From contig CAWETI010000002.1 of NCBI GenBank assembly GCA_963812015.1, positions 1,376,001 through 1,440,000 on the forward strand: a DNA stretch of 64,000 bases, given 5' to 3'. Position 1 is the stretch's first letter. Each line of letters starts with the position of its first letter. Source of the stretch: an uncultured delta proteobacterium (GTDB taxonomy: Bacteria; Desulfobacterota; Desulfobaccia; Desulfobaccales; 0-14-0-80-60-11). Positions 1-64,000 of this stretch are shown here, in pieces. The notes under the pieces are model-generated. The model was not told the origin of the DNA. It saw nothing but the letters and a program-made list of their open reading frames with translations, and ran no database searches. A program made the translations under genes and the position numbers.

Positions 1-10
1 AAACAAGGAA

Positions 11-2335
11 TTATTCCTTTTCGCCGTTTCCCCTTTTTCCCTTTTTCCCCTCTTCCTCCAGCCGGGCGGCGGCCACGGCCACCTGTCCCAGGGAGATGCA
101 GCCGTCGTTGGGGGGCGTCAGTTTATGAGTGAGCACCGCAAAGCCCCGCTCCTCCAAAGTTTGTTTCAGTCGGCTGAACAGCAGGGCGTTCTGCATCACC
201 CCACCGGATAGGGCCACCAGTTCCAGTCCGGTCCGATCACGGATCAGGTCGCAGGCGTCCGCCAGGAGCCGGACCAGGGAGTTATGGAAGCGGGCGGCGA
301 TGGCGGCCGCGGCCACGCCGGCCAGGTGATCGGTGACCGCGCCGCCGAAAATGGTCAGGGTGTCGAGCACCAGGGCGGCCCCCCCAATTTTTATGGCGGC
401 GGGATAGAAACCGTCTTCGTCTTCGTCGGCGACCATTTCCAGTTCCATGGCCGGCTGCCCCTCGTAGGTCCGGGTCCGGCAGACGTTAAGGGCCGCGGCC
501 ACGGCGTCGAAGAGGCGTCCGGCGCTGGAGGTGAGGGGCGAATTCAGCCCCTGAGCCAGCTGGCGGCGCAGGATGCGTTCTTCCAAGGGGGGAAAGTGCA
601 AACCCAGCCGCCGGGCCTGGTTGCCGAAGTCCTCGCCGTAGAGGCCGTAAAGATAGGCTGCGGCCATGCGGCCCGGATCCCGCACCGCGGCTTCTCCTCC
701 GGGAAGGCGGACGCAGGCGAGATGGCCGGCCCGGGTAAATCCGGCCAGGTCCGCCACCAGAAGTTCACCGCCCCAGACGGTGCCGTCGGGGCCGTAACCC
801 GTGCCGTCCAGGGCGATGCCGATAACGCGATCGGTGCGGCGGTTTTCCGCCAAACAGGCGGCGATATGGGCGTGATGGTGCTGCACCCCCATGAGGGACA
901 CCCCGGTGAGACCATGGGCATAGCGGGTGCTCAGATACAAGGGGTGGAGATCGTGGGCGACGATGGCCGGGTCCTTGCGGCACAGGGCTTTGAAATGGGT
1001 GATGGCGTGCTGGTAATAATCCAAGGTCTCCACCCGGTCCAGGTCGCCGATGTGCTGGCTGAGCAGGGCGACGCCCTGGGCGGCCAGGCAGAAGGTGTTT
1101 TTTTGTTCGGCCCCGACGCCCAAAATAGCCTCCGACTGCAAAGGCAAATAAATGGGGGCGGGGACAAAGCCCCGGGCCCGCCGGACCGGGATCACGTCAG
1201 AGCTCTTGACGGGGCGCACCACGGAGTCGTCGCAGGGCACCTGGATATCCCGGTCATGAAGCAGAAAGGCGTCGGCCAGGCCGGTTAGTTTGCGCCGGGC
1301 CTCGTCGTTGCCGTAGGCCAGGGGCTCTTCGCTGAGGTTGCCGCTGGTCATCACCAGGGCGGCGGGGCCGTGCTCCATGAGCAAAAAGTGCAGGGGAGTG
1401 TAAGGCAACATGAGTCCCAGGTAGCGGTGGCCCGGGGCCACGTGGGCCGAAACGCCGCCCTCGGGGCGCCGGCGGGCCAGGACGATGGGCCGCTCCCGGG
1501 AGAGCAGGAGTGACCGTTCCAGGTCGCCCAGCCGGCAGAGCCGCTCGGCTTCGGCCAGGTCCCGCACCATGAGGGCAAAAGGTTTGGCCACCCGGCCTTT
1601 GCGTTCCCTCAGGGTTTGGACGGCTCCGTCATGCCGGGCGTCGGCGGCCAGGTGAAAGCCCCCCAGGCCCTTGACGGCCACGATCTTCCCATGCATAAGC
1701 AAGCGCGCCGCGGCCGGGATGGCTTCTTGGTCCAGGCGCCGGTCCCCTTCTTCGAGCCAGACCCGGGGCCCGCAGACCGGACAGGCAGTGGGCTCGGCAT
1801 GAAAGCGCCGGTCCTCGGGATTCTCATATTCCGCCCGGCATTGGGGGCACAGGTCGAAGACAGCCATGGTGGTGTGGGGGCGGTCGTAGGGGACCTTCCG
1901 GATGATGGTGAACCGGGGGCCGCAGTTGGTGCAGTTGGTGAAGGGATACCGGTAGCGGCGATTCCGGGGGTCGGCAATGTCGGCCAGGCAGTCGTCACAG
2001 GTGGCCACGTCCGCAGGGATCAGGGCCGCAGTGGCGGCCAGATGCCGGCTCTCCCGGATGGCGAACCCGGTGCTTCCCTCGGGCCGGGATTCGATACTGA
2101 CCACCGCATCGATGCGGGCCAGGGCCGGGGCCTCCTGTTGAAGCTGGCCGATAAAGGTGTCCAGGGAGGTGAGGGGGCCTTCGATCTCGATTTCCACGCA
2201 CTGGGAAGTGTTGCACACCCAACCGGCCAGACGATGCAACCGGGCCAGCCGGTAGACAAAGGGCCGAAAACCGACCCCTTGTACCACGCCGGTCACCTGC
2301 AGCCGTTTTCGGGCCAGAGTCTCTGAAATCGCCAT
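11..2335 (-). CDS. hypF: [NiFe]-hydrogenase maturation carbamoyltransferase HypF
   Basis: Acylphosphatase-like N-terminus (GVVQGVGFRPF), zinc fingers (CDDC, CTNCGPR, CPQC, CPVCGP), KGLGGFHL, HDLHP, QHHHAH, SSAGRLFD, PPNDG. Start uncertain (GTG 2347 or ATG 2335). Confidence 0.95.
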   Translation of the reverse strand: MAISETLARKRLQVTGVVQGVGFRPFVYRLARLHRLAGWVCNTSQCVEIEIEGPLTSLDTFIGQLQQEAPALARIDAVVSIESRPEGSTGFAIRESRHLAATAALIPADVATCDDCLADIADPRNRRYRYPFTNCTNCGPRFTIIRKVPYDRPHTTMAVFDLCPQCRAEYENPEDRRFHAEPTACPVCGPRVWLEEGDRRLDQEAIPAAARLLMHGKIVAVKGLGGFHLAADARHDGAVQTLRERKGRVAKPFALMVRDLAEAERLCRLGDLERSLLLSRERPIVLARRRPEGGVSAHVAPGHRYLGLMLPYTPLHFLLMEHGPAALVMTSGNLSEEPLAYGNDEARRKLTGLADAFLLHDRDIQVPCDDSVVRPVKSSDVIPVRRARGFVPAPIYLPLQSEAILGVGAEQKNTFCLAAQGVALLSQHIGDLDRVETLDYYQHAITHFKALCRKDPAIVAHDLHPLYLSTRYAHGLTGVSLMGVQHHHAHIAACLAENRRTDRVIGIALDGTGYGPDGTVWGGELLVADLAGFTRAGHLACVRLPGGEAAVRDPGRMAAAYLYGLYGEDFGNQARRLGLHFPPLEERILRRQLAQGLNSPLTSSAGRLFDAVAAALNVCRTRTYEGQPAMELEMVADEDEDGFYPAAIKIGGAALVLDTLTIFGGAVTDHLAGVAAAAIAARFHNSLVRLLADACDLIRDRTGLELVALSGGVMQNALLFSRLKQTLEERGFAVLTHKLTPPNDGCISLGQVAVAAARLEEEGKKGKRGNGEKE
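14..53. repeat. 8-mer tandem repeat arm (AAAAGGGR-like on minus strand) forming the 3' end of hypF
   Basis: Minus strand reads AGAGGGGA AAAAGGGA AAAAGGGG AAACGGCG AAAAGGAA TAA; same family as 29251-29421. Confidence 0.7.
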
Positions 2336-2521
2336 GGGCAGCGTCACCTTCCGGCCGGGAACCTCCTGAATGCGCGGCTGATTACTGCAATATTCTTGAA
2401 GTATAGCAAATTTTTCGGGGCGCAGGCAGGATTTGCTCGCCGGGGAGGGAGGAGAAAATTCGGGAGGAGCGCTTCGGGCAAAACCGCCAGGCAGGACCGG
2501 CCGTGCAGAGGTTGGCTGAAA

Positions 2522-2863
2522 TTACGGCTGGTAGGCCCTGATCTCCAGGATGCCGTTGTTACAGGAGAACCGCAGTTGATGACGGGAATGAGGGCCCGGC
2601 AGCAGGACCTCTTTATAGTACCGCCTGCCGCCCCGGGCCGCAGAGATGGTCAACAGTTCATCCCTGAGCGTGAGCTTGACGTCCTTCTTGGTGATGCCGG
2701 GGAGCTCGGCCAGGATCAGGGTGAAACCGGCCTCCTCCAGGATGTCGATGGGGGGCTCCCTGATCTCCAGGACCGGCACTTCCAAAGGTTTCTCCCGGTT
2801 GGAGTGCTGCTGGTCAGCGAGCTCATCGAGTCCGAATGAAATGGAAAATCCCGCCCGTATCAT
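2522..2863 (-). CDS. Hsp20/alpha-crystallin (GvpH-like) small heat-shock protein
   Basis: REPPIDILEE..LAELPGITKKDVKL..NNGILEI motifs; GGAG SD before ATG at 2863. Confidence 0.8.
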   Translation of the reverse strand: MIRAGFSISFGLDELADQQHSNREKPLEVPVLEIREPPIDILEEAGFTLILAELPGITKKDVKLTLRDELLTISAARGGRRYYKEVLLPGPHSRHQLRFSCNNGILEIRAYQP

Positions 2864-3037
2864 GAAACTCTCCCCCAAGGATCGCCGACGACGGCGAAGT
2901 CATAATTGCTTCAGGCCACGGGCCGATGGCGGTTAGTCCAGGCAACTTGAGCCTGGTTTAAATCGAGCAGAAGTAATGAATAAGAAAAAATTTTTATCAT
3001 AACTAAAGGTTGTTGCTAAAAATTGCTTAGGATAACA

Positions 3038-3054
3038 TTCAAATTCTATGCCAA
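3038..3054 (-). promoter_or_regulatory. Candidate sigma-54 (-24/-12) promoter upstream of hsp20
   Basis: Minus strand TTGGCATAGAATTTGAA: correct TGGCA-N6-TTG spacing but GA instead of GC at -12. Confidence 0.35.
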
Positions 3055-3340
3055 CCGAGGGTGCGGCTTTGGCCAGTTTTTCCGAAAGCCCGGTATAGGC
3101 CTATTTCTCAGCCCTCAGTCCCTAAATTAAGAACCATCCCCCGGGGGAGGATGGCCCACCCTGGCCGTCGGGAGAGCTGGTCGTGCGTTCAGCTTGCTGA
3201 ACAGTCAGGGGCATTGGGTTGAAAACCTGAAAAATTGCCGAAAAAATGTGCTATATTAAATACGCTCGGGGGTTGTTGCCGGGGCGGCAGTCAAGACAAG
3301 GGGCGACTTACCCGGCCCGATGCGGCGGAGGAACATTACC

Positions 3341-3784
3341 TTGGAAAAACTCAATGAAGTAGAAATAGTCTTGGTGGAAGACAACCCGTTTGATGCCGAA
3401 CTTACCCTCAGGGCCCTGAAGAAAAAGGGGTTGGCCAACAAGTTGTTGACCTTTCCGGATGGGGTGGAAGTGCTGGACTTTCTTTTCGGTACCGGGGTTT
3501 ATGCCGGGCGGAACCTGGAACCGAGTCCCAAGGTGATTTTCCTGGATTTGAAGCTCCCCCGGGTCAACGGGTTGGAAGTGCTGGCCAAGATCAAAGCCGA
3601 CGAGCGGACCAGAAGGATTCCGGTGGTCATTTTGACTTCGTCCCAGGAAGAGACGGATATCCTCAGGAGCTATAACCTGGGAGTTAACAGCTACATGGTC
3701 AAGCCGGTGGACTTTGACCATTTCTTCCAGGCAGTGGAAGATTTGGGCCTCTACTGGCTGTTGCTCAACAAGGTTCCGAGTTGA
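3341..3784 (+). CDS. Single-domain response regulator (Rcp1-like)
   Basis: [34 protein letters not shown] start after GGAGG SD. Confidence 0.9.
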
Positions 3785-3840
3785 CCATCTGAGGTTCTGC
3801 AGAGAGGCGGCAGAAATCCGGATAGGAGTCGGAGCGATTC

Positions 3841-5745
3841 ATGGAACAGGCCCTACGCATATTGATTCTGGAGGATTTGCCCAGCGATGTGGAGCTGATG
3901 GTCTATGAACTACGGGAAGCGGAGATTGCCCACACTTACCGGCACGTCACCGACCGGGAGAATTTTCTTGCCGCCCTTCAAAATGATCCGCCGGACCTGA
4001 TCCTGTCGGACTTCCACCTACCGAGATTCGATGGACTGGAGGCCCTGGCTCTGGCCCAGGCCACCTGCCCGGATGTTCCCTTTATCTTTGTTTCAGGGGC
4101 CATGGGGGAAGAGGTGGCCATCGACGCGGTGAAGCGCGGGGCCACTGACTATGTGCTCAAGGACCGCCTGCCCCGCCTGGGTCCCGCGGTCCAGCGGGCC
4201 CTGCGGGAGGCCGAAGCGCGCCGGGAGCGCCGACACGCCTTGGCCGCCCTGAGGGAAAGTGAGGAAAACTATCGTCTCCTGGTCAAGAACATCCCGGCCG
4301 TGGTCTATAAAGGCTATCCGGATTGTGCGGTGGATTTTATCGATGGGAAAATTGAAGAGCTCACCGGCTACGCGAAGAGTGAGTTCGACACCCGGCACCT
4401 GAAGTGGTTTGACGTATTGATCCAAGAGGACCTGAGGAAGTTCAAAGAGGCGTTTCTCAAAGGACTGAGGGATTCAGGGTCATACCTCAGAGAATACCGG
4501 ATAAGGCGAAAAGACGGTGGGGTCATCTGGATTCAGGACCGGGGCCAGATCATCTGCAGCCCGGACGGCCGGGTGGAGTACATCAGCGGGGTGTTTTTCG
4601 ACATTACTGAGCGCCGCCACGCCGAAGAAGCCCTGCGGGCGAGCGAAGCGCGGTTCGCCTCCTTTATGCGGCACCTCCCCGGTATAGCGGTCATGCGGGA
4701 CTTTAAGGGGAATTATCTCTTTGCCAATGAAGCCTGGGAAAGGCTCCAACGCCGACCGTCTCAGGCCTTGTCGGGCAAGTCCACCGATGCCGCGCCGGCG
4801 GCCGCGCCGGCGGTCTACCCTAACGACCGGGAACTGCAGGTCATCACCCGGGGGGAGCCCGTGCAGACCATCGAGGAGATTCCCCAGGAAGACGGCATCC
4901 ACACCTGGCTGGTCAATAAATTCCCCATCCTGGACCAAGACAATCAGCCGATCCTGATGGGTGCGGTGGGCATTGACATTACCCGGCGGCGGCGGGCGGA
5001 AGAAGCCCTGCGGGAATCGGAGCAACGGCTGCGTTTCCTGACCTCACAGCTCCTGAGCGCTCAGGAACGGGAACGGAAACGGATTTCCATGGAGCTGCAC
5101 GACGAACTGGGGCAGAGCCTGGCGGTGCTGAAACTCCAAATCAGGGCTATTGAACGGGGCCTGACGGAAGATCAGCAGGATTTGAGAGAGGGATGCCGGG
5201 AATTGCTGCGCTATCTGGACGGGGTGATCGACAATATCCGCCGCCTCTCCCGGGATCTGAGCCCCGTGATCCTGGAAGATTTAGGCCTGCAATCGGCGTT
5301 GAAATACTTGATCAATGGGGTCAGTAAGCACTATACTGTCAGCCATTCCTTTGAGGTGGAAGATTTGGACCATCTGTTCACGTCTGACGCCCAGATCATT
5401 ATCTACCGGATTTTTCAGGAATGCCTGACCAACATATCGAAGCATGCCGACGCCACCGAAGTCGGTATTAGCCTGAAAGAAGATAATAGTTTGATTTCAT
5501 TGATTTTTCATGATAATGGGACAGGATTTGACCCGGGCCAGATTTCGGACCGCCGGGCCGCTGGCCGGGGATTGGGTTTGGCCGCCCTGGATGAACGGGC
5601 CCGGATGCTGGGGGGGGGCCTGGAGATCCGGAGCCAGCCGGGGTCCGGTACCCGAGTGACCGTGGTCATTCCCATTGATCAGGCGAGAAGAACCACAAGC
5701 AATCAATCCGGGAGCGGTGCTTCCCGAGGCGTCAAACCAGGTTAG
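3841..5745 (+). CDS. Hybrid sensor kinase REC-PAS-PAS-HisKA_3-HATPase (NarX/UhpB type)
   Basis: N-terminal receiver (ILSDFHLP), two PAS/PAC repeats (DITERR, DITRRR), ERKRISMELHDELGQ H-box, QECLTN, DNGTGFD, GLGL. Confidence 0.92.
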   Translation: MEQALRILILEDLPSDVELMVYELREAEIAHTYRHVTDRENFLAALQNDPPDLILSDFHLPRFDGLEALALAQATCPDVPFIFVSGAMGEEVAIDAVKRGATDYVLKDRLPRLGPAVQRALREAEARRERRHALAALRESEENYRLLVKNIPAVVYKGYPDCAVDFIDGKIEELTGYAKSEFDTRHLKWFDVLIQEDLRKFKEAFLKGLRDSGSYLREYRIRRKDGGVIWIQDRGQIICSPDGRVEYISGVFFDITERRHAEEALRASEARFASFMRHLPGIAVMRDFKGNYLFANEAWERLQRRPSQALSGKSTDAAPAAAPAVYPNDRELQVITRGEPVQTIEEIPQEDGIHTWLVNKFPILDQDNQPILMGAVGIDITRRRRAEEALRESEQRLRFLTSQLLSAQERERKRISMELHDELGQSLAVLKLQIRAIERGLTEDQQDLREGCRELLRYLDGVIDNIRRLSRDLSPVILEDLGLQSALKYLINGVSKHYTVSHSFEVEDLDHLFTSDAQIIIYRIFQECLTNISKHADATEVGISLKEDNSLISLIFHDNGTGFDPGQISDRRAAGRGLGLAALDERARMLGGGLEIRSQPGSGTRVTVVIPIDQARRTTSNQSGSGASRGVKPG

Positions 5746-5887
5746 GCAAAGAATCGGCGGGGTGGTGCAGCTGGCCTCGGGCCCTGCTGCCAGGAAGCCC
5801 TCCGGGAGGAACAAGCTTTAACATAACCGCTTGGCAGAACTGGCGGTTCCCCTTTATTCAGCCGCAGGTTAATGATGGAGGAGCGCG

Positions 5888-6559
5888 ATGGAGAGCCCTT
5901 TCAAGATTTTGTTGGCTGATGACCATGTGATGTTTCGCCGGGGCGTCAGAAGTATCATTCAGGGCATAACTGATGTGGAAGTGGTGGGGGAAGCAAGTGA
6001 CGGCCTTGAACTTTTGCGGCTCTTGCATGAGGTTACCCCCAACCTGGTGATTTTGGATATCTCCATGCCTAATCTCCGAGGCCTGGAAGCCACCCGGGAG
6101 ATCAAAATGGTCAATCCCGGGGTCAAGGTCTTGATCCTGACCATGCACAAGGATCGGGAATACCTCTATCATGCCTTAACGGCCGGCGCCGAGGGATACC
6201 TGCTCAAGGAAGATGCGGACGGGGAGTTGATTGCAGCCATAGAGACCTTGCGCAAAGGCGGCACCTTCATCTCCCCCCTGCTGTCCACCCAGATGGCGGA
6301 TATTTTTGTAGAAAAATTTCGGTCCGGAGGGGAACTGCGGGCGGCGCCGGGGGAGCCCCTCACGGTCCGGGAACGGGAAATCATCAAACTCATTGCCGAA
6401 GGGAAATCCAGCAAAGAAATCGGCGAACTCCTCTTTATCAGCAGCCGGACGGCGCAACACCACCGCGCCAACATCATGAGAAAACTGCACGTCAAGAAAA
6501 CCGCCGACCTGGTTAAATATGCCATCCAGAAGGGATACGTCATGGATTCGGCCTCCTAA
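5888..6559 (+). CDS. NarL/LuxR-family DNA-binding response regulator
   Basis: LLADDH, ILDISMP, GYLLK, LuxR HTH LTVREREIIKLIAEG..HRANIMRKL. Confidence 0.93.
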   Translation: MESPFKILLADDHVMFRRGVRSIIQGITDVEVVGEASDGLELLRLLHEVTPNLVILDISMPNLRGLEATREIKMVNPGVKVLILTMHKDREYLYHALTAGAEGYLLKEDADGELIAAIETLRKGGTFISPLLSTQMADIFVEKFRSGGELRAAPGEPLTVREREIIKLIAEGKSSKEIGELLFISSRTAQHHRANIMRKLHVKKTADLVKYAIQKGYVMDSAS

Positions 6560-6681
6560 GGGCCATCCCCTTGCCCCAGGCTTGTCCTCAACATGCTCCC
6601 TGCATTGCCCTCTCAATTGTGGCCAGTAACGCCCGCGAAATTTATGCCCCTACCATTTTTGCCGATACCGATAAAACGGTC

Positions 6682-6721
6682 TAGGTATTTTTGCCCAGAG
6701 GCAAATAGGCATTAGAGCCAA
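6682..6721 (+). promoter_or_regulatory. Candidate tandem operator (TAGG-N8-CCNA-like x2, 24-bp period)
   Basis: TAGGTATTTTTGCCCA at 6682 and TAGGCATTAGAGCCAA at 6706; the same architecture recurs at 7283/7307. Confidence 0.55.
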
Positions 6722-6814
6722 TATATTTCCCCGCTCCGATTCGCTACTCTGACAACCAGTCTTTCATCGAAGCTGAACGCCGGGGTCAGACGTAGCCGAT
6801 TGGAGCAGGAACCC

Positions 6815-7282
6815 ATGAACCGCCCCTATTATATTGTCTTAGCCGACGACCATATCCGGTTCCGCCAGGAATTGCGGAAGATCTTGGAAGAGATATCCGG
6901 CATCAAAGTTGTGGGCGAAGCCGGAGACCGTCGCGAACTCTTTGAACTATTAGAGCAATCACGGCCGGAAATGGTGATCCTGGATGTATCGATGGCCGAT
7001 CTGCGGGGCAGGGAAGGAACTCAACTCATCAAGTTGCGGTACCCGGGCATGAAGATCTTGATCATGGTCATGGATCAAGCCAGAGAATACCTGTCGTACG
7101 GATTGGCAGCCGGCGCCACCGGAATCTTGCCGAAACAATATGTGGCGGGCCAAATCGCTGGGGCCATTGCCGCAGTGCGCCGGGGGAAAATCTTTTTACC
7201 GCCTCAAATGCCGGAGAAAAGCAGTCCCTGGACTGCGGCGCCGGCGGCCACGGACCCTGGCCAGTTCGGGGTGAAGGAATGA
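6815..7282 (+). CDS. NarL-like receiver-only response regulator (no HTH)
   Basis: VLADDH, VILDVSM, GILPK; ends where the HTH linker would start. Confidence 0.82.
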   Translation: MNRPYYIVLADDHIRFRQELRKILEEISGIKVVGEAGDRRELFELLEQSRPEMVILDVSMADLRGREGTQLIKLRYPGMKILIMVMDQAREYLSYGLAAGATGILPKQYVAGQIAGAIAAVRRGKIFLPPQMPEKSSPWTAAPAATDPGQFGVKE

Positions 7283-7322
7283 TAGGTACTTTCGCCTAAG
7301 GGGGAATAGGTAGTTTCGCGGA
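7283..7322 (+). promoter_or_regulatory. Candidate tandem operator (TAGG-N8-CCTA x2, 24-bp period)
   Basis: TAGGTACTTTCGCCTA at 7283 and TAGGTAGTTTCGCGGA at 7307. Confidence 0.55.
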
Positions 7323-7438
7323 TTGACCTCATCCCCCCAAACGCGGTTAAATGGCACCATGAAATCGTATGAATTTGCCTTATCCGCCATCCACGAGGAA
7401 TTCTCACACCAACCCGGGGGACATTGAGGAGCTGGCGC

Positions 7439-8542
7439 ATGGCTAAGTACGACATTCTGTTGATCAGCGATGGCACGAATCTCCTACAGGCGATCGGTTG
7501 GGTTTTGGAATATAAAGGCTTTGCGGTCGAGACGACGACCAGCCCGGAAGCCGCTCTGGAAGCCCTGGTGCGCAAGAACTATGATCTGGTGGTTGCCAAG
7601 CTCACCACGGACGATCTGGAGGGTCTGGACATCCTGAAGCGGGCCAAGCGGCTCAACCCTGAAGTTAAGGTCATGGTGGTCAGCGGCAATCATGACGCCA
7701 TCTTTCCCCTGGAAGCGTATGAGATTGAAGTAGACGATTACCTCTTGATGCCGGTGAGCCCCCCGGAACTGTGGCGGCGGGTGAGCCGTTGCCTGGAGGG
7801 GCGGGAGGTCGTAGACCTTGAGCCGGTGGTGGCGCCGAGCTCCAGGGAAGGTGACCAGGCGGGACCGCAGATGAGGCTCATGCTGCACGACATCAGGGGC
7901 GCCATGGTATCCAGCGCCGCATCGCTCAAGCTCTTGGCCCGGGGCTTCTATGGGGAAATGAGTGAAAAGGCCAAGGCCAAACTCCATGAAGTCACCGATC
8001 GGATCGAGACCATGGGTCACCTGACCGAGGAGTGCATCGACAGGCCCTTGGTGGATCACCAGCCTGGAAGCCGGGGGCGGGACGTGGTCGATTTAACCGA
8101 AGACGTGGTCGAGCCGGTTCTGGCTGAACTGGCCACGGAGATCCAGGCTCGTCAGATAACCCTGGTGAACCGGTTGCGTAATCAGCCGGAAGGCAAGATT
8201 CCGATCAGGGGCAGAAAGTCGTGGTTGAAGGGCGTCTTCCGGAATCTCATCAATAACGGCATGACCTATGGCGGCCGCGGCTGCACCATCGTGGTGGATT
8301 TGGAGATGGACGGGTCCAGTTGCCGCTTGCACGTGTATAACACCGGCAAAACCGTTCCCGAGGCCTGCCGGCCCATGCTCTTCTCTTATAGCGAGGGGAT
8401 GCGGCGGTCCAAAAAGAGTCGCCGGGGTTTAGGCCTCGGACTGTCCCTGAGCCGTGACATCATCCAGAACCAGGGCGGTGACATCTGGTATGAGGCGAAA
8501 GTTGACGGTTCCAATTTTGTGGTGTCTTTACCCCAGCATTGA
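7439..8542 (+). CDS. Atypical receiver + histidine kinase/HATPase protein
   Basis: Receiver-like N-terminus lacking the phosphoacceptor Asp (YDLVVAKL), H-box LHDIRG, N-box RNLINNG, G2 GLGLGL. Confidence 0.8.
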   Translation: MAKYDILLISDGTNLLQAIGWVLEYKGFAVETTTSPEAALEALVRKNYDLVVAKLTTDDLEGLDILKRAKRLNPEVKVMVVSGNHDAIFPLEAYEIEVDDYLLMPVSPPELWRRVSRCLEGREVVDLEPVVAPSSREGDQAGPQMRLMLHDIRGAMVSSAASLKLLARGFYGEMSEKAKAKLHEVTDRIETMGHLTEECIDRPLVDHQPGSRGRDVVDLTEDVVEPVLAELATEIQARQITLVNRLRNQPEGKIPIRGRKSWLKGVFRNLINNGMTYGGRGCTIVVDLEMDGSSCRLHVYNTGKTVPEACRPMLFSYSEGMRRSKKSRRGLGLGLSLSRDIIQNQGGDIWYEAKVDGSNFVVSLPQH

Positions 8543-8618
8543 TCCTGGTTTGGCTTATAATCCATCAGGCGGTTGGCGCTCTTAACCGTCTCCGGGGAGA
8601 GTAGGGGAATTCGTTACC

Positions 8619-8654
8619 GCAGGGGCAGGGGCTGATATGGTCCTTGCCCCTTTT
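8619..8654 (+). terminator. Probable hairpin terminator after the signalling cluster
   Basis: AGGGGCAGGGGC-loop-GTCCTTGCCCCT followed by a T-run. Confidence 0.45.
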
Positions 8655-8730
8655 GGGGTGGGTCTTACCCACGTTGGGGGTTAACGGTCAGCAGGATTTA
8701 CTGAAATATTTGCCTTCCGGCGATTTTATC

Positions 8731-8759
8731 TTGACATTGGCAGGCTGGATCATTAAAAA
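8731..8759 (+). promoter_or_regulatory. sigma-70-like promoter of cspA
   Basis: TTGACA-17 bp-TAAAAA, giving a roughly 140-nt leader typical of csp mRNAs. Confidence 0.5.
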
Positions 8760-8906
8760 GCGAGTAGGTATGTCAGATTGAAGGCAGGGCCGGGCCCTGG
8801 ACCAAAATTGGAACGGAACGCACTTACCGTTCTTTTTTATCTGACTGCTGGTTCACGTCTCTGCCCCAAACGGCATGGTTTCAATCTTCAGGAGGATTTA
8901 TTCAGC

Positions 8907-9110
8907 ATGAGAGTTAAGGGAAAGGTAAAATGGTTTAATGATGCGAAGGGTTATGGTTTCATTTCCCAAGAGGACGGCACTGATGTCTTCGTGCATCATT
9001 CCGCCATCCAGGGAGAGGGGTTCAAGTCTCTCCAGGAAAACCAGGAGGTTGAGTTTGAAGTGGTCCAGGGCGCCAAAGGGCTCCAGGCCCAGAACGTCAT
9101 CAAGCTCTGA
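8907..9110 (+). CDS. cspA: Cold-shock protein
   Basis: [33 protein letters not shown]. Confidence 0.95.
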
Positions 9111-9132
9111 TATTCAAGGCTAACCGGGCGAG

Positions 9133-9169
9133 ACTCCAGGGGTCTTGGGCCCCTGGAGTTTGTTTTTTT
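9133..9169 (+). terminator. Rho-independent terminator after cspA
   Basis: ACTCCAGGGG/CCCCTGGAGT stem followed by a T-tract. Confidence 0.85.
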
Positions 9170-9425
9170 CACCTGCCGGCGGCGGGCATCCCGCCTCGCC
9201 GGCTGCCCCCGGCCGGGGGTTGCCGCCAACCGCTCGTGCTCCTGCCGTCGGCCTCTCCCGGCGAGGTCAAAGGGCCGGGAGTTGGAGCGATACCCACCCC
9301 ATCAGCCTGCCGCATCCCCGTGTTTACCCGCTCTCCGCAGCCTGGCCGCCAGAAAAGGATTGACCGGGGCCGGTTTTATTGTTATTTTGTACCTTAATAA
9401 TTGATCAGCCTCAGGGGGCGTTGGA

Positions 9426-10160
9426 ATGTCCAAACTTGCGAATTATTTTACCAAGGCTGACCGCAAGAAGCTGTTTTTTGATTATCTTAAGCTCGTCGGG
9501 ATCCTCGAGATTGTCATTTTTATCGTGGTGGTCCTGTGGGCTTCCGATGATAAATACCACCGGGTGCAGTCCGCCTTCCCCTGGCGGGAATATGTCTTTG
9601 TGGCCTTTGCCTTCCCGATTGTCTTCACCTTCCTCATGGGGGTGATTATCACCGGATTCAACTATTTTCTGGGAGGTGAAGAGGAGGTTAAGGCTGAAAG
9701 CGGGGAAACGCCCATCAACCAGATGGATGCGGTGGTCAGCCAAATCAAGCGCCTGCCCTACCTGAGCATTTTATTTCTGTTGTTGGTGACCATATTCGCC
9801 CTCTACAATATGAACCATATCATGGCCTGGTTGCGCGATTTGGGCTATGACACCTTCCGTTTTCTGAGTTATGTGCTGGCCGGACTGGGCGTCATCGTGG
9901 TCATCTACATGGTGTTCTTCCTATTTTTCAAATACCGCCTCAACCATAAGCACATGAAATACCAATATTATTCTGACATTTCCGCCAGACACGGGCTGAT
10001 TATCCTGGACGACCAGACCGTGCTCCACAAGAACGGCAATCTCCTGGTGAAGGGGCGGCGTTGGCGGGGGCCCAAGCAGGTGGGGACCGCGCCTGCCCAA
10101 CCGGAATTGTATGGTCCGGAGCCACCCAACCGGGACCACCTGCCGTTGCCCAAACCCTGA
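9426..10160 (+). CDS. Hypothetical membrane protein (about 4 TM helices)
   Basis: Four hydrophobic segments; stop overlaps the next start (TGATG). Confidence 0.7.
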   Translation: MSKLANYFTKADRKKLFFDYLKLVGILEIVIFIVVVLWASDDKYHRVQSAFPWREYVFVAFAFPIVFTFLMGVIITGFNYFLGGEEEVKAESGETPINQMDAVVSQIKRLPYLSILFLLLVTIFALYNMNHIMAWLRDLGYDTFRFLSYVLAGLGVIVVIYMVFFLFFKYRLNHKHMKYQYYSDISARHGLIILDDQTVLHKNGNLLVKGRRWRGPKQVGTAPAQPELYGPEPPNRDHLPLPKP

Positions 10161-11182
10161 TGTCCCCGACGTCTGTGGGCCGGGACGCCACCCGGGCCTG
10201 CCGGATCCTCGTTATGGCTGCACTCCCCCTGGAAGTGCGGCCTTTTTTGCGCCGGGTCAAGGCCCGGGCCCGTCGGGACCTGGGGCTGCCGGCCTGGGAG
10301 TTTGAGCCGGGGCCGGGAGTGGCGGCCCTGTCCGGGATGGGCGCGGCGGCGGCCCGCCGGGCCGGGCAAATCCTGGTGGACCGCTGCCGTCCCGACCTCC
10401 TGGTCTCCCTGGGGTTCGGCGGCGCCCTGGCCCCGGGGTTGGCGGCCGGAGATCTGGTCCTGGGCGAGAGCTTCTGGCACTATAATCCCGACACCCGTGA
10501 GCTCAACCCAGGCCCGCATCCGGCTCCCCCCCGGCCCCTGCCGCTCCTGGTGGGGGCCCTCAGAAAAGGGGGGCTTACCGCGGTCACCGGGAGCCTGGTC
10601 ACCACCACCCGCATTATCCATAAAGAGCGTCAGGGAGTACCATTGGCCGGGCTGCCCCAGCCGGTTCTGGACCTGGAAACCGCGGCCCTGGCGGAGGTGG
10701 CCGCGGCTCAGGGGCTGGCTTTTTTGAGCCTCAGGGCCATGACCGACGTGGCCGGGGAAGAGATCCCGGGATTTCTCCATGATGCCGGGGGCCGGGAGAC
10801 GACTGTGGGGGTATTGCCGGCCCTCAGGTGGCTGGCGGCCGACTTTCGGAGGGTAAAGGACCTCCTGCACCTCTGGCGCCGGAGTTGCGGCGCCGCCCGG
10901 GTTCTGGCCCTGGCCTTGATGATCCTATGGCCTTTACTGCTGGCTGCCGGGGGCGAGCTTGAGGGCCAGCCAGCTCAGGAAGGGGACGTAGATGAAGATC
11001 CCCACCCAGCCCAGGCAGGTTTCCCCGATGCGGAAGGTCATGGCCAGGTTAAAGCCCAGAATGCCCAGGTAGAAAGCGGGGCCCAGAAGGGCTTGGGAAG
11101 GAAAGTGCCACCGGCCCCAATCCCACCAGGGGGAAGGCGGCACCCGGGTGGCGAGAAGCTGCAAGACCCGGATAAGTCCTAA
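10160..11182 (+). CDS. PNP/MTA-SAH nucleosidase-family phosphorylase (HpnG-like)
   Basis: AALPLE, SGMG, SLGFGGALAPGLAAGDLVL, LDLETAALA, SLRAMTD motifs; C-terminus runs antisense into the convergent gene. Confidence 0.75.
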   Translation: MSPTSVGRDATRACRILVMAALPLEVRPFLRRVKARARRDLGLPAWEFEPGPGVAALSGMGAAAARRAGQILVDRCRPDLLVSLGFGGALAPGLAAGDLVLGESFWHYNPDTRELNPGPHPAPPRPLPLLVGALRKGGLTAVTGSLVTTTRIIHKERQGVPLAGLPQPVLDLETAALAEVAAAQGLAFLSLRAMTDVAGEEIPGFLHDAGGRETTVGVLPALRWLAADFRRVKDLLHLWRRSCGAARVLALALMILWPLLLAAGGELEGQPAQEGDVDEDPHPAQAGFPDAEGHGQVKAQNAQVESGAQKGLGRKVPPAPIPPGGRRHPGGEKLQDPDKS

Positions 11183-11731
11183 AGCCACCAGAAACCAGCC
11201 GCCGAAGTTGATCAAGGTAATGCCGAAGTAGACCCCGGAATCGGGATAGCCGTAGATTTGCCCCAAAAACCAGCGGTAACCCCGGAGAGCCAGGGGGTCG
11301 ATGACGATATCCAGGGTCACCATCAATACCGCCCCCAGGATTAAAGGGCGCCAGGCCCCCTGCATGGTGGCCTCTCCCCGGAGAGAGAACCGGCCCCCCT
11401 CCCAGCGCCCCGGCGTCAACGCCACCAGGGCCAGGCAATAACTGGCATAGGCCATAAAGACATAGGACAGGGAATCCATGAAGGGCACCCCGGCCACCCA
11501 GATTTCCTGGTTCAGCGTGGCGGGGATGTAAAGGTACTCGCCGAAGGGAAAGCCCACATGAATGGAGGCGAACTCGGCCGCCCAGGAGAGGGAATATCCC
11601 AAAACCAGGAAGGCCAGAGCCCGGCCGCCGCCCAGGTGCCAGGTGGCCAGCAGCAGATAGGCTCCAAAAAAGATGAACACATAGGGCCTGAGCCAGATGG
11701 TGCCCGCCAGGAGCCCCAAAAAGTGGACCAT
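10934..11731 (-). CDS. CruF/DUF422-like (carotenoid biosynthesis/hydratase family) membrane protein
   Basis: AEFASIHVGFPFGEYLY, GVPF, DIVIDP, YFGITLINFGGWF pattern; multi-TM. Confidence 0.75.
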   Translation of the reverse strand: MVHFLGLLAGTIWLRPYVFIFFGAYLLLATWHLGGGRALAFLVLGYSLSWAAEFASIHVGFPFGEYLYIPATLNQEIWVAGVPFMDSLSYVFMAYASYCLALVALTPGRWEGGRFSLRGEATMQGAWRPLILGAVLMVTLDIVIDPLALRGYRWFLGQIYGYPDSGVYFGITLINFGGWFLVALGLIRVLQLLATRVPPSPWWDWGRWHFPSQALLGPAFYLGILGFNLAMTFRIGETCLGWVGIFIYVPFLSWLALKLAPGSQQ

Positions 11732-11906
11732 ACCGATCGTCTCCCTTGGAGGATGTGAGCCAGTGCCCCCGGACCTCCAAACCGCCTCGGATGTAGCGTC
11801 GTGTGACTTGAAACCATACCACAAAGCCGGTTTCCCGGTCAAATGACGGGGCCGGGAAACCGACGGTCGGGGTCTTTTCGCCCAATAAAGGGGCGTAGTT
11901 CAACCA

Positions 11907-11930
11907 GGGGTGGGGGGACCCTGCCCCTAC
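11907..11930 (-). repeat. GTAG-type REP
   Basis: GGGGTGGGGGGACCCTGCCCCTAC (GTAG head on minus strand plus imperfect palindrome). Confidence 0.6.
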
Positions 11931-12049
11931 AAGGGTGCTGATCGGCTACTGATTTACCCCGCACTCTATGATACAATCCTAATGAGATAAACGGCACGGG
12001 TCCTGGAGGGACACCGGCCACATCTCGCCGCCTTGGGAGGAAGTTCTCG

Positions 12050-13789
12050 GTGAAGGTAGTTCTGGCCCAAACCGCCGGTTTTTGCATCGGGGTCAAACGG
12101 GCATTGGAATTGGTCCTGAAGGCCATCAATGAAAACCAGGCTAAGATTTACACCTATGGTCCGCTGATCCACAACCCCCAGGTCCTGGAATTATTGCGAG
12201 AACGGGGGATTTCGATTCTCAAGCCTGGGGAGGACGTCCCCCCGGGACTGGTAGTGATCCGGGCCCACGGCATCCCTCCCCAGGAACGGCGCCTGCTGGA
12301 GCAGGGCGGCGGGCGCATCATCGACGCCACCTGCCCCAGGGTGGCCAAGGTCCAGGCCATCATCCAGCGCTGGGCCGCCAAAGGGTGCGCCACCCTGATC
12401 GTGGGGGATGCCGATCATCCGGAGGTGCGGGGCTTGATGGGCTACACCGAGGGGCGGGGTTACGTGGTGTCCACCTCCCGGGATGTCGCGGCCTTGCCTG
12501 ACTTGGACGAACTGATCGTGGTGGCCCAAACCACCCAGAGCAAATCCCAGTTCGATGCCCGGGTCCAGGAAATTACCGCCCGGTTTCCCCAGGCCCAGAT
12601 TTTTAATACCATCTGCGATGCCACCGCCTCCCGCCAGGCCGAGGTCCAGGAACTGTCCCGGCAGGCGGAGGCCCTGGTAGTGGTGGGGGGACGCAACAGC
12701 GGCAATACCCAAAGGCTGGTGGAGGTCTCCCAGGAGACCGGCATTGCCACCTACCAGGTGGAGACCGAGCAGGAACTGGACCTGGTGGAAATGAGCCGCT
12801 ATCAAACCGTGGCCGTGACGGCCGGAGCCTCCACGCCCCACTGGCTCATCAGCAACGTGGTGAACACCTTGAAGCATGCCTGGGCCTTTCGTCCCGGCTC
12901 CTGGACCAACTATCTGTACCGCGCCTGGCGCTTCGTCCTCAAGTCCAACTTATATGTGGCCATCGGCGCCGGGTCCCTCAGCTACACCTCATCCTTGCTG
13001 CAGCAGGTAGAGCCCCAGTGGAGCTATTTTTTCGTGGCCTTCTTCTATGTCTATGCCATGCACCTCCTCAACCATTTCACCGACACGGCCTCCAAGCTCA
13101 ACGATCCGGTCCAGACCATGTTTTACGGCCGCCACCGGCACTTTCTCCTGGTCACCGGCCTGCTCTCCGCCTGCATGGCCCTGGGCCTGGGAGCCTACCT
13201 GGGGCTGTTGCCGTTTATCTTTGTCTTGGTCATGAGCTGTATCGGCCTGATGTACAGTTTCAAAATCATCCCGGAGCGTCTGGCCCAGGCCACCGGCATT
13301 CACCGGCTCAAGGAGATCCCCGGCTCCAAGACCATGTTCACCTCGGTGGCCTGGGGGGTGCTGGCGGCCCTCATCCCGGTGGTGTGCTCCGACCAGGAAA
13401 TCTCCGGGGCCACCGCCATCGCCTTTTTCTTCGTGGCCGGCATGATCTTCATCCGTTCCGGCCTCTTTGAGATCATGGCCATCGAAGGGGACCGGGTGGT
13501 GGGCAAGGAAACCCTGGCCATCGCCCTGGGCAAAGAGCGCACCTTCATCCTGCTGTTCTGCGGTTCTCTGGCCTTTGTGGCCATGTTGCTCGTGGCCGCC
13601 TGGAGGGGCGCCATCCCTTCCCTGGGCTACACCCTGAGCCTGTCCGGGCTCTATATGCTGGGCTATCTCACCCTTTATCACCGGGGCCTGATGGAATCGA
13701 GCCTGTTGCTGGAGTCCCTGGTGGAAGGCAACATGATCCTGGCCGGCATCCTGGCCTTTATCTGGGATCCATATAACGTGATTTTTTAA
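12050..13789 (+). CDS. ispH: IspH (HMBPP reductase) fused to a C-terminal UbiA-like prenyltransferase domain
   Basis: AGFC, IHNP, IRAHG, DATCP, HPEV, AQTT, NTICDAT, NSGNT, TAGASTP; then a multi-TM domain with NHFTD and EGDRVVGKETL. Confidence 0.9.
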   Translation: MKVVLAQTAGFCIGVKRALELVLKAINENQAKIYTYGPLIHNPQVLELLRERGISILKPGEDVPPGLVVIRAHGIPPQERRLLEQGGGRIIDATCPRVAKVQAIIQRWAAKGCATLIVGDADHPEVRGLMGYTEGRGYVVSTSRDVAALPDLDELIVVAQTTQSKSQFDARVQEITARFPQAQIFNTICDATASRQAEVQELSRQAEALVVVGGRNSGNTQRLVEVSQETGIATYQVETEQELDLVEMSRYQTVAVTAGASTPHWLISNVVNTLKHAWAFRPGSWTNYLYRAWRFVLKSNLYVAIGAGSLSYTSSLLQQVEPQWSYFFVAFFYVYAMHLLNHFTDTASKLNDPVQTMFYGRHRHFLLVTGLLSACMALGLGAYLGLLPFIFVLVMSCIGLMYSFKIIPERLAQATGIHRLKEIPGSKTMFTSVAWGVLAALIPVVCSDQEISGATAIAFFFVAGMIFIRSGLFEIMAIEGDRVVGKETLAIALGKERTFILLFCGSLAFVAMLLVAAWRGAIPSLGYTLSLSGLYMLGYLTLYHRGLMESSLLLESLVEGNMILAGILAFIWDPYNVIF

Positions 13790-13790
13790 G

Positions 13791-13813
13791 AGCCATCGGC
13801 AATCAGCTTTCAG
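13791..13813. repeat. 7-mer repeat arm directly after the ispH stop
   Basis: AGCCAT CGGCAAT CAGCTTT CAG. Confidence 0.5.
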
Positions 13814-13990
13814 GGAATACCCCGGAGAAGTGAATGCGGTCCCAAGATAGGGTGGGAACCGCCTAGCCTACCTCGCTTTCCAAAACCGCCGAACGCGGCT
13901 GTTCTCTATTCCTGCCAAACTGCGCTTCCCCCGGGAATTTCCCTCGGTTCGGGAGCGTCTTATACCGAATTGCCAACAACCGACAATTTT

Positions 13991-14054
13991 TTGTAGGGGC
14001 GGACCCATGTGTCCGCCCTGGATTGAGGGCGCACACGCGGGTGCGCCCCTACAA
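13991..14054. repeat. REPIN-like doublet of inverted GTAG REPs
   Basis: GTAGGGGCGGACCCATGTGTCCGCCC..GGGCGCACACGCGGGTGCGCCCCTAC. Confidence 0.85.
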
Positions 14055-14224
14055 TTCCGCATTTTTTGATTGCGACTCGGTATTACCCACCCGGAATGAG
14101 GCGTGAGACGCGCCCGTGGGGGTAGTGAAGTTTTTTAAGGTTGGTGATGGCCCCCGACCGAAAACTGCCGGAAACCGCAAGGGGAACAAGTCAAGAGGAG
14201 CGTGCATTTTTTTGCAATTTTTTA

Positions 14225-14253
14225 TTGACAAAAGGTTTGGGCCAATTTAATAT
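14225..14253 (+). promoter_or_regulatory. sigma-70-like promoter of the porin gene
   Basis: TTGACA-17 bp-TAATAT with an upstream T-rich tract. Confidence 0.65.
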
Positions 14254-14373
14254 GGCCGTGGATAAAACCCGTAGAGGGAAGGAGGTGGGAGGGAAGCCAA
14301 CAATAATCAATGCTTTAGGTGAAAATGGAAAGGAGAAACTGGTAACCACTTTCCTAAATTAAAGGGGGGAACA

Positions 14374-15852
14374 ATGAAAAAGTTTATAGTCTTCGCGGTA
14401 GTTCTGGCCTTGCTGGTGCCTTCTTTGGCCCTGGCCACGGAATTCACCTTGGGTGGTTTCATCAAATTGGATGCCTTCTGGGATTCCGTCCAGCAAGGCA
14501 AGAACATGAACGGTACCATTGGCCGCAACAATGACCCCAACTTGGACCACGGCCGGCTGAAGTTCACGGCCCAGGGCTCCCGGTTCAACTTCACCATCAA
14601 GGGTCCGGACCTCTGGGGCGCTAAGACCACCGGCTACATCGAAATGGACTTTGATATTAACGAGCAGGGCGCCACCACTGCTGCCGGTATCCCGGCAGTA
14701 GCGAACACTGCCAGCGCCTCGAACAACTACGCGCCGCGGCTGCGGCACGCCATGTTCCGGTTCAACTGGCCTGAGACCGAACTGCTGTTCGGCCAGTACT
14801 GGTCCATGTTCTGCGAATGGTATCCTGAACTGGCGGAAGACGGCCCGTTCCAGACCACCGGCATTCCCACCGCCCGGATCCCCCAGATCCGCTTCACCCA
14901 GCAGTTCCTGGGCTGGGGGACGGCGTCTGTGTTGGTCGGCAGTGCCAATACCGCGAGCAATGGCCAGGTCTATTCGACCTTTGACACCAGCGGGCAGTCG
15001 ACTGCGACCCCCCAGGTGCAGGGGAAATTGCAGTACGCCCAGGACTTGTGGGGTAAGGCGGCGTATTACGGGAAACCCACTCCCTTCACCGCCCAGGTCG
15101 TAGCGGGTTGGCAGCGGAGTGGCTTTGCGCAAAACTTTGCCAATGCCACTTACTTTACCTTTGGTCAGAATACCTGGTCTAACTTTTTAACTGGCGCTAA
15201 TACCGCTGGGATCAATCTCAAACATACGACCCTGAATCCCTGGATGGTCATGGGAACCGCGTTTATCCCGGTCATTCCCACCCACAGCGCCAATCTCACC
15301 GGGACCGCCTCGCTGTTGGCGAACTGGTGGATCGGGGCCGGGGTTGACTCCTTTGGGATGGCAGGCGCGACCAACCCCATTAAGTTCAATGATAACAATA
15401 ACGGGATCTATTCGTATAACTACGAGTTGGAGCAGCGCTTCGGCGGCTTCGTCCAGGGTCAGTACTACTTCAACAACGAGTGGAATGTCACCGTGGCCTA
15501 CGGCATGAGCAGGGTCTTCGGCCTCAGCCAGTCGGATACGAACGCGGCCGCCGCCCGGGGCCTTGCTGCTGGAGGCATCAATGCGCCCGGTTACGTCTAT
15601 GCCTTTAACGCTGATGCGTCGAAGCTGCAGCAGCAGTTGGAAGGGATTCTGTGGTACCGGCCCATCCAGGCCATCAAATTCGGTCTGGAATACGCCTATG
15701 GCCAAACCACGTGGTTTCAAAGCACGGGACAGGCTGCTGCATTTCCTACGGGTGCGGTCCCCGCTGTTACTGCTTTCAATGCCACCCCGGTCAACACCTC
15801 GAATGTGGGCAATGCCCACCGGGTGGAGTTCGTCGGGTTCTTCTACTTCTAA
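14374..15852 (+). CDS. Outer-membrane beta-barrel porin (DcaP-like)
   Basis: Signal peptide, GGFIKLD, SRFNF, GYIEMDF, PRLRHA, GQYWS, RIPQIRF; aromatic C-terminus FFYF. Confidence 0.8.
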   Translation: MKKFIVFAVVLALLVPSLALATEFTLGGFIKLDAFWDSVQQGKNMNGTIGRNNDPNLDHGRLKFTAQGSRFNFTIKGPDLWGAKTTGYIEMDFDINEQGATTAAGIPAVANTASASNNYAPRLRHAMFRFNWPETELLFGQYWSMFCEWYPELAEDGPFQTTGIPTARIPQIRFTQQFLGWGTASVLVGSANTASNGQVYSTFDTSGQSTATPQVQGKLQYAQDLWGKAAYYGKPTPFTAQVVAGWQRSGFAQNFANATYFTFGQNTWSNFLTGANTAGINLKHTTLNPWMVMGTAFIPVIPTHSANLTGTASLLANWWIGAGVDSFGMAGATNPIKFNDNNNGIYSYNYELEQRFGGFVQGQYYFNNEWNVTVAYGMSRVFGLSQSDTNAAAARGLAAGGINAPGYVYAFNADASKLQQQLEGILWYRPIQAIKFGLEYAYGQTTWFQSTGQAAAFPTGAVPAVTAFNATPVNTSNVGNAHRVEFVGFFYF

Positions 15853-15876
15853 CCTGAAAACCGGTTGACTTCAACC

Positions 15877-15912
15877 AGCCCACAGGGTAATATCCCTGTG
15901 GGCTTTTTATTT
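15877..15912 (+). terminator. Rho-independent terminator after the porin
   Basis: AGCCCACAGGG-TAATAT-CCCTGTGGGCT followed by a T-tract. Confidence 0.9.
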
Positions 15913-15917
15913 CTTGA

Positions 15918-15950
15918 CGGTTTTCAGTTTTCAGTTTCCGGTTTTCGGTT
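15918..15950. repeat. 7-mer repeat arm (left of four-helix gene)
   Basis: CGGTTTT CAGTTTT CAGTTTC CGGTTTT CGGTT. Confidence 0.85.
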
Positions 15951-15956
15951 AAAAGC

Positions 15957-16325
15957 ATGGAGCAAAAAGGTTATAAGTCAAGATCTTACCGGTATTTAGA
16001 GGTGTGGAAGCTGTCAATCGATTTTGTGAAGAAAGTTTATCAGGTAACGCACAATTTTCCCGCTTCTGAAAATTATGGGCTAATAAACCAGATCAGGAGA
16101 GCCGCGGTTTCCATCCCTTCCAATATTGCCGAAGGCCAGGGCAGAAATTCCACCAAAGAATTTAAACAATTTCTGGCAATAAGCTTGGGTTCCCTGGCAG
16201 AATTAGAAACCCAGTTGATCATTGCCAAAGAAATAGAATACTTGACCCAGAATGGACTTGATGCTCTGCTGAGCCCCCTCGATAGAATAAGAAAAATGAT
16301 CAAGGGCTTATCAAAAGGAATATAA
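15957..16325 (+). CDS. Four-helix-bundle protein (23S rRNA-IVS protein / Avd-like)
   Basis: YRYLEVWK..FPASENYGLINQIRRAAVSIPSNIAEG..FLAISLGSLAELETQL signature; visibly AT-rich. Confidence 0.93.
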   Translation: MEQKGYKSRSYRYLEVWKLSIDFVKKVYQVTHNFPASENYGLINQIRRAAVSIPSNIAEGQGRNSTKEFKQFLAISLGSLAELETQLIIAKEIEYLTQNGLDALLSPLDRIRKMIKGLSKGI

Positions 16326-16367
16326 TAATGCTTATTTTGGCAAAGACTATAGCTTGTCTTTTTCTTT

Positions 16368-16404
16368 CCGAAAACCGAAAACCGAAAACCGAAAACTTAA
16401 AACG
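16368..16404. repeat. 7-mer repeat arm (right of four-helix gene), inverted relative to 15918-15950
   Basis: CCGAAAA x4, then CTTAAAA CG. Confidence 0.85.
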
Positions 16405-16413
16405 GAGTGCGGA

Positions 16414-17562
16414 ATGCTAAAGAGATTCGTGTTGGTGCTGCGACTGGGGCTTCTGCTGTTCGTGTCGGCCTCCCTGCTGGTGGGGGGATGCAGCACGGTG
16501 AAGAAGTGGGCGGGTTATGGGGGCGAGGGCGAAGATGAAGAAACGGCGCCACCCGAGGCCCAGCAAGAAACGGTGATGATTGACGGCAAACCCTATGTTC
16601 GCAGCAAAAATCCCTACTGGCTCAGCTACGCCAACGCCCCGGAATATCTCTATGTCGAAAAGGGCACGGAGTTCGTGACCGCCCAACAGCACCTGGTGCA
16701 ATCCCTGGCCAAGGCCATCGGCCAACAGCAGACCCAGGCCGCGGGCAAGACCATTCCCCCGGATAAACTCCAGGAAATGGTGCGGGCCGAGGTGGACCGC
16801 ATCCTGAGGGAGCAGGGGCTGGGAGGTTTTGTCTCCCAGGCCAAGGGGGGCGGCGTCTCGGCCGTTGTGGGACGGGCCGTGGCGGTCATTCCCGATCTGG
16901 ATACGCCCCGGACCTATGACGGGATGAACCGCACCCTGGCCATGTCCCTGGGAGATGCCATGGGCCGGACCAAAGATCTCAAGGTGAGCGCTCCGGATCA
17001 GGTGCAAGAGGCCCTGCGCAAGGCGGGGGCGGCAGGCAAACTGACGCTCAGCCCCAATATCAAGGCTCTGGGGGATGCCCTGGGGGTACAGGGCATTGTC
17101 CTGACCGGGGTGATGCCGCCGGAAGGCGGGACGCCGGGAGCCATGGTCCTGCAAGTCTTTGATACCTTCACCGGCCTCCAGGAAGAAGCCATCGTGGCGC
17201 CGGCGGGCGCTGAGGGGATGAAGCCCGAGACGGTCACGAAGTTCGCCCAGGCCAACGCCCTGCGGGTGGCCGGGGACCTCATCAAAATTTCGTGGTTCGG
17301 GCGGGTGGAGTTTGTCAAGGAGGGCAAAGTCTACCTGAACCTGGGCCAGAACTCGGGCCTCAAGGTGGGCGACCGCCTCAAGGTGGTGCAACCGGGCAAA
17401 GAGGTGGTCAACCCCAAGACCCAGGCGGTCCTGGGTTACACTGCGGATACCCCCCAGGGGGAGATCAAGGTGACGGAGCTCCTGGGAAACAGCGGAGCTG
17501 TGGGCCTGCCGGTGAGCGGCGGCCCCTTCCAGGCCAACGATAAGGTGAAGGCGGTTAAATAA
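16414..17562 (+). CDS. Lipoprotein with a CsgG/FlgT C-terminal-like domain
   Basis: Lipobox LVGGC; C-terminal VYLNLGQNSGLKVGDRLKV..PKTQAVLG pattern. Confidence 0.7.
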   Translation: MLKRFVLVLRLGLLLFVSASLLVGGCSTVKKWAGYGGEGEDEETAPPEAQQETVMIDGKPYVRSKNPYWLSYANAPEYLYVEKGTEFVTAQQHLVQSLAKAIGQQQTQAAGKTIPPDKLQEMVRAEVDRILREQGLGGFVSQAKGGGVSAVVGRAVAVIPDLDTPRTYDGMNRTLAMSLGDAMGRTKDLKVSAPDQVQEALRKAGAAGKLTLSPNIKALGDALGVQGIVLTGVMPPEGGTPGAMVLQVFDTFTGLQEEAIVAPAGAEGMKPETVTKFAQANALRVAGDLIKISWFGRVEFVKEGKVYLNLGQNSGLKVGDRLKVVQPGKEVVNPKTQAVLGYTADTPQGEIKVTELLGNSGAVGLPVSGGPFQANDKVKAVK

Positions 17563-17565
17563 AGA

Positions 17566-17586
17566 CTGTTTTCGGTTTTGGGTGAA
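17566..17586. repeat. 7-mer repeat arm 3 nt after the lipoprotein stop
   Basis: CTGTTTT CGGTTTT GGGTGAA; complementary to 16368-16395. Confidence 0.55.
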
Positions 17587-17609
17587 AAGATCATAACCCG
17601 TAGATAATC

Positions 17610-17634
17610 GTAGGGGCGGTTCGGGAACCGCCCC
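17610..17634 (+). repeat. GTAG-type REP
   Basis: GTAGGGGCGGTTCGGGAACCGCCCC. Confidence 0.75.
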
Positions 17635-17681
17635 TTTGTTGTTCTTATGCCTTGGTTAGTTATCATCCGAAAACCGTCTAA

Positions 17682-17770
17682 AATTCCCCCCTTTACCAAG
17701 GGGGGGGTAGGGGGGATTTTATAACTATCTTAAAATCCCCCTAAATCCCCCTTTTTCAAAGGGGGACTTT
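17682..17770. repeat. Composite palindromic repeat (CCCCCTTT-N-AAGGGGG doublet)
   Basis: Two CCCCCTTT..AAGGGGG hairpins joined by a TAGGGGG(G)ATTTT/AAAATCCCCCTA inverted repeat. Confidence 0.75.
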
Positions 17771-17839
17771 GATGACATTTTGCATTTTAAGCATTTTCGG
17801 ATGGATTCTCGTTAGTTTGCAGGCAGCTCTGGTTAAAAA

Positions 17840-19120
17840 CTACAAACCGATCTTCTCCAATCCCCCCATATAGGGGCGCAGTTTCTCGGGAATCACCACA
17901 CTGCCGTCGGCCTGCTGGTAGTTCTCCAGGATGGCAACCAGGGTGCGGCCTGCCGCAAGGCCGGAGCCGTTCAGGGTATGGACCAGTTCGGTGCCCTTGG
18001 CCCCGGGACGCCGGAAGCGGATGGCGGCCCGGCGGGCCTGGTAGCTTTCGAAGTTGCTGCACGACGAGATTTCCCGGTAGAGGTCCTGCCCCGGCAGCCA
18101 GACCTCGATGTCGTAGGTTTTGGCCGCGGCAAAGCCCATATCCCCGGTACACAGGACCACCACCCGGTAGTGCAGGCCCAGTTCCTGCAAGACCTCTTCC
18201 GCGTCTTGCAGCAAAAGCTCCAATTCGTCGTAAGAGGTCTCGGGTGAGGTGAACTTGACCAACTCCACCTTGTTGAACTGGTGCTGCCGAATCAGGCCCC
18301 TCACATCCTTGCCGTGGGAACCCGCCTCGGAGCGGAAACAGGGGGTGTAGGCGGTGTAATAGAGGGGCAGGTCTTCGGCCTTGAGGATCTCATCCCGGTG
18401 GATGTTCGTGACCGGGACCTCCGCGGTGGGCACCAGGAAGAAGTTCAGGCCTTCCAGCTTGAATAAATCCTCCTGAAATTTAGGGAGCTGTCCGGTGCCT
18501 CGCAGGGAATCTTCATTGACAATGAAGGGGGGCAGCACTTCCGTATAGCCGTGCTTTTTGGTATGCAGGTCCAGCATGAAGTTGATGAGGGCCCGCTCCA
18601 GCAGGGCCCCGGGCCCTTTCAGGAGTGCGAACCGGGCCCCGGTGATCTTGGCGGCCCGTTCAAAGTCCAGGATGCCCAGGTTCTCCCCGATATCCCAGTG
18701 GGCCTTAGGGGGAAAGTCAAAGCGTGGGGCCTCCCCCCAGGTCCGCACCACCGGGTTGTCGTCGCTTCCGGCCCCCAGGGGCACGGACTCATGGGGGATA
18801 TTGGGCAGATTGAGCAGAAACTTCCATACCCAGGAGTCCTGGGCCTCGGCCTGGGCTTCCATTTTTTTTATACTCAAGTTAATCAACGCGACTCGCGCTT
18901 TTGATACTTGGGCCTCATCCCCCTTGCCGGCCTTCATCAAGGCCCCCACGTCTTTCGACAAGGTATTGCGCTCATGGCGCAACTCTTCCAGGCTGGTCAG
19001 GAGCTGACGGCGATGGGCCTCCCGCTCCCGGAACTCATCCAGGGAAATCTTCTGGCCCCGGTTTTTCAAGGCCTGTTCAACTGCTTCCAGATGTTCTCTC
19101 ACAAATTTGAGGTCCAGCAT
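17840..19120 (-). CDS. serS: Serine--tRNA ligase
   Basis: [55 protein letters not shown]. Confidence 0.98.
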
Positions 19121-19211
19121 GGGTGACTCCCGGTATGAAAAATATGGGCTGGCGGCGGGTGGTCAGCGGCCAGGGACGAAAAAGGCCGCGGCCATAAACT
19201 TCGCACCCTAA

Positions 19212-19235
19212 GGGCGGTTCGCAAACCGTCCCTAC
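19212..19235 (-). repeat. GTAG-type REP (inverted partner of 17610-17634)
   Basis: GGGCGGTTCGCAAACCGTCCCTAC. Confidence 0.75.
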
Positions 19236-19281
19236 AGGGAATAATTTCTCTTGACCAGACTTTGCGATAAATCCGCCCGGC

Positions 19282-20040
19282 TTATTTAATTTCCTCGATC
19301 AGGCGCACCAGCCCGTCGGCGTCCTGGCGTTGAATGAAGTAAAGAATATCGGCCACCGCACCCTCCAGGGCCCGCAGCACAATCCGGTTGGCGGGATTCT
19401 GCAGTTGGATGCAAGCGTACAATTTGGCGTCCTGGCTCAGGAGGCGCCGGGTCAGGTTATGCAGGGTGGCAAAGGTAGGGGTGGAAAATTCCTCCAGATC
19501 TTCAGGGGAGACCCCCAGGTCCCGGATAACCGTCCCGAAGGCGATGAGCATGAAATGCGCCAGGCCCTGGACGACGGCCATAATGCGGTCATGTTCAGTG
19601 GCGGTGGTGATCTTTACCCTGGCCCCGGCCTGGGTGAGGAGGTCTTTAAGCCAGTGAAACCAGCGCTCCCCCCGCCCCTGACAGAGCACCACGGTCCGTC
19701 CCTCGATGGTTTCTTCCCCGGGGCCGAAAAGGGGGTGAGTGCCCACCACTTCCCCGGGGAAAGCCGCCATCATGGCCGCCATGGGTCTTTGCTTCACGGA
19801 GGTGAGGTCCACCAAGGCGGCATCCGGCTTGAGATGGGGGGCCACTTCCCGGGCTACTTCGGTCACCTTGGGGATGGGCACCGAGATGATCACCACATCG
19901 GCCAGGGCGGCCACCTCCTGGGAAGTCTGGGGGGTGTCGACGTCCGCCACCAGGACCTCGAGGCCCTGGCTTTCAAAGAAGCGTTTGAACCATTGGCCCA
20001 TCAACCCCTGGCCGCCGATGAGGGCTATTGTGGGTCTCAT
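19282..20040 (-). CDS. tyrA: Prephenate/arogenate dehydrogenase
   Basis: GGQGLMG Rossmann motif, DLTSVK, HPLFGP, HDRIMAVVQGLAH. Confidence 0.9.
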   Translation of the reverse strand: MRPTIALIGGQGLMGQWFKRFFESQGLEVLVADVDTPQTSQEVAALADVVIISVPIPKVTEVAREVAPHLKPDAALVDLTSVKQRPMAAMMAAFPGEVVGTHPLFGPGEETIEGRTVVLCQGRGERWFHWLKDLLTQAGARVKITTATEHDRIMAVVQGLAHFMLIAFGTVIRDLGVSPEDLEEFSTPTFATLHNLTRRLLSQDAKLYACIQLQNPANRIVLRALEGAVADILYFIQRQDADGLVRLIEEIK

Positions 20041-20088
20041 GGGAGTGATGACCAATTGCGGTTATCTTTCGACAATCCATGCTTTGGG

Positions 20089-20141
20089 CTGAAAGCTGAA
20101 AGCTGACCGCTGTAAGCCACTTTAATCTGACCGCTGATAGC
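20089..20141. repeat. 7-mer repeat arm between aroC and tyrA
   Basis: CTGAAAG CTGAAAG CTGACCG CTG..CTGACCG CTGATAG C. Confidence 0.65.
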
Positions 20142-20146
20142 AATTT

Positions 20147-21199
20147 TCATGCAATAGCCCTTTGGCGCAGCAGAAAGTCCGCCAGGGTGAGGCGCACCAT
20201 GGCCCCGATGACGGGGACGATGCGGGGAATGGCGCTGATGTCGTGTCTCCCCTTAACCGTGAGGGTGCGAGGCCGGCCCCCCAGGTCGATGGTCTGCTGT
20301 TCCCGGGCGATGGAGGGGATGGGCTTCACCGCGGCGTTGAGGATGATCTCATCGCCGTTGGAAATGCCGGCCAAGATGCCCCCGGCGTGGTTGGAGGCGA
20401 AACCTCCGGGGATCAGGGGGTCATTGTTCTCTGAGCCCAGCAGCCGGGCGGCGGCAAATCCGGCGCCGATCTCCACCCCTTTGACCGCGCCCACGGACAT
20501 CACCGCCGCGGCCAGGGCCGCGTCCAATTTATCGAAGACCGGCTCCCCCAAGCCCGGGGGGCAGCCCCGGACCCGCACCTGGACCAGCCCGCCCAGGGAG
20601 TCGCCCAGCGCCTTGACCTCCTGGACCCGGGCCTCCATGGCGGCCACGGTCTCCGGGTCGGGGCAGCCGAAGGGGTTGTCCCAGATCGTGCTTTCATCAA
20701 TTTTCTGCACCCGGACCCCGCCTAGTTCCAGGGTATAGGCCAAGACCTGGACGCCTTCCCGGTCCAGGACCCTTTGGGCCACGGCGCCGGCGGCTACCCG
20801 GGCTGCGGTTTCCCGGGCCGAAGCCCGACCCCCGCCCCGGTGGTCCCGGATGCCGTATTTGGCCTGGTAGGTGAAATCGCCGTGGCCGGGGCGGAAAAGC
20901 AGCCTGAGTTCGTCGTAATCCTGGCTGCGGATGTCGCGGTTGTAGATAATCAGGCTGATGGGGGTGCCGGTGGTCAAGCCGTCGAATACCCCGGACAGGA
21001 TCTCCACCTTATCGGGCTCCCGGCGGCTGGTGGCGTGGGCCTGCACCCCCGGGCGGCGCCGGGCCAGGGCTGCGTCGATGTCGGCGACGCTGAGGGACAA
21101 CCGGGGCGGGCAGCCGTCGATGACGGCTCCCAAGGCCGGGCCGTGGGACTCGCCCCAGGTGGTTACCCGAAAAACCTTTCCAAAGGTATTACCCGCCAA
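20147..21199 (-). CDS. aroC: Chorismate synthase
   Basis: TTWGESHG, RPGHGD, GGGRASARETAARVAAG, NHAGGILAGIS, GRHD; TTG start. Confidence 0.97.
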   Translation of the reverse strand: MAGNTFGKVFRVTTWGESHGPALGAVIDGCPPRLSLSVADIDAALARRRPGVQAHATSRREPDKVEILSGVFDGLTTGTPISLIIYNRDIRSQDYDELRLLFRPGHGDFTYQAKYGIRDHRGGGRASARETAARVAAGAVAQRVLDREGVQVLAYTLELGGVRVQKIDESTIWDNPFGCPDPETVAAMEARVQEVKALGDSLGGLVQVRVRGCPPGLGEPVFDKLDAALAAAVMSVGAVKGVEIGAGFAAARLLGSENNDPLIPGGFASNHAGGILAGISNGDEIILNAAVKPIPSIAREQQTIDLGGRPRTLTVKGRHDISAIPRIVPVIGAMVRLTLADFLLRQRAIA

Positions 21200-21758
21200 A
21201 ATTTTTGGTCTCCTCGTTTTTTAAGGCCGCCAGCACCAGTTCCACCACCTGGTCGACGGACCGGTGCGTGGTGTCCACGATAATCTGGGCCGCAGCGTCA
21301 TAGAGGGGGGAGCGATCCTTGAGAACTTCCTCGACCTCCCGGATGGTGTCTTTCCCGGTAAGACTGGGGCGGTTGGCATCCCGGGGCTGATCCTGGACCA
21401 GGCGGGCCTGGATAACCGCCGGATCGGCGGTCAGCCAGATGACCAGGCCGTTTGCCCGGAGGGCCGCCACATTGTCCCGGTCCAAGACGACACCGCCGCC
21501 GGTGGCTAAAATCTGCCCTTCAACGTGGCGGTAACGGGCCACCAACTCCTTTTCCAGCCGACGAAACTCGCCCCAGCCGCCCTGGGCCACGATCTCGGCG
21601 ATGGGCCGGCCGGCCTCCCGCACCAGCACCTGGTCCAGGTCCACGAAGGGGCGGTGCAGCAGTTCCGCCAGTCGGGCCCCCACGGAAGTCTTGCCGGTGG
21701 CCCGGTAGCCGATGAGGACCAGATTGAGTTGGTGATCGGGATGACGACGCCGTGGCAT
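21189..21758 (-). CDS. aroK: Shikimate kinase
   Basis: LIGYRATGKTSVG P-loop, FRRLE, ATGGG, RPSL. Confidence 0.93.
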   Translation of the reverse strand: MPRRRHPDHQLNLVLIGYRATGKTSVGARLAELLHRPFVDLDQVLVREAGRPIAEIVAQGGWGEFRRLEKELVARYRHVEGQILATGGGVVLDRDNVAALRANGLVIWLTADPAVIQARLVQDQPRDANRPSLTGKDTIREVEEVLKDRSPLYDAAAQIIVDTTHRSVDQVVELVLAALKNEETKNFGG

Positions 21759-21906
21759 GAAAATACCGCTTCGCTGCTCTATAAAATATCAATAATGGCA
21801 ACTGGTTGGCTTTAGTTTACTAAAAGCGGCGACTGAAAGGAAGAGGGCAAAGGGTCTCAACACTTTTAGAAGAGCTTTTTTCGCGCTCCACCACGAAAAG
21901 TCAGGA

Positions 21907-22476
21907 TCACTGCAGCGCTCCAATTCCTTGAACCAAAGAAAAAAGGCCAAAAGCCAGGAAAATGGCGGCCGCGCCCATCTTCACGGCCCTTTCCGGCAGC
22001 CGTTTTCCCATAATCTGTCCGACCCAAATGGCCAGGGCATCAGAAATAACCATACCCAAGGTCGAGCCGAGCCAAACCTGCGTCGGCGAGTATTGGCTGG
22101 CCAGGGTCACGGTGGTCAGCATGGTCTTGTCGCCCAGCTCCGCCAGAAAAAACGTCACCGTCACAATCAGAAAAGGGGAGGTGATGCGCCTGACCTGCTG
22201 ATCTTCATCCTCCAACTTATCACCACGCCAGGTCCAGATGGCAAAGGCGATAAAGGCCAGGCCCGAGAGCACCATGATCCAGCCATGCGGCAGGAGCTTA
22301 CCGGTGATTCCTCCCAAGACCACGGAAAAGGCGTGGACTAAGAGAGTCGCCACGAAAACGCCGGCTAATACGATGCCGGCTTTGAAGCGCGTGGCCAACA
22401 TGAGGGCGACCAATTGCGTTTTATCGCCCAATTCGGCGAGGAAAACCAGGGCCAGGGATAACCAGAAACCGTAAAT
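21907..22476 (-). CDS. GDT1/UPF0016 (TMEM165) family Mn/Ca transporter; apparent AUU start
   Basis: Two ELGDKT motifs. The frame extends 15 codons upstream of the ORF-track start to ATT (IYGFWLSLALVFLAE), with AAAGG 8 nt upstream and an in-frame TGA 5 codons further up. Confidence 0.85.
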   Translation of the reverse strand: MYGFWLSLALVFLAELGDKTQLVALMLATRFKAGIVLAGVFVATLLVHAFSVVLGGITGKLLPHGWIMVLSGLAFIAFAIWTWRGDKLEDEDQQVRRITSPFLIVTVTFFLAELGDKTMLTTVTLASQYSPTQVWLGSTLGMVISDALAIWVGQIMGKRLPERAVKMGAAAIFLAFGLFSLVQGIGALQ

Positions 22477-22543
22477 TGGCTTAACCTTTCAGCACAAGGA
22501 ATTGGATTGGAAAAGAGACCAAACTGCAGCTTGCCCCAAGGAA

Positions 22544-23386
22544 CTACGGCAACCGGTAGCAGGTCCCTTCCCGGGCCGCGTCGATATAGGGGGGATTGCT
22601 GTGGGCTGCCGCCATTTCCCGGGACAGGGCCACGATCTTGCCAACCTCTGCATCGCTGCGGCCGGGATCATGATGGGTGAGGAGCAGGTTGCGCACCTCC
22701 GCCTGTTGCGCCATGGACACCACCTCATCATAGGTGGAATGGCCCCACCCCCGACGTTCGGCGATTTCCTTGGGCAGATACTGGGCATCGTGGATCAACA
22801 GGTCGCACCCCAGGCAAAATTCCACGAATTCCGGAATGCGCCTGCCTCGGGCGGCGCCCAGTTCGTTGTCGGTGATGAACACCATGGTGTGCTTGCCTTC
22901 CCGGAACCGGAACGCCAGGCCCCCCTGGGGATGGTTGAGGCGCATGGATTCAATCACCACCCCATCCAGGTCCAGGGGGCCGTGGGCCAGGGTATTGAGA
23001 TAATCGATCCTGGCCTTGAGGTGGTCGAAGGCCACCGGGAAGAAGCCATCTCCCATGTGGCTGTCGAAGACCCGGGTCATGGCCTGGAAGGCGGGGGGCC
23101 AGCCATCGACGATGACCTTGGTGGATTCGTGGTAAATGGGCTCAAAGAAGGGGATTCCCAACAGGTGATCCCAGTGGCCATGGGTGAGGAGCAGGTGAAA
23201 GCGGCTGGGAATCTGGTTTTCGATAAGATGTTCGCCCAGGAGGCGTAGGCCGGTGCCGCCGTCGATCACGACCCTTTGCCCGTTGTCCAACACCACCTCC
23301 ACGCAGGTGGTATTGCCGCCGAACTCCAGGGTATTGGGGCCGGGAGCCGGGATGGAACCCCTGGTGCCCCAGAATTTAATCTCCAT
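22544..23386 (-). CDS. Metallo-beta-lactamase-fold hydrolase
   Basis: WGTRGS, GGNTTC, THGHWDH, HDAQY, WGHS, HHDP. Confidence 0.9.
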   Translation of the reverse strand: MEIKFWGTRGSIPAPGPNTLEFGGNTTCVEVVLDNGQRVVIDGGTGLRLLGEHLIENQIPSRFHLLLTHGHWDHLLGIPFFEPIYHESTKVIVDGWPPAFQAMTRVFDSHMGDGFFPVAFDHLKARIDYLNTLAHGPLDLDGVVIESMRLNHPQGGLAFRFREGKHTMVFITDNELGAARGRRIPEFVEFCLGCDLLIHDAQYLPKEIAERRGWGHSTYDEVVSMAQQAEVRNLLLTHHDPGRSDAEVGKIVALSREMAAAHSNPPYIDAAREGTCYRLP

Positions 23387-23461
23387 ATGGACTTCCTCCT
23401 CCTGCCGGCAGGTGTGGTGGGAAAAGCGGCCCTACAACTTTCACCTAAAGATGGCCCCCGG

Positions 23462-24520
23462 TCAATAGTCGGCCAGATTCACCGCATGATCTCCAAGTTC
23501 CAAAAAAGCCGCCACCAAGCCAAAACAGCCGGAAAGCATCATATCACCGAAGGGGGTGGCGTAGACCCCGGGCCAGCCCTGGGCCAGGCGCCGGCGGGGG
23601 CCGGTGATGACAGTGAACGCAAAGGAACCACTGGCGGTAAAGTCCGGGACGTAGGCGCACCCATGCCCCTGATCGTCAAAGATCTCAGTGTTGGTCAGCT
23701 GGCCCTGCTGAAATCGCTCCAGATGAGCAAAAAGTTTCTCCGGGTTCAGAAGCCCGGTGTGATGTTCATAAATCCCCCACAGGCGGTCGCCCCGGACCAA
23801 GGCCGCAAAGGTGTGAGCATTGCCGACGTTGACCACCGTGAGGCCTTGTTCCCGATGATCCCGGGCCTGGGGATCGAGGAGCGCCCCCCGGACCCCGGCG
23901 GCGCAGGTGTCCATCAGCACTACCCCGGGCAGGGCCTCGGCCACGGCCGCCATCCGGGTGAAGTGGCTGGGGGGCTGCCGGTAGGCCAGGTCCGCCAGTC
24001 TGCCCCCCTGGGCCAGGAAATTTTCCCAGCCCTGGAAGCGGAAACGGCGGTTGCTCCCCTGGGGATGAAAGCCGTGGTCCTGGACCGCCACGGCAAAATG
24101 GCTGGGGAATGGGACTTCGAAGGCCCCCAGGACCTGACGCCAGCCTTCCGCCTCCACATCTCCCAGGGTCAGGGTCACGGCTTCGGGGGGCGGAGACTCG
24201 GTGAGAATCACGCCCCACTCCTCCACTGCCTCCAGGCGGTCGCTAAAGGTGAAAGCCGCCTGGGGCGTGGCATAAACCGGCAGGCCGTGGCCCATATGCC
24301 AACGTACCGCCGCGGTTACGGCGCCGCCGCCCATGATCCGGCCGTTCAAGAAAAGGGGCTGCCCCTGATTGGTGAAGCGACGGATGCGCCGGGCCAGGAC
24401 CTGGGTGGGCGCCGGCAGGACCAGCTTGACGCCGTTTTCCACGGGCTGGCCCGGCTCCCAGATAAAGATATCCTGGGTGCCGCCCCCCACGTCCACGGCC
24501 AGGAGCGAGCCTTCAAACAT
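23462..24520 (-). CDS. DUF1786-family protein
   Basis: LAVDVGGGTQD, MGGG, VAVQDHG, SNRRFRF, NVGNAHT, EHHT, GHG, GCFGL. Confidence 0.8.
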   Translation of the reverse strand: MFEGSLLAVDVGGGTQDIFIWEPGQPVENGVKLVLPAPTQVLARRIRRFTNQGQPLFLNGRIMGGGAVTAAVRWHMGHGLPVYATPQAAFTFSDRLEAVEEWGVILTESPPPEAVTLTLGDVEAEGWRQVLGAFEVPFPSHFAVAVQDHGFHPQGSNRRFRFQGWENFLAQGGRLADLAYRQPPSHFTRMAAVAEALPGVVLMDTCAAGVRGALLDPQARDHREQGLTVVNVGNAHTFAALVRGDRLWGIYEHHTGLLNPEKLFAHLERFQQGQLTNTEIFDDQGHGCAYVPDFTASGSFAFTVITGPRRRLAQGWPGVYATPFGDMMLSGCFGLVAAFLELGDHAVNLADY

Positions 24521-25325
24521 GGCCATCTTCCCATTGGGCCGCCGCGGCCAGCACCAAGCGGACGGCCCGATCCCGGGCCCGGCGAAAAGGCTCCGAGCGG
24601 TAGCCAGGCTTCCATTGCCCGGTGGCCAACTCATCCGATACCACCAGCAGGCCGGCCGCCGGCACCTGCCGGAACCGGGCCACGGCAAATAAAGCCGCCA
24701 TTTCCATGTCAACCCCCAGGACTCCCTGATCCTGGTAGCGCTTTACCAGGGGCACCGTTTCCCGGTAGAACCCGTCGGTAGACCAGACGAGCCCTTCCTG
24801 CCAACGATTATCCGAGGCGCCCAACAGTTGCCGCAAAATGCCGCACAGGCCCGGGTCCGGGTCCGGGGGCTGCCCCTTGAGGGGATAATGTCGGGAGGTG
24901 CCTTCGGTGCTCACCGTGGTGGTGGGGAGCACCAGGTCGCCGATGGTAAGATGGGACTGCAGGGAACCGCACCATCCCAGGGCCAGGACCATGCGGGCAC
25001 CCAGGGCAATGAGCTTTTCCATCACCATAACCGCATAGGGCGCCCCCAGGGCCGGGGCCATGAAGGTTATGGGCACCTCAGCCCAGCGCCCTTCCCGCAA
25101 GGCGCAGTTGTAGATATAACGCGGCGGCTCCGGCGGTTGCACCAGGCGGCAGAGCTCCTGGTAGTCGGGCAGGGTGAAGGTGAGAATCACCCGGGGGGTC
25201 ACCAAAGCGTCCCAGGGTTCCCGCGTCGGATTGATGATCGCCTCACCGGGTGGGGCCTCGCGGCCAGGGGCTCCCGGGTGGTCCGGGAAGCCAAGCCGCA
25301 CCGCCGCCTCAATTTCACTGCTCAT
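24513..25325 (-). CDS. Nucleoside phosphorylase (uridine/purine family)
   Basis: GAPYAVMVMEKL, GWCGSL, EGTSRHY, WSTDGFYRET, VDMEMAALF, VSD. Confidence 0.88.
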   Translation of the reverse strand: MSSEIEAAVRLGFPDHPGAPGREAPPGEAIINPTREPWDALVTPRVILTFTLPDYQELCRLVQPPEPPRYIYNCALREGRWAEVPITFMAPALGAPYAVMVMEKLIALGARMVLALGWCGSLQSHLTIGDLVLPTTTVSTEGTSRHYPLKGQPPDPDPGLCGILRQLLGASDNRWQEGLVWSTDGFYRETVPLVKRYQDQGVLGVDMEMAALFAVARFRQVPAAGLLVVSDELATGQWKPGYRSEPFRRARDRAVRLVLAAAAQWEDGHV

Positions 25326-25933
25326 GCCGGGTTCCGTGCCTTATTCAGTTTCCAGAAAAAATAAACCGCGACGCCGATAAGTCCGGCGACCACGAAGTAG
25401 TCCAGAATGTGGGTGTATTGCTGGATGATGCGCCAGTTCTCTTTGAGCCGCACCCCCAGGTAGGTGAGAAATCCGTTCCATAGGGTGGCCCCCACCGCAG
25501 TATAGAGGATAAAGGGGATGAGGGACATGCGGGCCAGACCCGCGGGGATGGAGATGAGATGGCGGACCACCGGAATAAATCGGGAGATGAAGATGGTCTT
25601 GCCGCCGTGACGGTCGAAAAAGTTCTTGGTCCACTCCAGGTGGTGCGGGTTGAGGAGCAGGTAGCGGCCGTAGCGTAGCACTACGGGCTCCCCCAGCCTC
25701 CCCATGCCGTAGGACAGGAGCGAGCCCAGGATGGACCCTAGGCTGCTGGCCACCATTACCGGCACCACGCCAAAATCCCCCGTGAAGATCAGGAACCCGG
25801 CAAAAGGCATGACCAGCTCGCTGGGGATAGGGGCAACCATGCTTTCCAGGGCCATCAATAGGAAGATGCCCACGTAGCTGCATTGATTGATGAACAGCGT
25901 ATTATAGTAACAGAGGGATTCAGTCACTCCCAT
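25322..25933 (-). CDS. DedA-family membrane protein
   Basis: LESMVAPIPSELVMPFAG, SRFIPVVRHLISIPAG. Confidence 0.92.
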   Translation of the reverse strand: MGVTESLCYYNTLFINQCSYVGIFLLMALESMVAPIPSELVMPFAGFLIFTGDFGVVPVMVASSLGSILGSLLSYGMGRLGEPVVLRYGRYLLLNPHHLEWTKNFFDRHGGKTIFISRFIPVVRHLISIPAGLARMSLIPFILYTAVGATLWNGFLTYLGVRLKENWRIIQQYTHILDYFVVAGLIGVAVYFFWKLNKARNPA

Positions 25934-25937
25934 AGAA

Positions 25938-27365
25938 TCAGCTTTCTCCCAATTCCCGGTGCCGGATCTGCTGCATTATCCGGGATTGTAACTCCTCAAG
26001 ACCCGGACTCAAACTCACCGGGTAGAGGGTGGGGTCCTGGAGGGCCTTGTGGGCTGCGGGCAGCCGGGCAAACTGGTCCTGAAAATAGTCCCGGCCCTCC
26101 CTCAGCGACGGCTGCGGCCGGGTGATCCGGCCATTCGCCATCACCGGCTGGAGGAGCGGGGTGCCTTCCGGCCTGGCCTCGCGCCGCAAGGCGATGGTAT
26201 CCCGCTGCATGGCGCCCTGAGCGTCGAAAGTTCGCCAGACCTGCTTTTTGTCTACCAGGGTGACCTTGCCGGTGGACAGCTTCATCACCGGCTGATCGGC
26301 GTAGCGCACCAATTTATAGGCAATGTCGAAGTAGGGGGCGTCCGCCGAGACCCCCATCTTGGTGCCCACGGCGAAGGCGTCGATCCGGGCCCCGTCGGCC
26401 AGCACCCGGGCGATTTTATGCTCGTCAAAGCCGCCGCTGGCCAGGATGCGCACGGAGGTGAGGCCGTTCTCGTCCAGGATTCGGCGCACGTCCTTGCTGA
26501 TGGCCGCCAAGTCGCCGCTGTCCAGACGCACGTAGTCCAGACGCTGGCCCCGGGCCTCCATCTCTTTGGCCACCGTCACGGCGTGCCGGGCCCCGGCGAT
26601 ATTGTCATAGGTGTCGATGAGCAGGGTGGCGGCGCCGGGGAAGTTCCGGGCGAACACCCGGAAGGCGTCGATTTCGTGCGGAAAACTGGTGATATAGGAA
26701 TGGGCCATAGTTCCGAAGATGGGCAGGCCGTAGATTTTGCCCGCCAGGACGTTGCTGGTGCCGGCAAACCCGGCCAGATAGCTGGCCCGGGCCACCTTGA
26801 GACCGGCGTCGCTCCCCTGGGTGCGCCGGAGGGAAAAATCCACCAGGGGTCTGCCCGCGGCCGCGTGGACGGAGCGGGACGCCTTGGTAGCGATCATGGT
26901 CTGGAGGCTGATGGCGTTGATGATGAAGGTCTCCACCAGTTGGGCCTCGATGATGGGGCCGCTCACCTCGACGATGGGCTCGTTGGCGAAAAAGATGCTC
27001 CCTTCGGGGAGGGCCTGCACCTCGCCGGTGAAGCGCACTCCTTTCAGGTAGTCCAGGAAGCGGGCTTGAAACAGGCCGGTGGACGCCAGATAATCCAGGT
27101 CGGCGGCCGAGAAGCGCAGGGTTTCCAGATAATCCAAGGCCTCGGCCAGCCCGGCGGCCACCATGTAGCCGCGCTGAGGCGGGTACTTGCGGATGAACAG
27201 GCTGAAGGTGGCCTCACCGGACATGTCCTGGTCGAAATAGCAGGCCGCCATGGTCAGCTGGTAGAGGTCCGTCAGGAGCGCCAGCCGTTCACCCAATGGT
27301 TGTTGGTCCAAGTTCACCTCAGTGGGGGGTGGAGGAGGGGCCGATGCCGTACCCTGCCAACGCAT
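25938..27365 (-). CDS. pncB: Nicotinate phosphoribosyltransferase
   Basis: LLTDLYQLTM, GTSNV, GTMAHS, LIDTYD, VRLDSGD; true start may be TTG 27311. Confidence 0.93.
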   Translation of the reverse strand: MRWQGTASAPPPPPTEVNLDQQPLGERLALLTDLYQLTMAACYFDQDMSGEATFSLFIRKYPPQRGYMVAAGLAEALDYLETLRFSAADLDYLASTGLFQARFLDYLKGVRFTGEVQALPEGSIFFANEPIVEVSGPIIEAQLVETFIINAISLQTMIATKASRSVHAAAGRPLVDFSLRRTQGSDAGLKVARASYLAGFAGTSNVLAGKIYGLPIFGTMAHSYITSFPHEIDAFRVFARNFPGAATLLIDTYDNIAGARHAVTVAKEMEARGQRLDYVRLDSGDLAAISKDVRRILDENGLTSVRILASGGFDEHKIARVLADGARIDAFAVGTKMGVSADAPYFDIAYKLVRYADQPVMKLSTGKVTLVDKKQVWRTFDAQGAMQRDTIALRREARPEGTPLLQPVMANGRITRPQPSLREGRDYFQDQFARLPAAHKALQDPTLYPVSLSPGLEELQSRIMQQIRHRELGES

Positions 27366-27572
27366 TCCAGACGGAAACCAGGCGCTGCGGCCGCCCGGGC
27401 CATCCGCTGAGCGGGCGGGCGGCTAGCGCCCCGGCCATTCCCGGTATCTCTGGGAAATTCCCCTTATCTTATTACAATAGCTCAATGGTTTCCATAATTT
27501 TGGTTATTTTTTCGGAAATCAGCGGCGGGCATGACGGCGTTCCAGGACCGGCAGCGCCTCCTGGACGGGTCC

Positions 27573-28571
27573 TTACCCCCGGGAAAAGACATCGCCGGAA
27601 AGGTCCAGGCGGTCACCGGCCATCAGGCGCCGGTACCCCAGGGCAGCCACCATGGCGGCGTTGTCGGTGCACAGGGACAGGGGTGGGAGGAACAGCTCGA
27701 TGCCCTCGGCCTGGGCCCCGGTCACCAACGCCTGGCGGAGATTGCCGTTGGCCGCCACCCCGCCGCAGACCACCAGGCGAGTGCAGCCGGCCTCGGTGAG
27801 GGCCAGCCAGGCCCGGCTGGTCAGGCTCTCCACCACTGCGGCCTGGAAGCTGGCGGCCAGGTCGCGCCGGGAGGCGTCATCGGCGAGGATTTCCGGGTGC
27901 TGCTTGAGTTGGTAGGCCACCGCGGTCTTGAGACCGGAAAACGAGAAGGTGAGGGGCTCCTTCTGGATGCGGGGCCGGGGCAGGTGGTAGGCCGAGGCAT
28001 TGCCGGCTGCGGCCAGGGCCTCGATCTTGACCCCGCCCGGGTAGCCCAACTCCATGAGCTTGGCCACCTTGTCGAAGGCCTCCCCCGCGGCGTCGTCCCG
28101 GCTACGGCCCAAAAGTGCCATCTCACCGAAACCGGCCACCCGGTAGAGGTTGGTATGGCCGCCGGAGACCACCAGGGCTACGAACGGGAACTCAGGCGGG
28201 GGCTCGGTCAGAAACGCCGCCATGATGTGGGCCTGTAAGTGGTGGACGCCCACCAGCGGTTTATGCAAGGTGTAGGACAAGACCTTGGCCGCGGCCATGC
28301 CGATGACCAGGGCGCCGATGAGTCCGGGCCCCTGGGTCACGGCCAAGCCGTTCAGGTCGGAAAGGGTGATGCTGGCCTGATCTAACGCCCCCTGGATCAC
28401 CGGCAGGATATTTTCGAGATGCCGCCGGGCGGCGATCTCCGGCACCACCCCGCCGTAGGCGGCGTGGGACTCGAACTGGGTCGCCACCACCGAGGACAAC
28501 ACGGTGCGTCCATCAGCCACCACCGCCGCCGCGGTCTCATCGCAGGAAGTTTCGATTCCGAGTATGAGCAT
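27573..28571 (-). CDS. tsaD: tRNA threonylcarbamoyltransferase TsaD
   Basis: LGIETSCDET, GGVVPE, HHLQAH, VSGGHT, DDAAGEAFDK, CTDNAAM. Confidence 0.97.
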   Translation of the reverse strand: MLILGIETSCDETAAAVVADGRTVLSSVVATQFESHAAYGGVVPEIAARRHLENILPVIQGALDQASITLSDLNGLAVTQGPGLIGALVIGMAAAKVLSYTLHKPLVGVHHLQAHIMAAFLTEPPPEFPFVALVVSGGHTNLYRVAGFGEMALLGRSRDDAAGEAFDKVAKLMELGYPGGVKIEALAAAGNASAYHLPRPRIQKEPLTFSFSGLKTAVAYQLKQHPEILADDASRRDLAASFQAAVVESLTSRAWLALTEAGCTRLVVCGGVAANGNLRQALVTGAQAEGIELFLPPLSLCTDNAAMVAALGYRRLMAGDRLDLSGDVFSRG

Positions 28572-28586
28572 TTTGACTGGATATAT

Positions 28587-28651
28587 GGGACAGGGGACCA
28601 GGGGCTTTTTCGTAAGCGGCCCCGGCCACCCTCCCCCAAACCCCCACCCCT
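28587..28651 (+). repeat. Hairpin + C-rich-tail intergenic repeat
   Basis: GGGACAGGGGACCAGGGGC..GCCCCGGCCACCCTCCCCCAAACCCCCACCCC; same family as 33431, 33569, 35425, 41826. Confidence 0.6.
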
Positions 28652-28696
28652 TAAATTTTTCAGAAATTGTTGGGGGGCGCCCCCCACCCTACGCAC

Positions 28697-29245
28697 CTAT
28701 TTATTGATGATCAAATACGGTTTGATCTGCCTTACCTTCTTCGGGCCGAAGCCCAAAACCTTCTCCTCCAGCTCTTCAATCTTTTTATACGGGCCGTGCT
28801 TCTGACGGTAATCCACTATCCTTTGGGCCAGGGCCGGCCCGACCCCCGGGACGGCTGCCAGGTCCTCGGCGGTAGCCCGGTTGAGGTCAAGGGGCAGCCC
28901 CAGGGTGATAAGCTGGGCTCCGGGCATGGCCGTGACGAGGTAGCCGCCCTCCGGCGTCACCTCCACCCGGGTGCCGCTGGCGATGATTTTATTTGGGTCC
29001 TGGGCGGTCCCCGGAGCCCCGGCCTTCGTCCAGACTTCACCCAGGCTGGGTGGCTTCGGGAAGGAATAGACCCCGGGGTGGGAAACCTTCCCGGTGACCT
29101 CCACAAAGGCCAGGTTCAGGATCCCGGGCGGGGGCGGGGAGGGGGGAAAGAGCACGTGGGCCCGCCAGGCGTATAAAAGGAGGAGCGCGGCTCCCAGGAT
29201 AAGAATAACGCCTAATTGGGGGGGGCTGAAGTAAGGCAAACGCAT
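28697..29245 (-). CDS. comEA: ComEA-family helix-hairpin-helix DNA-binding protein
   Basis: N-terminal TM, SLBB-like VTGKVSHPGVY, LDLNRATAEDLAAVPGVGPALAQRI. Confidence 0.85.
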   Translation of the reverse strand: MRLPYFSPPQLGVILILGAALLLLYAWRAHVLFPPSPPPPGILNLAFVEVTGKVSHPGVYSFPKPPSLGEVWTKAGAPGTAQDPNKIIASGTRVEVTPEGGYLVTAMPGAQLITLGLPLDLNRATAEDLAAVPGVGPALAQRIVDYRQKHGPYKKIEELEEKVLGFGPKKVRQIKPYLIINK

Positions 29246-29250
29246 GGTCA

Positions 29251-29421
29251 AGGGGCGAAAAGGGAAAAAGGCGAAAAGGGAAAAAGGGGAGAAAAAAAGT
29301 CAGGCATCACTCGTGGCGCTCCCGTGTTTAGTGGGGAGAAGTGGAACGAGAAAAGTTAAGAGGCACCTGATTGACAGGTCCTTTCCCTTCTCGCCTTTTT
29401 CCCTCTTCTCCTTTTTTCCCC
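29251..29421. repeat. Inverted pair of 8-mer tandem repeat arms bracketing about 90 nt between cimA and comEA
   Basis: GGGGCGAA AAGGGAAA AAGGCGAA AAGGGAAA AAGGGGAG .. TTTCCCTT CTCGCCTT TTTCCCTC TTCTCCTT TTTTCCCC. Confidence 0.8.
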
Positions 29422-29425
29422 TGCT

Positions 29426-31090
29426 TTATCTGGCCCCTTGTTCATCCCTAAAAAGTTTATAGGTGATGCTGTCCACCAACGCCTGCCAGGAGGCGTCGAT
29501 GATATCGGTGGCCACCCCCACCGTATTCCACCACTCGTGGCCGTCCCGAGAGATGATGAGGACCCGCACCATGGCGCCGGTGCCGCGCATGCCGGGGAGC
29601 ACCCTGACCTTGTAGTCTTCCAGGATGATTTCCGTCAAGCGGGGATAAAACCGCACCAGGGCCTTGAGCAGGGCGTTGTACAGGGCGTCCACCGGGCCGT
29701 TGCCGAAGGCCGCGGTATGGACTTCATGCGCCCCTACCCGCACCCGGAGGGTAGCTTCAGGCACCGGGGGCTCCAAGCCTCCTACCTTCTGATCGATAAC
29801 CCGGTAGGACTGGAGCTGAAAGTATTCCTTGTGCTGGCCCAAGGCGGCCCGGAGGAGCAACTCCAGGGAGGCCTCGGCGTCTTCGAACTGGAAGCCCTGG
29901 GACTCCAGGTCCTTGACCTTGTCCAGGACGGTCTTGACGTTGCTCTCAAAGGGCGGTAGTTGCACCCCTTCATCCAGGTTGAGAATCTGCCTCAATTTAT
30001 CCAGGGCATGGCGCACCGCAGTATCGTGGGTCCCCAAATCCAGCCCCAATTCCTGGGCTCTCATGAGGATGTTGCCCCGGCCTGACAGGTCGGAGACCGG
30101 AATCACCCGAACATTACCCACCAGGGCCGGGTCGATATGCTCATAGGCCTTGGGATTGCGTTTCACCGCGGCGGCATGGATGCCCGCCTTGTGAGCGAAG
30201 GCGCTCTTGCCCACGTAGGGCTGGTAACGATTGGGACGGACGTTGGCCGCCTCGTAGACGAACCGGGAGACCTCGGTGAGGCGCTTGAGCTTGTTGTCGC
30301 CCAGGCAATCTATCCCCATCTTCAACTGGAGGTTGGGAATGATGGAACAGAGATTGGCGTTGCCGCAGCGCTCCCCCACGCCGTTGATGGTCCCCTGGAC
30401 CTGGCCGCACCCCAGTGCCACCGCGGCGATGGAGTTGGCCACCGCCAGTTCGGAATCATTGTGGGCGTGGATCCCCAGGGGTGCTTCGGGGAAGCGTTCC
30501 TGGACCGTCTTGATGATCTCGATCAACTCGCTGGTCAGGGTGCCGCCATTGGTGTCGCAGAGCACCAGGCACTCTGCGCCGCCGTTCAAAGCGGCCTGCA
30601 GGGCTTTCAGGGCGTAGTCCCGGTCGTCCTTGAAGCCATCGAAGAAATGCTCGGCGTCATAAAACAGCTCTTCCACCCGGGGCTTGAGATAGGCCAGGGA
30701 GCCGGTGATGAGTTCCAGGTTGCGCTCCGGGGTGGTTTGCAGGATCTCCTTGACCTGGAAGAGGGACGACTTGCCGAAGAGAGTCACCACTGACGCCCGG
30801 CTGATGAGGAGTTCCTGGAAAACAGGATCGGACTCCGGCGGCCGGTCCTTGTGGTGGGTGCTGCCAAACGCGGCGATGCGACTGACGCCCAACTCATAAT
30901 TGCGAATTTCGCCGAAGAAGTCCTTGTCCTTGGGGTTGGCCCCGGGCCAGCCGCCTTCAATGTAATGAATGCCCAGATGCGCCAGCTTTTGGGCGATGCG
31001 GATTTTGTCGGCCAGGGACAGATTGAAATCCTCGGCCTGGGTACCGTCTCTCAAGGTGGTGTCATAGATTTTTACCTGGCGCATGGTCAT
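29426..31090 (-). CDS. cimA: Citramalate synthase (LeuA/CimA family)
   Basis: YDTTLRDGTQAE, IEGGWPG, DAEHFFDG, LCDTNGG, HAHND, GERCGN, AFAHKAG, GNGPV. Confidence 0.9.
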   Translation of the reverse strand: MTMRQVKIYDTTLRDGTQAEDFNLSLADKIRIAQKLAHLGIHYIEGGWPGANPKDKDFFGEIRNYELGVSRIAAFGSTHHKDRPPESDPVFQELLISRASVVTLFGKSSLFQVKEILQTTPERNLELITGSLAYLKPRVEELFYDAEHFFDGFKDDRDYALKALQAALNGGAECLVLCDTNGGTLTSELIEIIKTVQERFPEAPLGIHAHNDSELAVANSIAAVALGCGQVQGTINGVGERCGNANLCSIIPNLQLKMGIDCLGDNKLKRLTEVSRFVYEAANVRPNRYQPYVGKSAFAHKAGIHAAAVKRNPKAYEHIDPALVGNVRVIPVSDLSGRGNILMRAQELGLDLGTHDTAVRHALDKLRQILNLDEGVQLPPFESNVKTVLDKVKDLESQGFQFEDAEASLELLLRAALGQHKEYFQLQSYRVIDQKVGGLEPPVPEATLRVRVGAHEVHTAAFGNGPVDALYNALLKALVRFYPRLTEIILEDYKVRVLPGMRGTGAMVRVLIISRDGHEWWNTVGVATDIIDASWQALVDSITYKLFRDEQGAR

Positions 31091-31097
31091 TCCTCTT

Positions 31098-32339
31098 TTA
31101 AGTGGATGCCTTCCGTTTCGGCGGGGGCGTCTCCAACCCGAAGGCGTCGTGGAGCACCCGTACGGCCAATTCGCCGTATTTATCTTCAATGACGCAGGAA
31201 ATTTTGATCTCCGAGGTGCTGATCATCAAGATGTTGATGTTTTCGGCGGCCATGGCTTCGAACATGCGGGCCGCCACCCCGGCGTTGTTCTTCATACCCA
31301 CGCCGACCACGGAGACCTTGGCGATGTTCTCTTCGCTTAATACTTTCTCGGCCCCGATATCGGCGGCCACCGGCTTGACAATCTCGAGGGTCTTCTTCAG
31401 GTCACCCTTGGGCACGGTAAAAGTCAGGTCAGTGTGGCCCTCGATGCTGGTGTTCTGGATGATCATGTCCACCACGATGTTGGCATCAGCCACCGGCTGG
31501 AACAGGTGTATCGCAACTCCGGGGCGGTCGGGAACCCGGGTGATGGTGACCCGAGCATCATTTCGGCTGAGGGCAACCCCGGATACTGGCACAATTTCCA
31601 TTTCTTCATCCTCCACGGTCACCAGGGTGCCCGGCTCCTCGGAAAAACTGCTGCGTACCACCAGGGGTACGCTATACCGCCTGGCAAAACCCACGGATCG
31701 GATCTCCAGAACTTTGGCCCCCATAGAAGCCAACTCCAGCATTTCGTCATACGAGATGCGCTCCAGTTTCCTGGCCTTGGGGTAGATGCGGGGGTCAGTG
31801 GTGTAGACCCCGTCCACGTCGGTATAGATTTCACAGAGGTCGGCTTTCAAGGTTGCGGCAATGGCCACCGCGGTGGTATCGGAGCCGCCCCGGCCCAAAG
31901 TGGTGATGTTCCCCACTTCGTCCACCCCCTGGAACCCGGCTACGGTGACGATGCGGTTTTTTTTCAATTCTTCTTTAATGCGGGCGGTATCGATGCCCAG
32001 GATTCGGGCTCGCCCATAGGCCCGATCGGTATAAATCCGGGCCTGGTGGGAGAGCAGGGAGGTGGCCGGCACGCCCTGGGACCGGAGAAACATACTGAAC
32101 AGGGACACGGTGACCTGCTCGCCGGTAGCCAGCAGCACGTCCAGTTCCCGGGGGTCCGGGTCTTCGGACAATTCCTTGGCCAGATTAATGAGGCGGTCGG
32201 TTTCGCCGGCCATGGCGCTCAACACCACCACCATTTTATTGCCGTCTCGCCAGCCTTTGACCACCCGGTTGGCCACATTGGCAATGCGGTCGGGGTTGGC
32301 CACCGAGGTGCCGCCATACTTTTGCACAATGATAGGCAC
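31098..32339 (-). CDS. lysC: Aspartate kinase
   Basis: VQKYGGTSV, TTLGRGGSDTTA, TDVDG, two ACT domains, ISTSEIKIS. Confidence 0.97.
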   Translation of the reverse strand: MPIIVQKYGGTSVANPDRIANVANRVVKGWRDGNKMVVVLSAMAGETDRLINLAKELSEDPDPRELDVLLATGEQVTVSLFSMFLRSQGVPATSLLSHQARIYTDRAYGRARILGIDTARIKEELKKNRIVTVAGFQGVDEVGNITTLGRGGSDTTAVAIAATLKADLCEIYTDVDGVYTTDPRIYPKARKLERISYDEMLELASMGAKVLEIRSVGFARRYSVPLVVRSSFSEEPGTLVTVEDEEMEIVPVSGVALSRNDARVTITRVPDRPGVAIHLFQPVADANIVVDMIIQNTSIEGHTDLTFTVPKGDLKKTLEIVKPVAADIGAEKVLSEENIAKVSVVGVGMKNNAGVAARMFEAMAAENINILMISTSEIKISCVIEDKYGELAVRVLHDAFGLETPPPKRKAST

Positions 32340-32507
32340 GATTGCACTCCAGATTTATATAAATCATTAATTATATCTCATCTTTAAAAAAAGCAAAGCG
32401 CTTCTCGGCCATCTTTCGCTATGGTCAAGGGTGCATTTTTAGATTGACGCTGGCAAACAAATGGTGGTATTAAAAGAAAAAAATCACAAGTAAAGGAGGC
32501 CAGATAC

Positions 32508-33410
32508 ATGGCTGCAAAATTGATCAAAGGGGCCGAAGTGGCCGCCCAAATAAGGGAAGAGCTGAAGAAGGAAGTAGAAGAACTCAAGGCCAAACATAAT
32601 TTGACCCCGGGCTTGGTTACCATCCTGGTGGGGGAAGACCCGGGCTCCGTCAGCTACGTCACCGCCAAACAGAAGACTTCTCACGAGTTGGGCTTCTATT
32701 CCATCCAGGACAACCAGTCCCCGGATATCACCGAGGCGGCCCTGCTGGCCCTCCTGGACAAATACAACAAGGACCCCAAGATCCACGGCATCCTGGTGCA
32801 GCTGCCCCTGCCCAAGCACATCGACTCCAACAAGGTGCTTTACGGCATTAATCCCGACAAAGACGTGGACGCCTTCCATCCGGTGAATGTGGGCCGCATT
32901 TTGATCGGCAATTATGCCTTTCTGCCCTGCACCCCGGCCGGCTGCCAGGAACTCATCTATCGGTCTTACGGCGACCCCAAGGGCAAGGAAGTGGTGGTGG
33001 TGGGGCGCTCCAACATCGTGGGCAAACCCATGGTGGCCATCATGATCCAGAAGCGGGCCGGGGCCAACGCCACCGTCACCTGCGTCCACACCGGCACTCC
33101 CAAAGATAAGATGATCGAGCACTGCCGCCGGGCCGACATCCTCATCGTCGCCGCGGGCGTGCCCAAATACATCCAGGGCGACTGGGTCAAAGAAGGCGTC
33201 TGCGTCATCGACGTGGGCGTCAACCGCATCGGCAAGAGCGAGAAGACCGGCAAAGCCATCCTGGCCGGCGACGTCGATTTCGAATCCGTCTCGCAAAAAG
33301 CCTCCTTTATCACCCCGGTGCCCGGCGGCGTCGGCCCCATGACCATCACCATGCTCATGAAGAACACCGTCATGGCCGCCAAACTGGCCGCAGGGCTGGT
33401 AAAGCTGTAA
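32508..33410 (+). CDS. folD: Methylenetetrahydrofolate dehydrogenase/cyclohydrolase
   Basis: GILVQLPLP, KDVD, PCTP, GRSNIVGKP, DVGVN, TPVPGGVGPMT. Confidence 0.97.
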   Translation: MAAKLIKGAEVAAQIREELKKEVEELKAKHNLTPGLVTILVGEDPGSVSYVTAKQKTSHELGFYSIQDNQSPDITEAALLALLDKYNKDPKIHGILVQLPLPKHIDSNKVLYGINPDKDVDAFHPVNVGRILIGNYAFLPCTPAGCQELIYRSYGDPKGKEVVVVGRSNIVGKPMVAIMIQKRAGANATVTCVHTGTPKDKMIEHCRRADILIVAAGVPKYIQGDWVKEGVCVIDVGVNRIGKSEKTGKAILAGDVDFESVSQKASFITPVPGGVGPMTITMLMKNTVMAAKLAAGLVKL

Positions 33411-33430
33411 GATTGGGTTGAGGGATTTTA

Positions 33431-33636
33431 TTGGGGAGAGGGCTAAGGGCTTTTCCGTCAGGTGCCCTTACCCCCTCCCCAACCCCCCCAATGCCATAAA
33501 GAGGTGCAATAATTCACAAAGATAAGGCGAGGCCTTGGCCCCGCCTTATCTTTGTGCACCCTTACATCGGTTGGGAGGGGGTGTGGGGGGGGAGGGCAGG
33601 GACTCTTATGTAAGGGTCCCTGGCCCTCTCCCCACA
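33431..33636. repeat. Composite element: two inverted hairpin + C-tail repeats around a central long hairpin (33515-33556)
   Basis: 33431-33490 and 33569-33636 are inverted copies of one family; central CACAAAGATAAGGCG..CGCCTTATCTTTGTG; lies between convergent folD and hisI-like genes. Confidence 0.75.
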
Positions 33637-33642
33637 ATCTCT

Positions 33643-34053
33643 CTAATGTGAAAAGGCGATTTCCGGGTAGACCTCGTCCGGGTCGAAGACCCGGGGGTCG
33701 GCGATTTCCCAGCCCTCGGGGGTGAGGCGTCGGAAAAAGCAGGACTGGTAGCCCAATTCGCAGGCCCCGCCGGCGGGCCGCACCTTAAGGAGGAGTTGGT
33801 CTCCCCGGCAGTTAAGGCGCATCTCCAGCACTTCCTGGAAGTGCCCCGAGGCCTCGCCTTTGGCCACCACCTTGCGTTTGTCCGGGTGGTAATAGTGGAC
33901 CCGGCCCGTGGCGGACATTCGTTCCAGAGCCTCCCGGTCCAGTTCCACCACCATCAGTACGGCGCCGGTATCGGCCTCCTGGATGACGGCGGCCAGGCGC
34001 CGGCCTTCGGGCAACGGCAGCCAGTCTGGCAGGTGCAGCCATTTCTGGGTCAA
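33643..34053 (-). CDS. Divergent phosphoribosyl-AMP cyclohydrolase (HisI)-like protein
   Basis: AVIQEADTGAVLM, KGEASG, NCRGD, ACELGYQSCFF, FDPDEVY; TTG start after AAGGAGG. Confidence 0.78.
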   Translation of the reverse strand: MTQKWLHLPDWLPLPEGRRLAAVIQEADTGAVLMVVELDREALERMSATGRVHYYHPDKRKVVAKGEASGHFQEVLEMRLNCRGDQLLLKVRPAGGACELGYQSCFFRRLTPEGWEIADPRVFDPDEVYPEIAFSH

Positions 34054-34257
34054 GGCGTCCTCCTTAAGAAAAAAAGAAAAAATGGACCGAATAAATTTTT
34101 CTAACATAATCGTTCAGTATCGGTCCATTTTTTTTCCCAAGCGGCTCTATATCTGGAAAAAATCTTGACATATTTGGGAGATGGATGGTATTTAGGAGCA
34201 TTGTAAAAGTGAAAGAGTGCACAAATTATTCCGCCAAAACAGGGAGGAGACAAAAAG

Positions 34258-34674
34258 ATGGCAAGATATGGTTACATAGAATTTTACTACAGCACCAAAC
34301 ACGCGCCCGTCGATAAATATAAATGCGACAATGCGAATGTGCTCAACCTGCTGAAAAGCGTGGGGTCCCATGGGGTAGAGACCGCGGCCATTGACCTGGC
34401 CGACAATGCCGATCCCTTCCGGATGTACCACAAGGCCTCCAGCGGCCCTGCCTCCGAGTATCGCCCCATTTTCGGCGAGGTGCGTGGTTCGGATTATAAA
34501 GAATACTTCGGCAAGACCATTCCGGCCCTCTGCGTCTACCCCAAGAAGGGTGACCGGGCTCCGGTGGAGGTCTTACCTCGCATGGACCATAAGCTAGGCC
34601 GGGTTTATCTGATCGAGGAATGGTTGGAAAATTATGTCGCCGAGCTGGAAGGCCGCATCGAAGCCACGAAGTAA
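34258..34674 (+). CDS. Hypothetical protein (138 aa), monocistronic
   Basis: GGAGG SD, TTGACA at 34165, own terminator, host-like codon usage. Confidence 0.8.
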   Translation: MARYGYIEFYYSTKHAPVDKYKCDNANVLNLLKSVGSHGVETAAIDLADNADPFRMYHKASSGPASEYRPIFGEVRGSDYKEYFGKTIPALCVYPKKGDRAPVEVLPRMDHKLGRVYLIEEWLENYVAELEGRIEATK

Positions 34675-34687
34675 CCGCCACTTTTCG

Positions 34688-34720
34688 GCCCCACCGGCAA
34701 CGGTGGGGCTTTTTTTTTTT
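34688..34720 (+). terminator. Rho-independent terminator
   Basis: GCCCCACCG-GCAA-CGGTGGGGC followed by a long T-tract. Confidence 0.92.
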
Positions 34721-34788
34721 GTATGAACCCCAGGTGTGGGCCCGGCAGCTCCTGCCCCGACAAAAAGAATTAGCCGTGTGAAAGGCTG

Positions 34789-35346
34789 TCACTGCTCCTG
34801 GGCGCCAGGGTAAACCCGCAACAATTCCCGCAAGGCTTTTCCGTAAGTTTCATACGCCGCGTGACCGAATAGGACGAAGCGGGCCAGCTTAATCTCCGGA
34901 TGCTGGGCCAGGTAATCCATGACCGTCTTTAAGGCGACCCGGGCCGCATCCTCTATGGGGTAAGCGTAGACGCCGGTGGAGATGGAAGGAAAGGCAAGGG
35001 ATTTAAGCCCTTTGGCCGAGGCCAGCTTCAGGCTTTCCCGGTAGCACGAGGCCAGCAGATCCGGCTCCCGATGGAACCCATCCTTATAGACGGGGCCCAC
35101 GGTGTGGATCACATACCTGGCCTTGAGGTTGCCGCCGGTGGTAATACGGGCCTCCCCCGTGGGACAGCCCCCCAACTGGCGGCATGCGGCTTCGATGGTC
35201 GGCCCGCCGGCCCGGTGGATGGCGCCGTCCACCCCGCCCCCGGGACGCAGGGCGGCATTAGCGGCGTTGACAACGGCGTCCGTGTCTTGCCGGGTGATAT
35301 CCCCTTCCACCAGTTCCAGGGTGGATTGACCCACTTTCACTTCCAT
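34789..35346 (-). CDS. Macro-domain O-acetyl-ADP-ribose deacetylase (YmdB-like)
   Basis: GDIT, VNAAN, GGGVDGAIHRAGG, VIHTVGP, AFPSISTGVY. Confidence 0.95.
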   Translation of the reverse strand: MEVKVGQSTLELVEGDITRQDTDAVVNAANAALRPGGGVDGAIHRAGGPTIEAACRQLGGCPTGEARITTGGNLKARYVIHTVGPVYKDGFHREPDLLASCYRESLKLASAKGLKSLAFPSISTGVYAYPIEDAARVALKTVMDYLAQHPEIKLARFVLFGHAAYETYGKALRELLRVYPGAQEQ

Positions 35347-35424
35347 GCACCGACCTCCGAGGTTACCTCAAGGGGAGAGGACTCCTGACCTCTGCCACAG
35401 GCTTGCACTTTTAATCCTGTTCAT

Positions 35425-35494
35425 GGGGGTTGGGAGGGGAGTTTGAGGGGGGCGGAGGACCCTGACTAAATGCCCCCCGGTCCCCCCCTCAACC
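35425..35494 (-). repeat. Hairpin + C-rich-tail intergenic repeat
   Basis: Same family as 33569 and 41826, just after the stop at 35510. Confidence 0.65.
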
Positions 35495-35509
35495 TAGTCT
35501 TTTGTCAAT

Positions 35510-36085
35510 TCATTTTGGAATAAGGCGGTACGGAGCCGCCCGTTTGGTCCACTCGCTGCCGAGAAATTTGGCCGTCAAGGTTTCGTATGATTCCCGCAAG
35601 GGTTTGGGGTCGTGGGTCATCTTATAGCGGGACACCCCCATGAAAAAGACGGCCTCCGCCGCTGCGGCGCTGTCGGGATAATTCTGCAAGGCTTCCTCGA
35701 ACATGCCCTGGGCCTCGGGATGCTGCTCGGCGTTGAAGTACCATTTGCCCTTGGCCACCATGAACGTGGGAATGAATTCCTCCGGCGGGAGAAATCCCAC
35801 CACGCGATGGACCTCGTTGCCGTCGGCATCCAGCACGATGATCGTGGGGGTCCAATTCACCTTAAATTGCTCCATCAGGGCGGTGTTCGAGACCTCGATC
35901 TGGACCGGGGCAAAGTTATAATCCACAAACTTGACGACTTTGTCATTGGGGTACGTAACCGCACCCATCTGTTGGCATCCGATTCACTGTGGGTTGAAAA
36001 AGTCAAGGAGAACGGGCTTCTTCGTCTGGCGGGCGCTGTTTTTGGCCTTGGCCAGATCATTCAGCCAGCAGATATTCAGGGCCAT
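35510..36085 (-). CDS. Selenocysteine-containing thioredoxin-like protein (UxxC) with C-terminal TPR-like region, 191 aa
   Basis: Continuous frame MALNICW..KPVLLDFFNPQ-(TGA 35984-35986)-IGCQQMGAVTY..WTPTII; AAGGAGG SD; SECIS-like hairpin after the TGA. Confidence 0.9.
35949..35966 (-). promoter_or_regulatory. Bacterial SECIS-like hairpin
   Basis: GGGUGCG-GUUA-CGUACCC; the loop starts 24 nt 3' of the UGA and begins with GU. Confidence 0.75.
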
Positions 36086-36389
36086 GGGGATTTCCTCCTT
36101 GTGAGAAAACGGGGCTAAGCTATCCCGCATATTATTCAATAAATAATCATTCCTAATCGAAAGGCAAGAGAGGCAGGGCGGGTTTGAGCAGGGTGGGGCA
36201 GGCGGTTTAGGGGGACGCGGCACGGGAGGGCCAGGTCGCCCTCCCGCGCTTTGGCCATCACTAACAGGCGATTAAAAACGGGTCGCCTTGCTCAGAATGA
36301 CAATTTAAAGAAAGTGGCAGGTTTTCTCACACCCTAAGAGAAGTACTGGTGAGCGGTGAGTCTTCACAAACCTGACGGGTCCCGGCCTC

Positions 36390-36872
36390 TTACTCTACAA
36401 TGATGACGGCGCAGCCTTTGGCGTTTTGCACCACCTTGTGGGTGACGCTTCCCAAAAGGAGGGTCTTGGCCAGGCCCAGGCCCCGGCGACCCATGATGAT
36501 GGTGTCGAAGCGCCCGGTTTCGGCTTCGTTGAGGATATCTTCGGCTACGTCATAATCTCTGAGCTTGAATTTATTATGCACCGCATCCTTGGGGATGCCG
36601 GCCTTGATTAAGTGATCGTGGGCCTTTTTCACCAGGCCCTGCCATTTCTTTTCTTGCTCTGTCTGCCAGCCGGCCACCAGCCGCTGCCGGGATTCTCTTT
36701 CTTTTTCATCCAGGATATGGCCGTCATCCCAGAAAGCCGGGGGTAGATCCGACAAAACCTGGAGGAGCGTAACCTGCACCCCCGGAGTTTTACCGAAGGT
36801 TTCAGCCGTGTAGTCCACCGCCCGCCAGGCCCCTTCCGAACTATCCAGGCCAATTAAGATCTTATGGGACAT
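36390..36872 (-). CDS. Universal stress protein (UspA family)
   Basis: KILIGLDSSE, IIMGRRG, LLGSVTHKV. Confidence 0.92.
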   Translation of the reverse strand: MSHKILIGLDSSEGAWRAVDYTAETFGKTPGVQVTLLQVLSDLPPAFWDDGHILDEKERESRQRLVAGWQTEQEKKWQGLVKKAHDHLIKAGIPKDAVHNKFKLRDYDVAEDILNEAETGRFDTIIMGRRGLGLAKTLLLGSVTHKVVQNAKGCAVIIVE

Positions 36873-37124
36873 GCATGCCTCCTTTTGCATAGATAAAGTT
36901 AATTTTAAGCATCAGCAGGAGAAGATGTCAACCGACGGGCGCGACTGAATGCTTCTTGGGCAATTGCGGGGCTCCATACCCCCGGCGCCCCGGGAGGAGC
37001 GCTCCGGCCGGCGGATAGCCGGTTAGGCCGAGAGCCTCGGCGCCGGGGCCAGGGATTATGCCGGCACAAAAACCTTGCAATGTTACCACCCCGGCCATAA
37101 AATTCTCAGGCAAGAGTACTGCTT

Positions 37125-38204
37125 ATGGACCAGCCAAAGGACCTGTTTTATAGCCCTGCGGACCACACCGGCCAGGTGGATCGGTTGCTGGCCACCATCG
37201 AGTTCTCCAAGGCTCTAGTGAGCGCCTACGATATGGAGACGCTCCTTACCGCGATCCTGGAGCGCATCAAGGCGATCATCCCCGCCCAGAACTGGTCCTT
37301 GCTGCTCATCGACCCTCAGACCCAGGAATTGTACTTCGCCGTGGTGGTGGGAGTGGCCCCGGAGAAGGTGAAGGATATCCGCCTGCAGCCGGGAGAAGGC
37401 ATCGCCGGGACCGTGGCCCGGACGGCGCTGCCGATCTTCATCCCCGATGCGGACCAGGACCCCCGCTTTGCCGCCCGGGTGGACAGCTTGACCGGCTTTG
37501 ACACCCATTCCATCATCGCTCTGCCTTTGATCATCCGGGGAAAAGTCATCGGGGTGTTCGAGGTGATCAATGTGGAGGACGAGAGATACTTCCGGGAGAA
37601 ATACCTGCCCCACCTGACCATTCTGGCGGACTATGTGGCCATCGCGGTGGATAATGTCCGCAATTTACAGAAGCTCGAGGCCCGCACCTTTATTGACGAT
37701 GTGACCGGGTTCTACAATACCCGGTATCTTATCCACGAACTGGACCGCCTCATCCCCCAGCTCCTGGACCAGGGTGCGTCTTTTTCCGTGGTCTTCCTGG
37801 ACCTGGACAACTTCAAGACGGTGGTGGACACCCACGGCCACCTGCGGGGCAGCAAGGTCCTGGCCCAAGTGGCCCGGGTAATTAATGGGGTGCTGGGGCC
37901 GGACGACAGCCTGGTACACTACGGCGGCGATGAGTTCATCACCCTGATGCCCCGGCGGTCCCGGCAGGACGCCCTGGAGACCACCCGCCGCCTGCGCCGG
38001 AGCCTCAACCAGACGGTCTTCCTGCAAGATGAAGGGCTGGAGATCAAGGTCACGGCCAGCTACGGCATCGCCACCGTCCCGGATGACGCCCAGGACCGGG
38101 AGCAACTGCTGCTCATCGCCGACCGGGCCATGTTCGGCAGCAAAGGCCGGGGCCGGGACCGCATCATGGTGGGCCGGGACATGGTGCCGGTGGAAGATGC
38201 CTGA
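37125..38204 (+). CDS. GAF-GGDEF diguanylate cyclase
   Basis: GAF (GEGIAGTVA, DPRF), DLDNFK, YGGDEF, ADRAMF. Confidence 0.92.
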   Translation: MDQPKDLFYSPADHTGQVDRLLATIEFSKALVSAYDMETLLTAILERIKAIIPAQNWSLLLIDPQTQELYFAVVVGVAPEKVKDIRLQPGEGIAGTVARTALPIFIPDADQDPRFAARVDSLTGFDTHSIIALPLIIRGKVIGVFEVINVEDERYFREKYLPHLTILADYVAIAVDNVRNLQKLEARTFIDDVTGFYNTRYLIHELDRLIPQLLDQGASFSVVFLDLDNFKTVVDTHGHLRGSKVLAQVARVINGVLGPDDSLVHYGGDEFITLMPRRSRQDALETTRRLRRSLNQTVFLQDEGLEIKVTASYGIATVPDDAQDREQLLLIADRAMFGSKGRGRDRIMVGRDMVPVEDA

Positions 38205-38408
38205 AAGAGCGTCACGGGCACCGGGATCATTCCGCCACGAACCGGGAGAGATAAGAACCCTGATCGCGGCAGCCCTCTTGCCAGCACCAAAAAAAATTGG
38301 TCGGCAGTTTAACCGCATGGATTACCAACGGGTAGACTTCGATCCGGAGAACCCCCGCATCACGGATCTGCTGCTATCGCCCCACTGAGAGGCTACGCCA
38401 CCGCCGGT

Positions 38409-39164
38409 TTACTTGGCCTTGCCCTGGGCGGCCACGGCTTCCATGGCCTTTTTAATCTCCGCCTCATCCCCCAAATAGTAATGTTTCACCTGGTTCAGGT
38501 CGGCATCCAGTTCATATACCAGGGGGACGCCCGTGGGGATATTCACCGACACGATGGCGTCATCGGAGAGGCGATCTAGATGCTTCACCAGGGCGCGCAG
38601 GCTGTTGCCGTGGGCCACCACCAACACCCTTTGGCCGGCCTTAATGGCCGGGGCGATGATGTTATGCCAGTAGGGCAGCATACGGGCCACGGTATCGGCC
38701 AGGCATTCGCAGGCCGGGAGGGTGTCGGCGGCCAGGTGGGCATAGCGCCGGTCAAACCGGGGATGGCGAGGGTCGTCCGGTTCCAGGGCCGGGGGCCGCA
38801 CCGCATAACTGCGACGCCAGATCTGCACCTGTTCTTCGCCATATTTTGCCGCGGTTTCGCTTTTATTGAGCCCCTGCAAGGCCCCGTAATGCCGCTCATT
38901 GAGCTGCCAGGCGCGAATCACCGGGATCCACTCCAGTTCCATGGTCTCCAGGATGATCCAGAGGGTTTTGATGGCCCGCTTGAGCACCGAGGTGTAGGCG
39001 ATATCAAAGGTAAAGCCGCGGTCCCGGAGGAGCTGCCCCCCGGTCAGGGCTTCCTGGTCCCCCTGGGCCGACAGGCCCACGTCGGTCCAACCGGTGAAAC
39101 GGTTTTCCAGATTCCAGACGCTCTGGCCGTGCCGCACCAGCGTCAGGGAGTAGGTCGTGCTCAT
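38409..39164 (-). CDS. gpmA: 2,3-BPG-dependent phosphoglycerate mutase
   Basis: [30 protein letters not shown]. Confidence 0.97.
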
Positions 39165-39426
39165 GGGCGCCCCCTTGATGGGTGAAAGAGATGGGGTTCA
39201 GAAAGACCGGGCTGTTGAGGATCGCGCCATCAAACCCCGTTAACCACCGCCCGCATGGATTTGACCGGCGTAAGCATGCCGAACATGCTTGGCCTGCCGT
39301 CAGACCCCACGGGACAAAGAACTCTCAGTGTTGGAGTTGCCAGGATTTATTAGACTTCCGTTGACTGGCATAACGATTTTTCCGGTTTTTGGAGTGCCGC
39401 GACCCGGCGGATTGGGCGGAGACCCC

Positions 39427-39606
39427 TCACCCTGTCTGTGCTTGCGCCCGGGTCCGTTTGGCCTTAGGGCTCTTGTGCCCCCGGGTCCTGGTTTGAGTCC
39501 TGCTTACCCCTGAATCTGGGGTATCCAGGGCCGGGGAGGGAGTGGCGCCGGCGGAAAAACTCATGCATAGGATAAACACGGCCGCAGCCAAAATCGCTCT
39601 GTGCAT
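39427..39606 (-). CDS. Possible small secreted basic protein
   Basis: MHRAILAAAVFILCMSFSAGA signal-like N-terminus after GGAG; Lys/Arg-rich remainder; no recognisable family. Confidence 0.35.
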   Translation of the reverse strand: MHRAILAAAVFILCMSFSAGATPSPALDTPDSGVSRTQTRTRGHKSPKAKRTRAQAQTG

Positions 39607-39707
39607 GTTGACTCCGATGTCTCGTCTGGCTGCGGAAGCCAGCCTGTCTGCGCAACTCATACCGTTTGCTTGGAAACGCTTCCCACGCAAGTCGACCGCA
39701 ACAACCA

Positions 39708-40889
39708 TCAACTCCGATAGTCGGCGTTGATGCGGATGTAGTCCTCGGTAAAATCGCAGGTGTCGTAGTAGTCGGCAAAGACCCCTTTGTTGAGGTGGAT
39801 GGTCACCGTAAAAGAGCCGGACTTGATTACCTGCTGGGCCGCGGCTTCCGCCTCTGGCCCTAAGCCCCGGCCGTTTTCTACCACCAGGTAGTCACCGAAG
39901 GCAATGGAGACCAGCTCCGGGTCGAAGCGGGCCCCGGCCCGCCCCAGGGCGGCCATGATCCGCCCCCAGTTGACGTCTTCCCCCGCCATGGCGGTCTTGA
40001 CCAGGGGCGAGAGGGCCACGGTCATGGCGGCCTTTTTGGCTTCAGCCGGAGTGGCCGCGCCCTTGACGAGCACCTTATAGGCGTGGCGGGCGCCTTCACC
40101 GTCGGCCACCACCTGCCAGGCCAACTCGCCCATCACCTGATTCAAGGCCTCGCCCAGGGCGATCATCCCGGGCCCCGCCTCGGTAATCACCGTATTGCCC
40201 GCCTTCCCACTGGCCAATAACAGGATGGTATCGTTGGTGGAAGTGTCGCCATCCACGGTGATCCGGTTGAAACTCACCGGCAGGGCCTGGCCCAGGAGGG
40301 TTTTCAAGACTTTGGGGCTGGCCCCGGTGTCAGTGAACACGAAGACCAGAAGGGTGGCCATATCCGGGTGGATCATGCCTGCGCCTTTGGCGATTCCGGC
40401 CAGGGTGAATTCCCGGCCGTCAATCATGCCCTTGACCAGCGAGGCCTTGGGCCGGGTGTCGGTGGTCATGATGGCCCGGGCCGCCTCGCCCAACCCGTCA
40501 GGGCTCAGCCCGGCCACCAATTGGGGCAGGGCCTGGGTGATGCGGTCCCCGGGCAAGGGGGCGCCGATGACCCCGGTGGAGGCCGGCAGCACCAGGCCTT
40601 CGGGGAGGTTCAGCAACTCCGCGGCCCGGCGGCAAGTCTCCCGGGCAGTGGCCAGGCCCTGGGGGCCGTTGCAGGCGTTGGCGTTGCCGGCATTCACCAG
40701 GATGGCCTGGGCGGAACCTTTCCGTAGGCGTTCTTGAGAAATCAGCACCGGCGCAGCCTTCACCCGGTTGCGGGTAAACACCCCGGCCGCAGCCGCGGGG
40801 GTATCCGCCACCATCAGGGCCAGGTCCAGAACCCCGGGCTTTTTGATGCCGGCGGCGGTGGCTGAGAATTTAAATCCCGGGACGATCAT
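39708..40889 (-). CDS. argJ: Bifunctional ornithine acetyltransferase ArgJ
   Basis: GNANA, STGVIG, IMTTDT, KGAGMIHPDMAT, DGDTSTND, DGEGA, YIRINADYRS. Confidence 0.97.
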   Translation of the reverse strand: MIVPGFKFSATAAGIKKPGVLDLALMVADTPAAAAGVFTRNRVKAAPVLISQERLRKGSAQAILVNAGNANACNGPQGLATARETCRRAAELLNLPEGLVLPASTGVIGAPLPGDRITQALPQLVAGLSPDGLGEAARAIMTTDTRPKASLVKGMIDGREFTLAGIAKGAGMIHPDMATLLVFVFTDTGASPKVLKTLLGQALPVSFNRITVDGDTSTNDTILLLASGKAGNTVITEAGPGMIALGEALNQVMGELAWQVVADGEGARHAYKVLVKGAATPAEAKKAAMTVALSPLVKTAMAGEDVNWGRIMAALGRAGARFDPELVSIAFGDYLVVENGRGLGPEAEAAAQQVIKSGSFTVTIHLNKGVFADYYDTCDFTEDYIRINADYRS

Positions 40890-40993
40890 ATCGAGAATTA
40901 ACCTAACTGTTTTCTTAAATGATGTCAATAAGGTAGGTGATGGCTGGTCTGAACTTGCTATAATTTCATTGTCTAAGTTGGCGTAACGATAAT

Positions 40994-41033
40994 CCCCCTC
41001 ACCCTAGCCCTCTCCCCCAAGGGGGAGAGGGGA
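40994..41033 (+). repeat. Palindromic intergenic repeat (CCCTCACCCTAGCCCTCTCCC..GGGAGAGGG type)
   Basis: CCCCCTCACCCTAGCCCTCTCCCCCAAGGGGGAGAGGGGA. Confidence 0.75.
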
Positions 41034-41056
41034 AAAAATCTACCGATGAAAGCACA

Positions 41057-41638
41057 TCAGCAATGGAATTCGTTGCAGCTTCGGGTTTGCCATAAAACAA
41101 AGTCAATCTTCTTCATGTCTGAGATGCGGTGGGAATCAGGAATTAACTTATCGAAGATGGTGAGAATTTCTGAAGCCTCTTCTGTGGGCAAGAAATCTCT
41201 GTACCATTGCTGGATTCTACGATAAACCTCAATTATCTTATTCAAGCGATCCTTTGTACCATATGCAGGCGCTCTTTGGCCAGTATTCCTTAAAATTTTA
41301 ACATCCCATATTGGTTGATTCGGGTCAAGAGTATGGGCAAGCTTACTAGAGAAAGAAGGCTCAAATCTTCCGAGTATCGTATGGAAGTGGGCTATTGTCT
41401 CGTCAAAAGATGGCCTTTGAATCTTTCCATTTTCCATGTATTCATAATAGGTTGAATAAAAATAATGATTTCGTTGTCGAACTTTATAGAAGCTGTTATA
41501 TATATATTGAAAATTTGAATTAACAGCGACATTAAGACGTGGAAACAAATTCATAATTTCAACATACTGTAATATTCCTCTTCTTGCTCTATTAATAGCA
41601 TCAGTTATTTTATCTCTATTCATTTCGAACCCCTCCAT
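41057..41638 (-). CDS. AT-rich hypothetical protein
   Basis: 193-aa ORF with SFSSKLAHTLDPNQPIWD and KKIDFVLW; start may be the second Met after GGAGG. Confidence 0.75.
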   Translation of the reverse strand: MEGFEMNRDKITDAINRARRGILQYVEIMNLFPRLNVAVNSNFQYIYNSFYKVRQRNHYFYSTYYEYMENGKIQRPSFDETIAHFHTILGRFEPSFSSKLAHTLDPNQPIWDVKILRNTGQRAPAYGTKDRLNKIIEVYRRIQQWYRDFLPTEEASEILTIFDKLIPDSHRISDMKKIDFVLWQTRSCNEFHC

Positions 41639-41782
41639 TTAATAATTTTAATGCATTTCTAAGAATGATCAAGCGCAAATATATCTAATTAATTCAAGGT
41701 GTTGCAATGTTATCAATAATTTCAATGAGTTATCTTGTAAAAGGGGAATTCAAATAGGTTTTAACAATAAAGACCAAAAAAG

Positions 41783-41885
41783 CAATGAAGGCGGAGCAGC
41801 AGCCCCGCCTTCATTGTGGCTAAAAGGGTTGGGTAGGGGGTTTGGGGGAAGTCCAGGGACCCGCGTCCCTGGCCCTCCCCCCAAA
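41783..41885. repeat. Hairpin + C-tail repeat and AAGGCG-core hairpin after secA
   Basis: 41826-41885 belongs to the 33569 family; 41783-41816 CAATGAAGGCGGAGC..GCCCCGCCTTCATTG resembles 33515-33556. Confidence 0.7.
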
Positions 41886-41888
41886 AAA

Positions 41889-44384
<2,496 letters not shown>

Positions 44385-44566
44385 ATAGGTATCTGCCAAT
44401 AAAAACCCCCGATAAAGCCAGGCTTCACCGGAGGAATGAAGGCGTGGTTACAGTTGCCCTAGCGCTGGCCGCGGGGTCCATCTTCCTGCCAGCCACCCTA
44501 CCCCCCATGCAGATGGGGTTCTTTAAAAGAAAATAACGCACCGGCCTAAGACTGTCAAGTTAATCG

Positions 44567-45040
44567 TTAATCCCCGGGGGCCGTCGCGGTCAGGTCCAGG
44601 AGCATGGGAACCTCGTCGCAGTCGGGAAATTTGACGCAATTGACGCAATCGGCCCAGACGATGGGAAGCAGGTCTTCCCGGGAGACGACTTGGAAACCGA
44701 AACGCTGGAAATAATCCGGGCGCAGGGTCAGGAGGAAGATTTCACTCAAGCCGATGGCCCGGGCCTCGGTTAGGCAGGTTTCCACCAGGCGGGAGGCGAT
44801 CCCCCGGCTCCGGTGGGTCGGGACCACGGCTACGGACCGGATTTCCCCCAGGCCGGCCCAACAGATATGCAAGGCGGCGATGCCCAAGAGGGGGCCCTGC
44901 TCCTCCCGGTACACGTAGTAATCCCGCAGCTGGCCGTAGAGATCGGCCAGGGTGCGGGGCAGGATGCCCCCGTCCTGAGAGAACTCCACCAGGAAGCGGC
45001 GGATTTCCGGGACTTCGTGTATTTTGGCCTTGCGAATCAT
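44567..45040 (-). CDS. Short N-acetylglutamate synthase-like GNAT
   Basis: ILPR, EIRSVAV, FLLT, VWADCVNCVKFPDCDE. Confidence 0.85.
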   Translation of the reverse strand: MIRKAKIHEVPEIRRFLVEFSQDGGILPRTLADLYGQLRDYYVYREEQGPLLGIAALHICWAGLGEIRSVAVVPTHRSRGIASRLVETCLTEARAIGLSEIFLLTLRPDYFQRFGFQVVSREDLLPIVWADCVNCVKFPDCDEVPMLLDLTATAPGD

Positions 45041-45120
45041 TGTCGGGTTAGAGGGTTACGGAAAGTTTATGCTTCGATTATACTTTATGATTATATCATC
45101 AGGTTAAAGGTAAAACCACT

Positions 45121-45627
45121 ATGTCCGTCATTGCCAAAGATAACTATGTATCCCTGGAGTACCGCCTGTGGCTGGATTCCGGGGAACAACTCCGGGGCAC
45201 CCCGGAGGCGCCGGCGGTGCTCACTTTCATAGCCGGTTGCGAAGAGCTCATGCCGGGGTTGGAGCGCCGTCTCCGGGGGCTCAGGGAGCAGGATGCGGTG
45301 GAGTTCGTGGTGCCCGCGGCCGAGGCCTTCGGGGACTACGACCCCGATTTTGTCCAGGAGTGGAGCCACAAGGTTTTTCCTCCGGGCATGGAACTCAAGC
45401 CGGGGCAGAAGGTGGTCCCCGCCAACCTGCCGTTTCCGCCGGAATATCCCCTGGTCGTCAAGGAAGTCAGGGAAGATGTGGTGATTCTGGATATGAACCA
45501 CCCCTTTTCAGGCCATGACCTGCGCTACCAGGTGCGGGTTGTCGAGGTCCGCCCGGCCACCCCGGAGGAACTGGAACCCTTAAAGGAGTGCCAATCCTGC
45601 CGGGAGGGGATGAGCTGCGAGGTTTAG
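45121..45627 (+). CDS. FKBP-type peptidyl-prolyl isomerase (SlyD-like)
   Basis: VSLEYRL, PGLE, EAFGDYD, LDMNHPFSG, VRPATPEE; Cys-containing tail. Confidence 0.88.
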   Translation: MSVIAKDNYVSLEYRLWLDSGEQLRGTPEAPAVLTFIAGCEELMPGLERRLRGLREQDAVEFVVPAAEAFGDYDPDFVQEWSHKVFPPGMELKPGQKVVPANLPFPPEYPLVVKEVREDVVILDMNHPFSGHDLRYQVRVVEVRPATPEELEPLKECQSCREGMSCEV

Positions 45628-45742
45628 GCCTTTCTGGAGACCGGCCGCCTCTTAAGCGGTGGGCCTGAGCCGCCGGGGCCAAAGCAAGGGGAGGAGGACC
45701 CGGGTCCCCCTCCCCTTAGTTGATCTTCCGTATTCGGGGCGT

Positions 45743-45931
45743 TTAGGTTTCCGTTATCGTAATCGCGCCCGAGGGGCAGACCTCAATACAGCTCTCGCAG
45801 CCCAGGCATTCATCCTCGTTCACCGGGACGGCTTTGTCAGCCTGCATCTCGAAGACGCCCACGGGGCAGACGTTTACGCACTCCTCGTCCCCGGTACACT
45901 TGTCAGTATCAACTTCAACCCGCCATGCCAT
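45743..45931 (-). CDS. Dicluster ferredoxin (CxxDxxCxxxCP + CxxCxxCxxxCP)
   Basis: CTGDEECVNVCP and CLGCESCIEVCP; AGGAGG SD. Confidence 0.93.
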   Translation of the reverse strand: MAWRVEVDTDKCTGDEECVNVCPVGVFEMQADKAVPVNEDECLGCESCIEVCPSGAITITET

Positions 45932-46124
45932 TTCAGTAGTACCTCCTTAAAATTGCGCCATTTATAACAATATATCAAAAAAAGTTCCTGGTGAAAACAG
46001 GGGGACATGTTTAAGAAATAATCCGATGCGTATGCTTCGGCAGCCGCAGACTTTGGCAATTCTCAGGACGAGACGCCTGGGCCACGTGAATTAAGCTGGG
46101 GCGGGGAAAAAGGCCTTTCCGGAA

Positions 46125-47573
46125 CTAGAGGCGCACCCGCTCCGGTATCTCGTGGTCCGGACGCGTTGCGTTTTCTTCCGAGTCGGCATCACCCCGGTAC
46201 TCCCGGGCCCGCCGCACCAGCGCCTTAGCCCACTGAGGGCAGCCCAGGGCGTGGAGATGGGTGTAAGTGGCCAGGACGTTTTGATAAAGGAGACCTTCCC
46301 GTTGCCCGCCGATGCCGGAGCCCCGGCTGACCGTAAAGGCCATGGGGACCTCGGGCCCCGGGTCGGGCATCATCTGGGAATAATGAAATTCGTGGCCCTT
46401 GAGCACGGTTCCCCGGGGAAAGTACGGGTTGTCCCGGGTCACTTCCAGGATGGTGTAGCCATGTCCCTGGGGCTTCTTGCCCATGACGAAGTCATAGGGA
46501 AAGAGGCCGGCCATGGGGAATTTTTCTCCCTGGATTTGAATAGTCTCGCCCAGGAACATGAGGCCGCCGCACTCGGCATAGATGGGCAAACCGGCCTGGG
46601 CCGCGGCCTTTACCGAGTTGCGAAAGCTCAAATTCTCGGCCAGGGCCCGGGCATGGGTCTCGGGGAAGCCGCCGCCGATATAGAGGGCGCCCAGATTGGC
46701 CGGGAGGATAGGGTCCTCCAGAGCGCTCAGCTCCACCAGGACCGCACCCTCACGCTCCAGGGCTTCCAGGTTTTCCGGGTAATAAAACTGGAAGGCCGAG
46801 TCCCGGATAACGCCGATGGTCACTGGGGCGGCCGAGGTAGCCGGAAGTTCGATTAGGCCGGGTGACGCCGGCAGGGGCGGGGCCTGGATAGCCACCTGCC
46901 AGAGGCCATCCAGGTCAAGGTAGCGCCGGGCCAGGTCCCGGGCGGTGTTCACGGCCCGGATGGCGGTATGGTGCTCCAGGGGGGGCACCAATCCCATGTG
47001 GCGTTCGGGAAAGACCTCACACTTGAGCCGGGGGATGGCCCCCAGCACCGGGATGCCGCAGTAGGTTTCGATGGCGCTGCGGATGATGGCTTCGTGACGA
47101 GGACGGGCGATCTGGTTGAGGATCACGCCCCGGATGGGCACCTGGGGGTCGAAGTGCTGGCAGCCCAGCACCAGGGCGGCGGTGGTGCGGGTCCGCATGG
47201 TGCAGTCCACCACCAACACTACCGGGGTGGCCAAAAACTTGGCCAGTTCGGCGGTGCTATAAGTACCCTGGGCATCGAGGCCGTCGTAAAGGCCCCGGTT
47301 GCCTTCGATGAGGATGGCGTCAGCCTGATCGGCATGGCGGACCACTGAAGCCAGAATCTGGTCCCCCTCCATGAGGAAGGGGTCCAGATTATGGCTGGGG
47401 CATCCGGCTGCCAGGCAGTGCCAGGCCGGGTCGATATAGTCGGGGCCCTTCTTGAAGGGCACCAACCGACGCCCCTGGTCCCGCCAAGCGGCCAGGAGCC
47501 CCAACGTCAAGGTGGTCTTGCCGGCCCCACCCCTGAGAGCTGCCAGCAGCAGCCGGGGACAGGGCTTATTCAT
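46125..47573 (-). CDS. dsrN: Cobyrinate a,c-diamide synthase family siroheme amidase DsrN
   Basis: GGAGKT, KKGPDYIDP, IEGNRGLYDG, ERHMGL, AECGG, HEFHYS; start overlaps the dsrD stop. Confidence 0.88.
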   Translation of the reverse strand: MNKPCPRLLLAALRGGAGKTTLTLGLLAAWRDQGRRLVPFKKGPDYIDPAWHCLAAGCPSHNLDPFLMEGDQILASVVRHADQADAILIEGNRGLYDGLDAQGTYSTAELAKFLATPVVLVVDCTMRTRTTAALVLGCQHFDPQVPIRGVILNQIARPRHEAIIRSAIETYCGIPVLGAIPRLKCEVFPERHMGLVPPLEHHTAIRAVNTARDLARRYLDLDGLWQVAIQAPPLPASPGLIELPATSAAPVTIGVIRDSAFQFYYPENLEALEREGAVLVELSALEDPILPANLGALYIGGGFPETHARALAENLSFRNSVKAAAQAGLPIYAECGGLMFLGETIQIQGEKFPMAGLFPYDFVMGKKPQGHGYTILEVTRDNPYFPRGTVLKGHEFHYSQMMPDPGPEVPMAFTVSRGSGIGGQREGLLYQNVLATYTHLHALGCPQWAKALVRRAREYRGDADSEENATRPDHEIPERVRL

Positions 47574-47815
47574 CAGTGCTTTGCGGCCCCTTCTTCGTGG
47601 GGAATTTCGATGAAGCTCCCACCGAAGTAGGTATAGACGCAGCGGCCGCCGTCGATGAGAGTCTTGATCCCGAACTTGATCATAGTCTTGTCCTGATCAG
47701 GATGCGCCTTGAGGACGGCCTTCTGGATGTCCATGGCCTTGAGCTGTTTTTTGCCCTGGGCCTTTGCCACCATATCGAAGATAAATTCTACCAACTCTTC
47801 TTTGGAAAGTGCCAT
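47573..47815 (-). CDS. dsrD: DsrD
   Basis: 80-aa Lys-rich winged-helix-like protein directly after dsrB (LIDGGRCVYTYFGGSFI). Confidence 0.8.
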   Translation of the reverse strand: MALSKEELVEFIFDMVAKAQGKKQLKAMDIQKAVLKAHPDQDKTMIKFGIKTLIDGGRCVYTYFGGSFIEIPHEEGAAKH

Positions 47816-47828
47816 TTATCCCACCTGC

Positions 47829-48899
47829 TTAGAATTTAAAATGCATCGACGTCCGGTAGGTGTCATAAGCCCAACGGTATTCGTCAATGTGCTGGAAGGT
47901 AAAGGGAATTTCGCATACTTCAAAGAACTTTTCCCACCCGATGCGATTGACCCATTCGCCCACGCGCTCCCACTTGTTAGCGCCTTCGGCGTACTTGATG
48001 AGGATCTTACGGATGGCCTGGACCACTTCCGGCCAGCGGGGCGGATTGTTGGGCAGATAGGGCACCGCCAGCTTGGAGAACATGGGCGGGGTCTTGGAAT
48101 TGGACACTTTGCCGCCGACCAAGAGGGCTACGCCGCCTTTCACGGAGTCGAACACCGGCAGGGCCGGGCACATGGTGTAGCAGTTGCCGCAGTACATGCA
48201 GCGCTCATCGTTGATCACCACGCTCTTGATGCTCTTGTCCGGATGGGGCCGGATGGCGCCGGTGGGGCAAGCCGCGATCGTGGTGGGAATTTCGCACAGG
48301 TGGCGCAGCCTCTCGTGGTTAACTTTGGGGGGCGTGCGGTGGATCCCCAGGATGGCGATGTCGGAGCAGTGCACCGCGCCGCACATATTGAGGCAGCAGG
48401 CCAGGGCGATGCGCACCTGGGCCGGCAGCTTGTGGCTGCCGAAGTACTCAAACAGGTCGTCCATGACGGCCTTGACGATCCCGGAGGCGTCGATGGCCGG
48501 GGTATGGCAATGCACCCAGCCCTGGGTGTGAACGATGCTGGTCACCGAGTGGCCGGTACCGCCCACGGGGATGCCCATCTTTTTGCAGGCGTCCTTCAGG
48601 CCGGCGATCTTGCCCTGGTCGGTGAGCAGGAACTCGATGTTGTTCCGGGAAGTGAAGCGCAGGTAGCCGTCGCAGAACTTGTCGGCCAGGCCGCACACAT
48701 CTTTGATGAAGTCGGTGGTCACCAGGCGGCCGGAGCCACCCCGGACGGAATAGATTTTGGCGCCGGACTCGGACACGTGCATCAGCACACCGGGTTCCAG
48801 GATTTCATGGTATTTCCACTTGCCGTAGTTGTCTTTGATGATGGGCGGCAAGAACTTGTCAAATTTGGGGGGGCCAATATCAGTTATACGGTCAGCCAT
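47829..48899 (-). CDS. dsrB: Dissimilatory sulfite reductase beta subunit
   Basis: [44 protein letters not shown]. Confidence 0.97.
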
Positions 48900-48967
48900 T
48901 TTCCTCATTCCTCCTTATGATTCGGCACTAAGCCAGGCAAGTATGCTTTAATGAGAAAGTTGCCTCA

Positions 48968-50206
48968 TTATTTGATGTATTTACGGCCCGCGGCCTCGGC
49001 CTCGAAGTCTTCGGCGTGCCAGAAAAAGAAGGGGTTGGCCCGGGGGGTCCTGACGGTCTGGGGCACCGGGGGCAGTCCCACGCCCTGGAAGAAACTCCGC
49101 ATCCCCAGGCGCAGCATCAATTCACCCACGCGCTCCCGGTTTTTGCCGTTTTCCGACCACCATTCGTGGATATTGCCGATTAGCTCCGTGAACTCTTCAT
49201 AGGGCGCTTCCATCTGCATGAAGGGGACGATAACCCAGCTCATCTGGGCGCCTTCCAGGATGGGGGCGTGCGATCCCAGGAGCAGGGTGGCGCCGGTTGC
49301 GGTACCGGGCCGCAGGGCCTGGGGCATCATGTTGATGCAGTGCATGCAATGGTTGCAGTTCTTGTTGTCGATGGTCAGCTTATTGCCGTCATAGCTCATG
49401 CAAATAGTGGGGCAGAGATCGGTGACATCGGCCTTGATGTCGAGCTTTTTATAAACGGTGCCGCCACCCGCAGGCTTGATTTCGCCGGCGGCATAGGCCT
49501 TCACCGCGGCCTGGTCGATGCGGATGTCGTCTTTCCAGACGCCGATGACGCTCATGTCGGCCCGGGCAATCGCGGCCACGCAGTCATTGGGGCAGCCGGA
49601 GCATTTGACTTTGAATTTATAGGGGAAAGACGGGCGATGCATTTCGAACTGGAAGTGCTGGGTGGTTTCATAGCACAAGTCCATGGTGTCATAGCAGGCC
49701 CATTCGCAGCGAGCCTTGCCCACGCAGCAGGACGGGGTCCGCATAGCCGAACCGGAGCCGCCCAGGTCCCAACCTTTGGCCGTCAGTTCGGCAAAGGTGG
49801 GTTCCAATTCATCGGTGGTGGTGCCCAGGAAGATCATGTCGCCGGTGGAGCCATGCACGTTCAGGATGCTGCTGCCATGCCGGTCCCAAATGTCGCACAG
49901 GTCCCGCAACGCCTCGGTGGTATAAAACCAGCCGGAGGGCTGGTTGACGCGTACCGTATGGAAATGCTCGACGCCGGGGAATTCTTCAGGCAGGTCGATG
50001 TAACGGCCGATGATGCCGGAGCCGTAACCCAGGACGCCGACGATGCCGCCATGCTTCCAGTGGGTAATCTTGTCTTTGTACGAGCGCTCCAACACCCCCA
50101 GCAAATCCGCAGCTGATTTTTTCCGACCGGCGACCCGCTTCAAATCCTTCACGAAGCTGGGCCACGGACCGGACTCCAGTTGATCCAACAATGGAGTTTT
50201 ATGCAT
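48968..50206 (-). CDS. dsrA: Dissimilatory sulfite reductase alpha subunit
   Basis: TPLLDQLESGPWPSFV, THWKHGG, HGSTGD, RTPSCCVGKARC, GCPNDC, CNHCMHC. Confidence 0.98.
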   Translation of the reverse strand: MHKTPLLDQLESGPWPSFVKDLKRVAGRKKSAADLLGVLERSYKDKITHWKHGGIVGVLGYGSGIIGRYIDLPEEFPGVEHFHTVRVNQPSGWFYTTEALRDLCDIWDRHGSSILNVHGSTGDMIFLGTTTDELEPTFAELTAKGWDLGGSGSAMRTPSCCVGKARCEWACYDTMDLCYETTQHFQFEMHRPSFPYKFKVKCSGCPNDCVAAIARADMSVIGVWKDDIRIDQAAVKAYAAGEIKPAGGGTVYKKLDIKADVTDLCPTICMSYDGNKLTIDNKNCNHCMHCINMMPQALRPGTATGATLLLGSHAPILEGAQMSWVIVPFMQMEAPYEEFTELIGNIHEWWSENGKNRERVGELMLRLGMRSFFQGVGLPPVPQTVRTPRANPFFFWHAEDFEAEAAGRKYIK

Positions 50207-50318
50207 GAACACTTTCCTCCCTTAATTAAATGGTCCCCTATGGGCTTATCCTTTTTTTCACAAAATCATTCCTATCTCATAATATCGCAGGCGATTTGTC
50301 AACTAAAAAATTGGTACC

Positions 50319-51632
50319 CTAAATTTCGTTAAGGATTTTCAAGGGCCCCAAGTCCCGTAAAGCGTCGGCGCAGACCGCGGCCGGACCCATGACCAGGGTG
50401 ACCAGGTTGTCGGGCTGCAGGTGGTCCTGAGCCGCAGCCGCCGCGGTGTTCAGGGTGACGCCGCGAATTTGGTCACAATAGCGCGTCAGATAATCGGTGC
50501 CCAGGTCATAGAGGTCAATGGACATTGCCTGCCGGGCGATCCCCCGGGAGGTCTCCAGCCCCAGAGGGAAATGGCCCACGTAATAGCTTTGGGCTTCCGC
50601 CAGTTCCTGATTCGTGACCCCGTTTCGGTGGACTTCGGTGAGCACCGACCGGATCTCCTGCACCACCTGGGCGGTGTGGTCCGCCGGGGTGAAGGTGGAG
50701 ACGATGAAGGGACCTGGGGCCCGGCGGAAGGAGAAGCTACTGCGGATGCCGTAGGTGAAGCCCAGGTCCGAGCGGATCCGGGCCATGAGGCGGGAGGAGA
50801 AGCCGCCCTCACCCAATACGTAGTTCACCAGCTTCAGGGGAAAGTAATCGCCATGGGCCCGGGGCAGCCCCAGGTGGCCCACCCGGATTTCGCTCTGGGT
50901 CAGGTCGGGCCGGTCCAGGAGATAGATGCCGGGGGCGCACAGACTCGCGGGCGCCGCGGCATACGGCGGGCTGGCCGGGCCGCCGCCGGTCCAGTTTCCC
51001 CAGAGCCGGGCGGCTTCTTCCTGCACCCGGTCAAAGGCCTCCATGCCCACCACCACCAGGGTGGCAGTGGCCAGGGAGAACTCCCGGCGGTAAAAGTCCT
51101 GAAGATCAGCAACCCCGAGATTATCCAGGCTGCGGAGGTCTCCCGGCACCGCATGGCCGTAAGGCGAATTTCCAAAGAACAAGCGCAGATAGTGGACATT
51201 GGCCATTTCCCGGGGATCGTCTTGCTGGTGCACCAGTTCGGCCCGGCGCCGTTCCTTCAGGAGGGGAAACTCGGCCTCGGGGAAACCGGGGGTCTGGACC
51301 ACTTCGGCCAGGGTGGCCATCAATTCCGGGAAATCTTCGGCCAGCCCCTCCAGGTTCACCAGAGTGGCGTCCCAGCCGCTCCGGGCGTCAAGAGACGCCC
51401 CCCGGGATTCGATGTCCTCGGCCAGTTGCAACTGCGAGCGCCGGGTGGTGCCCAGGGTGAGCAGCTCCGCGGTCCAATCGGCCACCCCGGGCTTGTCCAG
51501 GGGGTCGGTTTCGGCGCCTCGCTTGGCCATGAAGGTGAGGCTCAGCCAGGGCACCCGGTCGTACTCCACGCCTAACAGCTTCATGCCGCCCGGTAGGGTG
51601 GCCTGGTGAATCTCGGGAAGAAAATCTGTCAT
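50319..51632 (-). CDS. M16B peptidase, non-catalytic subunit
   Basis: M16 fold lacking HXXEH; GGFSSRL..GFTYG R/Y pair. Confidence 0.88.
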   Translation of the reverse strand: MTDFLPEIHQATLPGGMKLLGVEYDRVPWLSLTFMAKRGAETDPLDKPGVADWTAELLTLGTTRRSQLQLAEDIESRGASLDARSGWDATLVNLEGLAEDFPELMATLAEVVQTPGFPEAEFPLLKERRRAELVHQQDDPREMANVHYLRLFFGNSPYGHAVPGDLRSLDNLGVADLQDFYRREFSLATATLVVVGMEAFDRVQEEAARLWGNWTGGGPASPPYAAAPASLCAPGIYLLDRPDLTQSEIRVGHLGLPRAHGDYFPLKLVNYVLGEGGFSSRLMARIRSDLGFTYGIRSSFSFRRAPGPFIVSTFTPADHTAQVVQEIRSVLTEVHRNGVTNQELAEAQSYYVGHFPLGLETSRGIARQAMSIDLYDLGTDYLTRYCDQIRGVTLNTAAAAAQDHLQPDNLVTLVMGPAAVCADALRDLGPLKILNEI

Positions 51633-51647
51633 GGTGACTTCCTTATC

Positions 51648-52523
51648 TTAAAGGGTTTCTGTTAAGAACATCCTGATCCGTTCGGCGTTGGATTGCCAGG
51701 TGGACTTCGAGGGAATGTGAGGCCCCTCGAACACTTCCACTGCGGTGAGACTGGGGAGCAGTTCTTTGGCCCGACGCAGGGCAGGTTCTACCGGAATGAA
51801 AATATCTGATTTAGCCAGAAATAGCAGGGTTGGAGCCTTGAACCCCGATAGGGTTTCTTTATCGAACGGTCCTGGAGGGGCCACATTTAATTTGACGTAG
51901 CGGAAGGTTGCGTCGAACACCTGAAGGGAAAAGTCATCCGTCATGCCGGCCAAAGGCTGAACCGTGCCAAGCAGGCGCTCCCGGCTGGGAAAATAGCGAT
52001 ACAGCAGACAGGGGATGAAAAACTTGATGGTCGGACAGAGGAACGGGACCCGGGTGAGGCCGGCGGGCGCCACCAGGGCCGCCCGGGAGATGCGCTCCGG
52101 GGCATAAGAGGCCGTATCCAGGAGAATGCCTCCTCCGAAGGAAACCCCGATAAACGGAAGTCGTACGAGGCCCAGGCCGTTAAGGACGTCTACCATCCAT
52201 TTGCCGTAATTGTGGTCCCCGGGCGGCACCCGGGTCTGAGCGCTGCGGCCCGGTTGGCCGATGGGGTCCGGGGCGAAGAGCCGGTAGTCTCTGGTAAGGG
52301 GCAGGAAACATTCCAGGATGCGAGGCGACCCGGTGCTTATGCCGGTCAACACCATTACGGGCGGCGCATCTTGGGGGCCAGCTGCTAAGACATGGGTGTG
52401 GCCGAAGCGGGTTTCCACCACCCGGCTTTGAGTTTCAACGGCGAGACTGGCCAGCTTTTGCTCATAGAGGGCAATAAGTTCAGCTTCGCCCTGGGCGCTT
52501 CGGTAAATAGATGCAACGGACAT
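51648..52523 (-). CDS. Alpha/beta hydrolase
   Basis: TRFGHTHV, DPIGQPGRS, GVSFGG nucleophile elbow, C-terminal His. Confidence 0.88.
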   Translation of the reverse strand: MSVASIYRSAQGEAELIALYEQKLASLAVETQSRVVETRFGHTHVLAAGPQDAPPVMVLTGISTGSPRILECFLPLTRDYRLFAPDPIGQPGRSAQTRVPPGDHNYGKWMVDVLNGLGLVRLPFIGVSFGGGILLDTASYAPERISRAALVAPAGLTRVPFLCPTIKFFIPCLLYRYFPSRERLLGTVQPLAGMTDDFSLQVFDATFRYVKLNVAPPGPFDKETLSGFKAPTLLFLAKSDIFIPVEPALRRAKELLPSLTAVEVFEGPHIPSKSTWQSNAERIRMFLTETL

Positions 52524-52548
52524 GCGGTTTTTCCAGATACGTCTTCCC

Positions 52549-53877
52549 TTAAGCCAACGGCCCCAGGGTCTCACTTTCTTCCGGGGTGACCGGCTGCAGC
52601 ACCACCACGGTGCGGTTGTCCGCCCGGAGGTAGGTCCGGGCCACCCGGAGAATATCTGCGGCAGTGACCGCCTCCAGGGAACTGAGCACCTGGTTGGCTA
52701 GCTGCGCCTCCCCGGCCTTCAGGTGGCACAAACCTACCAGGAGCCCCCGGAAAAAATTGTGGGCCAGGGAGCGCACCCCTTGAGAACGCAGGAGTTTTTT
52801 AGCGCGGGCCAGTTCCGCCGGGGTCACGCCATCCTGCTGGAGCCGGTCCAGGGCGGCCCAGAGCTCCTGCTCCAACTCCGCCAGGGATTGGCCCGGGGTC
52901 GCCACCGCGGCGATCACCAGGAGATCGGGGTCCTGGGCCGAAAAGGGCACGGGGGCCAGTTCCACGTCCAGGGCGATCGCCTTGCCCTGCCGGACGAAAT
53001 CCTGGTGAAACCGGGAAGCCTTGCTCCCGGACAAGATGACGGCCAGCAGGTTCAAGGGGTAGAGGTCCGGGTGGCCAAACCCCACGATATGGAACCCGGC
53101 GAACAGGGCCTCCACCTGAGAGACCTTCTTGACGATGGCCCGGCGCTCGCCCCGCTGGGGCGGCTCCTCGACTTTGGGGTCGGGATTCGCGGCCGGGGCG
53201 GGAATTTGGCCGAAATACCGGTCCACCAGGTCCCGGGCCCGCTCCGGCTCCACGTCCCCGGCGATGACCACGGTGATCTTCCCGGGGTGGTAATGGCTGC
53301 GGTAGTATGCCAGGCAATCCTCCAGGGTCATGCGGTGCAGGTCCTGGTCCCAGCCCACCACCGGCCAATTATAGGGGTGCTGGGTATAGGCGGTGGCGAA
53401 TAATTGCTCTTCCACCAACCCGAAGGGGCTGTCCACCGAGCGCAGTTTCCGTTCGCTGATGACCACCTGGCGCTCCGGCTGGAAGGTGTCGTCGTCCAGT
53501 TTTAAATTAATGAGGCGATCAGCCTCCAGTTGCAGGCCCAATTCCAGGTGCGCCGCGGGCAGATTTTCGAAGTAGGAGGTGTGGTCCCGGGTGGTGAAGG
53601 CGTTGATCTCCCCGCCCTTGGCCTGGAGGATGCGGGAGAATTCCTCGGGACCCAGGGTCTCCGTGCCCCGGAACATGAGATGCTCGAAGAGGTGGGAAAT
53701 GCCGGTAATGCCCGGCAGCTCGTGGCGGGACCCCACCTTATAGTGAATCTGCAGGGAGACGATGGGCAAACGGTGATCCGGAAGCACGAACAGGGTGAGG
53801 CCGTTGGCCAGGGTAAAGCGCTCCAGGGTGATTTCGGGCTGCCAAGCGGCCGGATCAAAGTTCCGGGATAGGGTCAT
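52549..53877 (-). CDS. M16B peptidase, catalytic subunit
   Basis: GISHLFEHLMF (HXXEH), NAFT, ERQVVISER, HPY. Confidence 0.93.
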   Translation of the reverse strand: MTLSRNFDPAAWQPEITLERFTLANGLTLFVLPDHRLPIVSLQIHYKVGSRHELPGITGISHLFEHLMFRGTETLGPEEFSRILQAKGGEINAFTTRDHTSYFENLPAAHLELGLQLEADRLINLKLDDDTFQPERQVVISERKLRSVDSPFGLVEEQLFATAYTQHPYNWPVVGWDQDLHRMTLEDCLAYYRSHYHPGKITVVIAGDVEPERARDLVDRYFGQIPAPAANPDPKVEEPPQRGERRAIVKKVSQVEALFAGFHIVGFGHPDLYPLNLLAVILSGSKASRFHQDFVRQGKAIALDVELAPVPFSAQDPDLLVIAAVATPGQSLAELEQELWAALDRLQQDGVTPAELARAKKLLRSQGVRSLAHNFFRGLLVGLCHLKAGEAQLANQVLSSLEAVTAADILRVARTYLRADNRTVVVLQPVTPEESETLGPLA

Positions 53878-53956
53878 TAAAATTCCTCCTCAATACGTTA
53901 GAGGCTAGTTAAAGAAATTGGGGAAAAGGTCTTAAAAATTATGGTTTTCACCCTTT

Positions 53957-54910
53957 TTATTTAGCCGGTGGATAGCCGCTCCATTTTCTGGCCAGGGTCT
54001 CGTCCACTTCCACCCGTAACGGAGTCATTTCCACAATCGGGATGGCCTTGGGCCGCTCCCCCGCCAGGACCCGCCGGGCCAGGCCGGCCAGGTCTTCCCC
54101 CAGGCGGCGGTAATCCAGGGCCACCCACAACACAGCCCCCTGGTGCGGCTCATCGGGGGCGCCGCTCACCACCCTGACCTTCATGCGGCGGCCCCAGTCC
54201 AGGGCCAGGGGCGCATAGCGCGCGGCGCTTTCGGCCGGGGGCAGATAGATGACCCGGGCTCCCCGATTCATCAGCCGCTCCAGGCCGACTGCGTCGGTGG
54301 CGGCCGCGGCGCTGGTCTCGGTCAAGGGCTGCACCCCGAAGCGCGGCGCCTCGGTCTCGAAACGCCGGGCGAAATCCGCGGCCATCCCGTCGGTGGGGTC
54401 ATAGAGGAGACCCCAGGCGCCTTGCCCCAGCAGGCTGGCGCCGTGCTGCAGCGCCGCATCCAGGGGCGCCGGGGACGCAATGCCGGTGACGTTCTCCTGG
54501 TGAATGCCGGGGTGGGCCGGATCATAAGCGGCTTTGGTAAAATAAGGGTTGGCCACCAGGCCGAAGATCACGGGAATCTGTTTCACCACCGGGGCCACCC
54601 AGAGGAGCGCCGGGGTGCCCAGCACCACCAAGAGCCGGGGACGGGTCTCTCGCACGCGGCGCAGAGTTTCCTGCCCCTGAGGCCCGAACTCCGGGACCAA
54701 AACCACTTCCACGGGTCCTGCCCCCAGTTTGGCCTTAAATCCGGCCACCGTCTGGCGCAGCCTGGGGGAATCCGGGGAGCCGAAGACGATGATGGGACCC
54801 GGGGCGCGGCTGCAGCTGGTCAAGGTCACCAAACCCATAAGCAGCAGGGTGCGGAGAAGTTTTCGGTTTTCGGTTTTCGGTTTTCGGTTAAAGGCTTGGG
54901 GTTGTAACAT
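53957..54910 (-). CDS. ABC-type substrate-binding lipoprotein
   Basis: Lipobox LTSC, LVVLGTPA, PVIFGLV, ENVTGI, LARRVLAGERP. Confidence 0.75.
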   Translation of the reverse strand: MLQPQAFNRKPKTENRKLLRTLLLMGLVTLTSCSRAPGPIIVFGSPDSPRLRQTVAGFKAKLGAGPVEVVLVPEFGPQGQETLRRVRETRPRLLVVLGTPALLWVAPVVKQIPVIFGLVANPYFTKAAYDPAHPGIHQENVTGIASPAPLDAALQHGASLLGQGAWGLLYDPTDGMAADFARRFETEAPRFGVQPLTETSAAAATDAVGLERLMNRGARVIYLPPAESAARYAPLALDWGRRMKVRVVSGAPDEPHQGAVLWVALDYRRLGEDLAGLARRVLAGERPKAIPIVEMTPLRVEVDETLARKWSGYPPAK

Positions 54911-55015
54911 ACTCACAGGGCAAGCGTTCCCAAAAAACCTGGTTAAAACAGTTCTAACCGCAATGGCGACAGGCCGTGAATAGGTGGCTCACGTTACCTG
55001 AAAACCGGAAACCGG
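54858..55015. repeat. Inverted pair of 7-mer arms bracketing about 105 nt between lepB and the ABC lipoprotein
   Basis: GTTTTCG x4 at 54859-54889 and CTGAAAA CCGGAAA CCGG at 54998-55015. Confidence 0.75.
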
Positions 55016-55029
55016 CCCAATGAGCCACC

Positions 55030-55767
55030 CTAAGGGATAAACATGCCGATGCGCTGCCAGCGTAGCCTAAAGTCATTGCTATTCCAGGATAAATGGTAAA
55101 TAAGCCCCTTGAGCCCCCCCAGAAAGGCCTCGTAGATGGACTGGCCTGAAGGTCCCTGCCAGGAAAAATAAATGATGACCGCCTTGCCCCGGAAATTATC
55201 CATGGGCACAAAGCCCCAGAAACGGCTGTCATAACTGTGATCCCGGTTGTCCCCCATGCAAAAATAAGAGTTAGCCGGCACCACCAACGGGCCCATGTTG
55301 TCCCGGCCCGAGTCGGTGGGGCGCTGCGGAGGCGGCATAATCAAAGGATCGTCATAGACCGCCTGGGGGGTCTCAAACAATTTACCGTTGATGAAGATTT
55401 TTTTATTGGTGATCTGAACGCGGTCGCCGGGCAGGCCGATAACCCGTTTGATATAGTCTTTGGTGGGGTCCTGGGGAAAGATAAAGACCACCACATCCCC
55501 TCGCTGAGGCGTGCCGATGGGAATCCAGACCTTGTTGGTTAATGGGTTGCGGAGGCCATAGGCAAACTTGTTCACCAGGAGATAGTCGCCGATGAGCAAG
55601 GTCGGTTGCATGGAGCCGGAGGGAATGGAAAAGGCCTGTACTAAAAAGGCCCGGATCACCAGGGCCAGGATAAAGGCGATGAACAAGGCCTCCCCGTATT
55701 CCCGCCAAAAAGGCTTCTTCAGGGAACCGGGGCGCGCACCAGAGTCTCTTGGGGTCATGGATAGCAT
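55030..55767 (-). CDS. lepB: Signal peptidase I
   Basis: IPSGSMQPTL, DYIKRVIGLPGD, GDNRDHSYDSRFWG. Confidence 0.97.
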   Translation of the reverse strand: MLSMTPRDSGARPGSLKKPFWREYGEALFIAFILALVIRAFLVQAFSIPSGSMQPTLLIGDYLLVNKFAYGLRNPLTNKVWIPIGTPQRGDVVVFIFPQDPTKDYIKRVIGLPGDRVQITNKKIFINGKLFETPQAVYDDPLIMPPPQRPTDSGRDNMGPLVVPANSYFCMGDNRDHSYDSRFWGFVPMDNFRGKAVIIYFSWQGPSGQSIYEAFLGGLKGLIYHLSWNSNDFRLRWQRIGMFIP

Positions 55768-55822
55768 AGGGGACTTTTCAGGGGAGAGGCTGCGGTGAAC
55801 AGCCCGTCCCGTAGCAGCTGTC

Positions 55823-55984
55823 TTAATCCACCGGCTGGAATTGATCTTGAGTGGCGCCGCAAATTGGGCAGACCCATTCCGGCGGCAATTTATCGAACGG
55901 GGTGTTGGGATGAACGTGGTTATCCGGGTCTCCCTGGGCAGGGTCGTAGATATAACCGCAAATCTGACATTGGTATTGTTTCAT
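55823..55984 (-). CDS. Rubredoxin (53 aa; absent from the ORF track)
   Basis: My translation: [61 protein letters not shown]. Confidence 0.95.
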
Positions 55985-55998
55985 GGCGCTCTCCTCGG

Positions 55999-56631
55999 CT
56001 AGGAAAGGTTATCCCGGGCCAGACCCCGAATCAGGTCAGGGCCCGCGGCGAACGAATCCAGGTAATAGTCGGCGGTCAACTCGGGGTTGCGGTAGGCCAC
56101 AAACGGCACTCCGGCATTAGCGGCGAATTCCTCATCCACTCGGGAATCGCCGATGTAAATGGCTTCATGGGGCTCCAGGGCAAAGTGCTTCAGGATGCGC
56201 TCAAAGGATTCCGGGTGCGGTTTGGGGCGGCTGACGTCCTGGGCCGACACCACCAAGTCGAAGTCCTCCGTCAAGCCGTGGTAGGTAAGCACCGCCCGGG
56301 TGGTGGTGGTGCGGTTGGTGGCCAGGGCCGTGTACCGGCCGGGGCGCAAGAACCGGAGAAACTCCCGGAGGAACGGCTCCTCCACCATCATGGCGATGAA
56401 GGGGCTGTAATCGAAACTGCGGGCGAAGCGAAACACGGCCTCCAGGTCGGCATAGCCCTGGAAGATGTGCTCCAAGGATTCCCCCACGGTGTGGCTGTGA
56501 ATATAGTCCACAGACTCGGGGCTCAGGGCGGGCCGGCCAAAGTTGGCGAGGATGCTCGTGTAGAAGGCGATATTGGCCTGTCGTGAATCAAACAAGACCC
56601 CGTCGCAATCAAAGGCTACCAGTTTGGTCAA
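55999..56631 (-). CDS. HAD-family hydrolase
   Basis: [23 protein letters not shown]; probable TTG start. Confidence 0.9.
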
Positions 56632-56932
56632 GTTATCGTTCCATGATGTCGGGCGAACCGATTTGGCCCGGGGGATCATTGCCGCCCGGGGCGGCAGCGC
56701 CATTTTTAATAAAATATAAATATTATCAGATTATTGTCAATTATCAATGCCGGCCAGAAAAAAGGGCCAAGGTTCTCGGCGGCAGAAAGGTTGGAAAAAG
56801 GTTTTTTTCGACTTTTCCCAAGGTTAGCTCCCAGGCGCTTGCAGGGCTTGGGGCCCGGGGGAGGTGCCACCCAGACCTCCGAGACGGTTTTCTCCTTGAT
56901 TTTCAGGCCCGGTTCTCCCAGAATCATACCTC

Positions 56933-58051
56933 ATGATGCCTATCCCATTGAACCCTCGTCTGGCGGCCCTCAGGGAGCTGCTCCCCTCCCATGGAGTTGA
57001 CGCCCTTCTGGTTTTAGGTCCCGAAAATCGCCGCTACCTGAGCGGGTTTACCGCCACCGACCCCGACTGGGGCATGCTCCTGATCACCCCGGAGGCGGCC
57101 CTGCTGGTCACCGATTTCCGCTACCAGGTTTGGGCCCAACAGGAAGTCCGGGATTTTGAGGTGCACCTCTACAAATTCGACTTGGGGGAAACCCTGGGGG
57201 AGTTCCTCAAGGATCTGAAGGTGGGACGGTTGGGTTTTGAAGCGGCGCATCTCACCTACCATCAGTACCAGCGTCTGACCCAGGCCGTAAGCGGGGCGGG
57301 GCTCACGGTGACCTGGCAACCCCTGGAAGGGCTGGTGGAGGGTTTGCGGCAGTGGAAGAGCGAGGCCGAACTGGCCATCATGCGGCAGGCATTGGAACTG
57401 ACCGAAAACGTGATGCTCCAGGTGGCCGGGGAGCTCGCCCCGGGCCTGACGGAACGCCAGGTGGCCTGGGAGATCGAAAAACGCCTCCGGGAAGGCGGGG
57501 CCGAGGATATGGCCTTTCCTCCCATCGTGGCGGCCGGGGCCAATAGCGCCCGGCCCCATCACCACCCCGGGGACTACCGCCTCAAGGCCGGAGAACCCAT
57601 CATCATCGACATGGGGGCCCGGATAGACGGTTACTGCGCCGATATGACCCGCACCTTTATTATAGGGCCTGCCGATGACCACTTCAGGAAAATCTACTCC
57701 CTGGTGCGCCGGGCCCAGGCCCGGGCGGAGGCCGAACTCAAGGCCGGCATGGACAGCCTGGCGGGGGATGCCTTGGCGCGGGAAGTGATCGCCGCCGGCG
57801 GCTATGGCGAGGCCTTCGGCCACTCCCTGGGGCATGGGGTGGGGTTGGCGGTGCATGAGTCTCCCAGCCTGAGCCCCTCCGAAGCCAGGCGAGGCGTGCT
57901 CCCGGCCGGGTGCGTGGTGACGGTGGAACCGGGTATCTACCTCACCGGCTGGGGGGGCGTCCGCCTGGAGAATATGGTGCTGCTCCACCCCGAGGGGGCC
58001 GAGGTGTTGAATAAACCCGGATATTTTTACGATTTCGGAATGGATGCTTAG
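56933..58051 (+). CDS. Xaa-Pro aminopeptidase (M24)
   Basis: NRRYLSGF, DMGA, YCADMTRT, HSLGHGVGLAVHE, TVEPGIY, GVRLE. Confidence 0.95.
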   Translation: MMPIPLNPRLAALRELLPSHGVDALLVLGPENRRYLSGFTATDPDWGMLLITPEAALLVTDFRYQVWAQQEVRDFEVHLYKFDLGETLGEFLKDLKVGRLGFEAAHLTYHQYQRLTQAVSGAGLTVTWQPLEGLVEGLRQWKSEAELAIMRQALELTENVMLQVAGELAPGLTERQVAWEIEKRLREGGAEDMAFPPIVAAGANSARPHHHPGDYRLKAGEPIIIDMGARIDGYCADMTRTFIIGPADDHFRKIYSLVRRAQARAEAELKAGMDSLAGDALAREVIAAGGYGEAFGHSLGHGVGLAVHESPSLSPSEARRGVLPAGCVVTVEPGIYLTGWGGVRLENMVLLHPEGAEVLNKPGYFYDFGMDA

Positions 58052-58206
58052 GGGGCTGCCGGCGAAAAACTCCCGTGGCGCTCAGAAATAAATCTGCAAA
58101 AAGATCCGTTCCCTTCCCCCTGGAGATAGGAGGGCCGGGGTGGGGGGGCAAAGCATAAGCTGGGTGACAAGATGACCGGAACCTCTCTTCTCCTGGCATC
58201 CTCTGA

Positions 58207-58509
58207 TTACTTCGCTCTTCTCCCGATTTCCCAGGGAGTGGAGAAATCCAAGCCCACCAGAAAGTGTTCCGGTTTCGAAGGGTGGGGGAGAACCCAGACT
58301 ACATGGCCTCTGCGGTGAATCTCTTTGGCCATGTCCGGCAGGATAAAACTGAATTCTACCGGGTCCCCGGAGTTGTACCGGATCGGGGTTTCAATTTTAG
58401 CCCCGGTCTCGCTTACGTTTAATAAATAGGTGCCACCCATAGGTTGGTTGTTAATCTCTTTTATTTCTAAAAAGACGGATATACGCTTATCCCGACGTCT
58501 CTCCTCCAT
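58207..58509 (-). CDS. PilZ-domain protein
   Basis: RRDKR (RxxxR) and NVSETG (N/DxSxxG). Confidence 0.88.
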   Translation of the reverse strand: MEERRRDKRISVFLEIKEINNQPMGGTYLLNVSETGAKIETPIRYNSGDPVEFSFILPDMAKEIHRRGHVVWVLPHPSKPEHFLVGLDFSTPWEIGRRAK

Positions 58510-58547
58510 TTCGCACCCTCCTTGGTAAATGCGGCATCATCCAGGTT

Positions 58548-59102
58548 TCACCCCACCGACCGGTCCCGGGCCTGGATGTCGCAGATCATGACCACCAGGT
58601 CGCTGCTCTTGCCGGCCGGGTCCTTGACCAGGTCTTCGAACACGGCTTTCACCGAAAACCCGGCCTTCTTGAAAGCGTTAAAAGCGCCTACGGCCTGGAG
58701 GTGAATCTCGGCTATCAGCTTTTCCAGGCCGAATTCCCCGGCCAGTTCGACAATTTCGTTGATCAGAAGGGTGCCCAGTCCCCGGCCCTGGTAGTCTTTG
58801 GCCACCACCACCCGGACATTGCCCAGATGGCGCTTCCATCCCACCTTGCGCATGTGGAGGGTGACGTCCCCGACGATCCGACCATCGGCTTCCGCCACCA
58901 GGGGAAAGACCCGGTGATAGTCGATGTGGTTCACCCAGTGGTCGATCACGGCGGGGTCCCGCACGTCACTGCGCAGGAAGCTCAATTCTTTGGCATCGAG
59001 ACCCTGGAAGAATTTCAGCAGCATTTCCCGGTCTTCCTTGACTAAAGGCCTCAGCTTGACCCGAGAACCGTCTTTCAACACCCCCTCTTTGGAGTAAGCC
59101 AT
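58548..59102 (-). CDS. GNAT acetyltransferase
   Basis: LKDGSRVKLRPL, DYQGRGLGT. Confidence 0.88.
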   Translation of the reverse strand: MAYSKEGVLKDGSRVKLRPLVKEDREMLLKFFQGLDAKELSFLRSDVRDPAVIDHWVNHIDYHRVFPLVAEADGRIVGDVTLHMRKVGWKRHLGNVRVVVAKDYQGRGLGTLLINEIVELAGEFGLEKLIAEIHLQAVGAFNAFKKAGFSVKAVFEDLVKDPAGKSSDLVVMICDIQARDRSVG

Positions 59103-59127
59103 CACCTCGCCCCCCTTTGGTGTAAGA

Positions 59128-59201
59128 GCTATCAACTATCACCAGTCAGCCAAAAACTAAAAACCAAAAAACCAAAAACCGACTGCTCACTGTTAACCGC
59201 T
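59128..59201. repeat. 7-mer-periodic repeat tract after the metallophosphoesterase stop
   Basis: CTATCAA CTATCAC CAGTCAG CCAAAAA CTAAAAA CCAAAAA ACCAAAAA CCGACTG CTCACTG. Confidence 0.65.
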
Positions 59202-59206
59202 TGGTT

Positions 59207-59950
59207 CTAAGCCCCCTGGGCCAGGCGCTCTGCCAGAAAATGAGGCAGCCCGGCGGCCAGGATGCGGCGTTGAGCCCCGCCAATATCATAAGGGGCAGTC
59301 TTAAAATGAATGGAAAAATCCTCGTCGTCAAAGATGGCGTAAGCCGCTTCGGGGGTGCCGTCCCGGGGTTGGCCCACGCTGCCGGGGTTGATGAGATAGT
59401 GTTCCTCCGGGGATAACCCCATCTTGGCGGGAGAAATCTTACGCAGGGCCACCGTGCCCCGAATATCCCGGTACCACAGGGCGCGCCGGTGAGTGTGGCC
59501 GAAGAAGCACACCCGGAGGTCAGGGAGATTGCGTAACTGTTTGAGGACCCGTTTTCCCTGAAAGTGGTAGGCGATATAGGTGTCGGGGTTGGAGGGGGTG
59601 CCGTGGCAGGCCAGAAATGAGCCTGGCTCCTCCCGGAGTAAAGGCAGGCCTTGCAGAAATTCCAGAAATTCGGGGCGAATCTGCCGGCGGCACCACATCA
59701 AGGCCTCATAGGCGATGATATTAAAATTTTGGGCCCGTTCAGGATCGAGCACCGCCAGGTCATGGTTACCCGCCAGGCTCCAGATGTTGCGGTTCTGGAG
59801 CAACTCCAGGCACTCATTGGGGCTGGCGTTGTAGCCTACCAGGTCGCCCAGGTTCAAAATGGCCTCCACTCCCTCCAGGTCGATCTGGGCCAGCACGCTG
59901 TCCAGGGCTTCAAAATTACTATGGATATCGGCGATAATGGCCAGGCGCAT
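59207..59950 (-). CDS. Metallophosphoesterase (calcineurin-like)
   Basis: DIHSN, GDLVGY, GNHD, HG, GHTH, NPGSVGQPRD. Confidence 0.95.
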   Translation of the reverse strand: MRLAIIADIHSNFEALDSVLAQIDLEGVEAILNLGDLVGYNASPNECLELLQNRNIWSLAGNHDLAVLDPERAQNFNIIAYEALMWCRRQIRPEFLEFLQGLPLLREEPGSFLACHGTPSNPDTYIAYHFQGKRVLKQLRNLPDLRVCFFGHTHRRALWYRDIRGTVALRKISPAKMGLSPEEHYLINPGSVGQPRDGTPEAAYAIFDDEDFSIHFKTAPYDIGGAQRRILAAGLPHFLAERLAQGA

Positions 59951-59954
59951 GATA

Positions 59955-59980
59955 AGCTTTCGGTTTCCGGTTTTTGGTGA
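59955..59980. repeat. 7-mer arm just before the metallophosphoesterase start
   Basis: AGCTTT CGGTTTC CGGTTTT TGGTGA; complementary to 59150-59180. Confidence 0.6.
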
Positions 59981-60149
59981 GGAGTACCACGCACTCACCC
60001 TCTTCTTATTCTTGCGTAAATATCCAAATAATCAACGCATTTTTTAGGGATAGCCTGAGAATCGTCAATTTTTTTGGGGGGTGACCGGAATCCGGCGACT
60101 CGACCACCTTCCTTGACTTTTCCAGGGATTTTGTTACCTTTTGGCCACC

Positions 60150-62135
60150 ATGGAACCTGGCGATATTGTCGAATTCTTCGAAGAAAAGCGCATTTTATGC
60201 GGCGTCGTAATGGACCTGAAGGGGGAGCGGCTCCATGTCCTTACTCAGACCAGCCGGGAAATGACCCTGACCCCCAAGCGGGTTCTTCACCAGGGCCCCC
60301 GCCTGCCCATCGACAGCTTGTCCCGCCAGGAGTTGCTGCGCCAACTGGAAGAGACCGCCCGGAAACGGGAGATTTTAAAAGGCAACATCAATCTGGAAGA
60401 CCTGTGGGAACTGCTGGCTTCAGAGGAGCAGGCCGTGTCGGTGGCCGAGATGGCGGACCTGTGGTTCGCCCAGAGCACTCCCGACCAGGTCGCGGCCACC
60501 AGCCGGAGCCTCAGGGAGGATCGGTTTCTCTTTAAGCAGAAAGATAACCTGGTGATTCCCAATCCTCCGGAAGTGGTCGAGCAACTGAAAGAACAGTATT
60601 TCCGGGAGTTGGAGCGCCTCCAGGAGCTGGAGGAGATTGCCGCCTGGCTTGAGAAGGTCTGGGCCGGGCAGGGGGCCGCGGCCGGGCCCTGGAAAGACCG
60701 GGTCGTGGACCTGTTGCGCCGGATGGCGGTGTGGGGAGCCGAGGCCCCCGATTACCTCCAGGGGAAGGCCTATCTGGACAAGGCCCGCCTTAACCCGGTG
60801 GAGGCCCCCTTTCGCCTGCTGGTGCGGTTGGGAGTGTTTCAGGAGGATGAAGACCTGGACCTCTACCGGCTGGAGGTTCCGCTGGAATTTTCCCCGGAGG
60901 TCCTGAACCTGGCCCGGGGGCTGGTCAAAACCTCGCCTCCTGATCTCTATGCGGCCCGGCGGCAGGACCTGACCTATTTGGAATTGATGACCATCGACGG
61001 GGAGCGCACCCGGGACTTCGACGATGCCCTGAGTCTGGAGGAAGTGCCGGAAGGCTGGCGCCTGGGGATTCACATCGCCGACGTCTCAGCGCAGGTGCAG
61101 CCTCGAACCTCCCTGGATCAGGAGGCCCAGGAACGGGGCACCTCCATCTACCTGCCGGAGCGGCGGCTGCCCATGCTGCCGGAGGAACTCTCGGAAGATA
61201 CCGTGAGCCTGCTGGTTCACCAGGAACGCCTGGCTTTAAGCTTTCTGGTGACCCTGAGTCCTGACGCCGAGGTCAAGGACTGGGTGATCGTCCCCAGCCG
61301 CATCAAGGTCCACCGGCGCCTGACTTACCATGAAGTGGACGGTCTCCTGGCCCAGGATCGACAACTCGCCACCCTGTCTCACCTCACCCAGCGTCTCAAG
61401 GAACGGCGGCTATCCCGGGGTGGCCATGAACTGCGTTTGCCGGAGGTGTGGGTCATTTTTACCCCCCAAGGCGAGATCCAGGTGGTCGTGGAAGACCAGG
61501 AGACGGCCAGCCACCAGTTGGTGGCCGAGGCCATGGTGCTGGCCAATTCCCTGGCGGCCCGATTCCTGGCGGACCAGGGGATTGCCGCCATCTACCGGGG
61601 ACAACCCGATCCCCGGGAGCCTATCCAATCGGCCCCGGACAAGACCCTCCTGGAACTCTGGCAGGACCGGCGCCGCCTGAGCCGGGTGGTAATGGACCTC
61701 TCACCATCGCCCCACTGGGGCCTGGGGCTGCCCTGCTATACCTTTGCCACGTCTCCCATCCGCCGCTACCTGGATCTGGTGACCCACCGCCAGATTTTGG
61801 CGGCAGTGAGCGACCAGCCGCCGCCCTATCAGGCGGCGGATCTGGATCGGATTTTGGCCACCATCGAGCCGGCCATGCGCCGGGCCGGCCAGTTAAAAAG
61901 CCGGCGTCTCCGCTATTGGCTCCTGAAGCACCTGGCGTCCCGGGTCGGCCAGAAGATGGAGGCCCTGGTGCTGGAGAGCCTGCCCTACCGCTACCGCATC
62001 ATCCTGCCCGATATCCTGTTGGATCTCTTTATGGCGACCCCGGGCAACGTGAAGCTGACCCCGGGAGATACCGTCCTGGTGCGCCTGGATCGCGCCCTCC
62101 CCCGGGAAGATCAGATCAAGGTTTCTTTGGCTTAA
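60150..62135 (+). CDS. RNase II/RNB-family exoribonuclease
   Basis: TIDGERTRDFDDA, IHIADV, RGTSIYLP, EAMVLAN, TSPIRRYLDL. Confidence 0.92.
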   Translation: MEPGDIVEFFEEKRILCGVVMDLKGERLHVLTQTSREMTLTPKRVLHQGPRLPIDSLSRQELLRQLEETARKREILKGNINLEDLWELLASEEQAVSVAEMADLWFAQSTPDQVAATSRSLREDRFLFKQKDNLVIPNPPEVVEQLKEQYFRELERLQELEEIAAWLEKVWAGQGAAAGPWKDRVVDLLRRMAVWGAEAPDYLQGKAYLDKARLNPVEAPFRLLVRLGVFQEDEDLDLYRLEVPLEFSPEVLNLARGLVKTSPPDLYAARRQDLTYLELMTIDGERTRDFDDALSLEEVPEGWRLGIHIADVSAQVQPRTSLDQEAQERGTSIYLPERRLPMLPEELSEDTVSLLVHQERLALSFLVTLSPDAEVKDWVIVPSRIKVHRRLTYHEVDGLLAQDRQLATLSHLTQRLKERRLSRGGHELRLPEVWVIFTPQGEIQVVVEDQETASHQLVAEAMVLANSLAARFLADQGIAAIYRGQPDPREPIQSAPDKTLLELWQDRRRLSRVVMDLSPSPHWGLGLPCYTFATSPIRRYLDLVTHRQILAAVSDQPPPYQAADLDRILATIEPAMRRAGQLKSRRLRYWLLKHLASRVGQKMEALVLESLPYRYRIILPDILLDLFMATPGNVKLTPGDTVLVRLDRALPREDQIKVSLA

Positions 62136-62278
62136 CCAGGTTGCGGTTGATGGCATGGCCCAGGGAGCCGGGCGGCGCATCGCAAGCGTAATCATTCCTC
62201 CGGTTTTAGCCAGACCTATCGTGCCCCCGGCAATCGAACGGCTGGAAAAGCCTACTCGGACTTACCTGAGCGGCTAGA

Positions 62279-63553
62279 TTATATTTTCGGAAAAGACACC
62301 CAAAATCCCATCAGGATTCCTAACAAACTTACCAGGGGTATTAAGACCCTGTAGTGAATTTGGGTAACAAAAATACCGTAAATCATCATTAATAAGATAA
62401 GCAGATAATTGCCATATTTAATAAAATAATAAATGAAAGGGGGCATCGAAATTAGTTTAAAGAATATAAATCCCGCAATCCAAGACATCAACCCGAAGGC
62501 CGCCATGATAATTCCATAAAATGATGCTACCAATAAGATATTCAGAAGCCTGTCAATATTATAATTTATGAATATATTGCGTATTCTTAAATCATAAGCA
62601 TTTGCGCTTGGCAGATAATAGCCATAATGAGGAGGCCAAAAGGCCGGTTTAAGATGGGCTAACCTGATATAGTATTTATTATTGATGAATCTACCTGCAC
62701 TTAAATCAACTTGCTCTTTTATTACTTGATCTATAGTCTTAATCTCAATATCTTTCTGGAGTGTAATCCATTTTATGAGTGCCTCAAAATCTTGAAACGT
62801 GAGTTGCATGGTTCCGTCGCTTACTTCGTAGTTGATTTCACTAAAATCGTACTCGTGGAATACGACACAAACTATCGGTTGAGAGTAGGAAATGCGTTGG
62901 GCATAACTGAGCACCTTTCTTAACTGGCCTAATTCGCAGGTATTGGGTAAGAATTTTAGGGTGGCAGATGGACTGGCATAGCCAGAAAGATTCGAAGAGA
63001 GGCAGAGGAAGTTCATTTTTTCTAAAGCCAGTAAGGTATTGGCGTCATACGTACCAAAAGGTGGAATAAACGTATCGATTGAGACACCGAGGGTCTTCTC
63101 TAAAAATAATTTTCCTTCTCTTATCTTTAAAAATTGACTGTCATAATCAAGTCCGGCAAACTCGGTGGGTTTATTCAGAAATGATCGGTTGATATTATGG
63201 TGTGAATAACCATGCAGGGCGACATTTAGTGTCCCGGCATGAATGGCATTGAGGAGCATGTCGACCTTCGGTTGACTCAACACAATGACATCTTGAGGCC
63301 TCGGGTTCTGGATCACGCCGGACGCCACATAAGGGATGACCCCAACCGTAAAAGCAATGTGATATTTTTTGAATAGATCGATTACCTTTTCATCTAAATA
63401 GGTGGCGCTTTTGCTGGAATAATCATCATATCTGAAAATTAGGGTAACAGAATTATGATTTATCGAACCATAACTTGGAATAGTCATAAAATTAAACAAT
63501 ATTTTAGAAAAAATTCCCAATCTTGATAATAAGGAAGATCTGGATATTGTCAT
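62279..63553 (-). CDS. AT-rich polysaccharide deacetylase-like (DUF2334-type) membrane protein
   Basis: FRYDD, ALHGYSH, EFAG, FIPPF, VVFH; C-terminal TM helices. Confidence 0.75.
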   Translation of the reverse strand: MTISRSSLLSRLGIFSKILFNFMTIPSYGSINHNSVTLIFRYDDYSSKSATYLDEKVIDLFKKYHIAFTVGVIPYVASGVIQNPRPQDVIVLSQPKVDMLLNAIHAGTLNVALHGYSHHNINRSFLNKPTEFAGLDYDSQFLKIREGKLFLEKTLGVSIDTFIPPFGTYDANTLLALEKMNFLCLSSNLSGYASPSATLKFLPNTCELGQLRKVLSYAQRISYSQPIVCVVFHEYDFSEINYEVSDGTMQLTFQDFEALIKWITLQKDIEIKTIDQVIKEQVDLSAGRFINNKYYIRLAHLKPAFWPPHYGYYLPSANAYDLRIRNIFINYNIDRLLNILLVASFYGIIMAAFGLMSWIAGFIFFKLISMPPFIYYFIKYGNYLLILLMMIYGIFVTQIHYRVLIPLVSLLGILMGFWVSFPKI

Positions 63554-63602
63554 TATAGGTGATTAAGTTCTCTCACAAGCTATTTTAAAATTGCCTCCTT
63601 TC

Positions 63603-63674
63603 TGTCATCCTGAACGGAGTGCAGGATCTCAACTCATTGAACCTGCGAAATCCTTCGCTTCGCTCAGAATGACA
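63603..63674. repeat. Palindromic repeat of the GTCATCCTGA..TCAGAATGAC type
   Basis: TGTCATCCTGAACGGAGTGCAGGAT..ATCCTTCGCTTCGCTCAGAATGACA; a fragment (CTCAGAATGACA) also sits near 36291. Confidence 0.75.
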
Positions 63675-64000
63675 ACTTTCCGGCAAAGCGAGGTTTTGAA
63701 ATGGCCTGTAGGCAATATGCATAAAATCCGAGAGGAACGCGCTGTATCCACCCCCAGATCAGCCACTCTGGCCATTTTTTCGGGGCGCCATCCCTGCTCT
63801 TGGAGGGGTCTTCAGTATAACTATCGGAAGAATCCCAGCATTGCGTTAAGGAAGTTTCTTTCGCCCCGGCGAAAACTTTAGCTTGCCAGGTTTTGGGGTT
63901 GAGGGGAAGGGCGGGGTGATGCCGCGCAAAGGCGCCAGGGGCGGGTCGGCCCGCCCCTTTGTCTGGCTACTGAAGAACTGGCAGATGACTATTGACTCCT

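Follow-up and report, generated by a model that had tools for sequence, protein, structure and literature searches.

A four-helix-bundle gene packaged between inverted tandem heptamer arms at a porin–lipoprotein gene junction resembles gene-carrying rRNA inserts

Within a 64,000 nt stretch of DNA from an uncultured delta proteobacterium (the window), a four-helix-bundle (FHB) gene is enclosed by mirror-image runs of a heptamer, and we found that relatives of this gene from many bacteria are packaged in the same way, an arrangement reminiscent of the gene-carrying inserts that interrupt rRNA. The layout is beyond chance, as judged both by comparing the repeat with its reversed pattern and by comparing the arms at homologues with shifted controls. 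The cassette is old and has been inherited mostly vertically, and its gene is under purifying selection (dN/dS ∼0.16). As to its nature, we give about even chances to the reading that it is a passenger of the intervening sequence (IVS) type in the leader of a lipoprotein mRNA, with arms that would pair into a stem of the kind cut by RNase III. The features concerned are collected in Table 1.

Table 1. Features of the porin–lipoprotein junction and of other heptamer or octamer arrays in the window
Feature	Position	Strand	Description
Porin-like upstream ORF	14374-15852	+	492 aa, ends ...VGFFYF; no Pfam family
Putative sigma-70-like promoter	15865-15893	+	TTGACT-17-TAATAT, 9/12 matches
Intrinsic-terminator-like hairpin of the porin gene	15877-15904	+	11 pairs, T-run; conserved in relatives
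5' arm	15918-15950	+	∼4.5 tandem heptamers CGGTTTT/CAGTTTT/CAGTTTC, G>C
FHB gene, PF05635 / TIGR02436	15957-16325	+	122 aa, pI 9.6, profile matches
3' arm	16368-16403	+	(CCGAAAA)x4 + CTTAAAA, C>G, reverse complement of the 5' arm
Downstream putative lipoprotein gene	16405-17562	+	SD GGAG 16405-16408, ATG 16414, 382 aa
Gene-less inverted 8-mer pair	29250-29420		GGSGAAAA ... TTTTCSCC, ∼90 nt between
Gene-less GTTTTCG pair	54859-55015		(GTTTTCG)x4.4, 109-nt unique interior, then GAAAACCGGAAACCGG
Solo array	59150-59180		(CCAAAAA)x4.3

An earlier note on this DNA had described the arms and the gene, and every element lies where that note had placed it. The 5' arm reads CGGTTTT CAGTTTT CAGTTTC CGGTTTT CGGTT, or (CRGTTTY)∼4.5, and its end at 15950 is separated from the FHB ATG at 15957 by 6 nt; in TRF it appears at 15920-15950 with a period of 7, 4.4 copies and 87 % matches. 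For the 3' arm the same program returned 16368-16396, (CCGAAAA)x4.1 with 100 % matches, and the arm continues past this repeat to 16403 via CTTAAAAC. Together they constitute an inverted repeat (15920-15950 versus 16373-16403) of 31 nt, 90 % complementary and with 422 nt between, that pairs in the minimum-energy fold of either strand; the proposal that the arms could pair over ∼30 bp and close a loop of ∼420 nt is thus borne out. The same holds for the description of an AT-rich gene with no obvious Shine–Dalgarno (SD) sequence: the cassette interior has 40 % GC compared with 58 % for contigs C2 and C3 of this genome, and AAAAGC, rather than a purine-rich SD, stands before the ATG.

The FHB ORF matches PF05635 with an E-value of 5.3e-41 (139.6 bits; cut-off 33.8), TIGR02436 with 131.8 bits (cut-off 24) and NF008911 with 140 bits (cut-off 137). 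Its translation contains R48-x3-S52-x3-N56-x2-E59, where the conserved S23p/PF05635 motif is GxxRxxxSxxxNxxE according to the accessible text of PMC3936711; as the leading G is Q45 in the FHB protein, four of the five named motif residues are present. The nearest solved structure by sequence match is 2GSC (XCC0516; E-value 4.1e-24), described as a homopentamer in the accessible portions of PMC4990558 and PMC3936711, and by homology to it the FHB protein is probably a four-helix-bundle pentamer. Compared with its counterpart in L002 the gene has a dN/dS of 0.156, with values of 0.12-0.38 for FHB genes inside the GTTTTTR clade described below. PADLOC models for defence systems gave no match for the cassette, and no transposase, recombinase or nuclease fold was found in the protein. 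Scanning a single genome of each species with a pattern put the size of the PF05635/TIGR02436 family at no fewer than 603 stretches. With tblastn (E ≤ 1e-5), 36 of 72,556 plasmid records had a match, most of them cyanobacterial, and no match was obtained among 50,697 phage records. In one plasmid copy, from Nostoc PCC 7120, C-rich heptamers lie 3' of the gene, a matching 5' arm is absent and an ISL3 transposase adjoins.

On its upstream side the cassette is bordered by an ORF that we take to encode a putative porin, from the name given by the earlier reader and from its C-terminal Phe, a residue typical for porins; homologues of this ORF border the junction in relatives too. The insertion point had been described as lying between a terminator and a lipoprotein gene, and both were found, the former as a hairpin on the 5' side and the latter as a 382-aa ORF on the 3' side that carries a lipobox-like LVGGC, has a weak Pfam match to FlgT_C under the cut-off and is present in 29 of 31 related genomes. 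The promoter-like site is the only one within 15700-16500, and its −10 sits in the loop of the porin terminator. Both of its hexamers are kept, with small changes, in 19 junctions including empty sites. Such a site would put the cassette into the 5' leader of the lipoprotein mRNA.

Across related genomes, 19 porin–lipoprotein junctions could be resolved, comprising nine intact cassettes, three pseudogenes (G001, G002 and G014), one deletion derivative and six empty sites; the cassette was present at the same site in 13 of these genomes, a second genus included. The empty alleles, to which the earlier note had looked for comparison, occur in G012 and in five genomes of the sister family, and they are without arms. 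That note had also treated arms and gene as one cassette, and at the orthologous junction they are indeed present, decayed or missing together. Moreover, the unit of one arm is mirrored by its complement in the other (GTTTTCG:CGAAAAC, GTTTTTR:YAAAAAC, GTTTTCT:AGAAAAC and GTTTTTS:SAAAAAC). Taken together, the alleles of the junction show that the gene comes and evolves with its arms as a single unit and that the two arms change in step. In the G007 mini-element, an internal deletion has spared the two arms and the initial ∼21 nt of the ORF, showing that at this junction the arms outlive the gene.

Presence/absence polymorphism of this kind would also be expected if the cassette were a mobile element at the DNA level, the arms being terminal repeats and the FHB protein acting in trans to spread, or keep in being, the arrays built from its unit, in the manner of REP/RAYT. 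We consider this explanation unlikely, as the junction cassette looks vertically inherited and no target-site duplication was visible by eye between occupied and empty alleles. Copies with GTTTTTR-type arms form one clade in the FHB tree. Among the genomes, the empty G012 is nested with occupied ones, being sister to the occupied G010 (support 100/99) inside the GTTTTTR clade. Given the shared site in 13 of 19 genomes, the single clade of GTTTTTR copies and the lack of a visible duplication, the description of the cassette as an autonomous, currently mobile copy is not supported. Replacement of the cassette at the junction was suspected from identity values (lipoprotein 57 % and FHB 72 % in G018; lipoprotein 84 % and FHB 65 % in G005); apart from the clade of GTTTTTR plus G015, the FHB tree (124 columns) is an unresolved polytomy and gives this no support.

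Beyond the junction, we compared 76 homologues with complete flanks, drawn from many phyla, with 399 shifted pseudo-genes placed as controls in the same loci. Reverse-complementary tandem arms enclose 18 of the 76 homologues and none of the controls; at least one tandem array lies within 200 nt of 58 homologues (36 controls), and arrays are found on both sides of 29 (one control). Among relatives, 42 of 77 distinct intact FHB genes have matching arms, and many FHB genes there are pseudogenes. The association between arms and four-helix genes that had been posited thus holds across other genomes. In relatives the repeat unit follows the FHB protein subclade, each subclade having its own unit, and the arms have median lengths of 4.3 and 4.6 units. 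Their polarity does not depend on strand, the G-rich arm being 5' and the C-rich arm 3' in 55 of 62 pairs. The FHB gene has the strand of both its neighbours in 58 of 73 cases and the opposite of both in three, by crude ORF-based gene calls; cassettes inside gene strings are therefore shown to be biased to the sense orientation.

In the genome from which the window comes, a single FHB gene is found alongside 48 arrays of its unit and ∼10 inverted pairs of that unit; (GTTTTCG)3, with at most one mismatch, has 34 matches there and the reversed pattern has none. In total 31 inverted pairs were found within 2 kb; 20 of them have a period of 7-9, their interiors range from 1-1719 nt and they fall into at least six unit families. 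At least five unit families of this genome have no cognate FHB gene, and some gene-less pairs carry the units of other FHB subclades. The pair at 54859-55015 lies upstream of a minus-strand ORF (53957-54838), with arrays at the orthologous site in genomes of the same genus, whilst the 8-mer unit of the pair at 29250-29420 belongs to a subclade of 127-aa FHB proteins that is intact in relatives and was not found in this genome. Arrays stand at the orthologous sites of both pairs across the genus, and an ancestral FHB gene was seen at neither (0/23 and 0/23 relatives). A search of the genome with 77 FHB proteins (E ≤ 0.05) returned the one gene and two weak matches outside the listed array pairs, and no FHB remnants in gene-less pairs, the interiors of which are unrelated to one another and to FHB. 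An origin of gene-less arrays as scars is shown for G007 only.

The ratio of one gene to 48 arrays and ∼10 inverted pairs, together with the subclade-specific units, again favours the mobile element, as does the polarity of the arms, which a process acting on DNA ends could produce. Array families and their cognate subclades, furthermore, share taxa: (GGNGAAAA)3, the 8-mer, which has 32 matches in our genome where the 127-aa gene is absent, occurs in 18/18 relatives of family f1 and 0/12 genomes of f2, and (GAGTTTC)3 in 1/18 and 11/12, respectively. Matches of the 8-mer are also somewhat more numerous in genomes with an intact 127-aa gene (7 versus 11 genomes, Mann–Whitney p = 0.036), these genomes being kin and some of them incomplete. 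Against mobility are the absence of transposase, recombinase or nuclease folds and of any PADLOC match, the unique gene-less interiors, which differ from copied MITEs or REPINs, and the abundance of arrays where no intact cognate gene was found. The last applies to the 8-mer in our genome and to G006 (73 % complete), which has 86 matches of (GTTTTCG)3 and yet GTTTTTR-type arms at the junction.

When read as (CGAAAAC)n, 26 of the 48 arrays end ≤45 nt from the start codon of an ORF of ≥80 aa, 15 of them within 14 nt, versus 10 of 48 in the opposite reading and 730 of 2000 random positions, by a criterion that is crude in a 58 % GC genome. This proximity, and the conservation of arrays at orthologous leaders, would suit a regulon in which the FHB protein, possibly as a pentameric ring, is a sequence-specific reader of leader arrays, with the flanking arrays serving autoregulation and the others being targets. 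The arm length of 4-5 units and the basic protein (pI 9.6) agree with this, and similar proposals appear in the accessible text on the TAACTGA repeats (PMC4679880) and on the arrays of Geobacter metallireducens (PMC2700814). We nevertheless hold a regulon to be distinctly improbable, as at least five unit families of the genome have no cognate FHB gene and many FHB genes of relatives are pseudogenes.

Lastly, arrays also bracket unrelated cargo (a 548-aa methylase–Mrr fusion, three ORFs without Pfam family of 166, 228 and 163 aa, and a 141-aa ORF between a mixed pair), and many are solitary. Such arrays could be generic intergenic repeats, STRR-like and born of slippage, with small acquired genes merely lying between them and no functional link; the finding that heptanucleotide repeats are highly frequent in the genomes of bacteria, from work cited in the accessible text of PMC4679880, would accord with that. 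This explanation is very improbable in view of the matching inverted arms at 18/76 homologues versus 0/399 controls, the correspondence of unit and subclade, the armless empty alleles and the joint change of both arms between lineages.

If the cassette is instead an IVS-type passenger, it would, being sense-oriented, be transcribed from the promoter-like site whose −10 is in the porin terminator loop, and the transcribed arms would pair into a stem of ∼31 bp. By analogy with the Coxiella IVS, host RNase III may cut this stem; the enzyme is encoded at G000:C2:505846-506493 (240 bits; cut-off 166). Cleavage would split off the FHB message from that of the host, and the lipoprotein mRNA would keep a short A/C-rich leader. 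The basic FHB protein, presumably a pentamer, may bind the 4-5 tandem units present in arms of its own type, an activity that would serve autoregulation, or RNA processing or protection; the median arm lengths and the homology to the 2GSC homopentamer point indirectly to such a link between protein and repeat. The cassette would have entered the junction before the family's two genera split and then passed down mostly vertically, with frequent decay of the gene and arms outlasting it, so that many of the gene-less arrays and pairs of the genome would be survivors.

Several observations count against the passenger reading. Arrays persist where the cognate gene is missing, as seen for the 8-mer in this genome and at the two gene-less pairs with 0/23 and 0/23 ancestral genes, and the gene-less interiors bear no relation to FHB; additionally, the antisense strand folds better than the sense strand (z −4.0 versus −1.55), because the three arm mismatches are two A.C and one C.U in sense RNA. 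Over 62 cassettes, G.U-compatible mismatches number 51 versus 33 for A.C (p = 0.063), an excess too slight to demonstrate selection acting on the RNA. Contigs from metagenome RNA libraries (X10 and X16) match parts of the FHB ORF, including 15920-16035, and may derive from other organisms. The comparison with RNA (X10, X16) and DNA (X2, X3) contigs also gave depth spikes on the arms, and joints running from one arm to the other (such as 15950 to 16368) whose sides measure only 21-30 nt; these may stem from arrays elsewhere or from other organisms.

A more far-reaching idea, which we regard as doubtful, is that the very large PF05635/TIGR02436 family and the tandem heptamer repeats of bacteria form one widespread system, in which the pentamer of each FHB subfamily would read 4-5 copies of its own 7-9-nt word, and words of fixed polarity would be placed in leaders and in the spacers of operons or be held uniform there. 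The mechanism might be end-extension or conversion, with the Avd-like protein acting together with a polymerase or reverse transcriptase, or else selection at the RNA level. If this were true, dispersed heptamers, STRR, the 'global regulator sites' of Geobacter and ORF-bearing rRNA IVSs would be facets of a single partnership comparable to REPIN-RAYT. The junction itself offers a natural series of unusual clarity, from empty sites through intact cassettes with four arm variants to pseudogenes and arms alone, and the position of the cassette in a putative leader behind a promoter-like site makes the term 'IVS-like' directly testable.

In REP/RAYT (REPIN) systems, a single, vertically transmitted gene is flanked by inverted copies of a short repeat, which also occurs dispersed, singly or as inverted doublets, and differs from one gene subfamily to the next. 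The present cassette likewise has a single, vertically inherited gene, inverted flanking copies of a dispersed repeat and a subfamily-specific repeat. It differs in that the FHB protein has no HUH/tyrosine-transposase fold, PF05635 and bAvd being the only families matched, in that tandem heptamers replace the one palindromic REP and in that doublet interiors are unique. Classification as a transposon or MITE was rejected, since inverted arms are present but no target-site duplication is visible by eye, and the interiors of gene-less pairs are unique. Intergenic heptamer repeats also include the STRR of cyanobacteria. The TAACTGA repeats of Beggiatoaceae are tandem heptamers that lie for the most part between genes and frequently stop shortly before a start codon, traits in common with the arrays of our genome; these and STRR are direct repeats with no enclosed gene, and the accessible text does not mention 23S, IVS or four-helix proteins (PMC4679880).

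For G. metallireducens, paired 7-9-mer arrays of classes 1-3 have been proposed to be bound by unidentified global regulators (PMC2700814, Aklujkar 2009). As far as the accessible text describes them, they share with ours the 3-5 tandem units, opposite-strand pairs, variable distance, intergenic location and several families per genome, and pairs of this type are found in our genome (20 of 31 with period 7-9, in at least six unit families). The proposal there was of IHF/HU-type binding; a four-helix-bundle gene is not named in that text, and 12 of its 19 supplementary files contain no mention of S23, helix bundle, intervening or IVS. A resemblance of PF05635 to Avd is noted in the accessible part of PMC10053308, and the FHB protein is like DGR Avd/bAvd in its basic character and related four-helix-bundle fold. 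Identity with DGR Avd was rejected on scores of 35.6 for bAvd (cut-off 40) and 24 for DivGenRetAVD (cut-off 80) and on the porin-like and lipoprotein neighbours, the two RVT_1 genes of the genome lying elsewhere (C3:740486 and C2:479358).

Our literature search returned no account of heptamer-armed PF05635 cassettes outside rRNA, and the sole printed mention found of heptameric repeats beside such a gene, in the accessible text of PMC4990558, concerns the Coxiella IVS. The ORF-bearing 23S IVS with an RNase III-cut stem, invoked earlier as the precedent, is well founded in that text: the Coxiella IVS has a 28-bp terminal stem that RNase III cuts mid-stem, excising the element, and a variable number of heptameric repeats before its S23p ORF, which, like the FHB gene, has a poor SD. 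The cassette is not itself a 23S rRNA IVS, as it lies between protein-coding genes and not in helix 25 or 45 of 23S; the 23S gene of this genome (G000:C3:356676-359689, 3014 nt) contains neither array, FHB gene nor IVS. Unlike rRNA IVSs, it is hosted by a putative mRNA leader between a porin-like and a lipoprotein gene, and whereas the Coxiella S23p ORF is reported as decaying in the accessible text of PMC4990558, the FHB gene here is under purifying selection. As in the ORF-bearing 23S IVSs of Coxiella and Leptospira, a long stem would enclose an S23p/PF05635 ORF in its loop, in sense to the host transcript, and the complementary borders (31 nt, 90 %) are paired around the ORF in the minimum-energy fold. 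The locus thereby suggests that the intervening sequences of rRNA that bear an ORF represent one special case within a much broader class of cassettes carried on transcripts.

Sequence, repeat and profile searches agree with the layout described in the earlier note, in which a four-helix-bundle (FHB) gene and two inverted heptamer arms, together the cassette, lie between the terminator of a porin-like ORF and a putative lipoprotein gene (see the table of features). The 5′ arm ends six bases (AAAAGC) before the FHB ATG, a stretch in which a purine-rich Shine–Dalgarno (SD) sequence is absent, and 42 bases separate the FHB stop from the 3′ arm. The repeat search returned the arms as a 31-nt inverted repeat, 90 % complementary and 422 nt apart, and TRF gave both a period of 7. 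The encoded protein is a PF05635/TIGR02436 member, scoring 139.6 bits (cut-off 33.8) and 131.8 bits (cut-off 24), respectively, in profile searches; the GC content of the cassette interior is 40 %, compared with 58 % for the genome. The sole promoter-like site within 15700–16500 lies upstream of the cassette and is retained in relatives with the cassette and at empty sites alike; thus, the cassette would be carried in sense within the 5′ leader of the lipoprotein mRNA. This placement fits the general strand bias of FHB genes: for 73 with flanks of ≥ 900 nt, and with neighbours called crudely from ORFs, the strand was that of both neighbours in 58 and opposite to both in three. Elsewhere in the window, a 579-aa ORF (12050–13789) has a long, hydrophobic C-terminal half and an N-terminal half that we take to be IspH/LytB-like, and may represent a fusion.

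Features of the cassette, its neighbours and the gene-less array pairs in the window
Feature	Position	Strand	Remarks
Porin-like ORF	14374–15852	+	upstream neighbour
Promoter-like TTGACT-17-TAATAT	15865–15893	+	loop of the porin terminator hairpin is the −10 hexamer
Terminator hairpin, 11-pair	15877–15904	+	3′ of porin-like ORF
5′ arm, ~4.5 heptamers	15918–15950	+	CGGTTTT CAGTTTT CAGTTTC CGGTTTT CGGTT; unit also written GTTTTCG
FHB ORF, 122 aa	15957–16325	+	matches PF05635 and TIGR02436 profiles
3′ arm	16368–16403	+	(CCGAAAA)x4 + CTTAAAAC; unit also written CGAAAAC
382-aa ORF	ATG 16414	+	preceded by GGAG; lipobox-like LVGGC; putative lipoprotein
Gene-less 8-mer inverted pair GGSGAAAA/TTTTCSCC	29250–29420		~90 nt apart; upstream of minus-strand ORF 28697–29245
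Gene-less GTTTTCG inverted pair	54859–55015		109-nt unique interior; in spacer upstream of minus-strand ORF 53957–54838

Among the matches listed, homologues at 79 loci from many phyla yielded 85 genes aligned over > 90 residues, 76 of which had complete, N-free 200-nt flanks; 399 shifted pseudo-genes taken from the same loci served as controls. One or more tandem arrays with a period of 6–10 accompanied 58 of the 76 homologues, as against 36 of the 399 controls, and arrays were present on both flanks in 29 (one control). These were reverse complementary in 18 cases and direct matching in four, with no control in either class. Units were lineage dependent (for example GGATAGT, TCGTATG, GGTGACA, GAGTGAC, GTGGTTA, GGGAATC and GGGCGAC, as well as 8-mers and a 9-mer), and the arm–gene layout is neither chance nor a one-off. 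For 30 genomes of the same genus, family or order, PF05635 matches were found in 28 (1 to 20 per genome), and 42 of 77 distinct intact FHB genes from these relatives had matching inverted arms within 220 nt; the arms lie close to the ORF, at a median of 18 nt before the start codon and 18.5 nt beyond the stop, and contain medians of 4.3 and 4.6 units. The unit follows identity to the window protein, subclade and repeat word going together: GTTTTCG, GTTTTCT, GTTTTTR and GTTTTCC at ≥ 62 %; GAGTTTC at 56–58 %; TTAGCAG, CAGGGGT/TTAGGGG and CAGTGGT at ∼50 %; CAGTAGT, GTCAGCA and GGTTTTA at 44–46 %; GAGCAGT and GAGCCGN at ∼40 %; and the 8-mer GGSGAAAA in a clade of 127-aa FHB proteins. Array families and FHB subclades also co-occur in the same taxa, (GGNGAAAA)3 being present in 18/18 relatives of family f1 and 0/12 genomes of family f2, and (GAGTTTC)3 in 1/18 and 11/12, respectively. 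Two further kinds of locus were observed. In one relative, two clusters of near-identical FHB copies (G021:C1:3064338–3066991 and 3083748–3087141; L153 and L154), all with the same in-frame TAG, contain tandem partial copies of ∼215 nt with GAGGACT-type arms, and adjoin a 36-nt sequence that occurs twice, ∼40 nt apart, and is CRISPR-like in appearance. On plasmid gamma of Nostoc sp. PCC 7120 (15088–15438; L238), an annotated FHB gene adjoining an ISL3 transposase has C-rich, CTCTGCC-like heptamers 3′ of its stop and no matching 5′ arm; an identical protein is encoded on plasmid alpha.

The lipoprotein gene was detected in 29 of 31 genomes, giving 19 readable porin–lipoprotein junctions. In nine, the FHB gene is intact and runs in the same direction: the window's own genome, five relatives with GTTTTTR/YAAAAAC arms (G005, G006, G008, G010 and G011), G016 (GTTTTCT/AGAAAAC), G015 (GTTTTTS) and G018, from another genus (GTTTTCG). 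Three hold pseudogenes, one frameshifted within GTTTTCG arms (G001; 87 % identity over 84 aa) and two surrounded by decayed arms (G002 and G014). The G007 junction is a natural arms-only derivative, in which the two arms survive but the ORF is reduced to its first ∼21 nt (19/21 bases match the window). As anticipated in the earlier note, empty sites exist: six junctions, those of G012 (same genus) and all five readable sister-family genomes, consist of terminator, ∼35 nt, SD and ATG with no heptamers. The lipoprotein tree pairs G012 with occupied G010 as sisters (100/99), nested in the GTTTTTR clade (98/99); G012 has therefore either lost its cassette or acquired an empty allele. In the FHB tree the GTTTTTR copies group with G015 (98/93), which supports their vertical descent; the tree is otherwise a polytomy and lends no support to cassette replacement at the site. 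The proposal of a currently mobile, autonomous cassette is not supported, and a transposon-like element was rejected, no target-site duplication being visible at the readable junctions. Between lineages both arms have changed complementarily, in all units, pointing to selection for pairing or to a conversion process between the arms.

In the window's own genome we found 48 arrays of ≥ 3 GTTTTCG-like units and, over all unit types, 31 inverted array pairs within 2 kb, but a single PF05635 gene, and a panel of 77 FHB proteins from relatives detected no remnant elsewhere in the genome at E ≤ 0.05. The pattern (GTTTTCG)3, with up to one mismatch, had 34 matches, as against none for its reversal. 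Twenty inverted pairs (two being assembly duplicates) have periods of 7–9 and fall into at least six unit families; a cognate FHB gene exists here for the GTTTTCG family only, the other units matching FHB subclades intact in relatives. Interiors are unique and span 1–1719 nt, some with other cargo: inverted arrays of GCAAAGAC-like 8-mers bracket a 548-aa fusion of a DNA methylase (N6_N4_Mtase) and an Mrr_cat/NA-iREase1 domain (G000:C2:1572777–1574552; L236), and ORFs of 166, 228 and 163 aa enclosed by other array pairs (L234, L235 and L237) had no Pfam match. Identical pairs with identical interiors on two contigs (C1:26045 and C3:2183589 reversed; C4:4345 and C5:7435 reversed) suggest duplicated assembly pieces; contamination of the assembly is given as 5.72 %. 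Solo heptamer arrays were also seen in gene spacers of the window, (CCAAAAA)x4.3 at 59150–59180 and (GCTGAAA)x4.3 at 20088–20117. Both gene-less pairs in the window have orthologous arrays in many same-genus genomes, 6–27 nt upstream of a start codon and with lineage-specific unit variants (at 54859–55015, for instance, CAGAAAA in G005), and no FHB gene was found at either orthologous site (0/23 relatives each). The GGSGAAAA-type FHB gene, intact in seven relatives, was not found in the window's genome despite 32 matches of its 8-mer pattern. With arrays read as (CGAAAAC)n, the array end is ≤ 45 nt from a start codon in 26/48 cases, compared with 10/48 in the other reading and 730/2000 random positions. 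Conservation at orthologous leaders means that arrays persist without an FHB gene, which weighs against obligate protein–repeat dependence; the gene-less arrays may serve the host. Their origin as scars is demonstrated for G007 only.

For the protein itself, low dN/dS values (0.156 against the closest homologue, L002, at 80 % identity; 0.12–0.38 within the GTTTTTR clade) show purifying selection on a working FHB gene. The protein is basic (pI 9.6), and its nearest solved relative, 2GSC/XCC0516, is reported as a homopentamer (PMC4990558, PMC3936711). Predicted minimum-energy folds have the arms paired in either strand, at −134.7 kcal/mol (z −1.55) for the sense and −145.8 kcal/mol (z −4.0) for the antisense; of the three arm mismatches, two are A.C in the sense strand and so become G.U when the antisense strand folds. 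Across 62 cassettes, sense-strand mismatches were of G.U type in 51 cases versus A.C type in 33 (P = 0.063), a trend towards G.U that falls short of proof. The arms are also polar: in 55 of 62 arm pairs from loci L001–L184 (37/41 consensus units) G exceeds C in the 5′ arm and C exceeds G in the 3′ arm, with the opposite in one pair. Since an inverted pair looks identical from either strand, this polarity constrains the element rather than gene orientation; possibly a C-rich, Rho-attracting 5′ arm is avoided in transcripts, or the polarity could be the product of a DNA-end extension process.

With regard to known systems, identity with the diversity-generating retroelement protein Avd was rejected, as Avd scores fall under the cut-off and no reverse transcriptase is adjacent. 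Published accounts describe paired tandem 7–9-mers, proposed as regulator sites, in G. metallireducens (PMC2700814), TAACTGA repeats upstream of start codons in Beggiatoaceae (PMC4679880) and PF05635 genes lodged within cas operons (PMC3936711); full-text literature searches returned no paper linking these observations. The best precedent is the Coxiella intervening sequence (IVS), for which PMC4990558 describes heptameric repeats of variable number preceding the S23p ORF, and a terminal stem of 28 bp that RNase III cleaves mid-stem, with removal of the SD. RNase III is encoded in the window's own genome. We file the cassette as an IVS-type element carried by an mRNA leader; at this site it is old and has been inherited vertically, and it would work like an ORF-bearing 23S IVS, yet lies outside 23S rRNA, the location that defines an IVS.

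Follow-up and report, generated by a model that had tools for sequence, protein, structure and literature searches.

In the genome of an uncultured delta proteobacterium, a cimA-like gene and comEA are separated by a spacer whose two ends are complementary to each other. The question raised by this locus is what the inserted material is and whether it affects the two genes around it. The locus lies within a stretch of 64,000 nucleotides (contig CAWETI010000002.1, positions 1,376,001 to 1,440,000 of the forward strand), which is called the window below. The original prediction held that pairing of two inverted 8-mers on the mRNA would place the comEA start close to the cimA stop, and that such brackets may make insertions translationally silent, by ribosome bridging or RNA excision, or act as a coupling switch. 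Our preferred reading, to which we give a probability of roughly one half, is that the spacer is a gene-less hairpin cassette of the intervening sequence (IVS) type, the co-transcribed stem of which is most likely cut by RNase III.

Structure of the cimA-comEA spacer

Both genes are encoded on the minus strand (Table 1). The cimA-like product matches the Pfam families HMGL-like (4.9e-42) and LeuA_dimer (3.4e-27) and is citramalate-synthase-like (cimA/leuA-like), and the comEA product matches HHH_3 (2.1e-20). The 180-nt spacer between them is filled entirely by an octamer-array hairpin. Its arms are two inverted arrays of ~45 nt, and on the mRNA the (GGSGAAAA)n array precedes the (TTTTCSCC)n array. 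A 16-nt double unit recurs at 8-nt spacing, with four copies in one arm and three in the other, and the best ungapped inverted matches between the arms have identities of 88% over 32 nt and 90% over 30 nt. The double-octamer word has nine matches in the window against 1.12 expected, a number that none of 100 shuffles reaches.

Table 1. Coordinates of the cimA-comEA locus and of related arrays in the window
Feature	Position	Strand	Description
cimA-like ORF	29426..31189	-	stop TAA at 29428-29426
comEA ORF	28697..29251	-	ATG 29245-29243; in-frame TTG 29251-29249
5' arm on mRNA	29380..29424	-	purine-rich tandem octamers GGGGAAAA/GGAGAAGA/GGGAAAAA/GGCGAGAA..., from 4 nt past the cimA stop
Loop/core	29300..29379	-	about 80-95 nt, without ORF; genus-conserved blocks (GGAG..CGCCAYGAGGGATGC)
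3' arm on mRNA	29250..29299	-	pyrimidine-rich tandem octamers UUUUCGCC/UUUUUCCC..., end 6 nt before the comEA ATG
26-bp helix, 3' half	29257..29282	-	pairs with 29383-29408 in the RNA fold
PF05635 cassette	15920..16400	+	(GTTTTCR)n arm 15920-15950; ORF 15957-16325; (CGAAAAC)n arm 16368-16400
Heptamer pair	54859..55015		(GTTTTCG)x4.4 at 54859-54889; partner CTGAAAACCGGAAACCGG at ~54998-55015, by reading
Heptamer arms 59150-59180 and 59957-59980	59150..59980		around a metallophosphoesterase gene; rare A-rich-first polarity
Right pyrimidine arm of another octamer pair	28..48		left arm C2:1375952-1375988, just outside the window

The positions of the arms agree with those predicted. The mRNA reads TAA AGCA GGGGAAAA... 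at the cimA end, where 4 nt separate the stop from the purine arm, and ...CGCCCC TTGACC ATG at the comEA end, where 6 nt separate the pyrimidine arm from the start. The description of the arms as 8-mers captured a real pairing but understated it, as these 8-mers are the ends of the ~45-nt octamer arrays. The looped-out length of ~90 nt is right if the whole arms pair (a loop of ~95 nt) but not otherwise. In the predicted RNA fold of the spacer, 35 arm-to-arm pairs form helix segments of 3, 2, 2, 2 and 26 bp, and the outermost pairs extend to nt 5 past the stop of cimA on one side and to the UG of the comEA AUG on the other. The 211-nt fold has a calculated energy of -82.4 kcal/mol compared with -60.95 +/- 5.11 kcal/mol for shuffled sequences (z -4.2), and 0 of 200 shuffles is as low.

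No SD motif is present between the 3' arm and the comEA start, as had been noted. However, an SD-less start is ordinary in this genome because the share of called genes with GGAG, GAGG or AGGA at -20..-5 is just 43% (1016 of 2384), and the idea that the missing motif makes the comEA start special was rejected.

Inverted array pairs across the genome

Brackets of this kind are real paired arms around inserted material and recur genome-wide, as anticipated. In the whole genome, 70 of 242 arrays of 7/8-mers can be matched to an inverted partner no more than 3 kb away (with at most 4 mismatches in 3 units), compared with 14 for the direct and 7 for the reversed controls, and there are 49 inverted pairs. 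The purine arm comes first in all 12 octamer pairs, and the G>C arm comes first in 40 of 43 pairs of all kinds. The same polarity is seen in other phyla, where the partner lies downstream in 37 and upstream in 2 of the 121 octamer loci. Hiding of a Rho loading site was considered as a cause of the G-rich-first polarity but is not supported: on the sense strand, single arrays between co-directional genes are G>C in 42 cases and C>G in 35 (p 0.49).

All-vs-all blastn comparisons of the pairs showed that matches of at least 45 nt are restricted to the arms, with the exception of two 100% duplicates on small contigs. A full-length consensus of the MITE or REP type shared among the pairs is absent, and the core of the cimA-comEA spacer is unrelated to the cores of the other pairs. 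Four cargo ORFs between other heptamer arms have no Pfam family at E<=0.01. The single 23S gene (C3:356676-359689) contains no 7/8-mer arrays.

According to our own crude gene calls, 74 of the 164 intergenic 7/8-mer arrays are no more than 10 nt away from a gene boundary, whereas random placement in the same gaps gives 32 +/- 4. The genome-wide distribution of arm distances to start and stop codons, proposed earlier as a check, thus shows a boundary excess. By the same calls, 24 of 28 clean intergenic pairs are situated between co-directional genes and 3 between convergent genes, and the residual spacer is at most 50 nt in 22 of the 24 co-directional pairs, compared with 38% of all 2442 co-directional gaps. 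The cimA-comEA element follows this placement, extending from a stop codon to the next start in a co-directional run. Six further sites had been named as having arms next to start or stop codons (15957, 16414, 17562, 13789, 20147 and 59950); 7-mer runs do lie ~4-13 nt from a start or stop there, although the run at 13789 is weak. The closeness of the arms to the stop and start codons arises because the element is wedged into a spacer that was once only a few to ~30 nt long.

Relationship to IVP cassettes

The ORF between the GTTTTCR arms in the window is a member of PF05635 (Pfam 23S_rRNA_IVP, 5.3e-41), the four-helix-bundle family of 23S rRNA intervening-sequence proteins (IVP/S23p), and the sole IVP copy in the genome. 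Across the phylum, inverted repeats bracket 24 of 30 IVP loci (taken from 347 matches) compared with 6 of 180 cross-locus controls, a bracket being an inverted match of at least 15/18 between the flanks in 18-nt windows. This count replaced the RNA duplex energy as the test of the arms because the energy discriminated poorly: its median was -72 for own pairs and -51 for pairs across loci, and the 1st percentile was passed by just 4 of the 30 own pairs. In other phyla, an IVP gene lies beside an octamer array in 4 of the 121 loci.

Comparisons of the orthologous IVP locus among the congeners showed that, in 9 of 12 loci, the two arms of one genome have matching units and the units change from genome to genome. 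GTTTTCR arms accompany IVPs that are 87-100% identical to that of our genome, and GTTTTTR arms accompany IVPs that are 64-66% identical to it. Two congeners (G012 and G004) have empty sites at this locus. Another (G007) has both arms and only the first ~7 IVP codons, and is therefore a gene-less derivative produced by internal deletion. As judged from these sequences, gene-less members of the class can arise by internal deletion.

In the congener G005 (C24, L204), an intact IVP gene lies between octamer arms of the cimA-comEA kind. These arms share 94-97% identity with those of the cimA-comEA elements over 30-38 nt. The orthologous site in our genome is empty (C3:673313-673341). Reading of filled against empty sites revealed no target-site duplication; the empty site has a small palindrome, which may be a target or a footprint. 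An octamer-type IVP gene is absent from our genome, in which the only IVP lies between GTTTTCR arms. No IVP remnant was detected in the cimA-comEA loop by a home-made HMM, which was built from 27 IVP sequences and, on six-frame translations of 175 sequences, matched only the 5 true IVP genes, and a blastn comparison with the G005 cassette matched the arms only. An origin by deletion is accordingly hypothetical for the cimA-comEA element itself. With no PF05635 gene and no ORF in its loop, the element is filed as a gene-less relative rather than as a full member of a class that is a widespread, poorly understood cassette family, usually with a small IVP gene.

Conservation in the genus and in sister groups

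Orthologues of the cimA-comEA element are present at 12 of the 13 loci compared among the congeners. In these 12, the two arms have remained periodic and complementary while the protein identity of comEA falls to 64-79%. Twenty-four stem pairs are conserved across the congeners, with a compensatory change at just 1 of the 24. The lengths of the arms vary, being about 17 and 50 nt in G016 and about 27 and 100 nt in G008, and the right arm has been lost in G001. These alignments indicate that the element is inherited at the cimA-comEA junction throughout the genus. Outside the genus, cimA and comEA are 2 nt apart (TGA CC ATG) in a sister genus (L019). At several sister-family loci, the comEA alignment begins at most about 10 nt from the stop, a position that need not be the true start, and GC-rich terminator-like hairpins occur at the junction in L022, L026 and L028.

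The numbers of G-U and A-C mismatches in the arms are similar, at 22 and 15 in 20 pairs of our genome, 24 and 29 in the IVP loci, and 15 and 16 in the 13 spacers. Overall, there is no G-U excess on the sense strand (61 vs. 60). As selection on the mRNA fold should enrich G-U, this balance argues against such selection.

The strand symmetry of the mismatches would also be expected if the element were an inert relic of a lost cassette, harmless in the junction, with arms kept alike by slippage or template switching at the DNA level. The independent drift of the arm lengths up to the loss of one arm in G001, the lack of a cognate octamer-type IVP in the genome and the decay exemplified by the gene-less derivative in G007 fit a relic as well. 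However, the maintenance of periodic, complementary arms in 12 of 13 congeners despite the divergence of comEA, the conserved blocks in the loop and the strong bias of the pairs toward tight junctions make an inert relic unlikely.

Comparison with known systems

REP/BIME, ERIC and Correia elements form co-transcribed intergenic hairpins in operons, some of which are cut by RNase III or stabilise the mRNA. These elements have a conserved full-length consensus, whereas the elements described here share the repeat style of the arms and have a different core in every case.

The IVSs of 23S rRNA with an S23p/PF05635 ORF, in the part of Warrier et al. 2016 (PMC4990558) that is used here, have a 28-bp terminal stem, compared with 35 bp including a 26-bp helix in the cimA-comEA spacer. 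Variable-copy tandem heptamers adjoin the ORF in the 23S IVSs of that account (PMC4990558), whereas the octamers constitute the whole arms here and there is no ORF. The PF05635 family itself is likewise found between such arms, in the window and in one congener. However, 23S IVSs occupy helix 25 or 45 of the rRNA gene, and the present element lies between two protein genes.

Paired heptamer arrays have already been published for Xanthomonas and Geobacter, in the passages of the two papers considered here. In Xanthomonas, GGGAATC heptamer arrays form 70 and 75 convergent pairs with one site per strand (passages of Rehm et al. 2015, PMC4692102). These pairs resemble ours in being intergenic, in having the G-rich arm first and in being conserved among relatives with changing copy number. 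They differ in their unit, in having one unit family per genome and in being discussed as G-quadruplex formers, and the passages in question contain no link to IVP genes or operon junctions. The 'global regulator binding sites' of Geobacter metallireducens, as described in the relevant passages of Aklujkar et al. 2009 (PMC2700814), consist of 3-5 tandem units of 7-9 nt in opposite-strand pairs at variable distance. As in our genome, there are several unit families per genome, and one pair is located between proB and proA; in contrast to our reading, they were interpreted as protein-binding DNA sites. The cimA-comEA element shares with both systems its convergent opposite-strand intergenic arrays at variable distance. 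TAACTGA heptamers in Beggiatoaceae, cyanobacteria and Bacteroidetes are positioned a few nt upstream of starts that have no canonical RBS, and a role in translation has been proposed for them (MacGregor 2015, PMC4679880, in the sections drawn upon). They comprise 169 direct sets and one indirect repeat, compared with the inverted pairs here.

The Geobacter interpretation, within the passages cited (PMC2700814), lends some weight to the arms being iterated protein sites at the DNA or RNA level, bound by an IVP-type four-helix-bundle protein or by a nucleoid or global regulator, and marking, in inverted orientation, the two ends of a cassette that is mobile or regulated. Periodic units, fixed polarity and strand-symmetric complementarity are in line with such sites, as are the correspondence of arm unit type to IVP type at one orthologous locus and the occurrence of both filled and empty sites. 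However, the genome's one IVP has different arms, no target-site duplication is seen on reading the filled and empty sites, and, apart from the two small-contig duplicates, no identical copies hint at recent movement. Thus, we consider protein sites a quite unlikely explanation.

Evidence at the RNA level

A scan of 28600-29900 found 0 promoter-like sites. No intrinsic terminator was found on the gene strand in the spacer; the scan gave 2 matches against 1.9 expected, one on the minus strand inside comEA (29195-29181) and one on the plus strand in the spacer, which is antisense. Searches against Rfam 15 gave 0 matches in the window at the gathering score. At E<=1, the spacer matched mostly plant miRNA-precursor hairpins below threshold, together with weak IMES-5 and snoR125, none near the gathering score. 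Seventeen metatranscriptome runs were found, each with at most 0.14 of the sampled words. Contigs from 4 of the 17 are short and mostly 90-95% alike, and none spans cimA, spacer and comEA. Joints at 29289-29394 in these data have different letters between the arms, and therefore come from other elements with similar arms.

Translational coupling over the 180-nt insert would require the stem to join the cimA stop and the comEA start, with the terminating ribosome melting the outer stem and re-initiating. The outer helices (3, 2, 2 and 2 bp) could probably be opened by a ribosome at the stop. Coupling would also accord with the 2-nt distance of the genes in the sister genus, with the short distances suggested by the sister-family alignments, whose true starts may differ, and with the preference of the pairs for tight junctions. 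However, the missing SD is ordinary, and in 9 of 23 genes downstream of array pairs an SD of the gene itself follows the arm. The window IVP cassette comes after a terminator-like hairpin, the arm mismatches have no G-U excess, and coupling is meaningless for the 3 of 28 pairs that lie between convergent genes. To our knowledge, shunting over a stem of 35 bp has not been published for any bacterium. We therefore regard coupling as very unlikely, and nothing specific shows the ribosome bridging or the coupling switch of the original prediction. It is equally hard to credit that the cassettes owe their persistence in operon junctions to a stem that returns the stop and the start to their former proximity, with the SD-less comEA start freed across the base of the stem. 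If coupling were true, such insertions would be 'translationally silent'.

REP-type hairpins are established mRNA stabilisers, and a REP-like punctuation of the mRNA without cleavage, in which the stem blocks 3' exonucleases or partially terminates transcription and keeps cimA above comEA, would suit a very stable stem between two functionally unrelated genes and the terminator-like hairpins at the sister-family junction (L022, L026 and L028), but it is highly improbable, as the spacer has no usual hairpin-plus-T-run on the gene strand and the class brackets whole genes as well.

Proposed processing of the spacer

Cleavage of an IVS-type hairpin by RNase III has a published precedent in the nearest relatives known, as this enzyme excises 23S rRNA IVSs that have inverted repeats at their ends and tandem heptamers (PMC4990558, in the part considered). 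RNase III is the known processing enzyme in that system (PMC4990558, same part), whereas excision in the cimA-comEA spacer is what we infer; of the predicted routes, RNA excision gains the precedent and stays conditional for this locus. The genome has an RNase III gene. The element would be co-transcribed with cimA and comEA, and its arms would pair into the ~35-bp stem that includes the 26-bp perfect helix. RNase III would then cut the stem, in the manner of the terminal stem of the 23S rRNA intervening sequences. The cut would split the message between cimA and comEA and remove the loop. It would leave comEA with a short pyrimidine-rich leader and set free the start codon, which is partly in the base of the predicted stem. 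Transcription through the element, the cleavage and any effect on comEA are thus steps of a proposal, and a function of the hairpin at the RNA level is putative.

Implications

Heptamer and octamer arrays and the PF05635 family are two old unexplained features of bacteria. The cimA-comEA locus adds a clean, genus-wide, gene-less example placed exactly between a stop and a start codon. In a congener, the same arms enclose an intact IVP gene, and the deletion step that leads to a gene-less hairpin can be seen at a sister locus. The fixed G-rich-first polarity and the strand-symmetric mismatches constrain any model of these elements. With one stem and two genes, the locus is a simple system for asking whether such cassettes may serve as operon punctuation by RNase III, may influence the translation of the next gene or may be tolerated as relics.

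The hairpin between cimA and comEA

The domain composition of the upstream ORF identifies it as a citramalate or isopropylmalate synthase (hereafter cimA). Aspartate kinase lies upstream of cimA and TsaD downstream of comEA. On the mRNA, the spacer runs from TAA AGCA through a purine run, a loop and a pyrimidine run to TTGACC ATG. The original prediction described an 8-mer bracket that would bring the cimA stop close to a comEA start devoid of a Shine-Dalgarno motif (SD). Its distances agree with the spacer sequence, one arm beginning 4 nt past the cimA stop and the other ending 6 nt ahead of the comEA ATG. The inverted arms near stop and start are thus confirmed, but they are tandem octamer arrays of ~45-50 nt rather than single 8-mers.

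Features of the window at the cimA-comEA junction and the intervening-sequence protein (IVP) cassette
Feature	Position	Strand	Description
IVP cassette	arms 15920-15950 / 16368-16400		122-aa PF05635 gene between the arms, E 5.3e-41
comEA, downstream ORF	28697..29251	minus	HHH_3 domain of ComEA
Octamer array arm	29250-29299		tandem octamers, GGCGAAAA/GGGAAAAA read on the plus strand
Octamer array arm	29380-29424		tandem octamers, complements of GGCGAAAA/GGGAAAAA
cimA-like upstream ORF	29426..31189	minus	HMGL-like, HCS_D2 and LeuA_dimer domains

The folded spacer RNA has 35 arm-to-arm pairs, with outer helices of 3, 2, 2 and 2 bp leading into a helix of 26 uninterrupted bp. The outer end of the stem brings nt 5 past the cimA stop into pairing with the UG of the comEA AUG. 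The fold is 4.2 s.d. better than those of shuffled sequences and was equalled by none of 200 shuffles. cimA and comEA are syntenic at each of the 30 loci retrieved from 41 relatives, and the same element is present at 12 of 13 congener loci. The hairpin structure is real, non-random and conserved.

The purine arm of most congener elements lies a few nucleotides from the stop, the distance being greater in G011 and G014; conserved blocks occur in the loop, and 2-10 nt separate the pyrimidine arm from the start. The arms vary in length, in some elements with one longer than the other, and G001 retains part of the left arm only. RNAalifold over the congener elements kept 24 pairs with one compensatory change only. 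The loop of the G014 element (locus L010) holds a nested insert of ~190 nt, itself bounded by inverted ends, indicating that the loop tolerates further insertions. In other genera of the family, the junction is filled by heptamer arrays, a G-rich/C-rich hairpin or other palindromes, and in one sister genus it reads TGA CC ATG. Spacers of the sister family appear to be short or have terminator-like GC hairpins. In alignment A1 of the loop and its orthologs, a conserved block (29300-29345 in the window) resembles an SD with an ATG (AGGAG..GCCATGAGGGATGC) in six of the relatives; the ATG is ACG in the studied genome, G005, G010, G015 and G016, and G002 also lacks it. The block may be the decayed remainder of a short ORF, or else an RNA motif.

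A genome-wide family of inverted arrays

The studied genome (3.96 Mb, 58% G+C, 6 contigs) contains 164 period-7 and 62 period-8 arrays of at least three copies as detected by TRF. An inverted partner lies within 3 kb of 70 of the 242 merged arrays (at most four mismatches in three units), compared with 14, 7 and 23 of the same arrays for direct, reversed and complemented units, the last control being too high owing to some units that are nearly palindromic when rotated. De-duplication left 49 pairs, with inner distances of 11-40 nt, 80-230 nt (the main group) and, in some, 375-840 nt. Likeness between elements is confined to the arms and the cores are unrelated, except for two 100% duplicates on small contigs. 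The arm polarity is fixed: the purine arm comes first in all 12 octamer pairs, the T-rich arm in 11 of 13 GTTTTCG-like pairs, and the arm with G>C in 40 of 43 pairs.

Gene boundaries were taken from a crude codon-usage caller made for this analysis, which has known errors (e.g., in the aspartate kinase region). With these boundaries, 164 of the 242 arrays are intergenic, versus an intergenic share of 21% of the genome, and 74 of these 164 are no more than 10 nt from a gene boundary, versus 32 ± 4 when arrays are placed at random in those gaps. Among 28 pairs cleanly between genes, 24 lie between co-directional genes (23 with a duplicate counted once), 3 between convergent and 1 between divergent genes. 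Without the element, the co-directional spacers have a median of 24.5 nt and 22 of 24 would be at most 50 nt; such gaps make up 38% of all 2442 co-directional gaps and hold 2% of intergenic bases. Thus, the closeness of arms to stops and starts noted in the original prediction is a property of the class. Geometrically, this is most simply explained by elements filling junctions that were once tight.

Several arrays have other surroundings. Heptamer arms at 59150-59180 and 59957-59980 enclose a metallophosphoesterase gene (Pfam) with the rare A-rich-first polarity, among the few exceptions to the rule. A (CGAAAAC)x4 array (54859-54889, minus strand; partner at about 54998-55015) lies within the longest ORF, 53957..54916(-), and may have been absorbed into the coding 5' end, as it would encode NRKPKTENRK, a charged segment preceding a lipoprotein-like signal peptide. 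Four further pairs of heptamer arms each surround one ORF, of 163-228 aa (G000, the studied genome, C2:16900-17520, C3:252131-253024, C3:294398-295183 and C3:955916-956634), none with a Pfam family; the caller missed three and called one (C2:16968-17459). They may represent foreign, non-IVP cargo. The 23S rRNA gene, present once, contains no 7/8-mer array, and a (GGGGAAAA)x4.6 array (C3:350513-350557) lies about 6 kb upstream of it. A separate family of G-run/C-run palindromes (17690-17770, e.g., AAATCCCCCT twice) recurs in the genome and in the cimA-comEA spacers of the relatives' loci L013, L015 and L016.

Relation to IVP cassettes

The PF05635 gene of the window is the sole copy in its genome; the family occurs in 90 of 151 genomes of the phylum, often in many copies. 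Comparison of 170 nt upstream with 200 nt downstream of the ORF at 30 IVP loci across the phylum showed an inverted match of at least 15 of 18 in 24 loci, compared with 6 of 180 when flanks were paired across loci and 6 of 30 when the match was sought in direct orientation. TRF arrays are present on both flanks in 19 of the 30, with units that differ from locus to locus. At the locus orthologous to the window cassette, 12 of 15 genomes have an IVP gene. In G012 and G004 the site is empty, a terminator being followed by SD and ATG; in G007 both arms persist around the first ~7 IVP codons only. In 9 of the 12 cassettes, one unit variant is common to both arms and differs between genomes (GTTTTCR, RGTTTTT, GTTTTCT or SGTTTTT), tracking the IVP type.

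In the congener G005, octamer arms flank an intact IVP gene (L204, G005:C24), and this cassette likewise occupies the space from a stop codon to the following ATG. Over 30-38 nt, its arms share 94-97% identity with those of the cimA-comEA elements. In the studied genome, the orthologous site (C3:673313-673341) is empty; its 29-nt spacer contains a small palindrome, GGGCGC..GCGCC, that may represent either a target or a footprint. When one genome per species was scanned for the octamer pattern, at least 121 loci spread over many phyla had the array; among those listed, the pyrimidine partner of the purine-first array is downstream in 37 and upstream in 2 (within short flanks), and an IVP gene is adjacent in 4.

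Published relatives are the 23S rRNA intervening sequences (IVS) with an ORF, for which PMC4990558 describes a 28-bp terminal stem and tandem heptamers of variable number ahead of the S23p ORF. Other papers describe convergent paired heptamer arrays in Xanthomonas (PMC4692102), paired tandem 7-9-mers in Geobacter metallireducens (PMC2700814) and heptamers directly upstream of RBS-less starts in Beggiatoaceae (PMC4679880). Searches of the open-access literature for the genomic surroundings of PF05635 found nothing that connects such arrays with IVP genes outside rRNA. The cimA-comEA element is a gene-less, octamer-armed variant of this IVS-type, paired-repeat class.

Possible fates of the stem

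Arm mismatches on the sense strand are G-U as frequently as A-C (61 vs. 60 over three data sets), and covariation is almost absent from the octamer stem. Selection on an RNA helix would not predict this parity, which agrees with complementarity that has a cause at the DNA level or one blind to wobble. Both observations give real weight to the hairpin being an inert relic, or to its arms being protein-binding sites. Coupling of the cimA stop to the comEA start, as originally proposed, is possible but without specific support, since absence of an SD is ordinary in this genome (43% of called genes have the motif), 9 of 23 genes downstream of pairs have their own SD, and some pairs are located where coupling cannot apply.

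The genome encodes RNase III, for which a perfect 26-bp helix is an adequate substrate. As ORF-carrying 23S rRNA IVS are excised by RNase III (PMC4990558), the preferred mechanism, wholly by analogy, is that the stem of the presumably co-transcribed cimA-comEA element would be cleaved by RNase III.
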